Assembly: GCF_006345805.1 (NCBI RefSeq)
Contig: NC_043000.1
Coordinates: forward strand, 6,448,001-6,512,000
Origin: Octopus sinensis
Taxonomy: Eukaryota
Reading direction: 5' to 3'
Length of the DNA stretch: 64,000 nucleotides
Position numbers and translations under genes: made by a program. The first letter of the stretch is position 1. The number at the start of each line of letters is the position of its first letter. Under the pieces are notes generated by a model. That model was not told where the DNA came from. It made no database searches and saw only the letters and a program-made list of their open reading frames with translations. This document shows, piece by piece, positions 1-64,000 of the stretch.

Positions 1-91
1 TCAGATGAATTCAATAATTTAATTGATTTCTATAATGGACGGACACACACACACAAATGTGTGTGTATATATGTATGTATATATTTATGTA

Positions 92-127
<36 letters not shown>

Positions 128-296
128 ATCATCCTCATCATCATCGTTTAACGTCCGCTTTCCATGCTAGCATGGGTATATTCATATATATATATATAGA
201 TATATGTGTGTGTGTATATATATCATCATCATCATCATCATCATATATATATATAATATGTATGCACACACACACACATATATATATGTATATATA

Positions 297-327
<31 letters not shown>

Positions 328-908
328 TTGTGGTGTGTGTGTATATGTATACACACACACACACACACACATATATGTTTATTACAAATTGTTTAGAATA
401 TCATGTAACTGGATTTTTTTGGACTTCATGTACAAATTTTTTTTTGTGATGTTCAAAAATGCACCAACATTTATTCACTATAAGCTTTATTGATCACCAA
501 TCAATATATACCAATTTCTTCATTTTCTTCTTTTTTGTTGCAGCTTCACAGTGAATTTTCAAGTGTTATCAGAGAATAAAAGTACACAGGAATTTTTAAA
601 TGAATGAATGAATAAAAAAAACATTAATTAAAAGAGAAGGCTTGTTTTTACTTTATTATTTTCTTTACTTCCTTCGTGATAACAGTTTTACATTGTCAAA
701 GAAATTTAAACAATTATTAACATTTATAAAATATAAATATGTATAAAATATATGCAGATTTATTTGTATGTATATATATAGTTTTGAAAGTGTATATGTC
801 TTCAAAAGCATCAGCAATGGGATAATTGCATTGTGTTCTTATGAAGCCAGTTTTAACAGGGTCGCAGAGTACCAGAGCAATGTATTAACACACAGCCAAT
901 ATTAGGAA

Positions 909-944
909 TCAATTAAGTTTCAACCAATAACGATAAGTAACCAT
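909..944 (-). CDS. Putative terminal exon following 1052-1232
   Basis: A pyrimidine-rich acceptor (tttctcttcttaacatttgaag|) precedes MVTYRYWLKLN*. Phase 0 matches the upstream donor across a 107-nt intron. Confidence 0.3.
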   Translation of the reverse strand: MVTYRYWLKLN

Positions 945-1051
945 CTTCAAATGTTAAGAAGAGAAATGTTGTTTGGTTTAACCCTCCATACAATATTGAT
1001 GGAAAAAAAGGAAAAAAAGCAACATTGTAAAACCTTTTTTCCTATTTATAC

Positions 1052-1232
1052 CTGATCAGAATATATTTTCAAACAAGAGCAACAAAACATATAAAGGTGA
1101 ACAAAACCTATGTGTAGAATATGTCGAATTTTGTTAGGTACCCCAATGAAGAATATTGTAAACAAACCAAGTACGAAAAGAGATGGCATACTTTGCCGAA
1201 ATATAGAGTTCTGATTACTAGAAGACAAATGA
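1052..1232 (-). CDS. Putative internal exon of an unidentified membrane-protein gene
   Basis: ttttaatctag|T CAT TTG...GAT CAG|gtataa is a non-repetitive open frame: HLSSSNQNSIFRQSMPSLFVLGLFTIFFIGVPNKIRHILHIGFVHLYMFCCSCLKIYSDQ, with two hydrophobic stretches. No family recognised. Confidence 0.4.
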
Positions 1233-2639
1233 CTAGATTAAAACATTGTATACCACACTCATACATCAACAGTTTTTAAAATTATATTTGGTAATTGTAA
1301 GTTAAAGGAATAATTTCCAACATTCCATTATCAATGCTAGATAAGGCACCAGGATTAAAGAATTTATCAAAGTACATCAGCCTCTGTCTTGCAGAGAAAC
1401 TTCATATCTTTTGTTACTCTTCTCAAAGCCTAAATAAAAGAAAGAACTTATTTTGGCTCAAATTCTTTTAAAGTAGCCTTCCTCTAGCAAGATCATTAAT
1501 AATTGATTTAAGAGATCAGATTGAATGCAATTTAAACTGTTCAGTCACTATCTGTCACTTCTTTTTCATCCACTGTTGTTCACAGTCAACAAAAAACCCC
1601 CAATGGAACGAAACTTTGGTTTAGATATTTAATTCTCTGTATTTTATATACATCAAACATATATAAGACTCTATATATTTCTTAGAAAAGGGTGTATGGC
1701 GTACTTTAATGTTTTTGCAACACAAAATTAACAAAAATAATATCAGAGATGTGTGTGTGTTTGTATAAGTGCATGTGTGTGTGTGTGACTGTATGTGTGC
1801 ATGTATTCAGAATTTTTTATACCTCATCCTCCTCACTTTCATTACTTCCTCTCCTCTCATTCTGCTCATGCTACCAAACCCATCACATTCACATTCATAC
1901 AATTTCTTCTGTCCACCCACCCAGTCATGCCTGCTTTGAATAAACAGGCTCAGCTTGGAGTAGAGAAAACTCTTTAGTCTTTCAGAGGACAAAGCAATTA
2001 TCCTAGAGTTGGTGTTATAATCAAAGGCAACCAGAAAAACTCTGTAGAGTGGTCGGCAAATTGACAAATACAACATGGAGAGAGTATATGGTCTTGTTGA
2101 GAACATGACAACCTTTCTGCTGATGGTGTCATGATAAAATGCATGTTGTGCACTCTACAAAGTGATTCGTGCTAGGAAGTGCATCCTGCCATACATAGGA
2201 TGCCAAATCAAACGTCCCAGTGGGATAAGGAAGTCTGCACCTAGGAGATCTGCAACTTCAAATAAGAGCCACGTTGCCAGCAAAGTAAATGAATGTAAAA
2301 TGAGAAGGAAGAGGGATGTCTTTTTATTTGTGGATATATATACTTAATCTTATGTATGTATATACTATGTATGTACACATAATTTGTGTGTGTGAGTGTA
2401 TGTGTGTGTATCGTCCTACCTATGTATTCCAATAAATGATATTCATAAAGTTTGCCAGACTTTTTAACAGTTATTCGCATTATTTCTTCCAACAAGATGC
2501 ATATCAGGCTGGCTTTTCATTTTTTTCAGTTACTTTTCCTTTCACAAATCACACTCTTGATAATTATTATTATTTTTTTTTTCTTTTTTGGCATTTTCAT
2601 ATTTATAACAACATAACAACATAACAGAACCAAGAAATA

Positions 2640-2790
2640 CAGCTTGTAACTCTCCTCAAAGCTCAGGTGAAACCCACAATGGAATACTGCTCCCATGTCT
2701 GGGACAGTGTCCTTACTAACATTCTGGACCATATCCAAATGAAGGCCATTTTATTAATTGACAGAGTCTCACTCACCAACAACCAATGAC
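2640..2790 (+). pseudogene. CR1/Jockey-group LINE reverse transcriptase C-terminal fragment
   Basis: Reads QLVTLLKAQVKPTMEYCSHVWD...ILDHIQMKAILLI, matching the 'LY...VRP.LEYC..VW' post-RT motif. Confidence 0.6.
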
Positions 2791-3062
2791 TCACAGATCA
2801 ACTCTATTCTATCCATCTCATTTCACTGATCTCAAAGGATATGCAAAGGTCACAGGGCAAAACCTCTCCTTCCTGACTAAACTTGATCATATCTGTGTGA
2901 ATGTAGATTATATATATGCATAGTATATATATATATGTAGGTAAATATATATATATACACATATACATACATATATACATATACATTCTTATATTCTTTG
3001 AAAGAAACATATATGCATATATACATACACATATATAAACAGACATACCACACACACACATC

Positions 3063-3104
<42 letters not shown>

Positions 3105-3637
3105 TCTGAACCATTGGATCTTGTTGAACAATCAAATCGAAGCCACCTTAGAAAGCAGATATGAAATGACATAACATAATGACAACAATGATGTTGATTT
3201 ATATATATACATACATACATACATACGTACATACATACATACACACATATATACATACATGGTGGTGGTGGTGGTTGTCTACTCCTTATGCAGAGTTTGA
3301 CCACCTCCTGTACCTACACCTTAGAACTATCGTGGCATCTGATGTGGGTTTTTTAAACCAATGTTTTGAAAAGACACCCGCATGGACTGCATATCCAATT
3401 TGGACCACCAAGAGCTGCAGTCAAGTTCTGATCTTTGTGGATATTAACATGTCTTTTGAGACCTTCATTAGAATTGCACACCTGGCACACATTGCATTGA
3501 AATGTGTGCACAGACATATATATATATACAAATATAAATATAATAATATATATATATATAATATATATATATATTTTTTTTTCTTTCTTTTTTCTTTACT
3601 TGTTTCAGTCATTTGACTGTGGCCATGCTGGAGCACC

Positions 3638-3717
<80 letters not shown>

Positions 3718-3724
3718 TATTACA

Positions 3725-3905
3725 GTTCTATATTTAAGAGATGAGGAATTATATCCATTATTTACATTTGACGGATATTTGTCCTCATCTTGTTTGTTGT
3801 TAGCACAACGTTTCGGCTGGTATACCCTCCATCCTTCATCAGGTGTCTTGGGGAAATTTCGAACCTGGATTCTCATCCCCAAGGTATTTTTCGATGTTGT
3901 TGTTG

Positions 3906-3944
<39 letters not shown>

Positions 3945-4237
3945 TCACTGCCTGGAATCAAACTCGGAATCTTGGGGTTAGTAGCCCGGGCATATGTCAT
4001 AGTGGTTAAGAGCATGGGCTACTAACCCCAAGATTCCAAGTTCAATTCCAGGCAGTGACCTGAATAATAATAATAACAACAACAACAACATTGAAAACTA
4101 TCTTAGGAATGAGAATCCAGGTTCAAAATTTCCCCAAGACACCTGATGAAGGCTGGAGGGTGTATCAGCTGAAACATTATGTTAATAACAAACGAGATGA
4201 GGACAAATATCCATCAAATGTAAATAGTGTAAATAAT
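3725..4237 (+). mobile_element. Fold-back non-autonomous retroelement: tRNA-like head plus Penelope-type tail with hammerhead-like motif
   Basis: Arms ~3770-3987 and ~4016-4225 are reverse complements. The centre has A-box-like TAGTGGTTAAGAGC and B-box-like GTTCAATTCC. Both arms carry CTGATGA...GAAAC. Flanked by (TA)n. Confidence 0.7.
3802..3847 (-). ncRNA. Minimal type-I hammerhead-like motif (C3-G8)
   Basis: gacac-CUGAUGA-a-ggaugg(agggUAUA)ccagcc-GAA-ACGU-U-gugcu. A more decayed inverted copy lies at 4138-4183 (+). Confidence 0.65.
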
Positions 4238-4482
4238 ATATATATACAAAACAAAACACCTTGGGTGGTGAGTAAGAAGGTTAGTATCGTTCCGCCATCA
4301 GATTGCCTCTCTGGGCCACCATGCCAGGTGCTAAGTAGTGCACAAGAGTACACCAAGCATGTCTGACAATGGGGTTACCCCACGGTGACAGCTCACTTGC
4401 TTTTTGATACCCAACCATTGTCTGATGTTACAAATCTTCCCCAATAACATTAAAGTACACATGTATGTATGTGTTTATATAA

Positions 4483-4690
4483 GTACTGAAAAGTTCTTGG
4501 CTTTCGGTAAAAGAATATACAAGAGGATCAGTTAATTATGATTTTATTCAACATATTCCCCTCTCAGATTCACACACTTATTGCAGCAATCCTTCAGTTT
4601 TTCTAAGCCCTGTAAAAAAGAACTCAGAAGGTTGGGCCTCCAATCAAGCCTTTTGTGATCCCCTTAAAGCCAGCAACTTTTCAGCACTGA
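4483..4690. mobile_element. Tc1/mariner-type MITE (TIR ~ctgaaaagttcctggctt)
   Basis: Ends gtactgaaaagttcttggctt...aagccagcaacttttcagcac. Homologous copies lie at ~13875-14083, ~23437-24040 and ~52533-52742. Confidence 0.65.
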
Positions 4691-7448
4691 CTCATATATA
4701 CATATATACATACACATATACAACTGGCAATTATACCTTTGTTTATTTCCTATTCTATGTAATGAACATGGTCAACTTTTTGACCATCATTCCCAACTCC
4801 ACTACCTTTTATCTACTTCTATGTTCTCATTACAACAAACAAGTCTTGCTCAGTTTCTTATAACAATATTGAAAGACACCTATGAGCTCATATTATTTAT
4901 TACTTTAATCTACAATTATCTGATCATCTTAATACTGTGGAGCACTAGCATACTTCATGAAGTACTCCATTAGCTTGTAATTAATGAGAATAATACCCTC
5001 ACTGATGAGAATGACAGCAGGTATCTTTGGTCTTTTCCCTAGTTGTTCTTTCATCTTCAATACTACATTCATTAGCTATCATCCTATTACACTTTGCTCC
5101 CTTGATTCACTCCCTTGATGCCCTCTCTTTCCTTAGGTCCCCTCCTAACCATATCATGAAAGGCACTGTTGCCTTTTCCCTATTTTAATTGACTTCCATT
5201 AGTTCAGCTATCAATTATCAATTAATTTCCTCTCCTCATCATCTAGCTCTGTCCATTTGCCTTATCTCTCGCTAACACTTTCTCTTATCACTTCTCCATT
5301 CCTCCTATTCGTCTCTTTCTTTATTTTGTTTTTGTTTTGTTTCTTCTTTAGTTATATCATTGCTTTCCTTTCTTTCGTGTTCAGTCTCATACATACTCTT
5401 TCTTTCTCTCTTGTTCCCTCTGTTCACTCATATATGGTAGCAATTTTTCATGCTCATTTCAATACTGCTTTTTTTTAGCTATTCATTAAGTGCTCAATCA
5501 GTAATTAATCAACAATAATCACTATAATTTCATGGAATCGGAGGATGCCTGCAACAGCAAGATTCAGTTTCAAAGAGAAGCAGAAAGAAAGACATATATG
5601 TTCAGAAAAGAAGGAATATGTAATGTCTTGTGTAGAGAGCTCTTCATTACACTCAGTGATTCATTCCTTACTTTCTCTTATCAGGAAAAAAATGTAATTC
5701 TTAATATGTCTCTTCAATGTCCACTTTAAGATGTCCTAAAAGATCAAACAGAATTCATTGAGGTAGATTTTCTATGGTCAAATGCTCTTTCTGTTGTGGT
5801 CACTGATCCTGTTATGAACTCTCATGCAAACATGTCTCCATAGCAAGACAAGTCTGTGTGGAAGTCTGGAAATGAGGGCGACTTCTTGTATGATGGTAAC
5901 ATTCATTGAGTGCTATTACATGTATGTATGTGTATATATATTGTATGTATGTGTATATATATTGTATTCATGTGTATATATATTGTATGTATGCATATAT
6001 ACACACATATATATTCACCGGCATTCACTTTTATGGGTGTGTAAGTATGCACAAAGTTTCCTTATTTGTTTATTTATTTATGTATTTATTGAAACAGCAT
6101 GACAGCCAAATTATTTGAGGAAAGATGAATCATCCGTGTAACATTGTAATTGCTTTTATAGTTTGTTCTGTGTTTATCAAAGGAAATGCTATTATCACCA
6201 GTACATAAATTCACAACACCTTGGTGATCCTGTCATGAACTCTTGGGTAAACATGTCCCCATGGCAGGACATGTTTGCATGGAAGACTGGAAATGAGGGT
6301 GGCTTCTTGTATGATGGTGACATTCATTGACAACTATTGCATGATATCGACCCCAGTGCATAACTGGTACTTATTTAATTGACCCCGAAAGGATGAAAGG
6401 CAAAGTCGACTTTGGCGGAATTTGAACTCAGAACATAGTAGCAGACGAAATAGCGCTAAGTATTTCGCCCGGCATGCTAACATTTCTGCCAGCTCACCAC
6501 TTTTGTTTCTGTTAGATATTAAGGATATATATATACTTATGGTTTGAGTTCTATTTTTCCTTTTTGCATCACCAGACCTACATATGTGTGTGTGTGTGTA
6601 CGTGTGTGTGTGTGTGTGTATGTGTGTGTAACTGATGAGCTTCTTTTAGTTTCCATGTACCAAAATCACTCACAAGGCTTTGGTCAGCCTGGAACTATTG
6701 TAGAAGACACTTGCCCAAACACATGCCATACAGTGAGACTGAACCCAAAACCAAACACTTGGGAAGCGAACTATTGGCCTCACATCCGTGCTTGCTTCTA
6801 TGCAACATCTGCACCTACATATATATACATTATACTCACACACATATCATATACATATATGTATATATACATTTGTTTAAACACATATATACAAACATGT
6901 AGATAATTTGATCCCCAGAAATGCAGCAGCAACTCTCTGTCAAAACTTCATCAAATAAACACCGTTTAACATTTAAGGTCAAACTCAGCTGGCAGTGCTG
7001 CATCGATTATTGTATATAATTTAAATAATATAGATTATTTAAGTAAAATATCTTATCTATATTAAAAGGAGACATAAATGTTACAAATATTGACCCCATT
7101 GACTCCAAAATCATTTTTCAATAGGAAAATTGGATAATCAATGATTCAAGAACAAAATATACAAGTTAACATGAAACAAGCCAATAATTTTCTGTTTTAA
7201 ATAATAATATATATATATAAATAAATACAACAGAGTGAGTCTCAATGCCAAAATTATACATTACGTAGTTATTGATAACTTCAGATTCAGAATCAATATT
7301 TTCTGCTTGAACAAAAGATTAAGGGGGGGAGGGATTTATATGGAAAATATGATTTTTGCAAGCAATTTCCATGAATTTGGGTGTTTTTCAAGCTTTAATA
7401 TCAGGAAAGTCAATAAATTATGGTTCCTTTTTCAACAAGATAATTTTG

Positions 7449-7503
<55 letters not shown>

Positions 7504-8048
7504 TCTCTAGCAGCAAAATGATAAACATTTAACTCTGCGCTTTACATTAGGTTCATTGTTAGATAGTGGTCCCAATTGCTGTTCATGTACCCTACATATT
7601 ATTAAACATCCAAACATTACTGTGTATATATATATATATAGTACACACACACACACACACATATGTATATGTTGGGCTTCTTTCAGTTTCTCTCCACCAA
7701 TCCACTCACAAAGTTTGGTTGGCTGAAGGCAACAACAGAAGATACGTGCTCAAAGTGCCATACAGTGGGACTGAACCCAGGTCCGTATTATTGAGAAATA
7801 ATCTTCTTACCACACACCCATGCCTGTGCCTATATATATACACGTCAAGAGCACCAGCCCTCTTCCACATGCACACACAAACTCTCTTATACACACACAT
7901 GCACACCTTCATTTTGGGATCACCACTACTTTATTATCTTCCCTTCTCCCTAGCTCTCCTGTGTGACCCTTCTGTCTGGCATTCGCCATGATAGATCGCT
8001 AGCCACTACACATTTTTTTATTTTCTCTCCTTGCTTCTGTCTGTGTTC

Positions 8049-8084
8049 CTTTCTGTGGAAGAGCATAGGCTTGAAATGTTAAAG
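8049..8084 (+). ncRNA. Decayed hammerhead-like motif in a Penelope-type tail
   Basis: cuuu-CUGUGGA-a-gagc(auag)gcuu-GAA-AUGU-U-aaag. Homologous to 31121-31158. Confidence 0.45.
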
Positions 8085-8165
8085 ACTTTTTCACTTCTCA
8101 AGCGTTATACTAATACATCTGTTTGTTGTCTACACCACTTGTCTTCATCTTTTTTTTTTGTGAAT

Positions 8166-8235
<70 letters not shown>

Positions 8236-8349
8236 AAACAAAGTTATTTTATTCCATAGGAGTAGAAATATAGGAAATAGAAGTTGAAAATGCACTGAGA
8301 TGTGGCTTATGTCACAACTGCAACATAAGCCACGTCTTTCTATTTCAAC

Positions 8350-8386
8350 TTTTTGAAAATCAGTGTAAACTGTGAAACCGGTTAAA
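8350..8386 (+). ncRNA. Minimal hammerhead-like motif, U3-A8 core variant
   Basis: uuu-UUGAAAA-u-cagu(GUAA)acug-u-GAA-ACCGGU-U-aaa. It lies between inverted arms ~8268-8300 and ~8422-8456. Confidence 0.55.
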
Positions 8387-8597
8387 TCTTTAAATATAAT
8401 GATAAAAAAATATTTTAACTATTCTCAGTGCAAATTCAACTTTTATTTTTCCTATATGTATATTCTTTTTTTGGAACAGTGAAACTTGAAGCAGATAAAG
8501 ATGTAAATAAATAGCATGTAAATATTAGGTTTCAAAAACCCTTTGGATGGAAAAAGCTGAAGGTTGTCCATGAACATTTTGTGTGTGTGTGTGTGTG

Positions 8598-9460
8598 TGT
8601 TTGGTGTAATACCCAATGACTGGTACAACAGCATAATTGTTAGCTGCTACAAGGGTAAGGGTGATGTTTTAGATAGAAGCAATTATAGAGGCATCAAACT
8701 CCTAGACCAGGTGATGAAAATTACAATGACGGTTATAGCCCAATTAATTAAGAGCAGAATTAGGCTAGATGAAATGCAGCTCTGCTTTGTCCAGGGGAGA
8801 AGCACTACTGACACTATTTTCATAGTCAGGCAACGGCAAGGGAAGTACTTAGCTAAGAATAAACCATTATACTTGTCATTCATTGATCTAGAGAAAACTT
8901 TCGATAGAGTACCCTGTTGTGTGATATGGTGGGCTTTGAGGAGGCTAGGGATAGACAAGTGGCTGGTGAAAGCTGTACAGGCCATGTACAGAGACACTGT
9001 CAATAAGGTGAGAGTTAACCATGAGTACAGCAAAGAATTTGCAAGAAAGAAGACTGCACTGGTTTGGTCATATGATGCAGATGGATGCTGACAGCTCCAT
9101 AAAGAAGTGACAAGCTCTCAAAGTAGATGGAACATGTGTAAGTAGAGGACCCAGGAAGATATGGGACGGAGTACTGAAGAATGACCTTTGGATGCCGAAC
9201 TGTTCAGGCAAGCTGACAAGGGGCCAGGATGCCTGGCACCTTGCTGTACTCAAGAAGACCCGAGCACTACAGCAGAAGTGTTAAATCTAGTTCTCCCTGG
9301 TAGAGAGGATTGACTAGCAAGAGTCCTGTGTCAGTGCCATGTGAAATGCACTTATGACAATGCTACATAAAAGCACTCATGAGGTGCCACTTAAAAGTGC
9401 CTGTGAGGTGTCATGTTAAAATATCTATACGGTGCCATGTAAAAGCACTCATGCAGAGCA
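8598..9460 (+). mobile_element. RTE-clade LINE fragment (RT N-terminal part joined by an internal deletion to the 3' end)
   Basis: IPNDWYNSIIVSCYKGKGD..DRSNYRGIKLL...GRSTTDTIF...LSFIDLEKTFDRVP, followed by the C-terminal 'WFGH..QM...RGPRKIW' region and gtaaaagcac tail repeats. Confidence 0.9.
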
Positions 9461-9478
9461 TGTATCTATATGCAGTTA

Positions 9479-9683
9479 TGTCTATGTCAGGTCATAGAGT
9501 GACCAATGGTTCCACATCCATAAAGGACCTAGCTCCATGGATAAGCTGTCCATGGGGTTTGACCTTTTATGGACGCAAAACCGTTGGTCACACTGTGATC
9601 AGGCATAGACCGACAAGCTGTCCATGGGGCTATGTACTTTTATGGACACAAAACCATAGGTCACTCTATGACCAGACATAGAT
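9479..9683. mobile_element. Small inverted-repeat element (MITE-like) with internal direct duplication
   Basis: tgtctatgtcaggtcatagagtgacc...ggtcactctatgaccagacatagata. The stretch agctgtccatggggg...tttatggac occurs twice. A related end lies at ~55540-55585. Confidence 0.6.
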
Positions 9684-9816
9684 ATAACTTCATATGAATA
9701 TATATATATATATATATATATAAAGGAACACACACTACATACATACATTCATTCATACATATATACATACATACATACACACATACGTGCATGCATGCAT
9801 GCATGCATGCATACAT

Positions 9817-9849
<33 letters not shown>

Positions 9850-9937
9850 TACATACATACATACATACATACACACACGCACGCACGCACGCATACATAC
9901 ATACATACATACATACATACATACATACATACATACA

Positions 9938-9969
<32 letters not shown>

Positions 9970-10389
9970 GGCATGCATGTATGTATGATGTATACATTTA
10001 TAAATATGCATAAATATGTGCATAAAATTAATTTGAATTTGAATCTTTACAAATTGTCATTGTATGTTTTGTTTTACCAGTTTTTAAGCAATAAAAGTGT
10101 TTAAACAACATTCTCATATTTATACCTGTGATTAAGGAAAACCATTGAATACACAAAACCAAAAGATAAAATTTTGGTTTGCTTCTAACAGTATTTCACA
10201 ATGCTCATCCAAGAGGTATTTTGAAATAAGCTACAGAAATAAGGTGACATAAACATTAAATGCACATAAATATATTAAAATCTTTAATTTGTTTGATATA
10301 TGTATCAGCATGCTATTGTCTGGTATTCAATTATAAGACTTTTAAAATATTTCAACTGATATTTTAAATTTTAGTAAGAATAATATATT

Positions 10390-10975
10390 AGCTATGAACA
10401 GGTGTTTAAAACAGAATTCATTTGAAGCAATGTATTCACTTACTCTAAAGCACAAAGATCACAGCCATTGTTATATAAAATTTGATATGTTCTAATATCT
10501 TCCAAATTATTTTATAGTTCCTTTTTATTATTTCTTAAATACCAGATTAATTTCATAAATCTGGGCCCAAAGATCTGAAAGTATGCTGATGATGATTGAA
10601 TCTTAGCTTGAAAGGATTCTCTGTCAACCTGATATAATCCTTAATAACTGAATTGTTCACTGTAAATACTTTTACACTATAAATTACCAATTTCAAAAGA
10701 AATAAATTATTCAATGGGCAATTTATTAGAGTAAAATAGTTGCGGAAACAAGGGAAATTGGATGTAGGTAGCTATTTAAAATCTTTATTGTTAATATTTA
10801 CAATTTTTGTATCAAAACTGTGTACAGGTGAAACTTAATTTAGCATTATTTCTATTAAAAATTTCATATGATCTATTTTAAATACTTGATGAATGTATTA
10901 AAGGAATCTTTACCCACATTTGTACTCACATTTAGACTAAATGGAATATTATACCAAATAACTTTGCTTTCTTGT
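10390..10975 (-). pseudogene. Decayed Penelope-like element ORF (post-RT linker plus GIY-YIG endonuclease)
   Basis: Minus strand: VIWYNIPFSLNVSTNVGKRF...IFNRNNAKLSFTC...CPLN...VIYSVKV...DYIRLTENPFKLRFNHHQHTFR...IWKIL...CDLCALE, with stops and frameshifts. Confidence 0.8.
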
Positions 10976-12029
10976 TTTCCATTATCATCGTTTTAACATC
11001 CACTTTTCTATGCTTGCATGGGTTAGGTGGAATTTGTTGAGGTGAATATTTTTCAGCTAGAAGTCCTTCCTGTTGCCAAACATCACTTGTTTTCAAGTGT
11101 GGTAACATTTCCTCTTGACCAGACATGTTTTTACAGAAGACTGGAAATGAAGAACACCACTTACATGACAGTGACACTTCTTTGCAACTATCACATGATG
11201 TTAAGGCAAGGAGACAGTAACACAACCATACATATTTATAACTAATTATGCAACAAACTTCTTTTCCATGTTATTTCTTCTTTAAGCATTAAAAGCTGAG
11301 TCAATGGAGAGGAGTTAAAACTAGATGAAATCTCCAGGTGGTTTAAATGTCCAAGTCTCCTAAGTTGCAAGAAAGAGTCAGCAGAAGGACACCCAAGAGT
11401 TATGACCTGGATATGGCCCAGCCCCATAAGAGCGTAAAACATTAAGAGCCAAAACCCTTGCCCGAGGCAGTGGTGTTTCTTCTTTGAAAACCTTTTTATT
11501 TTCAGATCTCTTGAGAGTTTCTTATCACTTTTTATATAATAAATTTCATTCTGAAAAACCACTGAACTTCAGCATTTATGATATGCATAGTTGAAGGAAA
11601 ATATTTAACAATATAAGAATTTGACAGCCCCATGCCATAAACAAATCTAAACAAATCTAAAATTTTCTTTCACTAAGTTGCATCTCACAGGCAATGTTTT
11701 TGTCATCATAAATCAAAATATTTCATTCATGTTTTTAAAAATGCTAACAGATACATGTCAAGGTATCTTCTAACATAGACACAAGTTCCATCAAGATGGA
11801 AAAGTTTTCTACTGCAAAGTGCATATTCAATGGGTTTCTTTAATTCATGTACATACAAACATAGATATGCACACACATGCAAACACATGTACACACACAA
11901 CAGTTAGTTGTGCAACAGTTAGAAAAAAAGCACATTCAGTACAAACACAAAAAAACAACAATGCGAGGACGTGGTACATGTAAAGCTACATGAAATATCA
12001 CTGAGTTAACTTTTTCTCTAGATTGTTTG

Positions 12030-12071
<42 letters not shown>

Positions 12072-12158
12072 ATACATATATATACACATACACACACACA
12101 CACGCATATATAGTCTGATGAGTATATGCATATATGTATGGATATATATATATATATG

Positions 12159-12212
<54 letters not shown>

Positions 12213-12216
<4 letters not shown>

Positions 12217-12818
12217 AATATGTTACATTACTCGATAGTCAACATAAAACTTTGAGTTTCAGATGCCGAAGTGGAAATCCACAACACCATCTCTTCGGTT
12301 ATCTGGAAGGTGCGGTCTATACGACATGGAGAGATAGCTTATCTGGAAAAGCAGCTTAGACCCTACTACATGTCTAAATACAAGGACAGAACTTTTCGGA
12401 TCATGCCCACATGTGACTAAATTTCTGTTACGTTTTTGGTCCCCTAAAGAAAACAGATAGAACATGCTTTCTATGTTATGTCCCAAGAAGACTTTATATA
12501 TTTTTATATATATTTTTATATATTTTTTATGTATTTTTATATAATTTTTATGACAAAAAATGCGAGCAATGTATAAGTACGCAGGCAAGCAGAGTTATAA
12601 CACAGTAATTTCCCTTTATTTAACGGTATTTTTTCATAGCGTTTTCAAATAGCCAGATAACCGAAGAGATGGTGTTGTGGATTTCCACTTCGGCATCTGA
12701 AACTCAGAGTTTTATCTTGACTATCGAGTAATATAACATATTATTGTATAGATAAATTTCCTCTATTTACATAATATTGAGGTCTCTTTCTTTCTTTTGT
12801 TATCTTAACATTTTATCA

Positions 12819-12822
<4 letters not shown>
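12213..12822 (+). mobile_element. 5'-truncated Penelope-like element with inverted pseudo-LTR
   Basis: 12213-12306 is the reverse complement of ~12653-12748. Between them the sequence reads RCGLYDMER*LIWKSSLDPTTCLNTRTELFGSCPHVTKFLL (GIY-YIG C-terminal tail). Inserted in (TA)n. Confidence 0.8.
12655..12717 (+). ncRNA. Hammerhead-like motif (U4C variant) in a Penelope pseudo-LTR
   Basis: agauaa-CCGAAGA-gaug...cauc-u-GAA-ACUCAGAGU-U-uuaucu, with a 6-bp stem I. An inverted copy lies at 12242-12304. Confidence 0.6.
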
Positions 12823-12875
<53 letters not shown>

Positions 12876-13437
12876 GCATATATGGGTACAGGAAGTCACC
12901 AATGGTGCAAATAATATGAAATATGTAAACAACAAGAAAAAAATGGGAAACAGGACAAGTAAACACAGAGAAAGGACCCTTCATCAGTTGTCGCCTGTCT
13001 ATCTACTACTCATTTCAAGCATTCAGAGATAATATAAGTTTTTAAAGATAGTTGCTTGTAAATTCTAAAATAGAATTTAGGATTTATGGAGGGTCAAAGT
13101 TAGGAACAAAAACATGACAGCGGAGACGTACAAGGAAACCAAACGAAAGCAAACATGGAAGGTTGTTAAACCAAAACGAGAGGAAAATAGTGAACACTGG
13201 GAGAAACATTTTATATATATATATATACATATGTATGTGTATATGTATTTGTATATGTGTCTGTGTGTGTATATATATGTATGCGTGTGTGTGTATGCAT
13301 ATATATATCTATATAGACAGATAGATATGGCTACATAGAAATATATATGAATATGTGTGTATGAATGTGAGGATATGTGTGTATGTGTGTGTGTGTGTGT
13401 GTGTGTGTAAGCATGAGTGTTTGTGTAAATTTTAGCT

Positions 13438-13751
13438 CTAGCCCTTTATTTTGTACCAGGTACCAATTTCTTTCCGTGAATGTCTCACCATTTCTTCCCA
13501 ATGATATTTAGATTTTTTATCAAATTTTGCTCCAACATAGATACGGCCAATTAAATAACCAGATTTCTCATCTCTCTTGTTATGGTGCAGCACGGAGATG
13601 ATGAAATAAATGTTTTCAAGCTGATTGTTTGGTACATCAAAAATGTAGGTCTCGTTAAAAATCGGGTTGCCATTTGTTGCATTTCTTAAGGAAGTTTTTG
13701 TTTTTTTCATTGCTCTCCCATCACTCATCAAAGCAACACGGACATAGGCAT
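13438..13751 (-). CDS. Synaptotagmin-family gene, terminal exon E (rest of C2B)
   Basis: ctcctttcag|AT GCC TAT GTC gives (D)AYVRVALMSDGRAMKKTKTS...NPIFNETYIFDVP...IGRIYVG...HWEEMVRHSRKEIGTWYKIKG*. This is the synaptotagmin C-terminal HW..M/W-H-like motif, ending in TAG at 13438-13440. Confidence 0.93.
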
Positions 13752-14559
13752 CTGAAAGGAGAGTGATACAAAATGTTTGATTAAACAATGAGCATAAAAT
13801 GTCAACAACACAGGAGAGAGAAATTTGAACAAATATCGAACTAGTTTAACACTTAAAGGTTGTACATATATACGAGAGGGTACTGGAAAGTTTGTGGCTT
13901 TAAGGGTCTCATGAAAGGCCTGGTTGGAGAACCAACCTTCCGAGTTCTTTTACAGGGCTTAGAAAAACTGAAGGACCACAGCAATAAGTATGTGAATCTG
14001 AGAGGGGAATATGTTGAATAAAATCATAGCTGATCCTCTTGTATTTTCTTTTACCCAAAGCCGAGAACTTTTCTGCCCCGTCTCCAAGATAAAAATTATA
14101 CAAACATATGTACATACATAAATAGATGTGTGTGTGTGTGTGTGTGTGTAACATATGGTATAATTATAAACTGGGTGAATTTTTACCATTTCTCTGCGGA
14201 CTGAAAAAATGATGAACGACCATAATCGATTTTCAAATTTATTTGGGTTCTCATCAGAGGAGACATCATTCTGACAATCTCCAGAGAAACAAGCAGCCAA
14301 ACTGTTTATACACTCAACAAATGCAGCAGTTACTCTATGAAGGAATCCCTAGAATTTGCATTGCAAGATTCCTGATGTGAAACCATGTGCTGAAACAGGT
14401 GTTGTTGTATTTTGGGATGGTCATTTTTTTTTCTTTTTGCCAAATAAACACATCCACTATATATATGAAATAAGTACTAGGCTTAAAAAAGTCGATTTGT
14501 TTGCTTAAAGGTGATGCTCCAGCATGGCTGCAGTCAAATGACTGAAACAAGTAAAAAGA

Positions 14560-14607
<48 letters not shown>

Positions 14608-14664
14608 TCTTTTTACTTGTTTCATATATGTGTATATATACATATATATATATATACACATATA

Positions 14665-15010
14665 TATATATTTTCACTTGTTTATTACGGTTCTTATTTT
14701 AACTCATGTCTAATGTCCGGAAACCTTTCGTCATACATCTGTGACCTCTTCAGCGATACTTTCTGTCCTCCTGTATGCTCCTGTGTGCTCCTCATGTGTT
14801 TCTACAAATGCACACAGGAATACAGATGCAAACGCATGTGCATATAAGGATACACATCATAGAACACAATGGACTAAGTGGAGCAGGAGCACACACACGG
14901 ACAGAAAGTGTTGCTGAAGAGGTCACAGATGTGTGACAAAAGATTTCTGGACATTGGATATGAGTTAAAATAAAAACAGTAATAAATGAGTGAAGAACAA
15001 ATATATAATG
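14665..15010. mobile_element. Fold-back Penelope-type tail with hammerhead-like cores
   Basis: ~14670-14795 is inverted relative to ~14880-15005. Core CUGAAGA-g-guca(...)ugac-GAAA occurs at 14714-14758 (-) and 14909-14953 (+). Stem I is weak. Confidence 0.55.
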
Positions 15011-15231
15011 TGTGTGCTTACTTGGAAAAAAAACCCAAAACAATTGACCATACTGAAATACAACAATATGTATATATATAAACAGCCGAAATCTGTGATG
15101 AGGAATCGGTTTCTGACTGAAGAACGAAGGGTTTGAATGACCCGTCTGTCTCTTATGTTTGTCCCTTCGTGTATTTCACGTTATTTATATATGTAAAGGT
15201 TTATTTTATATTATATATACATATGTATATA

Positions 15232-15272
<41 letters not shown>

Positions 15273-15307
15273 CACATATATGAAACAAGTAAAAAGAATA
15301 TGTATAT

Positions 15308-15362
<55 letters not shown>

Positions 15363-15525
15363 GTATTCTTTTTACTTGTTTCAATCATTTGACTGCAGCC
15401 ATGCTGGAGCACCACCTTTAATCATACAAATCGACTTTTGTCTCTTTTACAGACCTGCTAAGTTACGCGCACATAAACGCACCAACACCAGTTGTCAAGC
15501 AGTGATGGGGTTGACAAATATAGAT

Positions 15526-15568
<43 letters not shown>

Positions 15569-15763
15569 GAATATTTAGAGGGGTCAGAATGTTGGATGAT
15601 TATATATATCGTTTTATTTATTTACATATCTTATTTACATTTTTAGCGCTTTCTGATAATGGAAGAAAGTGCTAAAAATGCAAATAAATAAAAAAATATA
15701 TATAATCATCCAACATTCTAACTACCTTATTATTCTAAATATACAATATCTGCACATCACTTC

Positions 15764-15834
<71 letters not shown>

Positions 15835-15836
<2 letters not shown>

Positions 15837-16300
15837 CAACAAGAGGCTTCCAAATAGGAAAGTCTTGTGCTAGAAAGAGCAGTAGAAAACTCAAACCACC
15901 AATTAAGGATAAATTCTCAAGAGGAATGAAAATTAAAAACGTTTACCATCTCAATTATTTTCCAGACCATGGTTTCTAACTATTTCCAGCAAAAAAATAT
16001 TTGCTGAAGGCTAGTCTTCATCAGTGGGAAGCCTTTGGATTTCAAATATACATACAGCCAGATCCATATGTAAAACTAACTGCCTGTACATCCTAACCTT
16101 TCAGACCACTGCACAGACACAGATTATACCTTTCGAGAATTTATCCTTAATTGGTGGTTTGATTTTTCTACTGCTCTTTCTAGCACAAGGCTTTCCTATT
16201 TGGAAGCCTCTTGTATTTCTATGTGAATAATATATAGTCTAATGACTAATTCATTTTTGTAATAGGCCATTGGTAATAATAATTTCTTATTACCCTATTG

Positions 16301-16310
<10 letters not shown>
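15835..16310 (-). mobile_element. Penelope-type pseudo-LTR element with inverted arms
   Basis: 15840-15919 is the reverse complement of ~16134-16214. Flanked by (TA)n, with a hammerhead-like motif inside. Confidence 0.65.
15958..16030 (-). ncRNA. Type-I hammerhead-like motif with canonical core and GUC site
   Basis: uuccca-CUGAUGA-a-gacua...uucagcaaa(loop)uuugcugga...uaguu-a-GAA-ACCAUGGU-C-uggaaa. Confidence 0.7.
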
Positions 16311-16332
<22 letters not shown>

Positions 16333-16690
16333 GAATGTATGTATGTATATATGAATAATATGAATGAACAGTCACATTTCAGTACAACATATGTTTTGAA
16401 AAATAAAAGTCCAGCAAATTATATGTGCAATCATGTAATTATGTTATAATGTAGGGGTAATCAGTCTTTTTGTCAGGTACATGACTGTTTATAATTATAA
16501 TCAATTTTACATTGAATGATATGTGATAAAAAAAACGTGTGAGTCAATTAGAAGGCAAGGAGGAGTGATCAAGAAGTTTTTCAAGCAACCAATCAATCAC
16601 GTTTACACATGTGTATGTATACATGTGTGTGTGTGTGTGTGTGTGTGTGAGTGAGTGTGAGTGTGTGTCTGTGTGTGTATATGTATATAA

Positions 16691-16732
<42 letters not shown>

Positions 16733-17759
16733 CTTAGACAAAATGAGATAACAAAGCAAAGGACATTTATAAGGAAAAAGATACAGATACAGATACCCTT
16801 TATCAGAGACGATGTGAGATGGTTAAATAGAGGTAAATATTTGAGTCCGAAATAAGGAATTATTTCGGAAAAGGAGGAGATAGGGAATATAGAGGGAAAT
16901 GAGGGAATGGAAGTAGAAATAAAATATAAAATATTGTAGTTGCAGTTCTATTATTCGAGTTAAGTGGTGTATGGAAGTGGTAAAAAGTTTTCTGTACATG
17001 GTATGTAAGTTCCAGTGGTAGTTCATGTTTAGTCATTTCAAAGTATGGAGCCATGGATTCTGTATTGCTCATTCGAAGGGGCTTTGTGGTGTGAATAAAA
17101 ATTTGAGAATGTATTGGTAGTATTTGTTGATAGATGGTGGGGGAAGGATGTGTATGATTAGAATGAGGAGATAGGTCAAAATGAAGACACAAAGAGAAAA
17201 TGAGAGGGAGAAAGTAAAAAGAGAAAAAGGACAAAAAAATAAATATATAAATAAATAAATAAATAAAATAAAAAGAGGTAGAAAGAGAGAAAAAAAGAAA
17301 GAAAATTGAAAAGAGTGAAAACAAAAAATTGAAAGGGGGTGAAAGAAGTGAGAAAAGGAGTGTTAGTTGGTGGTCAAGATAATGTGAGGGGAGAATGGAA
17401 GAGGATGGGGTAGGGGGGATAGGAAGAGATTAGAAGGTAAGGAGTGAATAAGTGCGAGATATATGAGTTGGGGGTAAAATGACAGGGCTGCATTAAGGGA
17501 TTGTTAGTGAAAAGGTATGGGTTGGGTGATACCAAAGTGAGTAGTTGTTCTAGTAGTAAAATTTAAAGTAGAGTGAAGAATACAAGGATGTCAAATTTTT
17601 ATAAATAGACGTATGAGATAGGTTAGTGAGAATGGCAGGAATCAGAGAAGAGGAAAGAAAGTATAATGACATATGTACACATGCATATGTCATTATGCAC
17701 GCCTTCCTCCAACTGTTAAACATGGAGGAGGATCTGCAATGATCTGGGGGGGGGCTATA

Positions 17760-18260
17760 TCTTGGAAATCCACCAACGCAATGGTTTCCCTTCTTGGCAG
17801 AATTAATAATCAAGACTAATTAAGCATTTTATCTGATCAAATTCATCCTATGGTTGCAGAACTGTTTCCGGAAGGAAATACAATCTTTCAGGATGATAAG
17901 GAACCTATTCACACAACTAAAATTGTTACTGAATGGCATGAGGAACATTCTAGTGAAGTTGAACATCTTATCTGGCCACCACAGTCCCCAGATCTCAATA
18001 TTATCGAACATTTATGGTGCATTTTAGAAAAACAAGTAAGGAGTCGATATCCTCCACCATCATCACTACAAGAATTGGAATCTGTTTTAGCTGAAGAATG
18101 GACAAAAATTCCTTTGAAAACAATTCAAACTTTGTACGAGTCCATATCTCGCAGAATTCAAGCTGTAATTACTGCCAAAGGCGGTCCTGCCCCATATTCC
18201 ATATTAAAATAAATTTGTTTGAAATTTTAACGTGTTTCCATTATTTTGTCCAGCCCTTGT
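17760..18260 (+). mobile_element. Tc1-like transposon, 3' half (DD34E transposase fragment plus right end)
   Basis: IFQDDKEPIH...WPPQSPDLNIIEHLW...RRIQAVITAKGG. Ends ...attattttgtccagcccttg|TA. Confidence 0.9.
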
Positions 18261-20996
18261 ATATATGAAGAGCTTCTTTCAGTTTTCATCCACCAAATCC
18301 ATTCACAAGGTTTTGGCCAGCCCGAGACTATAGTAGTAGACCCTTCAGGGGACTGAACCAGGAACCATGTGGTTGGGAAGCAAGCGCTTCTTACTGCACA
18401 GTCATGTCTGTGCCGATAATGAAACATTTTCAAAATATTTCCATCTGTATTACATTTCAATCAGTCTGGTACTTAATTGACTTCAGGTGTCTTATTAATA
18501 GATGTGTACGTAGTATTATATTGGGTTAAGACTATGTATTATGTAACTGACACTGGCATTTTGCAGTTATGACGACAAGGACTCCAGTTTATTTTACCAA
18601 CAGAACAGCCTGCTTGTGAAATTAACATGCAAGATACATGCACCCTTAACATAGTTCTCAGGGAGACTCACCGTGAGACAGAATGTGACAAGGCTGGCCC
18701 TTAGAAATATAGGTTCTACTCATTTTTGTCAGCTGAGTAGAGTGGGGCAATATGAAATAAAGTGTCTTGTTTAAGGACACAATGCATCACTGAGAATTGA
18801 ACTCATGACCATATGATTGCGAGCTGAATACCCTAACTGCTAAGCCACACTTTGTACACATACAGGAATGTGTTATGTACTCATAGAGGAATGAAACACT
18901 TGATAATTGGAGATCAAACCACTCAAAGTGTATTCTAGATATAAATTTTTAAAAAGTGTTCTGCTTGAAAGGTGAGATTATTAGTCAAAACAATTGTAAC
19001 ATTTTATGGAATAAATCTTGAAGCAGACAAAGCTATAAATAATAGTGTGTAAATATTGGGTTGAAAAAGAAACCCCCCTACTTTTTAGATAAAAAAAGTC
19101 AAAGGCTGCCCTTGGGATGTGAACCCACATCTCTTTTATGCATGACAGATGATCTACCGTTGGACCAAAGCAGTTCTCTGAAATTCTCTATCCATTTTAG
19201 AAGCTTTGTTCTTACCAGTGAAAATTGTATGGTGTTGACATCATAAGAATTTATAAACTTTTGAGAGAATGTAGAATAATTTTTATTTTGGAAGAGATCT
19301 CAAAGCACAAATAAAACTATAAATAACATCAGGTAAATCTAGGATGCATCTCAGCAATTTGCTTAAATATTTTCTTTTGTAAGGGAGAGGATTGATACCG
19401 TATTTACTTATTTTGTAATAATCCCTTTTACTAAAGGCACAAGGCCTGAAATTTGTGAAGAGGGGGCTAGTTGATTACATCAACCTCAGTGTTTCACTGG
19501 TACTTAATTTATCGACCCCAGAAAGATGAAAGCAAAGTTGACCTTGGTGAAATTTGAACTCAGAACGTAAAGACGGATGAAATACCTATTTCTTTACTAC
19601 CCACACGGGGTTAAACACAGAGGGGACGAACAAGGACAGACAAACGGAATAAGTCGATTATATTGACCCCAGTGCATAACTGGTACTTATTTAATCGACC
19701 CCGAAAGGATGAAAGGCAAAGTCGACCTCGGCAGAATTTGAACTCAGAATGTAGTGGCAGACGAAAGCATTTTGCCCGATGTGCTAACCACTCTGCCAGC
19801 TTGCCACCTTACTTATTTTGTAATGATAACAACAATAATGATGATTTCAAATTTTGGCAAAAGGCCAGCAATTTTGAAAGAGAATGAAAGTCAGTTACAT
19901 AGACCCCAGTGCTCAGCTGGTACTTATTTCATAGAACCCAAAAGGATGAAAGGCAAAGTCAACCCTGGCAACATTCAAACTCAGAATGTAAAGAGATGAA
20001 ATATTGCTAAGCATTTTGCCCAGTGTGCTAACAATGCTGTCAGCTCACCACCTTAATAACAATAATAATATTCCAATAACATATATCTATTTTGAATTAG
20101 CCTTTTAGCATTAAAACCAGCCGTATCCAACCCAAATATTATACCTGTTTTATGTTCATACCAGACAAATTTGGTCTTTCACATGTAGTATCATCCTACA
20201 TGTATCATTCTAGCCTCTAACATGTATCTTTCTATATATCATACAATGTCAATCTAAAAATACACTATCATATCATTTAAATCTTAAAAGCCATGAGATA
20301 ACGAATGATAAACTTAAAACAATGTGAACAAATAATGACAAAGTTATCTGAGTGCTAACGGGTTAAATTACCTTGTGAGTGTAATTTATTTATTTGTGGA
20401 AATCAGATAACTTCTTTCAAATCAGAAGTTACTGCTAATTCATTTTTTGTTTTCGTTTTTGTTTTCAAATCAGAAAGAACAAAAGAGAGAAAGAGACATT
20501 GTTGGTTCATGATGTGCTACACAGACACAGAAGTGCCAGCAGCCAGACTTGTCCCAGATATGTGCAGATTGAGGATGGAAATTTTCTGCACAGACTTATT
20601 ACTGCGTCTGAGTATTGCTCACTTGTGGGGTTGTACAATTGTTGTTATATGAACGACATCTAATCAAGTCTGTTAATCAAGTATGACACCTAGTCAAGTC
20701 TATTAGGAAGTAATTACAACATGGAAGGTTCATCTTTGCCATTCAAAAGCGAAAGTCTGTTAACTTCATTTAATTATTTATTACTTGGTGCCAAAATGTT
20801 CATTGTATTGTCCGTGACCTGGTCACTAGCATAATTCCACTGCAACAGATCTGAAACTAGGTTTTTGGCCAATATGTATAAGCCTTGGGGTTATAACACC
20901 AAATAATAAGTGATCAAGTGAAGCTGACAGCTTTTGTGTGTTTTTCGAAAAGCTAAAGTGAGTCTTCAAAACAGTAATTATTTTAGTTTCAGGACA

Positions 20997-21032
<36 letters not shown>

Positions 21033-21809
21033 TATTTAACATCCATTTTCCATGCTGGCATGGGTTGGACAGTTTGACCAGAGCTGGCAAGCTGGAGAGC
21101 TGCATCAGGCTCCAGTCTCATTCGACATGGTCTCTACAGCTGGATGCCCTTCCTAATGCCAACCACTTTACAGAGTGTGCATGAGCGCTTTTACGTGACA
21201 CCAGTACAGAATTGCAGGCCAATCCTTTTCACCAATGGGACTGGCCTTAACACTTCTGCTGTGGAGTATGGATCTTCTTGGGTACAGCAAGGCACCAGGT
21301 ATCTCAGTCCTTTGTCATCTCAACTGAAAGGTTTTTCAGATCAAATCACTTGCAAGGGTGGTGGATCAACAGAATTATTAGTGCAATAGGACAAAATTCT
21401 AGATGTAATTTTGATGGATCTGTCCCTCACTCTGAAGATCTCAATTTCAAGATATTTGTATTTAACCCTTTAACTGCAAAATTAAATTCCCTGATTATTC
21501 AATATTAAATATCAATATTAAATATCTACCAAAAAATAAAATATCAATATTAAATATGTGCCAAAAAATAAAATTGGTATTTTCTGCCAATTGACATATC
21601 TCAATAAAAAATAGTTTCAAGAATGACTTTGTTCAACAAAAGATAAATTGGTACATAAAAATGCTTTCCATAATTAAGGGTAATGAGTTTTTTAAGTGGA
21701 AATATCTACTTTCTAAAGTAAATGGATTAAGTAATTTGTCTGGAAACTTAACTGAGGTGTTACAGGCTGCGGGTATTGTCATATCAATCAGTGTACAAGT
21801 TTTATCTTT

Positions 21810-22060
21810 TGTCTTTTAGTTATGATGTCTGGTTTGTTTGCTTTGATTTCTCTGTCAGTCTACACTGCAATGTCCCATAGGATGGAAACATTGTCATTCT
21901 TGGCAACTGTTTGTGGTTGGTGGTCAAACCAGTTTGCAGAGACTTTAATGTTATATTCCATGCCGATTTTCCAGGGTAGATTGCTGCTGGCTTGTTGTGT
22001 TGGGGGATATATTTGCTTTTATCAATACTGGGCAGCCGGAAATAATGTGGTCAGTGATTT
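21810..22060 (-). pseudogene. Dong/R4-like RLE LINE fragment
   Basis: Minus strand reads ...ENDNVSILWDIAV*TDREIKANKPDII, the restriction-like endonuclease region. Confidence 0.65.
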
Positions 22061-23580
22061 CTTCAAAGACTCCACATATCTTATACATTTTCTCTATACA
22101 AAATTAAATTTGCTGTGAAATTGTTATTTCATTGACTCTTTATGGATAAAAAGCAAAGTTGATCTCAGTAGAATTTGAACTCAAAATGTAGACAGCAGGA
22201 TCAAATATTGGCTTCAAACTTTTTTGGCACAAGGCCTGTAATTTCAATGAAGGGGTTGATCAATTACATTGACCCCAGTGTTCAACTGAAACTAATTTTA
22301 TCAACCCCGAAAGGATGAAAGACAAATTTTACCTCAGCAAAATTTGAACTCAGAATGTAAAGATAGACAAAATGCCGCTAAGCATTTTGCCCAGCATGAT
22401 AACAATTCTACCAGTCTGCCACTTTAAGTAGGACGAAATATTAAAAGGACTTTTGTCTGAAGCTCTAACAATTCTGTCAAACTATTACCTTTAATTTCTA
22501 ATGTTGGTACAAGTACATACGTTTTGGAAGAGGAATTAGTCAATGAAATCAGTCCCAGTAATTTATCTTATTGATATCTGAAGGATGAAAGGTAAAAATT
22601 GATTTAGGTAAGATTTGCACTCAGAAGGTCAAGAGTCAAAAGAAAATCTGATTTCTTTTTTTTTTTTTTGCTTTTTATTCCAGCTATAAAGAATGCATTT
22701 TGAGACGCATCAGTTATCTAAAATGGACAAAATTCTTGAAGAATTTTAAGCTAATTCACATTTTAGTACATGATTATTTTGTAAATTATAAGTTGGAACT
22801 GATCAGGAAACATAACTTTAATGGCCTACAGCATTTTCTAATCTTGTTCATCTTTTTCTTCTTTTAAGACTTAGGAATTTCAGAATATTTGGCTGCTCTC
22901 ATCTTTCATTTGCCAAGGAGCTGAAGAATTAAAAATATCCAGTATTTTCGCATCTCATTCTCTGTCTGTCTCCCTCTCTCTCTTTCTCTTTCTCTCTCTC
23001 TCTCTCTCTCTCTTGTTTTTTCTTTCCTTTGATGACTCTAGAGTTTTAGAATATGTAGCTATTCTCATCTTTCACCTTTGCTAAGCAATTAAAGAATTGA
23101 GAAAAATAACTTTCTGGATGTTCTCAAATTCTGCTATTTTACCATCCAGTGAATCAGGAGACAGAGATATTCAAGATAATATTCTGCCAAAGATTCTTAG
23201 TTTTAGTATCTCCCGTTTCCATGGGATAAAGTTTCCAAGAATTTGCTCGGTCATTCATGTACTTTGATTTACATATTTTGAATTGCATTTTTGGAAAATG
23301 AGATTCTCTATTTGTTAACTCTTTTGTAACCATATTTCTTTTGAAATACACAGTTTTTCTTTCAATGAAGTTGGGAAAAAAAAATGAAGAATTTATTAAA
23401 GTAACTTCATCATTATTAAGTTGATGTTTATAAGTGGGTGTGAAAAGTTCTTAGCTTTAAGAGTATCATGAAAGGCCTGGTTGGAGGTCCAATCTTCCAA
23501 GTTCTTTTACAGAGCTTAGAAAAACTGAAGGACTGCTGGACCACTGTGATAAGTGTGTGAGTCTGAGAGGGGGGGGAATA

Positions 23581-23969
23581 TCTTTATATATAAAAGTGAA
23601 GTTGTGTGTCTGTCTCCTACGATTTAGATTCCTAACTACTCCCACATTTTGCAGTGCAGTTTAACCAAAATCTTATAGTCGTGATTCTTATCGAGCCCTT
23701 CTGAGTATTAGCGCGCATCTACGATGAGTCTACGATTTTAAAAATAATTTACCATCATTTTTATCATTTTAATGCATTTTTTCGCTATTATATAAGGGAA
23801 GTAACTCTCTAAAAATGTCTACGATGAGTCAACGATTTAAAAAAAAATTTACCATAATTTTTTTCCATTTTTAATGCATTTTTTTGCTATTTTTTGGCTA
23901 TAACTCTCTAAAAATGCTTATATAGTTATTTCCCTTACAAACCCGAGCAACGCTGGGCGATACTGCTAG
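23581..23969 (+). mobile_element. Non-autonomous Helitron inserted into a mariner-type MITE
   Basis: 5' A|TCTTTATATATAAAAG; 3' hairpin cccgagcaacgctggg followed by ...CTAG|T. It splits the 23437-24040 MITE and has an internal ~100-bp duplication (tctacgatgagtc..cgatttaaaaa). Confidence 0.8.
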
Positions 23970-24243
23970 TATTGAATAAAATCATAATAAACTGATCCTC
24001 CTCTATTTTATTTTATCCAAAATCTGGAACTTTTCAGCACATACAACACAAAATAAATTTTTAATAAGAAGTTTAACTTTACATCACTTTAAAACCCTTT
24101 AACATTGAAATAGGCCATATCCACTCCAAATACTCTACTGGTTTTATGTGCAAAATGACCAGACTGAGCATTTCTCACCTACTCTGCAATGTCATTCTAA
24201 AAGTAAACTATCACATCATCAAAATCGCAGTGACAGGATAATA

Positions 24244-24809
24244 TTGGGTTGTCCGGAAAGTTCGTGCTGATTTTTAAAGGAAAGAAAAAGGTCAATAAAT
24301 ACTTGCCATTGCATTTTTAATCAACCAAATATGAACCATTTTGTTGCACAATGCATCTCCATCTTTCCTTTAACTTGAAAATACCCTCTTCCCAGAATTG
24401 AGGTGGTTTCATGGCAAAGAATTCATCAAGGTATCTTTTTATGTCATCCAAGGAATTGAAATTTTTACCATTAAAACTATTCTGCAGAAACCTGAATAAG
24501 TGGAAATCTGAAGGAGCAATATCTGGTGAATATGGAGGGTGGGGTAACACATCCCAGCCAAGCTGCAGGAATTTTTGTCTGGTTCCCAAAGCATCAAGTA
24601 CCGAAAATGAACTTTCTTATCTACCATTTTAAGGGGTTACAGAATTAACACAGGTTATAGGAACATAAACCTTCTTCCGCGAAAAGATAGCTTAAACTGT
24701 GCTCTAAATGGAGGTGTAGTCAAATCTTATTTTATGGACTCAACCATGTTCTAAAATAAGTCGAAAGGTAAGTTACTATAAATCGGTGTGAACTTTCCGG
24801 ACAACCCAA
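24244..24809 (-). mobile_element. Internally deleted mariner element with both TIRs and TA TSDs
   Basis: TA|ttgggttgtccggaaagttc...gaactttccggacaacccaa|TA. The ORF remnant includes LGWDVLPHPPYSPDIAPSDFHLF (mariner YSPDL..D motif). Nested in a piggyBac-like MITE (~24092-24884). Confidence 0.92.
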
Positions 24810-25109
24810 TACATGATTAATTCGAAACAATGTGAATAAATAAGCATTAGTTTTGATAAAATAATGTGAATGCTAACGGTTTAAAATAGGAAGTCTGGAC
24901 CTTAAAACCAAAGGGGATCAAGGATGAGTTGGTATCAAAAGGGTTAACTTGTTTTATCTTATTCAAAGTTGCTTATATCACATGTTGTTAAGTGAGTAAT
25001 TAAGGAATCAGATTTGGTTTCTTGAAGACTGAATGCATTAATATCATAGAATTTATCTGCAGAGAATATCTCTATAAAAGTACAAATTTAAATACCACAC
25101 ATACGTACG

Positions 25110-25141
<32 letters not shown>

Positions 25142-25159
25142 CATACATACATACATACA

Positions 25160-25191
<32 letters not shown>

Positions 25192-25291
25192 GACATACAG
25201 GCATGCATATATACATACATAAGCATAGACATATGCACATGTGTACATACATGTACACACACACAGAATACATACATATATGTGTATACAT

Positions 25292-25341
<50 letters not shown>

Positions 25342-25876
25342 AGTGATGGCTTTTTGCCAGCATAATGTGGCAATCCCAGGAAGGGGAGGAATGTTACTGT
25401 TATGATGGAAAGTTTAGATTTAAATCAGTTTAAATAGGAAGACAGTATCATAAAACCAGAAGTGTTCCCAGGCAAGTTCATATGAAAAGAGTTAATACAA
25501 GGAACATTATTCTATAGAAATAGCTAAAATAAGGAACATCTGGATGAAGTACAAATAAATTCATAAGTAAATAAATACATAAATAAATAAATAAACTGCT
25601 ACACAAAATTAGCTTCCATTTAATTAAAATAGTCTAACGTGTTGTTTTGTTTTTGTGTTATTTTTCCCTTGCAAAACGTTGGAGTGGGTGGGAGGGGGGT
25701 TGTCAATGCTATGGGATAAATCGAGATGATGAATGACAAAAGGTTACGAACAACTGATGTAAATCATAATTAGATGTTAGCAGAAACAAATTACATTACG
25801 GTATCTCAATTTGAGAAGATAGGACGGCAGGTGTGCAAAGGTGTAATTAGTAACCAAGTCATCCTGGCAGTTTTCG

Positions 25877-25908
<32 letters not shown>

Positions 25909-26004
25909 CACACACATACATACATACATATGTGCATGTGTGTGTGTGTATTGCTGCCTGTGTATGTATGTATGTATATATATATATATATTTATATATA
26001 TGTG

Positions 26005-26322
26005 AAGGCACATGGCTCAGTGGTTTGAGCGTTGATCTTACGATCGTGAGGTTGTGAGTTCGAACCCTGGACTGGGCTGTGTGTTGTGTTCTTGAGCAAG
26101 ACACTTTATTTCCCGTTGCTCCAGTTCACTCAGCTGGCAAAAATGAGTTGCGACATCACAGGTGCGCTGGAATGCACTGGTGGCATGGAGAGAGGAGGCC
26201 GGTATGCATGGGTGACTGCTGGTCTTCATGTGTCTTCCATAAACAACCTTGCCCAGACTTGTGCCTGGGAGGGTAACTTTCTAGGTGCAATCCCATGATC
26301 AGTCATGACCAAAGGGGATCTC
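26005..26322 (+). mobile_element. tRNA-derived SINE
   Basis: A box TGGCTCAGTGGT and B box GTTCGAACCC, followed by 'cttgagcaagacacttta'. Related heads lie at ~34180-34437, ~35420-35708 (-) and ~56757-57031 (-). Confidence 0.75.
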
Positions 26323-26324
26323 AA

Positions 26325-26383
<59 letters not shown>

Positions 26384-26405
26384 ATATATATATATATATA
26401 TAAAA

Positions 26406-26436
<31 letters not shown>

Positions 26437-26439
<3 letters not shown>

Positions 26440-26862
26440 CGGAGATGTACTCGCATAGCAAGTAATTTGATCTGAGATCGTGTGCTGAAACGAAGACAAT
26501 TGCAGCATGGAAGGTGTTTGTAAGCCATTTAAGAAACACACAAAAGCCGTTCGATTCACTTCAACATTTAAGTTTAATTTGTCAAAATATTTTCGTCGCT
26601 AAAATCCGCAACCTGTTCACTGAAAAAATCCGTGCTGCACCTGTGATGTCGCAACTCATTTCTGCATCCGTGCAGCACGGATTTTTGTCAGTGAACAGGT
26701 TGCGGATTTTAGCGACGAAAATATTTTGACAAATTAAACTTAAATGTTGAAGTGAATCGAACGGCTTTTGTGTGTTTCTTAAATGGCTTATAAACACCTT
26801 CCACGCTGCAATTGTCTTCGTATATATATATATACATGTGTGTGTGTGTGTGTCTGTATATA

Positions 26863-26910
<48 letters not shown>

Positions 26911-27311
26911 TATATATATATATATATTACGGAGATGTACTCGCATAGCAAGTAATTTGATCTGAGATCGTGTGCTGAAACGAAGACAATTGCAGCATGG
27001 AAGGTGTTTGTAAGCCATTTAAGAAACACACAAAAGCCGTTCGATTCACTTCAACATTTAAGTTTAATTTGTCAAAATATTTTCGTCGCTAAAATCCGCA
27101 ACCTGTTCACTGACAAAAATCCGTGCTGCACCTGTGATGTCGCAACTCATTTCTGCATCCGTGCAGCACGGATTTTTGTCAGTGAACAGGTTGCGGATTT
27201 TAGCGACGAAAATATTTTGACAAATTAAACTTAAATGTTGAAGTGAATCGAACGGCTTTTGTGTGTTTCTTAAATGGCTTATAAACACCTTCCACGCTGC
27301 AATTGTCTTCG
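26437..27311. repeat. Tandem pair (~490-bp period) of a near-perfect ~330-bp fold-back element in (TA)n
   Basis: Arms 26491-26640 and 26670-26820 with a 29-nt loop. Repeated at ~26981-27311. Confidence 0.9.
26687..26730 (+). ncRNA. Minimal hammerhead-like motif, G3-C8 core variant
   Basis: guca-GUGAACA-g-guugc(ggauuuua)gcgac-GAA-AAUAUU-U-ugac. Further copies lie at 27178-27221 (+), 26581-26624 (-) and 27071-27114 (-). Confidence 0.6.
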
Positions 27312-27353
27312 TATATATATATATACATGTGTGTGTGTGTGTGTGTGTCTGTA

Positions 27354-27444
<91 letters not shown>

Positions 27445-27935
27445 AAGGTAGATAGATAGATACAGATATAAATATAGATATATATACCTACACAGATACA
27501 CACACAAACCCACACAAACATACACACATATACATATACACATACACAAACACACATATGTATGGCAGCTCTCCATCATTCAATGATGAGAATTCAGTTT
27601 TTGAATGAACCTAATTAACACACTCATTGAATTAACATGCAAGTGGCTGAGCATTGCACAGACACATGTACTCTTAATATTATTCACAAGTAGTATCAGT
27701 GTGTGATATAGAGCATAACAGGGGCTGTACCTTTTTTTTCTGAATTACTTGTATAATGAACCTGACAGGCTTCTATACAGTTTCCATCTACCCTGTTTCA
27801 CTCACAAAGTATGGCAATAGAAAATGAGGTTGCCCAAGATACGTAACATCTTGGTCAAATGTGACTTTGGGGCAAACGTCTTAGTCAACCAATCTGCACC
27901 TGTATACGTGTGCGTGTGTATGTGTTTGTGTGTAC

Positions 27936-28360
27936 TGGAGTGGCTGTGTGGTAAGTAGCTTGCTTACCAACCATATGGATCTGGGTTCAGTCCCACTGCA
28001 TGGCACCTTGGGCAAGTGTCTTCTACAATAGCTTCGGGCTGACCAAAGCTTTGTGAGTGGATTTGGCAGATGGAAACTGAAAGAAGCCCGTCGTATATAT
28101 ATATATATAATATATATATATATGTATGTGTGTGTGTGTGTGTATATCTTTGTGTGTCTATGTTTGTCCCCCCAACATCACCTGACAACTGATGCTGGTG
28201 TGTTTACATCCCTGTAACTAAGCGGTTCAGCAAAAGAGACCGATAGAATAAGTACTAGGCTTACAAAGAATAAGTCCTGGGGGTCAATTTGCTCGACTAA
28301 AGGCTGTGCTCCAGCATGGCCACAGTCAAATGACTGAAACAAGTAAACGAGTAAAAGAGT
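27936..28360 (+). mobile_element. Abundant bipartite tRNA-derived SINE (internal microsatellite, ...ctgaaacaagtaaaagag tail)
   Basis: Head ggagtggctgtgtggtaag...gttcagtcccactg. Further full or partial copies lie at ~33982-34680, ~46940-47290 (-), ~55310-56035, ~14470-14560, ~15365-15520 (-), ~47940-48100 and ~58320-58408. Confidence 0.85.
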
Positions 28361-28602
28361 ATATATATATATATATATATATGCATGCACACACATACAC
28401 ACACTCACTTCCTGTCCTTTTTTGTATTGTCTAACTCTCCAAATATTTTGTTGTCACCCGTTACATTCTTGTTCAATTTTGTTTTTGTTTTTCTATGCAT
28501 ACATATAGCGGCATACATACACTTTTGGTCTCCTGTATGTCAGAACATAGATATATCTATATATATAAAACTGAGAATGTCTGTCTGTCTGTCTGTGTGT
28601 TT

Positions 28603-29745
28603 CCCTAAAACTTGAGAACTACACAACCAATTTCATTCAAATTTTACACATGCCTTATTTAGGATCCGGGGAGTGTCATCGGCAAATTTTTAACTTTTTG
28701 CCTAGGGCGAGCCCACAGCAATATCATATCTTCTCCACTACGATTCCCTAAAACGTGAGAACTACACAACCAATTTCATTCAAATTTTACACATGCCTTA
28801 TTTAGGATCCGGGGAGTGTCATCGGCAAATTTTTAACTTTTTGCCTAGGGCGAGCCCACAGCAATATCATATCTTCTCCACTACGATTCCCTAAAACGTG
28901 AGAACTACACAACCAATTTCATTCAAATTTTACACATGCCTTATTTAGGATCCGGGGAGTGTCATCGGCAAATTTTTAACTTTTTGCCTAGGAGCGAGCC
29001 CACAGCAATATCATATCTTCTCCACTACGATCCCTAAAACGTGAGAACTACACAACCAATTTCATTCAAATTTTACACATGCCTTATTTAGGATCCGGGG
29101 AGTGTCATCGGCAAATTTTTAACTTTTTGCCTAGGGCGAGCCCACAGCAATATCATATCTTCTCCACTACGATTCCCTAAAACGTGAGAACTACACAACC
29201 AATTTCATTCAAATTTTACACATGCCTTATTTAGGATCCGGGGAGTGTCATCGGCAAATTTTTAACTTTTTGCCTAGGGCGAGCCCACAGCAATATCATA
29301 TCTTCTCCACTACGATTCCCTAAAACGTGAGAACTACACAACCAATTTCATTCAAATTTTACACATGCCTTATTTAGGATCGGGGAGGAGTTCATCGGCA
29401 AATTTTTAACTTTTTGCCTAGGCGAGCCCACAGCAATATCATATCTTCTCCACTACGATTCCCTAAAACGTGAGAACTACACAACAATTTCATTCAAATT
29501 TTACACATGCCTTATTTAGGGTCCGGGGAGTGTCATCGGCAAATTTTTAACTTTTTGCCTAGGGCGAGCCCACAGCAATATCATATCTTCTCCACTACGA
29601 TTCCCTAAAACGTGAGAACTACACAACCAATTTCATTCAAATTTTACATATGCCTTACTTAGAGTCCATGTAGTTTCGTGGGCAAAAAAAATGTTCAACT
29701 TCTTGCCTAGGGCGAGCCCATAGCAATATCATATCTTCTCCACTA
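28603..29745 (+). repeat. Tandem array, 8 x 143 bp
   Basis: The unit ccctaaaacgtgagaactacacaacc...ctccactacgatt starts at 28603, 28746, 28889, 29032, 29175, 29318, 29461 and 29603. Units are nearly identical; the last one diverges. Confidence 0.95.
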
Positions 29746-30087
29746 TTTCAGTATTACGTGTTAAAAGTGAAACAAAAACATTTCTCTATTTTATGTCAGA
29801 TACTTTCACTTTAACAATAAAAATTAGAGATAATAATAACAATTGAATTATATGTAGTAAGTAATAATTAAAATCAAACTAAAGTATAATATAATCGTAA
29901 CATAACAAAAGTAAAATAGCAATTGGTATAAAATTGCATCAATGATTTGAACTTGAATAAGTGGTTTCACATGAATGGGAATAAATTAAAAATAAAATTA
30001 GCGTGCAGAAATAGAATAGTCCTACAATTCCAGTCTGTTATATATTTTCAGTATTGTTATCACTAGCGATATCAAGATATAACTTTA

Positions 30088-30841
30088 ACGGGACGCCGCT
30101 TGGCTGACCGGTTCGCGGAACACCTTCGTGACATCCACCTTGCGAACGACACACCGGTCTCACGCCATTTCCGCTCCACCGGTCACTCCTTGCAACACCT
30201 ATCTGTGTTCGGTTTGTCCTTACACAGAGGCCATCCGATTCCCGTTTGCGCCGTGAACAGGAATTAATCTTCTCTCTTCGCTCTTATACGCCATTTGGTC
30301 TCAACTCTCCCCCCCTCCTCATCTAACCCCCCTCTCCCCCCTCCTCACCTATCCTTCCCCCCGACCCCTACTTCTTCAGTCCTTCATCTTTCACCCCTAC
30401 TCCCCTTCCCTTCTTCCCTCTTTCTCCCTCCCTCCTTCCCTCTGCTCCCCACTCCCCTTCTCTCTCCCTCTCTCCCTCTCCTCCTTCCCCCTCCTCCTCC
30501 CCTTCCTCTCTCTCCCCCTCCCCCCTCTCCTCCCCCTATTCTCCCCTCTCCACACTACACACACGACTTTACACATCACATCATATATGATGTGCCATAC
30601 TAATACATACACCAACTAATACATACTAATACGTACTAATACATACTAATACATACTAATACATACACCAACCCTATACATACACACGTCCAGACCTCCC
30701 ATACGCACTTATACTCTCTCATACACACACACACACACTTATACATACTAATACGTACTAATACATACTAATACATACTAATACATACACCAACCCCATA
30801 CATACGCACGTCCAGACCTATCATACGCACTAATACTCTCT

Positions 30842-30876
<35 letters not shown>

Positions 30877-31260
30877 ATACATACTAATACATACTAATAC
30901 ATACACCAACCCTATACATACACACGTCCAGACCTCTCCTACGCACTAATAGCTGGTCATTCAACCCTATTATCAACCCTATTATCTCCCCTTATTTCGC
31001 TCTCGCATCTCATGTTTGATCTTTGACCTCTGGCCAAAATCAGATCGCCATGTTGATTCGTTAGTTACTGCACGCATTTTTTTTCTCTCCTTCTTTCTGT
31101 GTTTTTTTTCTCTCTGTGTATCTTTCTGTTGAAGAGCGTAGGCTCGAAACGTTAAAGACTTGTTTTATTTATATTTCCTGAGCGCCATACTAATACAATT
31201 GTTTGTTTGTTCCCACCCTGCCTTCGTCTTTTGTCTATTTTCATAAAGCTTCCTGTTATA
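30088..31260 (+). mobile_element. 5'-truncated Penelope-like element: GIY-YIG C-terminal half plus 3' UTR/pseudo-LTR
   Basis: TGRRLADRFAEHLRDI...PVSRHFRSTGHS...(frameshift)RREQELIFSLRSYTPFGLN, then a C-rich tract and (catactaata)n repeats. Hammerhead-like motif at 31121. Confidence 0.85.
31121..31158 (+). ncRNA. Minimal hammerhead-like motif (A6U variant)
   Basis: ucuuu-CUGUUGA-a-gagc(guag)gcuc-GAA-ACGU-U-aaaga, with perfect stems I and II. Confidence 0.6.
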
Positions 31261-31350
31261 TATATATATAGATGTACATGTAATATGTACACATATACAC
31301 ATATATACATGCACTAGCACTATGACCCGGCAAAGACGGGTCATAATGCT

Positions 31351-31404
<54 letters not shown>

Positions 31405-31406
<2 letters not shown>

Positions 31407-31585
31407 CCCTCTGACTTCCCTTCCTTGGATCTTCCTTTTTCTATGTTTCTAATGAAGGGCTCCGCTCAAAACGTTAAATCCTCCTTCTTTCTTCCTTTCC
31501 TGAGCGTCCAATAACACTACACTAGTTCCACGTCCTTGCGTTGATGTGTTTTCTCTTTGTGTTTTCATGTTTGGATTAACTATAT
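31405..31585 (+). mobile_element. Short Penelope-type pseudo-LTR family carrying a decayed hammerhead
   Basis: Homologous to 49487-49700 (-) and 62795-63000 (-). Cores at 31446-31478, 49588-49620 and 62895-62929 suggest the consensus uuu-CUGAUGA-a-gagc(ucy)gcuc-GAA-ACGU-K-aaa. Confidence 0.6.
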
Positions 31586-33342
31586 ATATATATTTATATA
31601 TATATAAATTCTGTACAACTCTTTTACTCTTTCTTTTAACCTCCTTCACACTTTCTTTGTTCTTTCCACTTTTCTTTTTCTCGCTGCCACCCTCTCTCAC
31701 ATTTCTTGGCCTTCCCTTCATTCTCACCACTTCCCCTCCTCCTTTACTTCGCTCTGTCCCTTTCCTTTTTTCTCTCTTTCTCGTCCCTCTCTAATTCTCC
31801 AATCCCTCTATCCCCTACCTCTCTCCTCTCCTTCTACGTGACCAGTGTTCCACCAAGCCAGACCTTTCTTTCTTGGTTCAACTACCATCCATGTAGCATC
31901 TCTTATATTCCTTCCCAAGACTTTCATCTTTCATGTCCCTGCCATAAAGGCTTCACTTCCATACACGCCAACTTAATTTGATTCGTCCTTAGTCGAAAGA
32001 CACCTGTTGTTAATGTCCTGTTGTTTGTATTTGTAATTGTGTATCATTTCTCCTTTTTGTTTTTAGTCTTTGTTTTCATATACATTCACTTGCTTTCTTC
32101 CATAGAATCTAGTGCTCTTAGCTTAGATTTTCTTGGGGTTGGCCAGATTAAAGCAGTCTCAAGAGTAACCAACAGAAACTGCAACAACGATCTGGTACTT
32201 GACTGAAGATTAAAAGCTCCAAATGACCCTCCTTGTTTTTTCCTGTCCTTTTTTGTATTATCTAACTGTCCAAATGTTTGTTGTCACCTGTTTTGTTCTT
32301 GTTCCATCTTTTGTTTCATTTTGTGTGTGTGTATGTGTGTATGTGTGTGTGTGTGTGTGTACGTGTGTGTGAAGAGATGAGGTATAAAACATTGCTTTAA
32401 ATCAATTTAATCTAAAACTATTCATATCAATTTATCATGTATCTTGAATATATAATTATCAAATTAATGATGTTTACCCCTAACGAAACAGCAGGTGAAA
32501 GTTTAAACTAAATAAGTTATCCACCTTCTGTGAAATTTATGCTTTTCAATTATATATATATATACATCTTGCAAAAATGAGTTTCCTGCGATGGACTAGC
32601 ACCCCATCCAGGAGGGGAATATAAATGCCATAGAAACTGATAATCTAGGCAATGAGTTAAGTTTATCATCCAAAAATAAAAACAATCCTTCTAACAAATT
32701 TCCACAGCTTCCATCAATCAAATTTCCACAGTTTCCCTCTAACAAAGTTCGTTCTTAAAGCTTTGGCTGACTCAGGTCTATTGTACTATTGCGCAATGGA
32801 ACGGATCCCAAAGCCGCATGGTTACAAAGTGATTTCCTTAACCATTCAGCTACACGGTTGGAATTTCAAATTGATGCTTAATGTCTAAAACCAGAATTTA
32901 TGTAATTTACTCTGGCAGTGGGTTACAATGCAATCTTGTGTTTCGTAAAAGACAATTTTGAGATGATTGATAGCAAAGCTTACAATGAAAAACTTACTAA
33001 CTGCTACTTGATCTCATTACCTGAGGGAGATCAGTGATAATTAAGTTAAATGGATGTGTGTGTGTGTATGTGTGAAAGTGTGTGTGTGCATGTGTGGGTA
33101 TATATATATATATATATATATAATAATAAATATTAGGGAATAAATCCAAATTTACAGGGAAAAAATCAGATTTAGGATTAAATCGATTTTATAGTAAAAT
33201 ATTATAAAATTGAAGATTGTCGATCAAGACAAGAAACGATTGTAGTGGCGGGTTTTTTTGACTATTTATTAAAATTTTATGTATTGATTAAGTCTTTCCT
33301 TGTTTGTTTTGCAAAATAGTGGTTTTGTCTCGATAATATTTT

Positions 33343-33388
<46 letters not shown>

Positions 33389-33427
33389 ATATATATATGT
33401 GTATATATATATATATATATACATATA

Positions 33428-33459
<32 letters not shown>

Positions 33460-33464
33460 CATAC

Positions 33465-33531
<67 letters not shown>

Positions 33532-33615
33532 ATATATTATATATATATATATATATGTGTATATATATATATTATATATATACATACATAATATATATAT
33601 ATTATATATATATAT

Positions 33616-33666
<51 letters not shown>

Positions 33667-33705
33667 ATATATATATATATATATATAGATATATATATAT
33701 ATATA

Positions 33706-33740
<35 letters not shown>

Positions 33741-34439
33741 GTGTATAATATATATATATATCTGCTGTTTATATATACAGACATACAAATGTACGTATAT
33801 TCAGACAGGCAGACAGATAGACAGACAGACAGGCAGACAGACAGACAGACGGAAAGATAGATAGGTATAGATATAGGCAGAGACAGATATATAATATATA
33901 TACACACATATGAATATATGAATGGGTATTTGAGTGCGTTCATATATATGCATTTAATCATTTATATGCGTATATAAATTAGGCACAGGAGTGGCTGTGT
34001 GGTAAGAAGCTTGCTTACGAACCACATGGTTCCAGGTTCAGCCCCACTGCTTGGCACCTTGGGCAAGTGTCTTCTACTATAGCCTTGGGCCGACCAAATC
34101 CTTGTGAGTGGATTTGGTAGATGGATATTGAAAGAAGCCTCTCATATATACATATATATATGTGTGAGTGTGTGTGTGTGGAGGTGCAATGGCCCAGTGG
34201 TTAGGGCAGCTGAGTGTTGTGAGTGTTTATTGAGCAAAAACACCTAAAGCTCCACGAGGCTCTGGCAGGGGGTGGTGGCAATCCCTGCTTCTTTCGCCAC
34301 AACTTTCTCTCACTCTTTCTTCTGTTGGTCAGCTCGCTTAGCCAGCAGGGTGGTGTCATTTGAAGGCTAAAACAATGCAAAGTGCATTGTGACCAATGAT
34401 ATGTAGCAACATCTGATAGCCTGGTCGGTCACGGTGATA

Positions 34440-34476
<37 letters not shown>

Positions 34477-35706
34477 ATGTCTGTGTTTGTCCCTCCACCA
34501 TCACTTGACAACTGATGCTTGTGTGTTTATGTACCCATAACGTAGCAGTTCGGCAAAAGAGACCGATAGAATAAGAACTAGGGTTACAAAAGAATAAGTC
34601 CTGGGCTCAATTTGTTTGACTAAAGTGCTCCAGCATAGCCACAGTCAAATGACTGAAACGAATAAAAGAATAAAAGAATACAAATGTGTGCAGCACATGC
34701 TGTAGAACATGTCTATGTGTTCAGCCTAAGAATACAGAGACATGTCTGGTTAGAGAGTAGGCTGCTGACAGGTAGATTCCAACTAAAGGAAATGAATCCT
34801 TAAGTAGAAGTTATATCAATATTATCTTGGCATCAACACAAAGTAGTTGATTAAATCCAAGTCTAAATTGTATTTGTAATTGCCATTCATTAATGCAGAT
34901 CAGTAATTCTTCAGACAAATGAAACAAAATTGTTTACAGGAAATATGTGAGGTAGACATAAAAGCTGAAATATAATTTCTCTCTCTCTCTGAAACAATCA
35001 AATTTGTTGGTGAGAAAAAAAATTATAATGATTTTACTCCCATTTACATAATTATACGTTCATGATTCAGGTTATTAGCTTCATCTTTGGAGATGAAATT
35101 TTTTTAATTGTGTCATCATCATCATCATCATCTTCATCATCATCATCATCATCATTGTCGTCATTGTTATCTGAACATCTAATTTCCTACACTTGCATGG
35201 CTCAGGTAGAATTTCTTTGGAAGCAGATTTTCTACAGCCAGATGCCTTTACTTTCATCGACGTTTACCTGTTTTCAAGCAAGGTAATATTTCTCTGAGGT
35301 CATACATGTTCACACAGAAGATTGGAAATGAGGGACACCACTTGCATGCTGCTAGATTTACAACTATCAAGTATGCATATGTGTGTGTGTATATATATAT
35401 ATATTTCTTTTTCACCCTTTTCAAGCCTAACCAGGCTCATGGGCCCGGTTTCCTGGTTTCTGTGGCATATGTGTTCCCCCCAGCTGGACGGGACGCCAGT
35501 CCATCACAGCATTACTCAAGAAACAGGAAAAGAGAGTGAGAGAAAGTTGTGACGAAAGAGCACAACAGGGGTCGCCACCCTGCCAGAGCCTTGTGGAGCT
35601 TTTAGGTGTTTTCGCTCAATAAACACACACAATGCCCGCTCTGGGAAAGAAACCATGATCCTCTGACCGTGAGTCTGCTGCCCTAACCTTTGGGCCATTG
35701 CACCTC

Positions 35707-35751
<45 letters not shown>

Positions 35752-35967
35752 ATTGAGAGTTGAGAGAATTGTTTGCACACCAGAAAAAATGCTTAACAGC
35801 ATTTCATCTGTCTTTGTGTTCTGAATTCAAATTCCACTGAGGTTGACTTTGCCTTTCATCCTTTTGAGGTCAATGAAATAAGTACCAGTCAAACACTGGG
35901 GTCAATGTAATTGACTATTCCCCTCTCCGGAATTTATTTCAGGCTTTGTGTCTTTCATAGAAAGGGG

Positions 35968-36011
<44 letters not shown>

Positions 36012-36216
36012 AGCAATAAGAAAATGGAGGGGATCAAGAGTTGGTATTCATCAACTTACAGACATTATATTATGTCTATTTATTTTTTAAAAAAGACAAT
36101 TATAGCCATATACAAACATGTATAACATATTATGCTTTACATATATAATATATAAAATATAAAAATACCAGTAATTATAAAAATATATCATGTAGAACAT
36201 AGAAAGAAGGATAAAA

Positions 36217-36338
36217 TCTTACAGCTGTTTCAGACAAGAGACCATAGTACCCCATTCTACTTTTATTCATCCAGTGAACTTAAGTATTTGGTAGATAAGA
36301 CTAAGGTACTTGGGTGTGTCTCTGAGCTTCATCAGAGA
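36217..36338 (-). ncRNA. Hammerhead-like motif with long stem II insertion
   Basis: ucu-CUGAUGA-(about 95 nt)-GAA-ACAGCUGU-A-aga, with a palindromic stem III and a GUA site. Stem II was not resolved by eye. Confidence 0.45.
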
Positions 36339-36496
36339 GTTTAGAAAGTTCATAAGGTTATGTTATAAATATAAATACATACATATATACATACTTTTAC
36401 ATATACACACATATACATAAATATACATAAACACATGTACATATATTAAAATGTACATGCATACAAAGGAATCGATTATTATTATTATTATTATTC

Positions 36497-36900
36497 TATG
36501 TTTGACTTTTGCTTTATGTCTGTACAAGTTGGGTCCAAGTCTCACCCAGAGACCTCAAGAGACAACAGGTTGGAAGTTCACGTTGTTGTTATGCCTAGTG
36601 TGCCATATATTTGGGGGTTTTTTGGGTGTTGTACTACTGAATGTCTAATAAATAAATTTTTTAAAAAACCGTTTGTTTTAAACCTTGGGATTACATAGAG
36701 AGTATTTTGCGTAGGATATGAGCAGTTCCCATGAGCACTATCTTTTGAATTCTGCCATTTGGGGATTTCCTGGTATCTGAGTTAGGTAGCAATCAGTCCC
36801 TTTCGCTATCATTCCCAGGGCACCTATGACAACAGGTATTGTTTTAGTCTTCAGGTTCCACATTTTGCTGATTTCTATTTCAAGATCTTTATATTTGCTT
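36497..36900 (-). mobile_element. Dong/R4-like LINE 3' end flanked by (TAA)n
   Basis: SKYKDLEIEISKMWNLKTKTIPVVIGALGMI...GTAHILRKILSM*. (TAA)n lies on both sides. Confidence 0.85.
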
Positions 36901-38129
36901 ATTATTATTATTATTAGGTGTATTATATTATGTTATTCTTATTAGATAAAGTGTAAACAGAGGTAGGGGAAAGTTATTAAAAGAGAAATAATAGTGCAAT
37001 TTAAAAAATCAATGTATCTTAAGATTATTGTAGTTATGTAGGAATAGAAAGGTATATACATTGGGAATATATATATATGTATATACACATATACATACAC
37101 ACACACACACACACACACGCACACATATATATATATATATATATATACATATATATTTTTACGTACAAACATACCCATCGGAACATACGTATTACATGTG
37201 TTGAGAAGGGAGTAATATTGCAGCAGTTTGTATTATTCTTTTCACATAATTATAATAATTATGCACAAACATATATATATATTCATATAAACATGTGATA
37301 TGTTTTCTATTGAGGGCTTTAGACAAAAGTCCACAATAAGTGGGTTAGAGTTTATATTAATACCTGTGATATTATTTGGTACTACAAGTCATAAATTTCA
37401 AGGTATTAATCAATGTACTTTATTATTTTCCATTATTTTTTTGTTTATCGAGTAGCTGAAACCACATCTACTCCCAGATTTGGGGTCATAGGAGATACTT
37501 TTTATCAAGGTGTCATGCAGTGGGACTGAACCCAAAATCACATGATTGCGAAGTTACACTTCTTGCCTACACAGCCAAACCTGCAGCTGTATAGTAAAAT
37601 AATACTCATAATCATATTGACGACACATGTCAGACATTTTAGACATTAGTTGTCTGTATGATAGTTTATTTTCTTTCATTATTTGTTGTCTTTTTCTTTT
37701 GTTACTATCCTGAATGAAGTCTCTGATAAGTACTATAAACAGAGTAGTGCCTACTTTGATAAATAATTAGCTGAATAATTAATTATCTTATAATAACTGT
37801 ATGCAACCAAACATGACCTTCAGAATATACAGCAGGGATATCATCATCGTCACCATCATCGACGATAGGAGTTGCCGTCACTAGCACTAACACATACTAA
37901 TTAAGCCGTTGACCGTGTATATCTAGTTACACTGGATCATTATAAGTAAAAATGTCCAAAGCTAATATAGTATTGATCTTGCTATCATCTCATATATCTT
38001 GTGTTGAAACCTACGACTGTAGATGTCCTGTAGTGAATTCGAATGATATTGTTAATTCTGGGTTACTCAGGTCATCCAGTGCAGCATTTCTTCTTACTGG
38101 CGGAGGCTTTCATCATCATCATTGTCATC

Positions 38130-38620
38130 ATCATTTAACATCTGCTTTCCATGGGTTGGACGATTTGACTGAGGACTGGCGAACCAGATGGCTGTGCCAG
38201 GCTCCAATCTTGATCTGGCAGAGTTTCTACAGCTGGATGCCCTTCCTAACACCAACCACTCCGAGAGTGTAGTGGGTGCTTTTACGTGCCACCGGCACGA
38301 GGGCCAGTCTGGTGGTACTGGCAACGGCCACACTCGAAATAGTGTTTTTTATGTGCCACCTGCACAGGAGTCAGTCCAGCCACACTGGCAGTTACCTCGC
38401 TCGAATGTTTTGTTCATGTGCCACTGGCGCAAGTGCCAGTAAGGTGACGCTGGTAATGATCATGCTCAAATGGTGCCTTTTACGTGCCACCGGCACAGAA
38501 GCCAGACGGCCGCTCTGGCAGTGATCCCGCTCGGATTGAGCTGTTAGTGCTCTACTGGCACGGGTGCCAGTCATCGGATTTGGTTCGATTTCGATTTTCC
38601 TTGCCCCAACAGGTCTTCGC
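38130..38620 (-). mobile_element. RTE LINE 3' UTR fragment
   Basis: Reverse complement of the 51950-52445 tail: gtgccggtggcacgtaaaagcac repeats, ggaagggcatccagc and a (GAT)n end. Confidence 0.8.
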
Positions 38621-38684
38621 AAGCAGATTTTGCAATTTTTTGTGGAGGCCATATTTTAGCAATATTTCGAGAAGTTGTAAGGCA

Positions 38685-39235
38685 TCAATCAAGCTGGCAG
38701 AATCATTAGCATGCCGGACAGAATGCTTAGCAGCATTTCATCCGTCTTTATGTTTTCCGTTCAAATGCCACCAGGGTCGACTTTGTCTTTCTTCTTTTCA
38801 GGATCAATAAAATAAGTACCAGCTGAGTGCTGGGGTTGATTTAATTGGCTTTTTGTCTGTCTTTACGTTCTGAGTTCAGACTCCTCCAAGGTTGACTTTA
38901 CCTCTTATTCTCTCAGGGTCAATAAATCAAGTACCAGTGAAACACTGGGGTCAATGTAATCAACTGGTCCCCTCCCCCCAAATTTCAGGCCTTATGCTTT
39001 TAGTAGAAAGGATTATTATTATTATTATTAAGACAGTGCGTTGGCAGAATCGTTAGCACACCAGGCAAAATACTTCACAGCACTTCATCCATCTTTACGT
39101 TTTGAGTTCAAATTCTGCTGAGATCGACTTTACCTTTCATTCTTTCAGGGTCGATAAAATAAGTACCAGATGAACACTGGGATTGATCCAATGGATATCC
39201 ACCCCAAAAATTGTTGGCCTTGTGTCAAAATTATT
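38685..39235 (+). mobile_element. Cluster of tRNA/CORE-like SINE copies (gagctggcagaatcgttagc...gttcaaattc...taagtaccag)
   Basis: The same family recurs at ~6345-6500 (-), 19430-20055 (-), 22130-22620 (-), 35780-35960, 40212-40425, 43108-43525, 54785-54955 and 59718-60520 (-), often next to (TTA)n. Confidence 0.75.
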
Positions 39236-39248
39236 ATTATTAATATTT

Positions 39249-40092
39249 TATGTTTGACTTTTGCTTTATGTCAGGTATTGTTTTAGTCTTCAGCTTCCAC
39301 ATTTTGCTGATTTCTATTTCAAGATCTTTATATTTGCTCAGTTTTTGGTAGGTCTTGACAGATACGTTTATATCGATTGGGACAGTCATATCAATGAGGA
39401 GGCATGTTCTTTGTCTGAAGTCTTTCAATATGATGTCTGGCCTATTTGCATCTATCTTCCTGTCAGTTTGAATGGTGAAGTTCCAGGGGAGTGAGATGTG
39501 GTCATCTTCAAGCACTGGAGGTGGATTGTGTTCCCACCAGTTTTTTTCATGGGGCCAATCCAGGTTTTTGCAAATTACCCAGTGAATATATTGTGCAGCT
39601 CTATCATGCCTACTGAGGTACTCTGTAGGCGCTAGAAGACTGCATTTGGAGACAACATGATCAATGGTTTCATTTTGTTGTCAGCATACACGACATGTTG
39701 GGCTACTGCCGTTCTTTAATATGTTGGCCTGATAGTTTCTTGTTGGTAGGCATTGATCTTGAGCTGCTATAATAAACCCCTCTGTTTCAGATTTTAAGCC
39801 AGAGACCATAAGCCATTGATGGGTCAGGGCTTTGTCGATATCTGCATTATTTGCTCTCTTTGGGTATTTGCCATAGAGAGGTTTTTCTTGCCATTTATTA
39901 TTCAGAATATCTAAGGCCGCAGTTTTGGCACGGGTTTTCATGTGCCTAGCTTTTTCTGTGCTTGTTTCTTGTATGTCTATCTCTAATTCCGAAATTGGTT
40001 GTATTCGGAATTATCTTAGATATTCCTTTGCCTGTTTTGTGACTGAGTATGATGCTTTCTTGTTTTCATGTTTTGAGACAAGTTTTAACATC

Positions 40093-40093
<1 letters not shown>
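39249..40093 (-). mobile_element. Dong/R4-like LINE 3' fragment (CCHC zinc knuckle plus RLE) flanked by (TAA)n
   Basis: LKSETEGFIIAAQDQCLPTRNY...CRVC...ETIDHVVSKC...RHDR...QTDRKIDANRPDII...LLIDMTVP...KYKDL. It has an internal deletion relative to 36497-36900 and the same 3' terminus. Confidence 0.9.
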
Positions 40094-40137
<44 letters not shown>

Positions 40138-40425
40138 CATTATTATTATTATTATTAATTATTATTATTATTATTATTAATTGTTAATTATTATTAATTA
40201 TTATTATTATTAAGGTGGTGAGCTGGCAGAATTGTTAGCATGCTGGGCAAGATGCTTAGTGGCATCTTCTCCTTCTTTATGTTTTGAGTTCAAATTCTGC
40301 TGAGGTTGACTTTGCCTTTCATCCTTTTGGGATCGATAAATTAAGTACTAGTCAAGTACTGGCATCAATGTAATTGACTTACCCACTTCACAGAAATTTC
40401 AGGCCTTGTGCCTATAGTTGAAAGG

Positions 40426-40481
<56 letters not shown>

Positions 40482-40483
<2 letters not shown>

Positions 40484-41771
40484 GAACACTAACAGCTTAT
40501 TTTGTGGGTATGATAGAAAGTTTCAGCTGTCTGTGGACAGCAGACTAAGGTGGCACTTGTTTACTGGTCATGTTTCAAGAATCCTACAAAGAATTCTTGC
40601 AGTTCTAAGCAATGTTGATTTTTGTAGGTGTTCTATCTTCACACTTATACCAATCTTTTTTAGCCATGTTGGTAGGGGAATGCTGATACTTCCAAGTGGT
40701 AGTTGAGCATTGATCATTATTATTGTTGTTGTTGTTATTTACTTTCAGTCTGCATGTTTGTTTCAGTCACTTGTTCCCTAGGACAAGTGAAGGTTAAGAG
40801 ATGTTACCCAGTTCCCTAAGGCAGGTGAAGGTTAAGAGATTTTACAGTATAACTGAAAGCCTGGGGAGAGCAGTAGCAAAATACCTCTGTATAATACAAT
40901 ATAAGCATTTAAATTGATAAGGTTTTTCTAAGGATGTGGGCAGTACTTGTCAGCATAATCTTTTGGATTTCTTTGAGACATGGTTCTCCTGGGATGTTGT
41001 CTAGATGTTTCTGACATCCCTTTTTCTTTTATTATATCTAGGGCACCTACAATAACAGGAACAGTTTTTGCTTTAAGATGCCACATCTGTTTTATTTCAA
41101 TTTCCAGGTCCTTATATTTATTAAGTTTGTCAAATTCCTTTACAGATATATTTTTATCAGTGGGAACACTTACATTTATTAGTCTACAAGTATCTTCTTC
41201 CCTGTCTTTAATAATTATGTCTGATCAATTAACCTGGATTGTTCTGTCAGTATTGACTGGAAAATCCCAGAAGATGGTAACATTTTTACCTTCAATGACT
41301 GGCTCAGGATGATGGTCATACTAGTTAGTAGGAGTGCTGATTTGTAGTGTTTACATATTTTCCAATGTAAATAATGTCCTACCCTACCATGGCAATTTTT
41401 GTATTCATTTGATGTCAGCACAGGACATCCTGAAATGAGATGATCTATTGTTTTGTCAAATGTGTAGCAGAATCTGCTGTTAGGGTCAATACCATTTTGG
41501 AGAACATTAGCCTGATCATTTCTGGCAAGCAAGCTTTGATCTTGTGCAGCCAATATGAAGCCTTCAGTTTCTGATTTCAATCCTGATCTTCTCAGCCATA
41601 GATGGGCTATTGCTTGGTCTACATCAGCATTTTGACTTCAAAGAATATATTGTGCACACAGGGCTTCTGGCTCCACTACTCCTCAATTTTGGTTCTGCCC
41701 ATTCTTTTTTGCAGTCTGCATGAATTGTTATTATCATTACTATTATTATTATTATTATATTATTATTATTA

Positions 41772-41809
<38 letters not shown>

Positions 41810-43075
41810 GAACACTAACAGCTTATTTTGTGGGTATGATAGAAAGTTTCAGCTGTCTGTGGACAGCAGACTAAGGTGGCACTTGTTTACTGGTCATGTT
41901 TCAAGAATCCTACAAAGAATTCTTGCAGTTCTAAGCAACGCTGATTTTTGTAGGTGTTCTATCTTCACTCTTATACCAATCTTTTTTAGCCATGTTGGTA
42001 GGGGAATGCTGATACTTCCAAGTGGTAGTTGAGCATTGATCATTATCATTGTTGTTGTTGTTGTTGTTGTTATTTACTTTCAGTCTGCATGTTTGTTTCA
42101 GTCACTTGTTCCCTAGGACAAGTGAAGGTTAAGAGATGTTACCCAGTTCCCTAAGGCAGGTGAAGGTTAAGAGATTTTACAGTATAACTGAAAGCCTGGG
42201 GAGAGCAGTAGCAAAATACCTCTGTATAATACAATATAAGCATTTAAATTGATAAGGTTTTTCTAAGGATGTGGGCAGTACTTGTCAGCATAATCTTTTG
42301 GATTTCTTTGAGACATGGTTCTCCTGGGATGTTGTCTAGATGTTTCTGACATCCCTTTTTCTTTTATTATATCTAGGGCACCTACAATAACAGGAACAGT
42401 TTTTGCTTTAAGATGCCACATCTGTTTTATTTCAATTTCCAGGTCCTTATATTTATTAAGTTTGTCAAATTCCTTTACAGATATATTTTTATCAGTGGGA
42501 ACACTTACATTTATTAGTCTACAAGTATCTTCTTCCCTGTCTTTAATAATTATGTCTGATCAATTAACCTGGATTGTTCTGTCAGTATTGACTGGAAAAT
42601 CCCAGAAGATGGTAACATTTTTACCTTCAATGACTGGCTCAGGATGATGGTCATACTAGTTAGTAGGAGTGCTGATTTGTAGTGTTTACATATTTTCCAA
42701 TGTAAATAATGTCCTACCCTACCATGGCAATTTTTGTATTCATTTGATGTCAGCACAGGACATCCTGAAATGAGATGATCTATTGTTTTGTCAAATGTGT
42801 AGCAGAATCTGCTGTTAGGGTCAATACCATTTTGGAGAACATTAGCCTGATCATTTCTGGCAAGCAAGCTTTGATCTTGTGCAGCCAATATGAAGCCTTC
42901 AGTTTCTGATTTCAATCCTGATCTTCTCAGCCATAGATGGGCTATTGCTTGGTCTACATCAGCATTTTGACTTCAAAGAATATATTGTGCACACAGGGCT
43001 TCTGGCTCCACTACTCCTCAATTTTGGTTCTGCCCATTCTTTTTTGCAGTCTGCATGAATTGTTATTATCATTAC

Positions 43076-43105
<30 letters not shown>
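40482..43105 (-). repeat. Near-identical tandem duplication (~1.33 kb x 2) of two Dong/R4-like 3' fragments bounded by (TTA)n
   Basis: Units start at 40482 and 41808 and give identical ORF translations (MKSETEGFILAAQDQSL...). They differ by a few substitutions and by (GTT)n/(TTA)n length. Confidence 0.92.
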
Positions 43106-43108
<3 letters not shown>

Positions 43109-43639
43109 GGCACTGAGCTGGCAGATTTATTAGCACACCGAACAAAATGCTTAGCAGCATTTCATCTGGTTTTATGTTCTGAGTTCAAATTCTGCTAAGG
43201 ACGACTTTGCTTCTCATCCTTTCAGGCTCAATAAAATAAGCACCAATTGAGTATTAGGGTCAATGTAATTAACTTACTCCCTCCCAGAAATTGCTGGCCC
43301 TGTGCCAAAATTTGAAATTATTATTATTTAGGTAGTGAGTTTGTAGAATCATTAGTAGACCAGATATTCTGCCCATCTTCATGCTCTGAGTTAACATTCT
43401 GGCAAGGTTGACTTTGCCTTTCATCCTTTTGGGGTCAATGAAATAAGTACCAGCTGCATACTGAGATCAATGTAATCAAATAGCCCCCCCCCCCAACATT
43501 TCAGACCTTGTTCCTATAATAGAAAAGATTGTTATTATCATTGTTTTAATGTGTTTATATTATTTTTATTTCTTTCACAGCTAGGGTTTCCAATATTTAA
43601 ATTTATTTCATTCTTGACTTCTGCAGTGTTATGAATCTC

Positions 43640-43682
<43 letters not shown>

Positions 43683-44004
43683 GTGTGTGTGTGTGTGTGT
43701 ATGTGTGTGTGTGTGTGCGTATGTATTTTTTTCAATGTATACAAATAACAAGGAAAAATAAATAAATAGTTACCAAGGTAGCAAAAATTCCCATAAGTGC
43801 CAAGAATATTTACAGCCTAATTATAAAGGTATAAATACCAGGGTTAAGTGAAATGATTTAGTATAACATGGATAAGTTAATATGTATGTATGTATGTATG
43901 AGGGAGAGAGGTGGGAAAATGAGAGAGAGAGAGAGAGAAGGGTAGCGGTGGTGGAGAGAGAACGTTTAGAATGTAACAATATCATAAAATATTGTCTTTG
44001 TTAC

Positions 44005-44122
44005 CTGTACAATTTGTCTCTTTACTTAATACCGGCAGACCAGTTATCTGTGTTAACTTGAAGTATAGTTTTTCAGCTGTCGGTAAGTACGTCAGACATA
44101 TGTATGCCTCACCGAGGGAATC
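44005..44122 (-). CDS. Synaptotagmin-family gene, exon D (start of C2B); absent from the ORF track
   Basis: cttttcttttgacag|GAT TCC CTC GGT...TGT ACA G|gtaac gives DSLGEAYICLTYLPTAEKLYFKLTQITGLPVLSKETNCT. This matches the synaptotagmin C2B 'GE...L.YLPTA..L' start. Phases 0/1 fit both neighbouring exons. Confidence 0.92.
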
Positions 44123-46283
44123 CTGTCAAAAGAAAAGAGCTTTTGTACAAAACAATTCAGAGGACAAAGTATAAATTGTATTTAATGAAGAGAAGAAAAA
44201 AGAAAGAAAGAGAGAAGCACACTGTGAGGGAGAGAGAGAAAGAGAGAGAGAGTCTTTTCGAATGAATGAGATTGACAGAAGGAAGAAATGGGAATTAGAT
44301 GAAATGTCAGTGTAAAACAAAGAGTGGTACATGAACAGATTACATAATAAGGTACGAAATAAAGTTGTCACAGCTTGGGAAGCTGTGAATGGCGACATTA
44401 TTATTATTATTCATCTCTTACGTTTGGCTTCTCGTGGCTCTGTCCCCGTGAGAACAACCCTTCTTGCTTCATGTAGAGAATAGATATTGTTCTTGGTATT
44501 TTTGTTCAGCCTCAGGTAGATCCCGATCGAGCAATGCTGTGATGAAAGTCTTCTAGTCATTACCATCTTGACTACCTTTCAGACAGGGTATCCACGACTG
44601 AACCGTGCCTTACCTTTGTTTTATTATTATGCTTGTTGGTTTGTTGGGTTTTTTTTCAGTAAGAATGTGTGATTCAGGGGTTTAGCTGTAATATCTAGAG
44701 ATCGAGTAAGACCACTCAGTGGATCTTTCGTTAATGCAAGCAAAACAACAAATGTTTTGCTGATATTATTTCAGCCCAGGTCGCCTTGACCTAGTAGTCT
44801 TTGTGATCAAAAGCGTTCTTGCCATAAACCACAAGGTGCTTTTTTTACTTTTTTTTTTTAGGGATATACATTCAGTCGGGTCTGGCAGATGACCATATAG
44901 AAACTTTTGGTGCATGGACAACATTTGAACTGTGTAGAAAATGAGCGAAGAAGTTTGTTTCACAAGCATTAGATCTCAGTGTTACTTTGGGTAACAAGTG
45001 TCTTGTTGAATCCTTGGGCCAACCTAAGCCAGCAACCCGAAACTAGTGATCCCCTTCCCCCACCCTCATAACTTTCAGAAAAATGCATTTTTTATTTTTT
45101 CTTCAATGAAATTTTCAGCAAATACGCTTTAAGTGTTGATTGGTCTAGCACACTTGCATACTGAAACACGAAACCTGAAATTTTGATAAAAAAAATGTGA
45201 GGTGAATGTGTGATAATTCACCATATTTTTTTTCAGATTAAATTCACATTTTTGTCACATATAATCTTAATCTACACAATCTGAAAGGTGTTGGTAGAAA
45301 ATTTCATTAACAAGTATCCGTTTTTCTGAAAGTTATGAGGAAACAAAACTATAGTGTCTGTGTGTGTGGTGGGGAGGGCATTGGAAGTGGAATTGGGGAG
45401 ACAGAAACAGTGGAAGTCTACTGGACAAATTGTCCCTAAAAATTTGGAAGTCCAGCCTTGTGTGTGTGTGTGTGTGTGATGTGTGTGTGTGTTTTTACAC
45501 ATTTTCTTCAGGACTTATTTAAGTTTTTCCATTGGAAGAATTCAAGCAGACTACCAAACCATATGTCAAGGCTCTTTTGTTTCATTAAAGACAAGTGTTG
45601 GAGATTTGTGGTTGTCTGAATCAATTGATGTGTATATATACGCATGTTTGTGCTCACCATTAACTTGTATTTGTGTGGGACACATGTGTTACACTTCAGT
45701 AGAACACTGACTGTGCTTCATATATTTGACACTTTAGTTTATACAAGTGTTTGCACTTCTCCCTTGTATGTATGTGTGTGCGTGTGTATGTGTGTGTGTG
45801 TACAAGCATGTGTTTATGCATTCCATATGTATCTGTGAATGTATACATATATTATCTGACCAGAAAACTCACGTGAATGTGAGCGGTCCCGAGAGCATTT
45901 TATACGTTATGCATATATTTGTAAATCTTTTGCCAATGTATAAATGAATGCAGGATGTAAACCTCAGTGATAAAATCTATAAAACAGCAATTTCCAGTAA
46001 AAATGTCTTGTGATATTTGTTCCACATGGTTTGCCCAGACACTCCCTTGTTGCTAACTCATGCCAGTGGAGGTGTAATGAACCAGCAATTGGCCCATCTG
46101 AAACTTGCAACCAGCAAAACTTGTTCACAAGATATAATATATTTTCTTTTTAACCACAGGGTTTCAGGTTCAATCCTATTGCATGCCACTTTTGTTAATT
46201 GTCTACTGACATAACCTCAAGTTGACCCAAACTTTGCAAGTAAAACTGAGTAGATGGAAAATGAAAACTGTACAGTAGGCCCT

Positions 46284-46510
46284 TAACCCTTTCGATACCA
46301 ACCTGGCTGAAACCAGCTCTGGCTCTGAGTACAAATGCCTTGTTTTCATAAGTTTTGAATTAAAATCTTCCACCAAACCTTAGTCACAATTCATGTTCCT
46401 AACACTAGCTTAATGGTAACCAAGTTATTTTATTAAATTCTTTGTTATATTTAAAGTAATTGAAACAAACACAGAGCATCTCAAAATAAATACGGTAACG
46501 AAAGGGTTAA
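46284..46510. mobile_element. piggyBac-type MITE
   Basis: TTAA|ccctttcgatacc...ggtaacgaaaggg|TTAA. Related decayed elements lie at ~20097-20366, ~24092-24884 and ~59008-59397. Confidence 0.8.
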
Positions 46511-47103
46511 ATGGACTCTACCCATTTTTGATGGTAGACTGCATTCATCAGCCAGTTTAACATTACCACTTGGCCCTTGAATGCTTCTAGCAGAGTCTAC
46601 TACATTGTAAGCATCCAGACCAGTTTGCCAACCTAAGAACAATTCACAAATCATGTTTCTGCATGTTTCTGCTTATTTTTTTGTCTTAATAGCCTCAGAG
46701 GCCCAGTACAAAAGGTTTTAAACACTGCCCTCCTTGTATATGTTTTAAACATCTAACCCAGTGGTTCTCAACCAGGGAGGGTCCATATAAGATTTTATTG
46801 TTAAAATTTACATGCAATAAATTGTTTATACTTCTACAATACACAATTAATTCTTTTTTTATACAATTCCTAATAATATTTAATTATAAAAATACAGTAT
46901 ATATATATATATATATATATACTTATATATATTCTTGTATTTCTTTTATTTGTTTCAGTCATTTGACTGTGGCCATGCTGGAGCACCACCTTTAGTCGAG
47001 CAAATCGATCCCAGGACTTATTCTTTCTAAGTCTAGTACTTATTCTATCGGTCTCTCTTGTCGAACCACTAAGTGACAGGGTTGTGAACACACCAGCATC
47101 AGT

Positions 47104-47134
<31 letters not shown>

Positions 47135-47296
47135 CGACAGGCATCTTTCAGTTTCCATCTACCAAATCCACTCACAAGTCTTTATAGTGGCCCGGGGCTA
47201 TAGTAGAAGACACTTGCCCAAGGTGCCACGCAGTGGGACTGAACCCAGAACCATGTGGTTGGTAAGCAAGTTACAGCCACTCCTGCACCTATATAT

Positions 47297-47344
<48 letters not shown>

Positions 47345-48137
47345 CATGTATGTATGCATGTATGTATATATATATTGAATAGCTATGGAGGTCCAATCAA
47401 GTAAAATAGGAATATAGAAATCAAAGGGGTCTGTAGGTAAAAAAAAATGATTGAAAAACACTAAACTAAGCTAAAGTAGGCTAGTTTCTGGGTTAACCCA
47501 TGTGACTATAAAGTAAGTCAGCTCCTGCTTCCTGGTGGGCCTCAACAGATGGTGAACTGTATGGACTGTACCAAATTCTTCTATATATGGTGATATCTGT
47601 TCACCTTTTTTGTGTCTGCTGATATACAGCATTCTCCCCCAAGCCCCACACCCACTCATGAGATTAACCTATTTTGGGGTTTGTTTACTTGTTTTTTTTT
47701 TATCATCTCATGTATTGCATTATGCACTAAATGAGGGGAATATTGTTCAAATGAGGGATTTCATATTCTTTACTTTCAGATATCTTGGTGTGCTTGTTTA
47801 TATATCACTGCAACGAATGGAGGGGTTAAGGGGCTGTTAGATGGCTCTTTTATGCTTTTAAGGTCATATTGCTTTTCGTGATAATGCTATATTACGCAGT
47901 TGTTTTTACTTAAAAAAATATTAAATTGTTTTTATGGTAGGTGGAGTTGCAGCTGTGCAGTTGAGAAGCTTGCTTCCCAATTATGTGGTTTCAGGTTCAG
48001 TCCCACTGCATGGTACCTTAGGCAAATGTTTTCTTCTGTAGCCCTAGGCCACTCAAAGCCTTCTGAATGGATATGACTGAAGGACACTGAAAGAATGCCA
48101 TTGTATATCTATGCATATATATGTATATATATATATA

Positions 48138-49467
48138 AGTAGTTGATAGTTTCCGTTACCTAGGTGACCAAGTCAGTAGCGGGGGTGGGTGCGCTGAAAG
48201 TATAACTGCTAGAGTAAGAATAGCCTGGGCAAAGTTTAGAGAGCTCTTACCCCTGCTGGTGACAAAAGGCCTCTCGCTCAAAGTAAAAGGCAGACTGTAT
48301 GATGCATGTGTACGTACAGCCATGCTACATGGTAGTGAAACTTGGGCTGTGACTGCTGAGGATTTGCGTAAGCTCGCAAGAAATGAAGCTAGTATGCTCC
48401 GATGGATGTGTAACGTCAGTGTTCATAATCAACAGAGTGTAAGTACCTTGAGAGAAAGTTGAACCTAAGAAGCATCAGTTGTTGTGTGCAAGAGAGACGT
48501 ATGCGCTGGTATGGTCATGTGATGAGAATGGCTGAAGATAGTTGTGTGCGAAAGTGCCACACCCTGGCAGTTGAGGGGACCTGTGGAAGAGGTAGACCCA
48601 GGAAAACCTGGGTCGAGGCGGTGAAGCACGACCTTCGAACTTTAGGTCTCACCAAGGAAATGACCAGTGACCGAGACCTTTGGAAGTATGCTGTGCGTGA
48701 GAAAACCCAGCAAGACCAGTGAGAACAGTCAAAATCAAAATCAAACCAAATTGAGGTCGATCAACATCAGGGCCCCCGTGCAGGTGACACGTAAAAGCAC
48801 CATCCGTTCGTGGCCATTTGCCAGCCCTGTCTGGCCCCCATGTCGGTGACATGTAAAAGCACCATCCGTTCGTGGCCGTTTGCCAGCTCTGTCTGGCCCC
48901 CGTGCCGGTGACACGTAAAAGCACCATCCGTTCGTGGCCGTTTGCCAGCCCTGTCTGGCCCCCATGTCGGTGACATGTAAAAGCACCATCCGTTCGTGGC
49001 CGTTTGCCAGCCCTGTCTGGCCCCCATGTCGGTGACATGTAAAAGCACCATTCGTTCGTGTCCGTTGCCAGCCTCGCCTGGCCCCTGTGCCGGTGACACG
49101 TAAAAGCACCATCCGTTTCGTGGCCGTTTGCCAGCTCTGTCTGGCCCCCGTGTTGGTGGCACGTAAAAGCACCATCCGTTCGTGTCCGTTGCCAGCCTTG
49201 CCTGGCCCCGTGCCGGTGACACGTAAAAGCACCATCCGTTCGTGGCCGTTTGCCAGCTCTGTCTGGCACCTGTGCGGGTGGCACGTAAAAAGCACCCACT
49301 ACACTCACGGAGTGGTTGGCGTTAGGAAGGGCATCCAGCCGTAGAAACACTGCCAGATCTGACTGGGCCTGATGAAGCCTTCCAGCTTCACAGACCCCAG
49401 TTGAACCGTCCAACCCATGCTAGCATGGAGAACGGACGCTAAATGATGATGATGATGATGATGATGA
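48138..49467 (+). mobile_element. RTE LINE 3' portion with expanded ~60-bp tandem repeat in the 3' UTR
   Basis: VVDSFRYLGD...LSLKVKGRLYDACVRTAMLHGSETWAV...MRWYGHVMRM...GRGRPRKTW, then about 9 repeat units at 48775-49295 and a (GAT)n tail. Inserted in (TA)n. Confidence 0.92.
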
Positions 49468-50277
49468 TATATATATATATATATATAGTTAATCCAAACA
49501 TGAACAGGCAAGAAAAATCAACATGAGGACGTGGAATAAGTACAGTGTTATTGGACGCTCAGGAAAGAAAGAAAAGAAAGAGTATTATTTCACATTTTGA
49601 GCAGAGTTCTTCATCAGAAATAGAGAAAAAGTCCAAAGAAAGAAAGAAGGAGAAAGAAAATCACCAACGATTCACACACGGTCACATATTGAAATGTATA
49701 TATATATAATATGGTGGCACGTAAAAAGCACCCACTACACTCTCGGAGTGGTTGGCGTTAGGAAGGGCATCCAGCCGTAGAAACACTGTCAGATTTGACT
49801 GGGCCTGATGAAGCCTTCTGTTTACTGCTGTGATTTTTGCTACTAAGGTATCGGTTAAACTTTTGATTAATCTACTACAAGATTATTCATCTTTCTATTT
49901 CACATATATATATATATATATATAATCCATTTGTGACCGTTGCCAGTGCCGTCCCGACTGGCCTCGTGCCGGTGGCACATAAAAAGCACCATCCATTTGT
50001 GGCTGTTGCCAGCCTCACCTGGCCCCCGTGCCGGTGGCACATAAAAAGCACCATCCGATCGTGGCCGTTTGCCAGACTCGTCTGGCACGTAAAAAGCACC
50101 GACTACACTCATGGAGTGGTTGGCGTTAGGAAGGGCATCCAGCCGTAGAAACATTGCCAGATCAAACTGGGCCTGGTGCAGCCTTCTGGCTTCCCAGACC
50201 CCAGTTGAACCGTCCAACCCATGCTAGCATGGGAAGCGGATGCTAAATGATGATGATGATGATGATGATATATATAT

Positions 50278-51111
50278 AGGATCTTTTCCTTTTGAACGGC
50301 ACATGTCAACACAATTTCTAGTTAACTAAATACTTTTAAACTTCGTATACTGGTAGAATGTGTTTATAAACATCATTTTTTCTTGGCTTTATTGAGAAAA
50401 TTCTATAGTTTGTAAGATATTTCGTCTGAAATTTCAAGCATTTCGGCAATTTTAACCAATTGCTGACCTCCATTTGGGGTGAAAACATTCCGTGCTGTAT
50501 GAATATGTCTCTCGTTTAAGAAACAGATTGGGTTTATTTACATTTGCAAAGAAAAATAGATACCCTTCCCCCACCCCTAACCCTAACCCTAACCCTAACT
50601 CTAACCCTAAATCTAAAATAGATTGAAATGCAATAGATCGATACTAGGGGTATAATTATGAGTGACAATTTCATACAACACCGCTACAGAAAATGGGATT
50701 TTTTTCTAGCGGTGTCAAATGAAAATGTCACCCATAATTATACCCCTAGTATCGATCTATTGCATTTCAATCTATTTTAGATTTAGAGTTAGAGTTAGGA
50801 TTAGGGTTAGGGGTGGGGGAAGGGTATCTTTTTTCTCTTCGCAAATGTAAATAAACCCAATCTGTTTCTTAAACGAGAGACATATTCATACAGCACGGAA
50901 TGTTTTCACCCCAAATGGAGGTCAGCAATTGGTTAAAATTGCCGAAATGCTTGAAATTTCAGACGAAATATCTTACAACATATAGAATTTTCTCAATAAA
51001 GCCAAGAAAAAATGATGTTTTATAAACACATTCTACCAGTATATGAAGTTTAAAAGTGTTTAGTTAACTAGAAATTGTGTTGACATGTGCCGTTCAAAAG
51101 GAAAAGATCCT
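50278..51111. mobile_element. ~830-bp palindromic (fold-back) MITE-like element containing (CCCTAA)n/(TTAGGG)n
   Basis: TA|ggatcttttccttttgaacggcac...gtgccgttcaaaaggaaaagatcc|TA. The arms are ~410 bp and near-identical, centred at ~50695. Telomere-like repeats lie at 50575-50610 and ~50780-50812. Confidence 0.88.
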
Positions 51112-51127
51112 ATATACATATATTATA

Positions 51128-51440
51128 TATACAGTGTACATTTAAATACATGTGATGGCCATAATCGGACATCTAAACTGCTAGAAGGAGTAGTTAAAAT
51201 CCAAACCAGGAAATCGATGGTAAATGTTTTTATTTTTCATCCCCTTTTGAAACTACCCCTAATTGTGGTTTGGATTTTAACTACTCCTTCTAGCGGTTTA
51301 GATCTCTGATTATGGCCTTCTCTTATGTGTTTAAATGTACACTGTATATATAATGAATAATATATAGTCTATTGACTAGTTTTTCTACACGGTAGGCCAC
51401 GGTGGTAAAAAATTTCTAAATAATATTTTACTACTCTGAA

Positions 51441-51445
<5 letters not shown>
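51128..51445. repeat. Inverted-repeat element in (TA)n, Penelope-tail-like
   Basis: 51128-51208 is the reverse complement of ~51266-51350. The downstream tail resembles 16230-16305. Confidence 0.6.
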
Positions 51446-51504
<59 letters not shown>

Positions 51505-51508
<4 letters not shown>

Positions 51509-52448
51509 CCATGCTACATGGCAGTGAAACATGGGCTGTGACTGCTGAGGATATGCGTAAGCTTGCAAGAAATGAAGCCAGTATGCTCCGATGAATGTGT
51601 AATGTCAGTGTTCATACTCGACAGAGTGTAAGTACCTTGAGAGAAAAGCTGGACCTAAGAAGCATCAGATGTGGTGTGCAAGAGAGACGTTTGTGCTGGT
51701 ATGGTCATGTGACGAGATTGGATTAAGATAGTTTTGTGAAAAAGTGCCACACCCTAGCGGTTAAGGGAACCTCTGGAAGAGGCAGACCCAGGAAAACCTG
51801 GGATGAGGTGGTGAAGCATGGCCTTCGAACTTTAGGTCTCACTGAGGAAATGACTAGAGACCGAAACCTCTGGAAGTATGCTGTGCGTGAGAAGACCCGG
51901 CAGGACAAGTGAGGTCATAACCCGTGGCCTTCTACACGGGATGAATCCAGTCCACTTATGCATACCTTCCCTTCTTGGGACACAAAACTCTACTTGTGAA
52001 GACCTGTTGAGGCAAGTGAGAATCAGAATCGAAATCGATCAATGGAAATTGCAGCTGAGATACCAGTGCCGGTGGCACGTAAGAGAACCATCCGAACGTG
52101 GCCGTTGCCAGCGCCGCCTCAACTGGCCTTGTGCCGGTGGCACGTAAAAAGCACCATCCATTCGTGGCCGTTGCCAGCCTCGCCTGGCCCCTGTGCCGGT
52201 GGCACATAAAAAGCACCATCCGATTGTGGCCGTTTGCCAGACCCGTCTGGCACCTGTGCCGGTGGCACGTAAAAAGTACCCACTACACTCATGGAGTGAT
52301 TGGCGTTAGGAAAGGCATCCAGCCGTAGAAACATTGCCAGATCAGACTGGGCCTGGTGCAGCCTTCGGGCTTCCCAGACCCCAGTTGAACCGTCCAACCC
52401 ATGCTAGCATGGAAAGCGGACGCTAAACGATGATGATGATGATGATGA

Positions 52449-52451
<3 letters not shown>
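51505..52451 (+). mobile_element. RTE LINE 3' portion
   Basis: TAMLHGSETWAVTAEDMRKLARNEASMLR...WYGHV...GRGRPRKTW. The 3' UTR has fewer (about 4) repeat units and a (GAT)n tail. A further tail-only copy lies at ~49927-50268. Confidence 0.9.
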
Positions 52452-52482
<31 letters not shown>

Positions 52483-52763
52483 GTGCCTATATATTCTCTC
52501 TCTCTCTATATATATATATATGAAAAATAAGATGGTGCTGAAGAGTTCCTGACTTAAAAGGTATTACAAAAGGCCTGGTTGGAGGCCCAACCTTCTGAGT
52601 TCTTTTATAAGGCTTAGAAAAACTGAAGGACCACTGCAATAAGTATGTGAATCTGAGAGGGGAATATGTTGAATAAAATCATAATTAACTGATCCTCCTG
52701 TACATTCTTTTACCCATAGGCAGGAACTTTTCAGCACCTCCTCATATATAGTGTGACAGACAG

Positions 52764-52765
52764 AT

Positions 52766-52849
<84 letters not shown>

Positions 52850-52866
52850 AGATAGACAGATAAATT

Positions 52867-52920
<54 letters not shown>

Positions 52921-53004
52921 CAGATAGACAGATAGATAGATAGATAGATAGACAGATAGACAGATAGATAGACAGATAGATAGATAGATAGACAGATAGA
53001 CAGG

Positions 53005-53045
<41 letters not shown>
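52764..53045 (+). repeat. (GATA)n/(GACA)n microsatellite
   Basis: Read directly from the sequence. Other large simple repeats include (TA)n at 33345-33760 and (CATA)n at 9735-9970. Confidence 0.95.
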
Positions 53046-53046
<1 letters not shown>

Positions 53047-55672
53047 TGTATGTATGTATGTATATGTATGTACATGTAGCCCCATAAGTAAGGCAGTACT
53101 TAAATCATAATATGCAATTAAATGCTGCCTTGCTTCTGGGACACCTGGCATAAAAGTGATGTGGTAGGTTACATGAGATTTATTTATTTATTTATCAAAT
53201 GTAATTAAATATAATACGTTTCTTTAAAAATCAACTCCTGCAGCTAGTTCTATTAAATATGAACAATTGCTGGCAAATGGTGCAACAAGGAGTGCTATTG
53301 GTAATTTTGTGTAGCGTACAAAGTAAAAAAAAAACCCCAAAAAAACACTAATAAAGATCCTATATATAGTTATGAATGTAACAAAATTGGAATGTGAAGA
53401 CTCCCAGGAAATTACCATCAGGTAGCAATAGATGGATGGAGGGTGAAGTTATTGTGTGGTTAAGCGTAGGCGGCGGTGGTAGTGGTGGGGGGATGGGGTG
53501 GAGGACAACATTTTTGGCTCGGTTCTTAATAGGTGAGATAACGTACAGAGAAAATGTTGTTTCCTGAATGAAAGTGAAACAGAATTGGAAAGGATTATGA
53601 TGTGGTTCTTATGCAAGCAAGATAGCCATCCGAATAACAAAATTTCATTTACAATAAGACATGATAAGTCCTTGTAATGGAAATATACTTTGCATATAAA
53701 ACAGAAGGTTGTGTGCTCAAATCAGGTCTGGGGTCATGAATGTGGCAAGACTGGTTAGCTGGGGTCATGAATGGTCAGTGAAGTTGAATTTGGCTGCATG
53801 CTGTTCCCAGCACTGGATTGACCATTGAGCAAAATAAACACATGCTTAGGGCATCAAAGGAAATGTGGCACCACAGAAACAGTAACTGGTTTACAGCACA
53901 AAAGAAATCACTTTAGACTTGCTAGAATACTAATTGGGATGTCTTATCTCTACTAAGTATAGATGCAGATGTGTTACATAAGATTAATTTTGAGGGTTTG
54001 ATCAAAGACTTGTCAATTAAAAAAGCAGGAGAAAACTTTTCAAATATAAATAAAAAGGACATATACAAAAATAAACATTATTTTCCATCTTATTGTTTGT
54101 TTTGTTTCAGTTTGAAAAATGAAAATTTATTTTATGGATTATTATTGTTTATATTTTGAATTTCATATAAATGGGAGCACCAAAATCTTTTAAGTGTTTA
54201 GGGCCTCTATGGGTCTTAATCTGGTCCTAGCTGTTCCCCCAAAATAACCAAAGCTATCTAAGATTTTTTGACAAGACCATTTATTCGCACAATACTTGTT
54301 GCACATGCTAGAGATTGTTATACCATTTACCAGTAGAGAGATAGGAATAAATGTGTTTTTAACATCAGGAGGATTTGAATGTAGATTTGAGATCAGATAT
54401 GCAGTGGATTGACAGTTACTTCTTCATGTTGTGATAGGCAGGAAAACCACGTGTTTATAGTGAACAAATAAATTCTTTTAGTCCAGGGCTGAGCAGCAAC
54501 CAAGAAATCTGTCTTTTCATGGCTCTCTCTTTGTCTCTGATTGTATTGTAGCATGCAGTTCAATTTATAGCCAATGTCGGTGGGGAAACGACATGCAATA
54601 TTCCACTTTTGAAATTGTATGAGTGAGTGATAGCAATTAAACTGATATCACCTGATGTGTTGTGGCCTGCTTCTCATTATTGAGTTAATGAGGTTTCAAG
54701 TCTAAGCTTTGCTACACCTTCTAAATTAGAAATATTACCTATTTTTTAAAAATCAATTTATTGAAATATTGGGTAGCAAGGGTAGTGGTTTGGCAGAATC
54801 TTTGGAGCATCATATCAGGTGATATTTCTTCTGGCTCTTTACATTCTGAGTTCAAATCCAGCTAGGGTCACCTTCACTTTTCCTCCCTCTGGAGTTGATC
54901 AAATAAAGTATCAGTCAAGTACCGGAGTCAATTCTATTGACTAACCTCCTTCCTGTAATTTTGATTTGCTTATAAGACAAAATCATTGTGAGGAAAATAT
55001 CTTTGAGTATAAAAAAAAACGAAACAAAATAAACCAACAATGACACTGCCGTCATCATCATCATCGTCAGTGGTGGGGTGGTGGCAGTGGCATCGGATTG
55101 GAGAGTTTGACCAGAAGACTACAGCAAGCTCTATTGTCTGTTTTGAAATTGTTTCTATGGCTGGATGCCCTTCCTAACATCAGTCACTTTACAGAGGGTA
55201 CTAGGTGTTTTTTTACATGGCATCAGCACTGGTGAAGTTACCATGTAGCTTGCAAGACAAAGACCTCTCAATAGGAATCCCCTTAAAAACTATTAGTGTC
55301 TGTATGCATAGGAATGGCTTTGTGGTTGAGAAGCTCACTTTGTAACTGCATGGTTTCAAGTTCAGTCCCACTGCATGGTACCTTGAGCAAATGTCTTCTA
55401 CTCTGCCCGCCAGGATAACCAAAGTCTTGTGAACGAGTTTGGTAGATGGAAACTGTGTGGAAACCCATCAAGTGTGTGTGTGTATGTATGTGTGTACATG
55501 TGTGTGCCTCCCAGAGGTCAAGAGTTATACTTCTCTTCAGACAAATGGACGTGAGACCATTGGTTACTCTGTGGCCAGACATTAACTTTATTACTTTAAT
55601 ATTTTACTGCTCTATGCTTTAAAGTGTGCTTCTGTTTTGGATATATGATACATTGAGGATAATATAATATAT

Positions 55673-55754
<82 letters not shown>

Positions 55755-56068
55755 TGTGTGTGTGTGTCTGTGTGTGTGCATGTGTGCACATGTGTGTGTC
55801 TAGGAGTGTATGTTTGACCCCAGCATCACTGTCACTGCTTGATTACTGATGTTGGTTTCTTTATATCCCTGTAACTCAGTGGTTCAGCAAAAGAACCTAG
55901 TAGAATAAGTGCCAGTCTTCAAAAACAAAAAAGAAATAAGAATTGGGATTGATTTCTTGGACTAAACTCTTCAAGGCTGTGCCCCAGCATGGCCACAGCT
56001 CAATAACTGTAACAAGTAAAACATGCAAAAGACAAAAGGTGATTTGTCAAAAAAATTTTAATTCTTAC

Positions 56069-56578
56069 CTCAATTGGTTCAGTGAATTCACAATCAAAAC
56101 TTTTTTCTTCCCCATTAAAAATCTTCATTTCGCAGAATTTGGACTGGGTCTCCCCTTTCACCGTATGACAAGAATAATGGTCAAAGTCACACATCTGCAA
56201 TCTCATAATGTAATTTTTCAAATGTTTTTCTTCAACAAATATGGCAAATTTTTCATTAAAAACTGGATTTTCAGTTTTACGTTTAATTCTTGTCTGAACT
56301 TCAAGGTCAAGTTTATCAAATGAAAATGATTGATGCTGTTTGTGCCGGTTGAAATTAAAAATAGATCGTTGGCTCCGATAGAGGCGGATGCGTACATAGT
56401 TGTCAACAGGTAAAGAATTTGGTTCCAATAACATCAAATCATTTGCTTTAATGATTTTGATGGTTAGTTTCTTTAGGTCTTGTTCATATTTCAGCTTATA
56501 TGATAAACGGCCCACTTTTGTTGTTTTAGTTGAGCCGTTGACTGTTGTAGAAGATGGATCTTTCTCATTTTCATCCAT
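56069..56578 (-). CDS. Synaptotagmin-family gene, exon C (C2A domain)
   Basis: ttcttacag|ATG GAT...ATT GAG|gtaag, 510 nt, phase 0/0. C2 motifs: GRLSYKLKY, LTIKIIKANDL, DNYVRIRL, QTRIKRKTENPVFNEKF, MCDFDHYS. Confidence 0.92.
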
Positions 56579-56649
56579 CTGTAAGAATTCCATGGAAAAA
56601 ATCAATTACTTTAATATACAGAAAAGAGCAACAAATACTATTTGTGAGA

Positions 56650-57473
56650 TTTAAGAGGAAAACTGAGTTTGAGAGGCATCAGACATTGTGTGTGAGAGAG
56701 AAGACTGCATTGGTTCGGTCATGTGATGTGTATGGATGAGGATATGTTTGTTCCTTCTCAAGCCATCCCTGGCTCATAAGGGCCGGTTTCCCGATCTCCT
56801 TGGCGTATAGGTTCCCCACCTGGATGGGACACCGGTCTGTTGCAGGTGAGCTGCAAGATGCAGGAGGAAAGAGTGAGAGAAAGTTGTGGCGAAAGAGTCA
56901 GCAGAAGTTTGCCATTACTTTCTGCCGGAGCTGCGTGGGGCTTAGGTGTTTTGCTCATAAACATACACATCGCCCGGTCTGAGATTTGAACCCGCGAGTA
57001 CGCTGCTCTAACCACTAGGCCATGTGCCTCCACATGGATGAGGACATTTGCATAAAGAAGTACTGAGCTATACTTGTGGAAGGGGTAGACCCAGGAAGAC
57101 ATGGGATGAAGTGATGAGAAAGGATCTTTAGATGCTGGGCCTCATGACAAGGGACCGGAAGATGTGGCAATTTGCTGTACTTGATGAGACATGTCAAGCT
57201 AAGTAAAATTGCCATCTTTCACACATACAGGCTTATCCTTTCAGGTGCTGGTACCACATAAAAATCGCCCATGCTGGTGCTGCATAAACACACCCATGCC
57301 AGTGGGATGTAAACCGTGTTAAGTGGTTGGCATGAGGAAAGGCATTCAACTGTAGAAACCATACCACAGCAGAAAATTGGAGTCAGGACAGCTCCCTGCT
57401 AGCCAACTCCATATCAAACCGTCCAACCCATACTAGCATGGAAAGTGGACACGAAATGATGATGATGATGATG
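56650..57473 (+). mobile_element. Decayed RTE 3' end interrupted by an antisense SINE
   Basis: The RTE C-terminus resumes after the SINE at 56757-57031. atggatgagga occurs on both sides of the SINE (probable TSD). Confidence 0.75.
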
Positions 57474-57487
57474 AATATATGTATATA

Positions 57488-57872
57488 CTAGCACTTTCAC
57501 CTGGTGTTGCTTGGGTTTATTTCGACCCTTTAGAATTGGAATTTTTGAAAACTAAAAATTTTGCATTATGTAGTCTGTTATTCTCTTTAAGTCAACATTT
57601 TTCTGGTTGAAATACACCGAAAAATAGCGACACAGCAGTAAAAAAATCGTAAAAAATAGGGATTTTCATGGAAAAAAAGCACCTTTTTGATGTAAATAAT
57701 TTTTGGTGTTAGCATGGTCCGATTTAAATTTTTTCTTCTACAAAAGGAAGAGCGAGTCTTCTTCTATCATACTCTCAATTTTGGTCAACTTACACTGCAG
57801 GGTCTCGGAGGAGATAGTGTTAGTTGAAGGCTACCAAACCTGCCATACACAGACAACTTCAGCTTTATATAT
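57488..57872 (-). mobile_element. Non-autonomous Helitron
   Basis: Minus strand starts ...atatataaagctgaagttgtctg (like the 23581 head) and ends with a hairpin-like ccaagcaacaccagg followed by gtgCTAG|T. Confidence 0.65.
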
Positions 57873-58492
57873 ATATTATAAGAGATATATATATATATCA
57901 TCGTTGTCATTGTTGTCATCATCATTGTCATCATCATCATCATCATCTGCCCTGTGTTCACATGGGGCACACAGAATTTGTTGAAGCAAGTTTTCTACAA
58001 CTGAACACTCTTCTTGTTGCCAACCCTCATCTGTTTCCAAGTAAGGTAATAATTCCTCATGGCCAGAGATGTTTTCATAAAAGATTGGAAATGAAGGGCA
58101 CAATTTATATGGTAGTGATGTTCATTTACAATCATCACATGATGTCAAGATGAGATGACACTAACACAGACAGGCACACACACACACACACACACACATG
58201 TTAATATTGAACGATGAAAATGAGTCTTAATACTACATTGGTGGATAAAAACCTTTTATTTATGGATTAAGGCTACCATTGGTTTCAGGTTAAGGGAAGT
58301 CCCTCTACAATTATCAAGCCAAAGAATAAGTCCTGGGGTCGATTTGCTTGACTAAAGGCAGTGCTCCAGCATGGCCACAGTAAAATGACTGAAACAAGTA
58401 AAAGAGAGTACAGTACTATTTCTTCTTTGTGGATCTTCACTCATCGCAGGAGATTTTGGAACGTAACACCCACGATAGTCAAGGGATTACTG

Positions 58493-58529
<37 letters not shown>

Positions 58530-58654
58530 ATGTGTGTGTGTGTGTGTATACACACACACACATACACTTACTATGAGTTTCTAATACACGCTCATTCCGA
58601 AATTATAAAAAATTTGATTGAACATATGTATATAAAACAAAAAAAAATGTTTAC

Positions 58655-58812
58655 CTTGCTCAGGGAAAGTTCCATATGATCACCAAAATTGCAGTCAGAA
58701 TAATCGGAACTCTCTACCTCTTTCTGAATATCCATGATGTATGGTCGCAATACTTTCTTTTTGTTGCTTGGTTTTGTGTTGAGAGTTCCATAGTTGGTTT
58801 GGAGACCATCAG
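58655..58812 (-). CDS. Synaptotagmin-family gene, exon B (linker)
   Basis: Open frame (A)DGLQTNYGTLNTKPSNKKKVLRPYIMDIQKEVESSDYSDCNFGDHMELSLSK with an AAG|GTAAAC phase-0 donor. The acceptor (tataaag|) is A-rich and weak, so the 5' boundary is less certain. Confidence 0.6.
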
Positions 58813-61311
58813 CTTTATATTTTGTTTTTTTGTTTTTTAAATAAAAAAAAGGACATTAAAAGCACTTTAAAACCTGTTTCATATTTTTCAGGGATTTTTT
58901 TTTCTTGTTCTGTCTTGCAAGCATGGAACTTTTTTGTCTACAACTGAACTATTTTGATACCAAAATGCTTTAGCCTACCCCCGGTTCTATGATACAAACT
59001 TCCTATTTCAACCCTTGAGCATTTAGACCAATTATATCCAACCCAAATATTCTTCCTACTTTGTGCTGAAACCAAACAGATTCAGCTTTTCATACCAACC
59101 CTACAATGTCATTCTAAAATTAAACAAACATATCATCAGAATCTTGAAGCTATGTGATAATGCTTCATTAACTGAAAACAATGTGATAATTAAACATTAC
59201 ATTTGATAGAGTAATCTGAATACCAAATGGTTAAAGTAATCTAAATTAAAACCCTCAAATAAAATTTCAGGTTAATTTATGTTCTAAGTACTAGCTTAAT
59301 AAGGACAAAGTTATTTTATTAAATTCTTCATTACTTTCAAAATTAATAGGAACAAAGCAGTGTATATAAACAGAAATATGGTAATGAATGGGTTAAAGGA
59401 AGAATTGCAGTGTTCATTATCCATTTCCAGGACAAGAATTAGGGAGGAAAGGAAGAAATTATCCTCATACCCTGCAACAGAGTATTCTGTGCTAAACATA
59501 GCCAAACTGCAGGTGGTGGTACAAAAACAAGTGACAGATATGGTAGACTGTTGCAGATGTGGATATTATGTGATACTGAAATTGAGTAAGGTATCTGTTC
59601 TGCTGTTAGCCATACAGCTTAGAAATCAAATATTTTGTTGTAACTCAGCTGGTTCTTTTACGAAGTGAAAGAGTGATGTGTATCATCCAAGGCCATACAA
59701 TACATTCACTTATACTGATTTCAAACTTTAGTACAAGGCCAGCAATTCCAGAGGAGTGGGTAAGTCAATTACGTTGACCCCAGTGCTCAACTGGTACTTA
59801 TTTTACCAACCCCAAAAGGATGGAAGACAAAGTCAAACACAGCAAAATATGAACTCAAAACATAAAGAGGGACAAAATGCCACAAAGCATTTTTCCTGGT
59901 ATACTAACGATTCTGTTACCTTGCTACTTTACATTTACTTATATTGGTTTCAAATTTTGGCACAAGGCCAGGAATTTCGGGGAAGGGGATAAGTCGATTA
60001 CATTGACCCAAGTACTCAACAGGTACTTATTTTATCAACCTTGAAATGATGAAAAGCAAAGTTGACCTCGGTGGAATTTAAACTCAGAATGTAAAGATGG
60101 GTGAAATGCTGCTAAGTATTTTGCTCTTTTGGCTAATGATTCTGGCTGCTTGTCACCCTCATATTTACTTATATTAAAGCTTGAATTTATCCCTTAGCAT
60201 TAAAGTTTGTTATTCTATTCTTTTTCAATTTTTATGCATTATGTAATGCTGTGCATTCAACACTGGCCAATCCACTTTTGTCATTGGTCCTTATCTGGAG
60301 CAAATATTTATTAACGTAAGAAAAAATCCTTGTTTTTCTTCAACATAATAAGGCTCTGTAGGTTGAACATGATTCAAAAGTGTGAAATTTGGGGGTGGGG
60401 TGGGGGCTAGGTTAATACATTGACCCCCGCCAATACTCAACCAATATTTATTTTATTGATCTTGAAAGGATGAAAGACAAAGTCAACCTTGGCAGAATTT
60501 GAATGCAAAACATAAAGCAGAAATAAATACAGCAAACAATTTGGTCTAGAATTATTATCAAGGGAAATCATGAAAAGAATTGACAAAACTGGCCACATGG
60601 CCACACTCCAATGACTGAAACAAATAATAGAGATAAAAAAAATTAAAGACATCCCCAAGAGCCGCCGAAATACATTAAGCTAATCCTAATTTCTGGTTCT
60701 CACAACCTTATGCAACAAAGTGCAGTGCATCGCAATCAACGTTAACAAAAGATCTGGTACTTATTTCCCTGCAACTCAGGGAACTAATTAATATACGATG
60801 AATTGGGAGGTTTTAGAGACACAATGAAACATCAAACAGTGGACAAGAACTATGACTCATAAACGAGTAGTACAATTCCTCTTGCATTCAGACGTGTTGC
60901 TTTTAAGTAATAATTATATAGCAACATAATCAATCGTGCTGCACATCAGAACACAGCAGTGTTAGGTATCTGGTAAAGTGAATTCGCAATGCAGATTTAA
61001 TTTTCTGTCGAGCCATTTCCCTTCAGCTACCATTGCACCTGTAATTTTTAGGTGTGATCAATAGTGTGGAAAGATATGAGCAGTGTCAAGCTGACTTACC
61101 TTTGACACGCTATATGAAGATAATGACTTTGGTGATGACTCATAGAATAGTTAGGAATTCAAAGACACTTTCATCTAAACCAGTCATAATTAAATTATAA
61201 ATAATTACATATATTGTAATTTTATTAGGCTATTTTCATATTTATATGGCTAGACAGAGATATATAAAAAAAAACCTTTAAAAAGTGTGTGTATGTGTGT
61301 GTGTATGTATG

Positions 61312-61369
<58 letters not shown>

Positions 61370-61456
61370 AAACATATCTTCCTAAATAAAGAAATATATA
61401 TATATGGAAAAAAAAAGTCAAGATAGAAAATGCTAAAATAATTTCATAAAAAACAT

Positions 61457-61496
61457 TTCAGTACTGGTTTTAGTCATTGGGACTTTTTCAACTGTA
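61457..61496 (-). ncRNA. Decayed hammerhead-like motif, U3-A8 variant
   Basis: cag-UUGAAAA-aguc(ccaau)gacu-AAA-ACCAGU-A-cug. G12 and the ACCGGU palindrome each carry one G>A change. Confidence 0.4.
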
Positions 61497-61699
61497 AATA
61501 TGGAAAACAATTAAAATTTTGAAAAATTAAAAGAAAAGTTTTTTAAAAGAATATTTGCATAGTGTTCAAATACAAGTGGCATTTTCCTTGTTTCTGCCCG
61601 TCTCTGTCTCCAGAGGCAACCAGAGTTAACTTCATAGATATATATATAAGGTTATCAGAGAAGATAGTTTTCATATGTGGAAGGTGGCATAGAATCCAT

Positions 61700-62560
61700 A
61701 AAAACTTTAGAGACTTAGGAAATTGATTCTCTCAAATGTGCTGGTGGCTCATTTGAGGTAGTAAATAATTTTTGCTTCTTAGGAAACCAAATTAGTTGTG
61801 GGGGAGGATGCACAGAGACTGTGATAAGAATAGGATGGGGAAAATTCAGAGAGATGCTACCTCTGTTGAGCACAAAAGGTTTCTCACTCTGAGTGAAAGG
61901 AAAATTGCATGATGCATGTATATGGGCAAAATTCTACATGGTAGTGAGATGTGGGCTCTGAATGCAGAGGACTTCTGAAGGTTAGAAAGGAATGGGGCGA
62001 GTATGCTTCGCTGGATGTGTAATGTAAGTGTACATGTTTGACAGTGCTAGGGATCTAAGAGAGAAGTTAGGCATCAGAGGAATTAGTTACTGTGTGCAAG
62101 AGAGAAGAATGCACTGGTTTGGTCATGTGATGCAGATGGATACCAACAGCTCCATAAAGAAGTGCCAATCTCTCAGAGTGGATGGAACATGTGGAAGTAC
62201 GAGACCCACGAAGACATGGCGTGGAGTATTGAAGAACGACCTCAAGATGTTGAACCTTTCAGGTAAAATGACAAAAGACTGAGATGCCTGGTGCCTTGCT
62301 GTACTCAAGGAGACCTGTACTCCACAACAGGAGTGTTCAAACAGATCCTTCTGGTGATATAAAGCACTCATGGTGGTGCCACATAAAAGCACCCGTGCAG
62401 TACCATGTAAAAGCAGCCATGCAGCGACACGTAAAAGCACCTGTGCAGTGCCATGTAAAAGTGCCCCCTGTGATACCATGTAAAAGCACCCAGCACACTC
62501 CATAAAATGGTTGGCATTAGAAGGGCATCCAGCTGTAGAAACCATGCCAAATCAGACTGA
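61700..62560 (+). mobile_element. RTE LINE 3' portion (older subfamily)
   Basis: ...LEVVNNFCFLG...KGKLHDAC...MLRWMCNV...RRMHWFGHVMQMD, followed by gtaaaagcac tail repeats. Confidence 0.85.
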
Positions 62561-63273
62561 GGTTTTTACTTGCACCTTGTTAATAATTTGAAACAGTGAA
62601 AATGTATATAAATTTGGTAAATGGCTGTAGTTTCTGTGTTGTTTTGCAGAACCTCATATCTTTTACACACTATACACATATAACTGTTGCCATCACTCTG
62701 TGGAAATTTCGTTTAATTCCAACAAGTAGGTTTTAAATAAAATAAAAAATGTTACATCATTAATAATTTGAAACGCAATGTATATATATATATAATCAAT
62801 CCAAACATGAACAGGCAAGTAAAAATAACAAGATGAGGATGTGGAATAAGTACAGTGTTATTGGACGCTCAGGAAAGGAAAGAAAAGAAAGAGCATTTCA
62901 TGTTTCGAGTGGAGCTCTTCATCAGAAATATAGGAAAAGACCAAAGAAGGGAAGACCGAGAAAGAAAATTGCCAACAATACACATGCGGTCACATATTGA
63001 TATCATCCTCATCATCATTTAGCACCTGCTTTCCATGTTGGCATGGGTTGGGCGGTCTGCTAGGAGCTGGCAAGCCAGAGGGCTGCTTTGGAATTGTTTC
63101 TATGGCTGGATGTCCTTCCTAATGCCAACCACTCTACAGAGTGTGATAGGTGGTTTTCATGAGGCACCAGCACCAATGATATCACAAAGTATCTTGCAAA
63201 ACAAGATTCTCTTCAAATGAGGGGTAGTAATATTAAGGGAGGTGGGTTTGTACCAAGTGAGGAGACATTAGAC

Positions 63274-63469
63274 CAGTGGATCTTAACTGGGGTCCACGTG
63301 GCCCTTGGGAGCCCATATAAAATATTTTGTTGTTAAAATTTATGTGGAATAAATTGGTTATACTTCTATAATACGCAAAATATTTTTTTCGAGTTTAAAG
63401 ACATCAAATGGTTTTGAGGATTCATCCAAATGAAACAGGAATCAAGGATACAATGGTTGAGAAACACTG
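63274..63469. mobile_element. hAT (Charlie-like) MITE
   Basis: cagtggatcttaac...gttgagaaacactg. A homologous copy at 46759-47463 carries a nested SINE. Confidence 0.6.
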
Positions 63470-63909
63470 GGTTTAGAATATGATAGAAGGACAGGAACAG
63501 GTGTCTTGCAGTAGAGGAGATACATGGCTACCCTTGTTGGAAAAAGTGTGTGGAGGAAGAGGGAGAGGAGATGTGTTAGGGCATACCCTTAAGTTTCAGG
63601 AACGGGTATATGAGTGAAGTGATATTGAGGATGGGATTGGGTGGGCATGTAAGTTCATGAAAGTGCAAAAGAAGAGTGAGAGATAGAGAGGAGAAGAATG
63701 CAGGGTGTGATGAAAACAGGTGGAGAGACAGAGAGAAATAATGTTAAAAATGAGTTGTGGAAGAGAGATTTGTTAGGTTCAGATTTTGTGCAGGGTTCTA
63801 GACATAAGTAATTGTCCTTTAAGGGCCTCATTTTTACAAATTTTGTGCCATAAATAAACTAAACATATTAGATACGGAAAAAAAATACAAGAAAGTTATA
63901 TAAACTTAC

Positions 63910-64000
63910 CGTTTTTCAAAAACTTCTTGTTAAAAGGACAAAATCTGAATAATGGACAGATCGGAGTTATAGAACAGACAACAATAGTGATGACAATTAC
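63910..64000 (-). CDS. Synaptotagmin-family gene, exon A (5'-partial): end of transmembrane helix plus Cys-rich juxtamembrane segment
   Basis: Minus strand reads VIVITIVVCSITPICPLFRFCPFNKKFLKN-G, then a GTAAGT donor at 63909. The phase-1 end fits the next exon (G+CT=Ala). A hydrophobic stretch followed by Cys and basic residues is typical of synaptotagmin N-termini. The exon runs off the window edge. Confidence 0.75.

What the first reader, a model, noticed from the sequence alone, without database searches (positions are those of the whole stretch)
26687..26730. Hammerhead-like core with a swapped 3:8 pair (GUGAACA, G3-C8)
Seen: guca-GUGAACA-g-guugc/gcgac-GAA-AAUAUU-U-ugac has the full hammerhead layout. 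The CUGANGA box is changed at exactly positions 3 and 8, and the change is the same in all four local copies. Established: C3 and G8 form a Watson-Crick pair in the active hammerhead, and compensatory swaps can partly rescue activity. Inference: this is a natural G3-C8 variant that standard CUGANGA searches would miss. I cannot confirm from here whether it has been described before.
Basis: partly seen in the sequence, partly recalled or inferred. Interest (0 to 1): 0.85.

Follow-up and report, generated by a model that had tools for sequence, protein, structure and literature searches.

The report
Natural G3-C8 hammerhead in Penelope retrotransposon
This 44-base motif sits in the terminal repeat of a Penelope-like retrotransposon with thousands of copies in this animal genome, and it has the layout of a hammerhead self-cutting RNA with two paired core letters swapped (G-C instead of C-G), so it is likely a real but slow-cutting natural variant whose activity is still untested.

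Summary
The motif is real and the numbering is right. It is the minimal type I hammerhead in the pseudo-LTR of a Penelope-like element (RT plus C-terminal GIY-YIG). The four local copies are one doubled inverted insertion, so they are not independent evidence. Genome-wide, 4,931 copies match a strict G3-C8 pattern (0 in the control), and 73 of 77 sampled copies keep G3-C8. Sister families carry the same fold with C3-G8 or U3-A8. G3-C8 is also kept in older relatives whose flanks are only 38-74% alike. A model trained without any G3-C8 sequence finds the motif (E about 6e-4). Cleavage is untested: 94 of 100 sampled copies span the predicted cut site, so they derive from uncut RNA. The engineered C3G/G8C swap is published as partly active, and natural U3-A8 is published. 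I found no natural G3-C8 in eight literature searches, but the largest variant survey (Lünse 2017) could not be read. This scan has noted G3-C8 hammerheads before, in phages and protist elements. Verdict: new variant of a known kind, probably a weakly active ribozyme.

The parts
26684..26733 (+). Minimal type I hammerhead motif with 7-bp stem I, 5-bp stem II and palindromic stem III remnant
   Evidence: sequence, fold, covariance model trained on non-G3-C8 relatives, 25 bits, E 6.4e-4
26691..26697 (+). Core box GTGAACA: G3 (26691) and C8 (26696) in place of C3 and G8
   Evidence: sequence; family counts
26698..26716 (+). Unpaired extra G between A9 and G10.1, then stem II / loop II closed by G10.1-C11.1
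   Evidence: sequence; stem II pair probability 1.0 in the element's 5' RNA context; covariation
26717..26726 (+). G12-A13-A14, palindrome AATATT (predicted intermolecular stem III) and U17; predicted cut 3' of 26726
   Evidence: sequence; hammerhead numbering as in PMC4209133; cleavage inferred
26670..26821 (+). Short arm: PLE 5' fragment ending near the first reverse-transcription start site; carries the ORF start ATG at 26783
26437..26642 (-). Long arm: same fragment in inverted orientation, ending at the second start site (the PLE 'tail'); hammerhead core at 26591-26620 with one stem I base deleted
26637..26665 (.). Junction filler, a 29-nt inverted copy (96.6%) of nearby flank 26137-26165
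   Evidence: L001 match converted to window coordinates
26927..27132 (-). Long arm of the tandem duplicate; core at 27081-27110
27161..27312 (+). Short arm of the tandem duplicate; core at 27182-27211
26363..26437 (.). (TA)n microsatellite target flanking the insertion (also 26857-26927 and 27352-27486)

Best explanation
The motif is the hammerhead of a Penelope-like retrotransposon family and carries a G3-C8 core pair, which likely keeps it a weakly self-cleaving ribozyme that would cut 3' of U17 only as a dimer or with help from the element's protein. Shown: it lies in the pseudo-LTR about 0.9-1.0 kb after the stop of an RT/GIY-YIG ORF and 56 nt before the ATG of the next ORF; every other conserved core position is intact; the 3:8 pair is C-G, U-A or G-C in related families. 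Inferred: the G-C pair takes over the tertiary role of C3-G8; two AAUAUU palindromes form stem III in trans; U17 is favoured because C17 would pair with G3 and block the active site. Cutting is predicted to be slow, so most transcripts stay whole. Reverse transcription starting at two internal sites about 30-36 and 85-91 nt into the ORF then copies through the uncut ribozyme to the RNA's 5' end. That would give the thousands of 150- and 205-nt fragments, often joined as inverted pairs in (TA)n, of which this locus is one.
For: Motif 3' of the family's ORF in L081-L084, L091, L100 and 5' of the ORF start in L390. GIY-YIG Pfam match 25.1 bits over a cutoff of 22.6; YVDD and linker Cys motif in the alignment. 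Strict G3-C8 pattern: 4,931 matches, 0 in control; 73 of 77 copies chosen by a downstream 19-mer keep G3-C8. Same architecture without G3: 9,209 matches, 0 control; of the first 100 listed I count by hand 38 C-G, 52 U-A, 4 U.G and 6 mismatched. In 25 hand-picked representatives the 3:8 pair is GC 11, CG 10, UA 4, with none unpaired. Older ORF-linked subfamily (78-85% aa identity) keeps GTGAACA in 4 of 4 downstream repeats. Diverged relatives with 38-74% flank identity keep C8 in 31 of 36 listed rows by hand count, while N7 and loop II vary. Metagenome relatives carry C3-G8 (L303, L311) or U3-A8 (L304) at the same place; 0 hits in 763 kb of shuffles. A model built without G3-C8 rows finds all four local copies. 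Copy 3' ends are bimodal, 37 and 52 of 100, as described for the anole PLE, whose C3G/G8C double mutant partly cleaves and whose ribozyme needs the protein (PMC11167929). Predicted G3 pairing with position 17 is 0.60 with U and 0.98 with C; a G3-C8 variant was less active with C17 than with G17 (PMC3884650, data not shown there).
Against: No cleavage data. 94 of 100 sampled copies begin 5' of the cut site; the 3 that begin at it are inversion junctions explained by stem I self-complementarity, so there is no genomic footprint of cutting. G3-C8 maps to one branch of the protein tree, so it is one evolutionary event, and the pair counts are not independent. A young sister family has C at the normally invariant A9, which shows that this clade can amplify with a damaged core. 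G3.G8 mismatch copies are 7 of the 8 ORF-linked copies that keep upstream repeat sequence. The AAUAUU duplex is weak on its own (-0.2 kcal/mol), and the cofold of two copies did not give the hammerhead dimer. No Rfam hammerhead match even at E up to 10.
Confidence: 0.68

Rival explanations
1. The motif is a hammerhead-derived fold kept for a non-catalytic job (binding of the RT/EN protein, or translation of the ORF 56 nt downstream). The 3:8 pair is conserved for shape, and the RNA does not cut at a meaningful rate.
For: Copies come from uncut RNA. In the anole PLE, ribozyme-dead mutants insert normally in vitro and no RNA-seq ends mapped to the cut site (PMC11167929). The A9C sister family is abundant. 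A predicted G3.U17 wobble extends stem I into the active site.
Against: All catalytic positions (G12, the 8-position pair, A9, A13, A14, A15.1-U16.1, H17) are kept in this lineage, and the 3:8 pair is a feature of the active fold. The engineered double swap cleaves (PMC11167929; PMC8495972).
Confidence: 0.22
2. The core is decaying neutrally. One master element acquired G3 and C8 by chance and was amplified, so family-wide fixation reflects only copy number.
For: Single origin on the tree; mismatch copies are common among ORF-linked upstream repeats; genomic copies drift at 3-5%.
Against: G3-C8 persists across lineages whose flanks have diverged to 38-74% identity while N7, loop II and stem III length changed. 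The other family-level change at these sites (U3-A8) is also complementary.
Confidence: 0.08
3. The motif is a chance look-alike inside a palindromic, MITE-like DNA repeat.
For: Locally the element is a near-perfect inverted repeat in (TA)n with no ORF nearby; no Rfam hit.
Against: The arms are fragments of a PLE pseudo-LTR plus ORF start, breakpoints differ between loci, and canonical CUGANGA motifs occupy the homologous position in sister families.
Confidence: 0.02

Closest known systems
Minimal type I hammerheads of metazoan Penelope-like elements (Cervera and de la Peña 2014, PMC4209133)
   Same: [quoted passage not shown]
   Different: Core is G3-C8. The paper's text reports C3-G8 and the U3-A8 variant only; its supplement consensus is CUGANGAH, whereas the extra base here is G. 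Stem I is 7 bp rather than 4-5.
Natural U3-A8 hammerheads (Perreault 2011, PMC3088659; Schistosoma PLEs, PMC4209133)
   Same: Natural compensatory change of the 3:8 tertiary pair; a U3-A8 family also exists in this genome as a sister lineage
   Different: U3-A8 needs two transitions and keeps pyrimidine-3/purine-8; G3-C8 needs two transversions and flips the pair
Poseidon element PAc of Anolis and its engineered C3G/G8C mutant (Frangieh 2024, PMC11167929)
   Same: Hammerhead close to the ORF start, two internal reverse-transcription start sites giving a 'tail', insertion from uncut RNA, AT-rich targets; the double swap partly cleaves
   Different: There the swap is a laboratory mutant. This family has a Cys-rich linker before the endonuclease (Neptune/Nematis-like), and its ATG lies 56 nt after the cut site rather than before it.
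Small dimeric hammerhead variants near PLEs (Lünse 2017, PMC5785218; not held, known from the citation in PMC6765202 and from recall)
   Same: Reduced stem III, dimer-dependent cleavage, PLE association
   Different: Unknown: I could not check whether G3-C8 cores are among its variants

Membership tests
PLE minimal type I hammerhead | Literal core C3-U4-G5-A6-N7-G8-A9 | tested here: not met
   GTGAACA: G3 and C8
PLE minimal type I hammerhead | Watson-Crick pair between positions 3 and 8 | tested here: met
   G-C here; C-G and U-A in sister families
PLE minimal type I hammerhead | U4 G5 A6, A9, G12 A13 A14, A15.1-U16.1, H17 | tested here: met
   sequence 26692-26726; H17 = U
PLE minimal type I hammerhead | Stem II closed by G10.1-C11.1 with one unpaired base 5' of it | tested here: met
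   5 bp, probability 1.0; two inner pairs covary across families (the stem's outer letters were fixed by my search pattern)
PLE minimal type I hammerhead | Stem I joining the two ends | tested here: met
   7 bp, probabilities 0.64-0.89 in the element's own 5' context; 0 in a read-through of this palindromic locus
PLE minimal type I hammerhead | Palindromic stem III remnant allowing a dimer | tested here: inconclusive
   AATATT is palindromic, but the duplex is weak and the cofold did not produce the dimer
PLE minimal type I hammerhead | Located in the pseudo-LTR of a PLE | tested here: met
PLE minimal type I hammerhead | Site-specific self-cleavage 3' of position 17 | not testable with these tools
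   needs an in vitro assay or RNA-end data; only contigs were available
Rfam hammerhead families | Score above a family's gathering threshold | tested here: not met
   no match in the window at gathering score, none among 40 matches at E up to 10 around the locus; canonical sister motifs at 14709-14762 and 14905-14958 are also missed
Penelope-like element (C-terminal EN+) | Single ORF with RT and C-terminal GIY-YIG endonuclease | tested here: met
   open frames of 717-1042 aa; GIY-YIG above cutoff; RT core motif YVDD aligned; RVT_1 only weak (E 0.002, below cutoff, in the sister protein) and absent for this family's protein
Penelope-like element (C-terminal EN+) | Pseudo-LTRs, inverted 5'-truncated partner copies, optional tail, (TA)n targets | tested here: met
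   features as described in PMC8557442
Neptune/Nematis clades of PLE | CX2-5CxxC linker before GIY-YIG | tested here: met
   C-X3-C-X2-C in the alignment; motif definition from PMC8557442
Neptune/Nematis clades of PLE | Phylogenetic placement with named clade members | not tested
   no named reference proteins in my tree; four short motifs had no match in the one supplement file held
Non-LTR retrozymes | Head-to-tail tandem monomers each with a hammerhead | tested here: not met
   dispersed solo or inverted fragments; only a two-unit local duplication here

The most novel reading that the evidence does not exclude
The G3-C8/U17 core is an active, co-adapted, deliberately slow hammerhead: position 17 changed with position 3 to avoid an inhibitory pair, and slow cutting lets the RNA serve as template while limiting long read-through transcripts, which would explain why cleavage-dead G3.G8 cores pile up in ORF-linked upstream repeats. 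One genome would then hold working C-G, U-A and G-C versions of the ribozyme's active-site pair, and relatives elsewhere possibly A-U, which is a natural test set for what PLE hammerheads are for.
Probability: 0.22. Interest if true: 0.72.

Novelty: new variant of a known kind. Interest (0 to 1): 0.5.

Why it matters
The 3:8 pair positions the general acid of the hammerhead. A flipped version fixed in thousands of genomic copies and kept through several source lineages would be natural confirmation of what has only been shown with laboratory mutants. It also means that searches built on CUGANGA or UUGANAA undercount ribozymes, and some PLE families scored as lacking a hammerhead may have one. 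Closely related families with three different pairs, one A9C family and mismatch copies give a ready series for testing whether PLE hammerheads need to cut at all, which is an open question in PMC8557442 and PMC11167929. The surprise is moderate, since U3-A8 is known in nature and the engineered G3-C8 swap is known to work partly.

Tried and rejected
Rfam scans gave no hammerhead family; the hits were hairpin look-alikes of the palindrome. A PDB sequence search with the ORF gave nothing. Search for RNA evidence: no RNA holder listed; only contigs could be laid, so expression, splicing and RNA ends were not tested. In the four runs laid (organism codes A-D; one may be the window's own source) no alternative letter at 8% or more was listed at positions 3 or 8, but 10 rows were not shown, so I use this only as a weak sign that the family is not an assembly artefact. 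Looking for copies that start at the cut site found no excess. I tested whether G3.G8 copies are a fossil intermediate between C3-G8 and G3-C8: they are scattered over old and young subfamilies with no shared diagnostic change, G3-C8 is older than these subfamilies, and one element has G8 in its upstream repeat but C8 in its downstream repeat; rejected as an intermediate. Whether the common 5' end at AG|ATG is a splice junction or a transcription start could not be decided: an intron-like 3' end precedes it, and no joint was seen in contigs. Cofolding did not reproduce the dimer. Literature searches for a natural G3-C8 found only engineered cases. Five relevant papers were not held (PMC5785218, PMC3334697, PMC1986816, PMC2151028, PMC4447102). 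Figures and image-based supplements (the hammerhead drawings of PMC8557442 file S2, most of PMC4209133's figures) could not be seen and may bear on novelty.

Full report
Observation. The motif is present as described. G3 is 26691, C8 is 26696, an unpaired G follows A9, stem II has 5 bp, GAA is at 26717-26719, the palindrome AATATT follows, U17 is 26726, and stem I reaches 7 bp. A pattern for it matches 4 times in the window and never in 100 shuffles. The four copies are not independent: a 206-nt arm on the minus strand and a 152-nt arm on the plus strand form one inverted insertion in (TA)n, and the whole was duplicated with a 490-nt period. The junction holds a 29-nt inverted copy of flank DNA from 26137-26165. 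Rfam has no hammerhead match here, but it also misses canonical sister motifs in the same window.

The element. The genome (G000, 2.72 Gb) is likely an octopus: the best named homolog of the element's protein is an Octopus vulgaris RT protein, which groups tightly with a sister family from this genome. A 17-mer from the motif occurs 6,728 times against 1 control match, and a downstream 19-mer 8,744 times against 2. One locus carried an inverted GIY-YIG fragment. [quoted passage not shown] The motif lies about 0.9-1.0 kb after the stop in L081-L084, L091 and L100. In L390 the same repeat runs on into the ORF, whose ATG is 56 nt after the predicted cut site. This is a Penelope-like element with pseudo-LTRs. 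The linker motif points to the Neptune/Nematis type as described in PMC8557442 (passages read); the clade was not tested against named references.

Fixation. A strict G3-C8 pattern has 4,931 matches and 0 controls. The corresponding non-C8 pattern has 366, of which the first 100 listed include by my count 30 G3.G8, 35 G3.U8 and 11 G3.A8 rows. I took all 100 listed matches of the downstream 19-mer (first 43 Mb of contig C1; arms of one palindrome and some duplicates count separately). 77 cover both sites and 73 of these are G3-C8. An older subfamily with 78-85% protein identity has GTGAACA in all four downstream repeats examined.

Covariation. Related PLE families carry the same architecture at the same position. 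A pattern excluding G3 has 9,209 matches and 0 controls; of the 100 listed I count 38 C3-G8, 52 U3-A8, 4 U.G and 6 mismatches. ORF linkage is shown for the C3-G8 families (L085, L086, L088, L127) and the U3-A8 family (L087, L097). One abundant C3-G8 family has C in place of A9. A further set of old G3 relatives, with flanks 38-74% identical to each other and to this family (11 sequences), has C8 in 31 of 36 listed rows by hand count, while N7, loop II and the palindrome length differ. On 25 hand-picked representatives the 3:8 pair is GC 11, CG 10, UA 4, and sliding the partners destroys the signal. These rows are related and hand-picked, and my patterns fixed much of the core and stem II, so the number of independent events is small. 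The protein tree places the G3-C8 family as sister to a clade of the U3-A8 and C3-G8 families (31 rows, no outgroup root; the old G3 relatives have no protein), so G3-C8 arose once here. Among the 25 best metagenome relatives scanned, three gave a strict motif: two C3-G8, one U3-A8, with none in 763 kb of shuffles. A looser look added one more U3-A8, one degenerate C3-G8 and a weak A3-U8 candidate. A covariance model built from 17 C3-G8 and U3-A8 motifs finds all four local copies at 23-25 bits (E 6e-4 to 2e-3, rough), two canonical sister copies at 50-51 bits, and one marginal hit at E 0.99.

How it likely works. In the element's own 5' context stems I and II form with probabilities 0.64-0.89 and 1.0; the intramolecular A15.1-U16.1 pair does not form (0.002). 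Activity would therefore need a dimer through the palindrome or protein help, as reported for PLE hammerheads (PMC4209133, parts 1-2 of 4 read; PMC11167929, parts 1-3 of 4 read). The engineered C3G/G8C swap partly restores cleavage in the anole PLE and in other hammerheads (PMC8495972, one passage). G3 is predicted to pair with U17 at 0.60 and would pair with C17 at 0.98. PMC3884650 (passages) notes, as data not shown, that G3-C8 works worse with C17 than with G17. U17 in this family fits that, but U17 also occurs in the U3-A8 family and in some C3-G8 copies, so co-adaptation is a suggestion only. That U17 is a slow cleavage site is recalled, not from a call. Copy ends show how the fragments arise: 3' ends fall at two sites about 55 nt apart inside the ORF start (37 and 52 of 100; the second class is capped by my reference but ends at the same boundary), and 52 of 100 5' ends cluster about 13-26 nt before the core. 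This matches internal initiation of reverse transcription on uncut RNA, as shown for the anole element.

Against activity. 94 of 100 copies span the cut site; the 3 that start there are inversion junctions. The A9C family shows that a damaged core does not stop amplification. Among copies that run into the ORF, 7 of the 8 that keep the upstream repeat have G3.G8 (about three independent lineages), whereas none of the other 16 with both sites covered does (28 of the 40 matches were fetched, plus 5 earlier loci). One such element has C8 in its downstream repeat. This is unexplained and post hoc. This particular locus would fold as one long hairpin if read through, so it is probably inert.

Novelty. 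Natural U3-A8 is published (PMC3088659, section 8 read; PMC4209133). Eight searches and term searches within PMC6155905, PMC6765202, PMC11014351, PMC13725137 (passages only) and the supplements held for PMC4209133 and PMC8557442 found no natural G3-C8. I read part 1 of 5 of bioRxiv 10.64898/2026.07.22.740005. Lünse 2017 and four other key papers were not held, and figures could not be seen, so 'not in print' is not established. Earlier notes of this scan report G3-C8 hammerheads in phages and in other Penelope-like elements; I did not test them. Verdict: a real, well-supported natural core variant of a known ribozyme in a known element class; activity likely weak and unproven.

Noticed in passing
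window 14709-14762 (-) and 14905-14958 (+): Inverted pair of canonical CTGAAGA minimal hammerheads from a sister PLE family; the plus copy has G12 changed to A.
   Followed up: partly
window about 20800-20830 (-) and 20907-20997 (+): Decayed remnant of the older G3-C8 relatives, core GTGACCA.
   Followed up: partly
L085:5862-5915, L086, L088, L089, L095, L096: Young, abundant sister PLE family whose hammerhead has C at the normally invariant A9 (CTGATGC); other copies of the family have A9.
   Followed up: partly
L392, L393, L400, L403, L406, L407, L409: G3.G8 mismatch cores in 7 of 8 ORF-linked copies that keep upstream repeat sequence, about three lineages; L431, the downstream repeat of the L392 element, has G3-C8.
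   Followed up: partly
L307:2810: Candidate A3-U8 hammerhead behind a related PLE ORF in a metagenome contig; stem I is weak.
   Followed up: no
L082:6480-6505: Branch-point-like and acceptor-like sequence just before the common 5' end of short copies; many copies start with an extra G, which could be a copied cap or a short first exon.
   Followed up: partly
window 26637-26665 versus 26137-26165: The inversion junction contains 29 nt copied from nearby flank, suggesting a template switch onto target-site DNA during insertion.
   Followed up: no
window 56000-56605 (-): Open frame with a C2 domain (E 1e-11), probably a host gene exon.
   Followed up: no
window 8561-9091 (+): Fragment of a LINE-type reverse transcriptase (RVT_1, E 4e-8).
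   Followed up: no
window 3842 (-): Another CTGATGA...CGAAA hammerhead-like string from an unrelated repeat; stems not checked.
   Followed up: no
window 28601-29745 and 48771-49296: Tandem arrays with periods 143 nt (8 copies) and 62 nt (8.5 copies).
   Followed up: no

Follow-up and report, generated by a model that had tools for sequence, protein, structure and literature searches.

In the window, the whole 64-kb stretch of DNA analyzed here, the loop of a fold-back element contains a 25-base tract that is real and was most likely copied from a neighboring SINE. We propose that the tract is probably a locally templated insertion, acquired while two target-primed cDNAs of a likely Penelope-like element (PLE) were being end-joined at the insertion site. 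Our confidence in this reading as a whole was obtained by multiplying a high confidence that the donor was local by a more modest, still favorable one that the junction formed at integration. The loop is a scar, and no function is proposed for it.

The element (26438-26821; Table 1) lies between (TA)n tracts and opens on the left with a 52-nt extension that has no counterpart on the right; the left arm follows, and a 29-nt loop separates it from the right arm. Its arms (26490-26640 and 26670-26821, with a 1-nt deletion near 26624) stand head-to-head, their orientation being read from the strand that carries a hammerhead-like motif. A second copy has arms of 152 nt (26980-27131 and 27161-27312) that are 99% complementary, with 29 nt between them. 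The arms differ at 2 of 152 nt, both differences are transitions, and both tandem units carry the two. The computed stability of the hairpin is -188 kcal/mol, and the CpG observed/expected ratio (o/e) of the arm is 1.30. The sole differences between the 490-bp units are the 1-nt deletion, which lies beside an A run, and microsatellite length. The arms came before the duplication, and copy 2 is either a later duplicate or an assembly artefact, so that there is one independent locus. A-to-I editing was rejected as the source of the two arm differences, which are C/T in the RNA sense, as was identity with a MITE or fold-back DNA transposon, given that the terminal inverted repeats miss one end, where the extension is found on the left only.

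Table 1. Features of the fold-back locus and its donor repeat (positions counted from the first letter of the window)
Feature	Positions	Strand	Remarks
SINE-like repeat (donor)	26004-26324	+	tRNA-like head, central segment, (CA)n end
Donor tract	26137-26165	+	exact part 26141-26165; 28/29 overall; GTGC at end, 26162-26165
(TA)n tract	26363-26437	.	left element edge, taken as insertion target; target-site duplication unreadable
Tandem duplication, 490 bp	26366-27414	.	(TA)n-bounded; later than arm divergence; real or assembly artefact
Tail, 52 nt	26438-26489	-	left arm only; edge uncertain by ~2 nt within TA tract
Left arm, copy 1	26490-26640	-	pLTR-like; RNA sense minus; GCAC end 4 nt past near-palindrome centre
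Putative templated tract, copy 1	26637-26665	+	exact 26637-26661; mismatch 26662; first 4 nt overlap left arm
Near-palindrome, 17 nt	26666-26682	+	heads right arm; centre A here, T in left-arm copy
Right arm, copy 1	26670-26821	+	pLTR-like; RNA sense plus; followed by (TA)n
Minimal type I hammerhead-like motif	26684-26733	+	7-bp stem I, G3-U-G-A-N-C8-A core, bulged base
Copy 2, whole fold-back element	26928-27312	.	tail 26928-26979; loop 27132-27160; putative templated tract 27128-27156
Copy 2 hammerhead-like motif	27068-27117	-	
Copy 2 hammerhead-like motif	27175-27224	+	

The sequence-only reading had reported an exact inverted match of 25 nt between the loop and a SINE about 480 bp upstream, beginning inside a gcac microhomology at the arm end, and both observations were borne out. 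Positions 26637-26661 are the reverse complement of 26141-26165 at 25/25 positions, beyond what chance would give and with a loop-to-donor distance of 472 nt. The exact run stops at both ends, and after a single mismatch at 26662 the match resumes for 3 bases, reaching 28/29 (26637-26665 against 26165-26137). GCAC, the 4 nt with which the match begins, also closes the left arm; the exact match supplies 21 of the loop bases, or 24 of 29 with the extension, and 273 nt separate the donor from the insertion site at the element's outer edge. The same 25-mer recurs at 27128-27152 in the second copy, an occurrence that is not independent because it lies inside the 490-bp tandem duplicate.

A chance origin of the 25-nt match was ruled out by shuffles and tile comparison across the 64 kb. 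When up to 3 mismatches were allowed, exactly three places in the window carried the 25-mer, and none did in each of 100 dinucleotide shuffles. In each of the 58 other 2-kb tiles, the longest exact match to the 33-nt loop-plus-overlap was 6-9 nt; 2,000 shuffled loops set against the real flanks gave exact matches of at most 13 nt, and the composition-based expectation for the loop match was ~5e-10. In 12 other inverted structures of the window, the loop-to-flank match never exceeded 12 nt, 2 of the 12 being PLE-like and both of these old (arms 79-83%). This control, which is weak in either direction given how few and how old its PLE-like members are, comprised 11 of 19 inverted structures listed for the window and one old pair; two of the 19 are the element itself, and six were omitted (one 561-nt nested spacer and five long-spacer inverted pairs made of distinct repeats).

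The SINE that holds the donor tract has diverged relatives, to which its head and central segment align (18848-18716 and 57029-56907, both minus strand, and weakly 35698-35602, minus strand), and its body (26150-26324) matches only itself in the 64-kb window. The likeness of the head to A and B boxes was seen by eye, and ARAGORN returned 0 tRNA genes. Translated in one of six frames and compared with protein sets, the SINE gave either no match or 14 unscored candidates, and it had no match among phages. The hexamer GTCTTC occurs in it twice, four bases apart, at 26222-26240, a short local duplication that is possibly a small repair scar. We assume that the family usually has a longer body 3' of the tract and that in the local copy a deletion may begin near 26166, and we take it to resemble octopus CORE-SINEs. 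Octopus OR1 and OR2 are listed as CORE-SINEs (PMC4824008, PMC4758252; here and below, what is drawn from cited papers refers to the parts of them that were available).

Judged by CpG, the SINE is older than the fold-back element: its o/e is 0.39 (0.40 for the window) against 1.30 for the arm. The start of the donor tract also aligns to the SINE relative at 18716-18730, which makes at least that part of the tract native SINE sequence; transfer in the reverse direction, from the loop into the SINE, was judged unlikely on this alignment, which excludes the last 16 nt. Exact matches of such length are unusual among repeats of this region: median identity is 77% across the window's 195 dispersed repeat pairs, exact 25-column non-simple windows number 199 of 24,563 (0.8%), and any such window occurs in 23 of the 195 pairs. 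A distant donor would need two coincidences, because a rare neighbor (~1% within 300 nt, an estimate derived from one SINE-body copy per 64 kb) would have to be joined by an unusually exact match. The case for a local donor is an argument from proximity and age.

Read along the top strand, the junction runs from the left arm through 21 SINE-matching bases, a mismatched C and 3 further SINE-matching bases to the full palindrome and the right arm. The left arm ends four bases past the centre of its palindrome, a T, and the palindrome of the right arm is complete, with A at its centre. A separate palindrome centre in each arm fits two separate cDNAs and would not be given by a single snap-back at the palindrome. 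The right arm can be aligned with an old relative of the element at 20710-20860 (~65% identical) across the palindrome and beyond it on the loop side; the anchored extension scores 3 for the left arm and 8 for the right, the latter equalled by 195 of 5,000 random sites and 149 of 5,000 shuffles (p ~0.03-0.04). This suggests that bases ~26659-26665 may be native element sequence matching the SINE at 6/7 by chance, in an alignment that is post hoc, weak and drawn from a single old relative; if native, these bases would explain both the mismatch at 26662 and the presence of microhomology at both ends. On the left, the switch point shares the 4-nt GCAC/GTGC; on the right, it would then share an imperfect 7-nt stretch. 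With a predicted -7.2 kcal/mol, the GTGC site proposed for priming ranks first in stability among 6 on the top strand within 2 kb upstream and fourth among 15 within 2 kb on both strands; window-wide, 77 of 334 sites are at least as stable, and nearer GTGC sites at 26261 and 26285 were bypassed. Direct pairing of the two cDNA ends via the palindrome is predicted to be feasible (-16.7 kcal/mol), and the detour through the SINE was not needed because the ends could have paired in this way, which counts against the proposed reading, as do the distance of the donor and the nearer GTGC sites. The old head-to-head relatives of the element, ~65% identical, lie at 20710-20860 (plus) and 21002-20906 (minus), and their junction is too decayed to be read.

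The element is likely a head-to-head pair of 5'-truncated PLE pLTRs, an assignment made by anatomy only because the 384-nt fragment holds no reverse transcriptase (RT) or GIY-YIG endonuclease ORF. Two features of PLEs are found together in it, namely 5'-truncated repeats inverted head-to-head and a short 5' palindrome, and pLTR 5' ends and inverted junctions with 18- and 38-bp palindromes have been described (PMC3846280). The (TA)n on both sides corresponds to insertion into an AT-rich microsatellite, as for PLEs, and the one-sided extension of 52 nt compares with a one-end PLE tail of 30-40 bp (PMC8557442, PMC3846280). Directly 3' of the near-palindrome sits the hammerhead-like motif, whose remaining parts are G10.1-C11.1, a 5-bp stem II, GAAA and a palindromic stem III (z = -2.9). 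A hammerhead descriptor matched three times in the 64-kb window, each time within these arms, and not once in 30 shuffles; the fourth arm was missed, having a deletion in stem I. The putative motif fits the architecture given for minimal PLE hammerheads (PMC4209133) in its bulge 9/10.1, G10.1-C11.1 and palindromic stem III, its core being G3:C8, not C3:G8; in the available parts of that paper the only variant is U3:A8. The double change C3G/G8C partly restores hammerhead cleavage (PMC11167929). A natural G3:C8 core is also found in the old relative (20819-20826, minus strand), with only the variable seventh position changed.

Database comparisons of the element returned little. Rfam gave 0 matches at the gathering score across the whole window and 70 sub-threshold matches in 25900-27500, none of them to a hammerhead and all driven by hairpins or microsatellites, and microRNA-precursor labels were dismissed. 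The element translated in one of six frames gave one unscored candidate among protein sets and four matches to repetitive proteins at 25-39% identity, which we judged spurious. There was no match among plasmids, and two exact-pattern scans of bacterial and archaeal genomes, aimed at host contigs that had strayed into them, gave 0 and 0. Five motifs were each found 0 times in the supplement of PMC8557442 (584,131 characters), and six motifs 0 times in the full texts of papers.

The window is AT-rich, microsatellite-dense animal DNA, and its repeats presumably resemble those of octopus genomes. Pfam C2 domain matches lie on the minus strand at 13441-13845 and 56003-56605, and the locus is likely in an intron of a minus-strand C2-domain (synaptotagmin-like) gene, the two matches being taken as parts of a single gene. 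Several other repeat structures occur nearby. Another PLE-like head-to-head fold-back, of a different family, lies in (TA)n at 3748-4237 (arms of 240 columns, 83%); it has, by eye, a hammerhead core near 4145 that looks canonical but was missed by the descriptor, and a 28-nt centre with a local match of at most 8 nt. A tandem duplication of ~1.33 kb (98.8%; 3 substitutions and one cluster of indels in a repeat region over 1,251 columns) lies between (ATT)n tracts at 40426-43107; both it and the 490-bp duplication may stem from microsatellite recombination, or from an assembler that put haplotypes one after the other. MITE-like structures include a TA-flanked, near-perfect fold-back of 854 bp at 50268-51121 (arms of 428 columns, 95%, with a 6-nt loop), whose arms each carry (CCCTAA)n-like tracts and which adjoins a 258-bp inverted-repeat element (51110-51367), together with 12202-12757 and 15813-16236, with terminal inverted repeats of 105 and 115 nt (95% and 89%) in or beside TA tracts. 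The region 14487-15439 is nested, with palindromes of a SINE end plus (TA)n (14543-14624 and 15281-15383) flanking a self-inverted segment (14656-15013), and tandem arrays occur at 28601-29745 (143-bp units, x8) and 48771-49296 (62-bp units, x8.5).

We propose the following sequence of events. The element's endonuclease would have nicked both (TA)n strands, and each 3' end would have primed reverse transcription of pLTR RNA; because the two start sites would have been 52 nt apart, the arms would be head-to-head and the tail one-sided. In vitro, both strands of the target are nicked and extended by an anole PLE, whose tail is defined by two internal RT start sites (PMC11167929). The left cDNA would have stopped inside the 17-nt RNA hairpin, leaving a GCAC end, and the right cDNA would have passed the hairpin and some further bases. 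One free 3' end would then have annealed by microhomology to the neighboring SINE and been extended by 21-25 nt: (i) the left end may have folded back to GTGC on the strand it belonged to, or (ii) the right end may have paired, through the imperfect 7-nt match, with the other strand or with a same-sense, minus-strand host pre-mRNA. Left snap-back and right pairing give the same product, and the moving end is therefore indistinguishable from sequence. Once released, the extended end would have used its newly gained microhomology to pair with the other cDNA end, and the junction would have been closed by fill-in and ligation. Later, the two arm transitions would have accumulated, and the unit would have been duplicated between TA tracts or in assembly. 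Polymerase theta is, by analogy, the likeliest enzyme because of the tract size and the microhomologies, with the element's RT as the alternative. The insert, 21-25 nt beyond the overlap and mapping to the flank, fits polymerase theta inserts in size and location; these are flank-templated and mostly <25 bp (PMC12426944). L1 ORF2p can use DNA templates (PMC11702581).

The same letters could have been written later. A seamless palindrome may have been inserted and then extruded as a cruciform, cut and opened off-centre at its hairpins, with end-joining adding filler templated by the same local donor, an order of events that we consider unlikely, though not negligibly so. Long palindromes without a spacer do extrude and are cut to hairpin-capped ends that are end-joined, and spacers lower this risk (PMC7999016); the hairpin here is very stable (-188 kcal/mol), and off-centre opening could, we infer, also yield a centre with T on the left and A on the right. 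The arm divergence (2/152) and the loop-donor divergence (0-1/29) are too small to order the events. However, a seamless palindrome could not have been the source of the bases just inside the right arm if these are native, as the old relative suggests (p ~0.03-0.04), and both hairpins would have to open with opposite handedness and without loss of arm. Closure at integration appears likely, and templated insertion from the neighboring SINE, the central claim of the sequence-only reading, is well supported by the exact inverted match, the microhomology at the arm end, the single SINE body in the window and the rarity of exact windows. Its further claim, that the loop records how fold-back PLE copies form, fared less well and is only likely, given that later repair of a palindrome centre would give the same letters and that SINE RNA or host pre-mRNA fits the orientation.

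RNA could have served as template in another way: at the hairpin, the element's RT may have jumped in trans from its own RNA to a SINE transcript that came from another place in the genome, of which it copied 21-25 nt, the neighboring SINE being a coincidence. Jumps of RTs to, and fusions with, cellular RNAs are known for R2 and L1 (PMC11702581, PMC11371274), and if the left cDNA had copied sense SINE RNA, the orientation would be as observed. Against this, the only SINE body in 64 kb lies within ~300 nt (~1%) and is identical over 25 nt despite an old-looking family, making such a jump improbable. We give still less credence to a loop that belongs to a subfamily consensus, whereby the fold-back unit captured a SINE fragment elsewhere and now moves whole. 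The alignment of the old relative does reach some bases into the SINE-matching part, which may leave the tract partly ambiguous, but it does not extend over the last 16 nt of the tract, and a consensus loop would demand a double coincidence unless this were the founding locus, which would be local templating again. Least credible is a junction created by an amplification chimera or mis-assembly: assembly is known to have difficulty with inverted PLE structures (PMC8557442), and the differences between the 490-bp units resemble consensus errors or two haplotypes in tandem, but this concern bears on the second copy and not on the junction, both arm substitutions are common to both units, the flanks continue without inversion, and the structure matches the described anatomy of PLEs.

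The origin of PLE inverted repeats has been called unresolved (PMC8557442), and self-priming on an antisense template has been proposed (PMC3846280). If flank DNA does lie in the junction, then the junction was closed at the target site here, with free 3' ends reaching ~270 nt into the flank, which is easier to reconcile with twin priming and end-joining than with a hairpin made in advance. How the family builds its fold-backs is more than a single locus can show, and this one only hints that the inverted junction was closed at the target site. As a broader and distinctly tentative proposition, which we consider possible but doubtful, fold-back PLE copies may routinely be end-joined at the target from two cDNAs, not self-primed before integration, with a measurable fraction of loops copied from up to several hundred bases away in the flank. 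If end-joining at the target is routine, loops genome-wide would read out an integration intermediate and this locus would be the first visible case, and comparing each fold-back loop with its own flanks offers a cheap genome-wide test. A specialist would find little surprise in it, since it is one fossil of a kind of repair already described for L1, R2 and double-strand breaks.

Among known systems, the element is most like the inverted pLTR structures of endonuclease-positive PLEs, including Pen2 and Pen3 of Adineta vaga (PMC3846280), Naiads (PMC8557442) and Poseidon of the anole (PMC11167929), as far as these are described in the available parts of the papers: head-to-head, 5'-truncated repeats of ~150-200 nt, with a one-end extension, a short 5' palindrome, an AT-microsatellite target and a hammerhead-like motif also in common. 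It differs from them in its tail of 52 and not 30-40 nt, its G3:C8 core and its state as a fragment without an ORF. In A. vaga the junction is a palindrome or overlap and has been read as self-priming, whereas here the palindrome copies are split by what is probably host flank DNA; host DNA captured between pLTRs has been described as kilobase spacers (PMC3846280). No report of a flank-templated PLE junction was found in the literature searched, which lacks most subscription papers.

Outside PLEs, L1 twin priming likewise joins opposite cDNAs by microhomology and uses short genomic templates, and L1 inversion junctions have features of end-joining together with templated genomic inserts (bioRxiv 2024.08.27.596794, PMC11702581). 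In contrast to L1, the two arms here begin close to one and the same end of the RNA and overlap nearly completely, there is no poly(A), and the element is not L1; the 22 templated L1 insertions described in the available text typically came from within 15 bp of the site (bioRxiv 2024.08.27.596794), compared to 273 nt here. Polymerase theta end joining (PMC12426944) resembles the proposed event in its flank-derived insert of ~25 nt and in the microhomology found where priming would have begun and, likely, where the end was rejoined; the donor in our case lies hundreds of bases off, and the role of the enzyme is putative. In R2 snap-back 5' junctions (PMC11371274), the cDNA 3' end primes on the cDNA itself and, in fewer cases, on target DNA close by, in a site-specific system with a single cDNA in cultured cells, whereas the junction described here is a germline fossil between two arms. 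By analogy with these systems, we regard this junction scar in a PLE-like element as a new instance of a kind known from L1, R2 and double-strand breaks.
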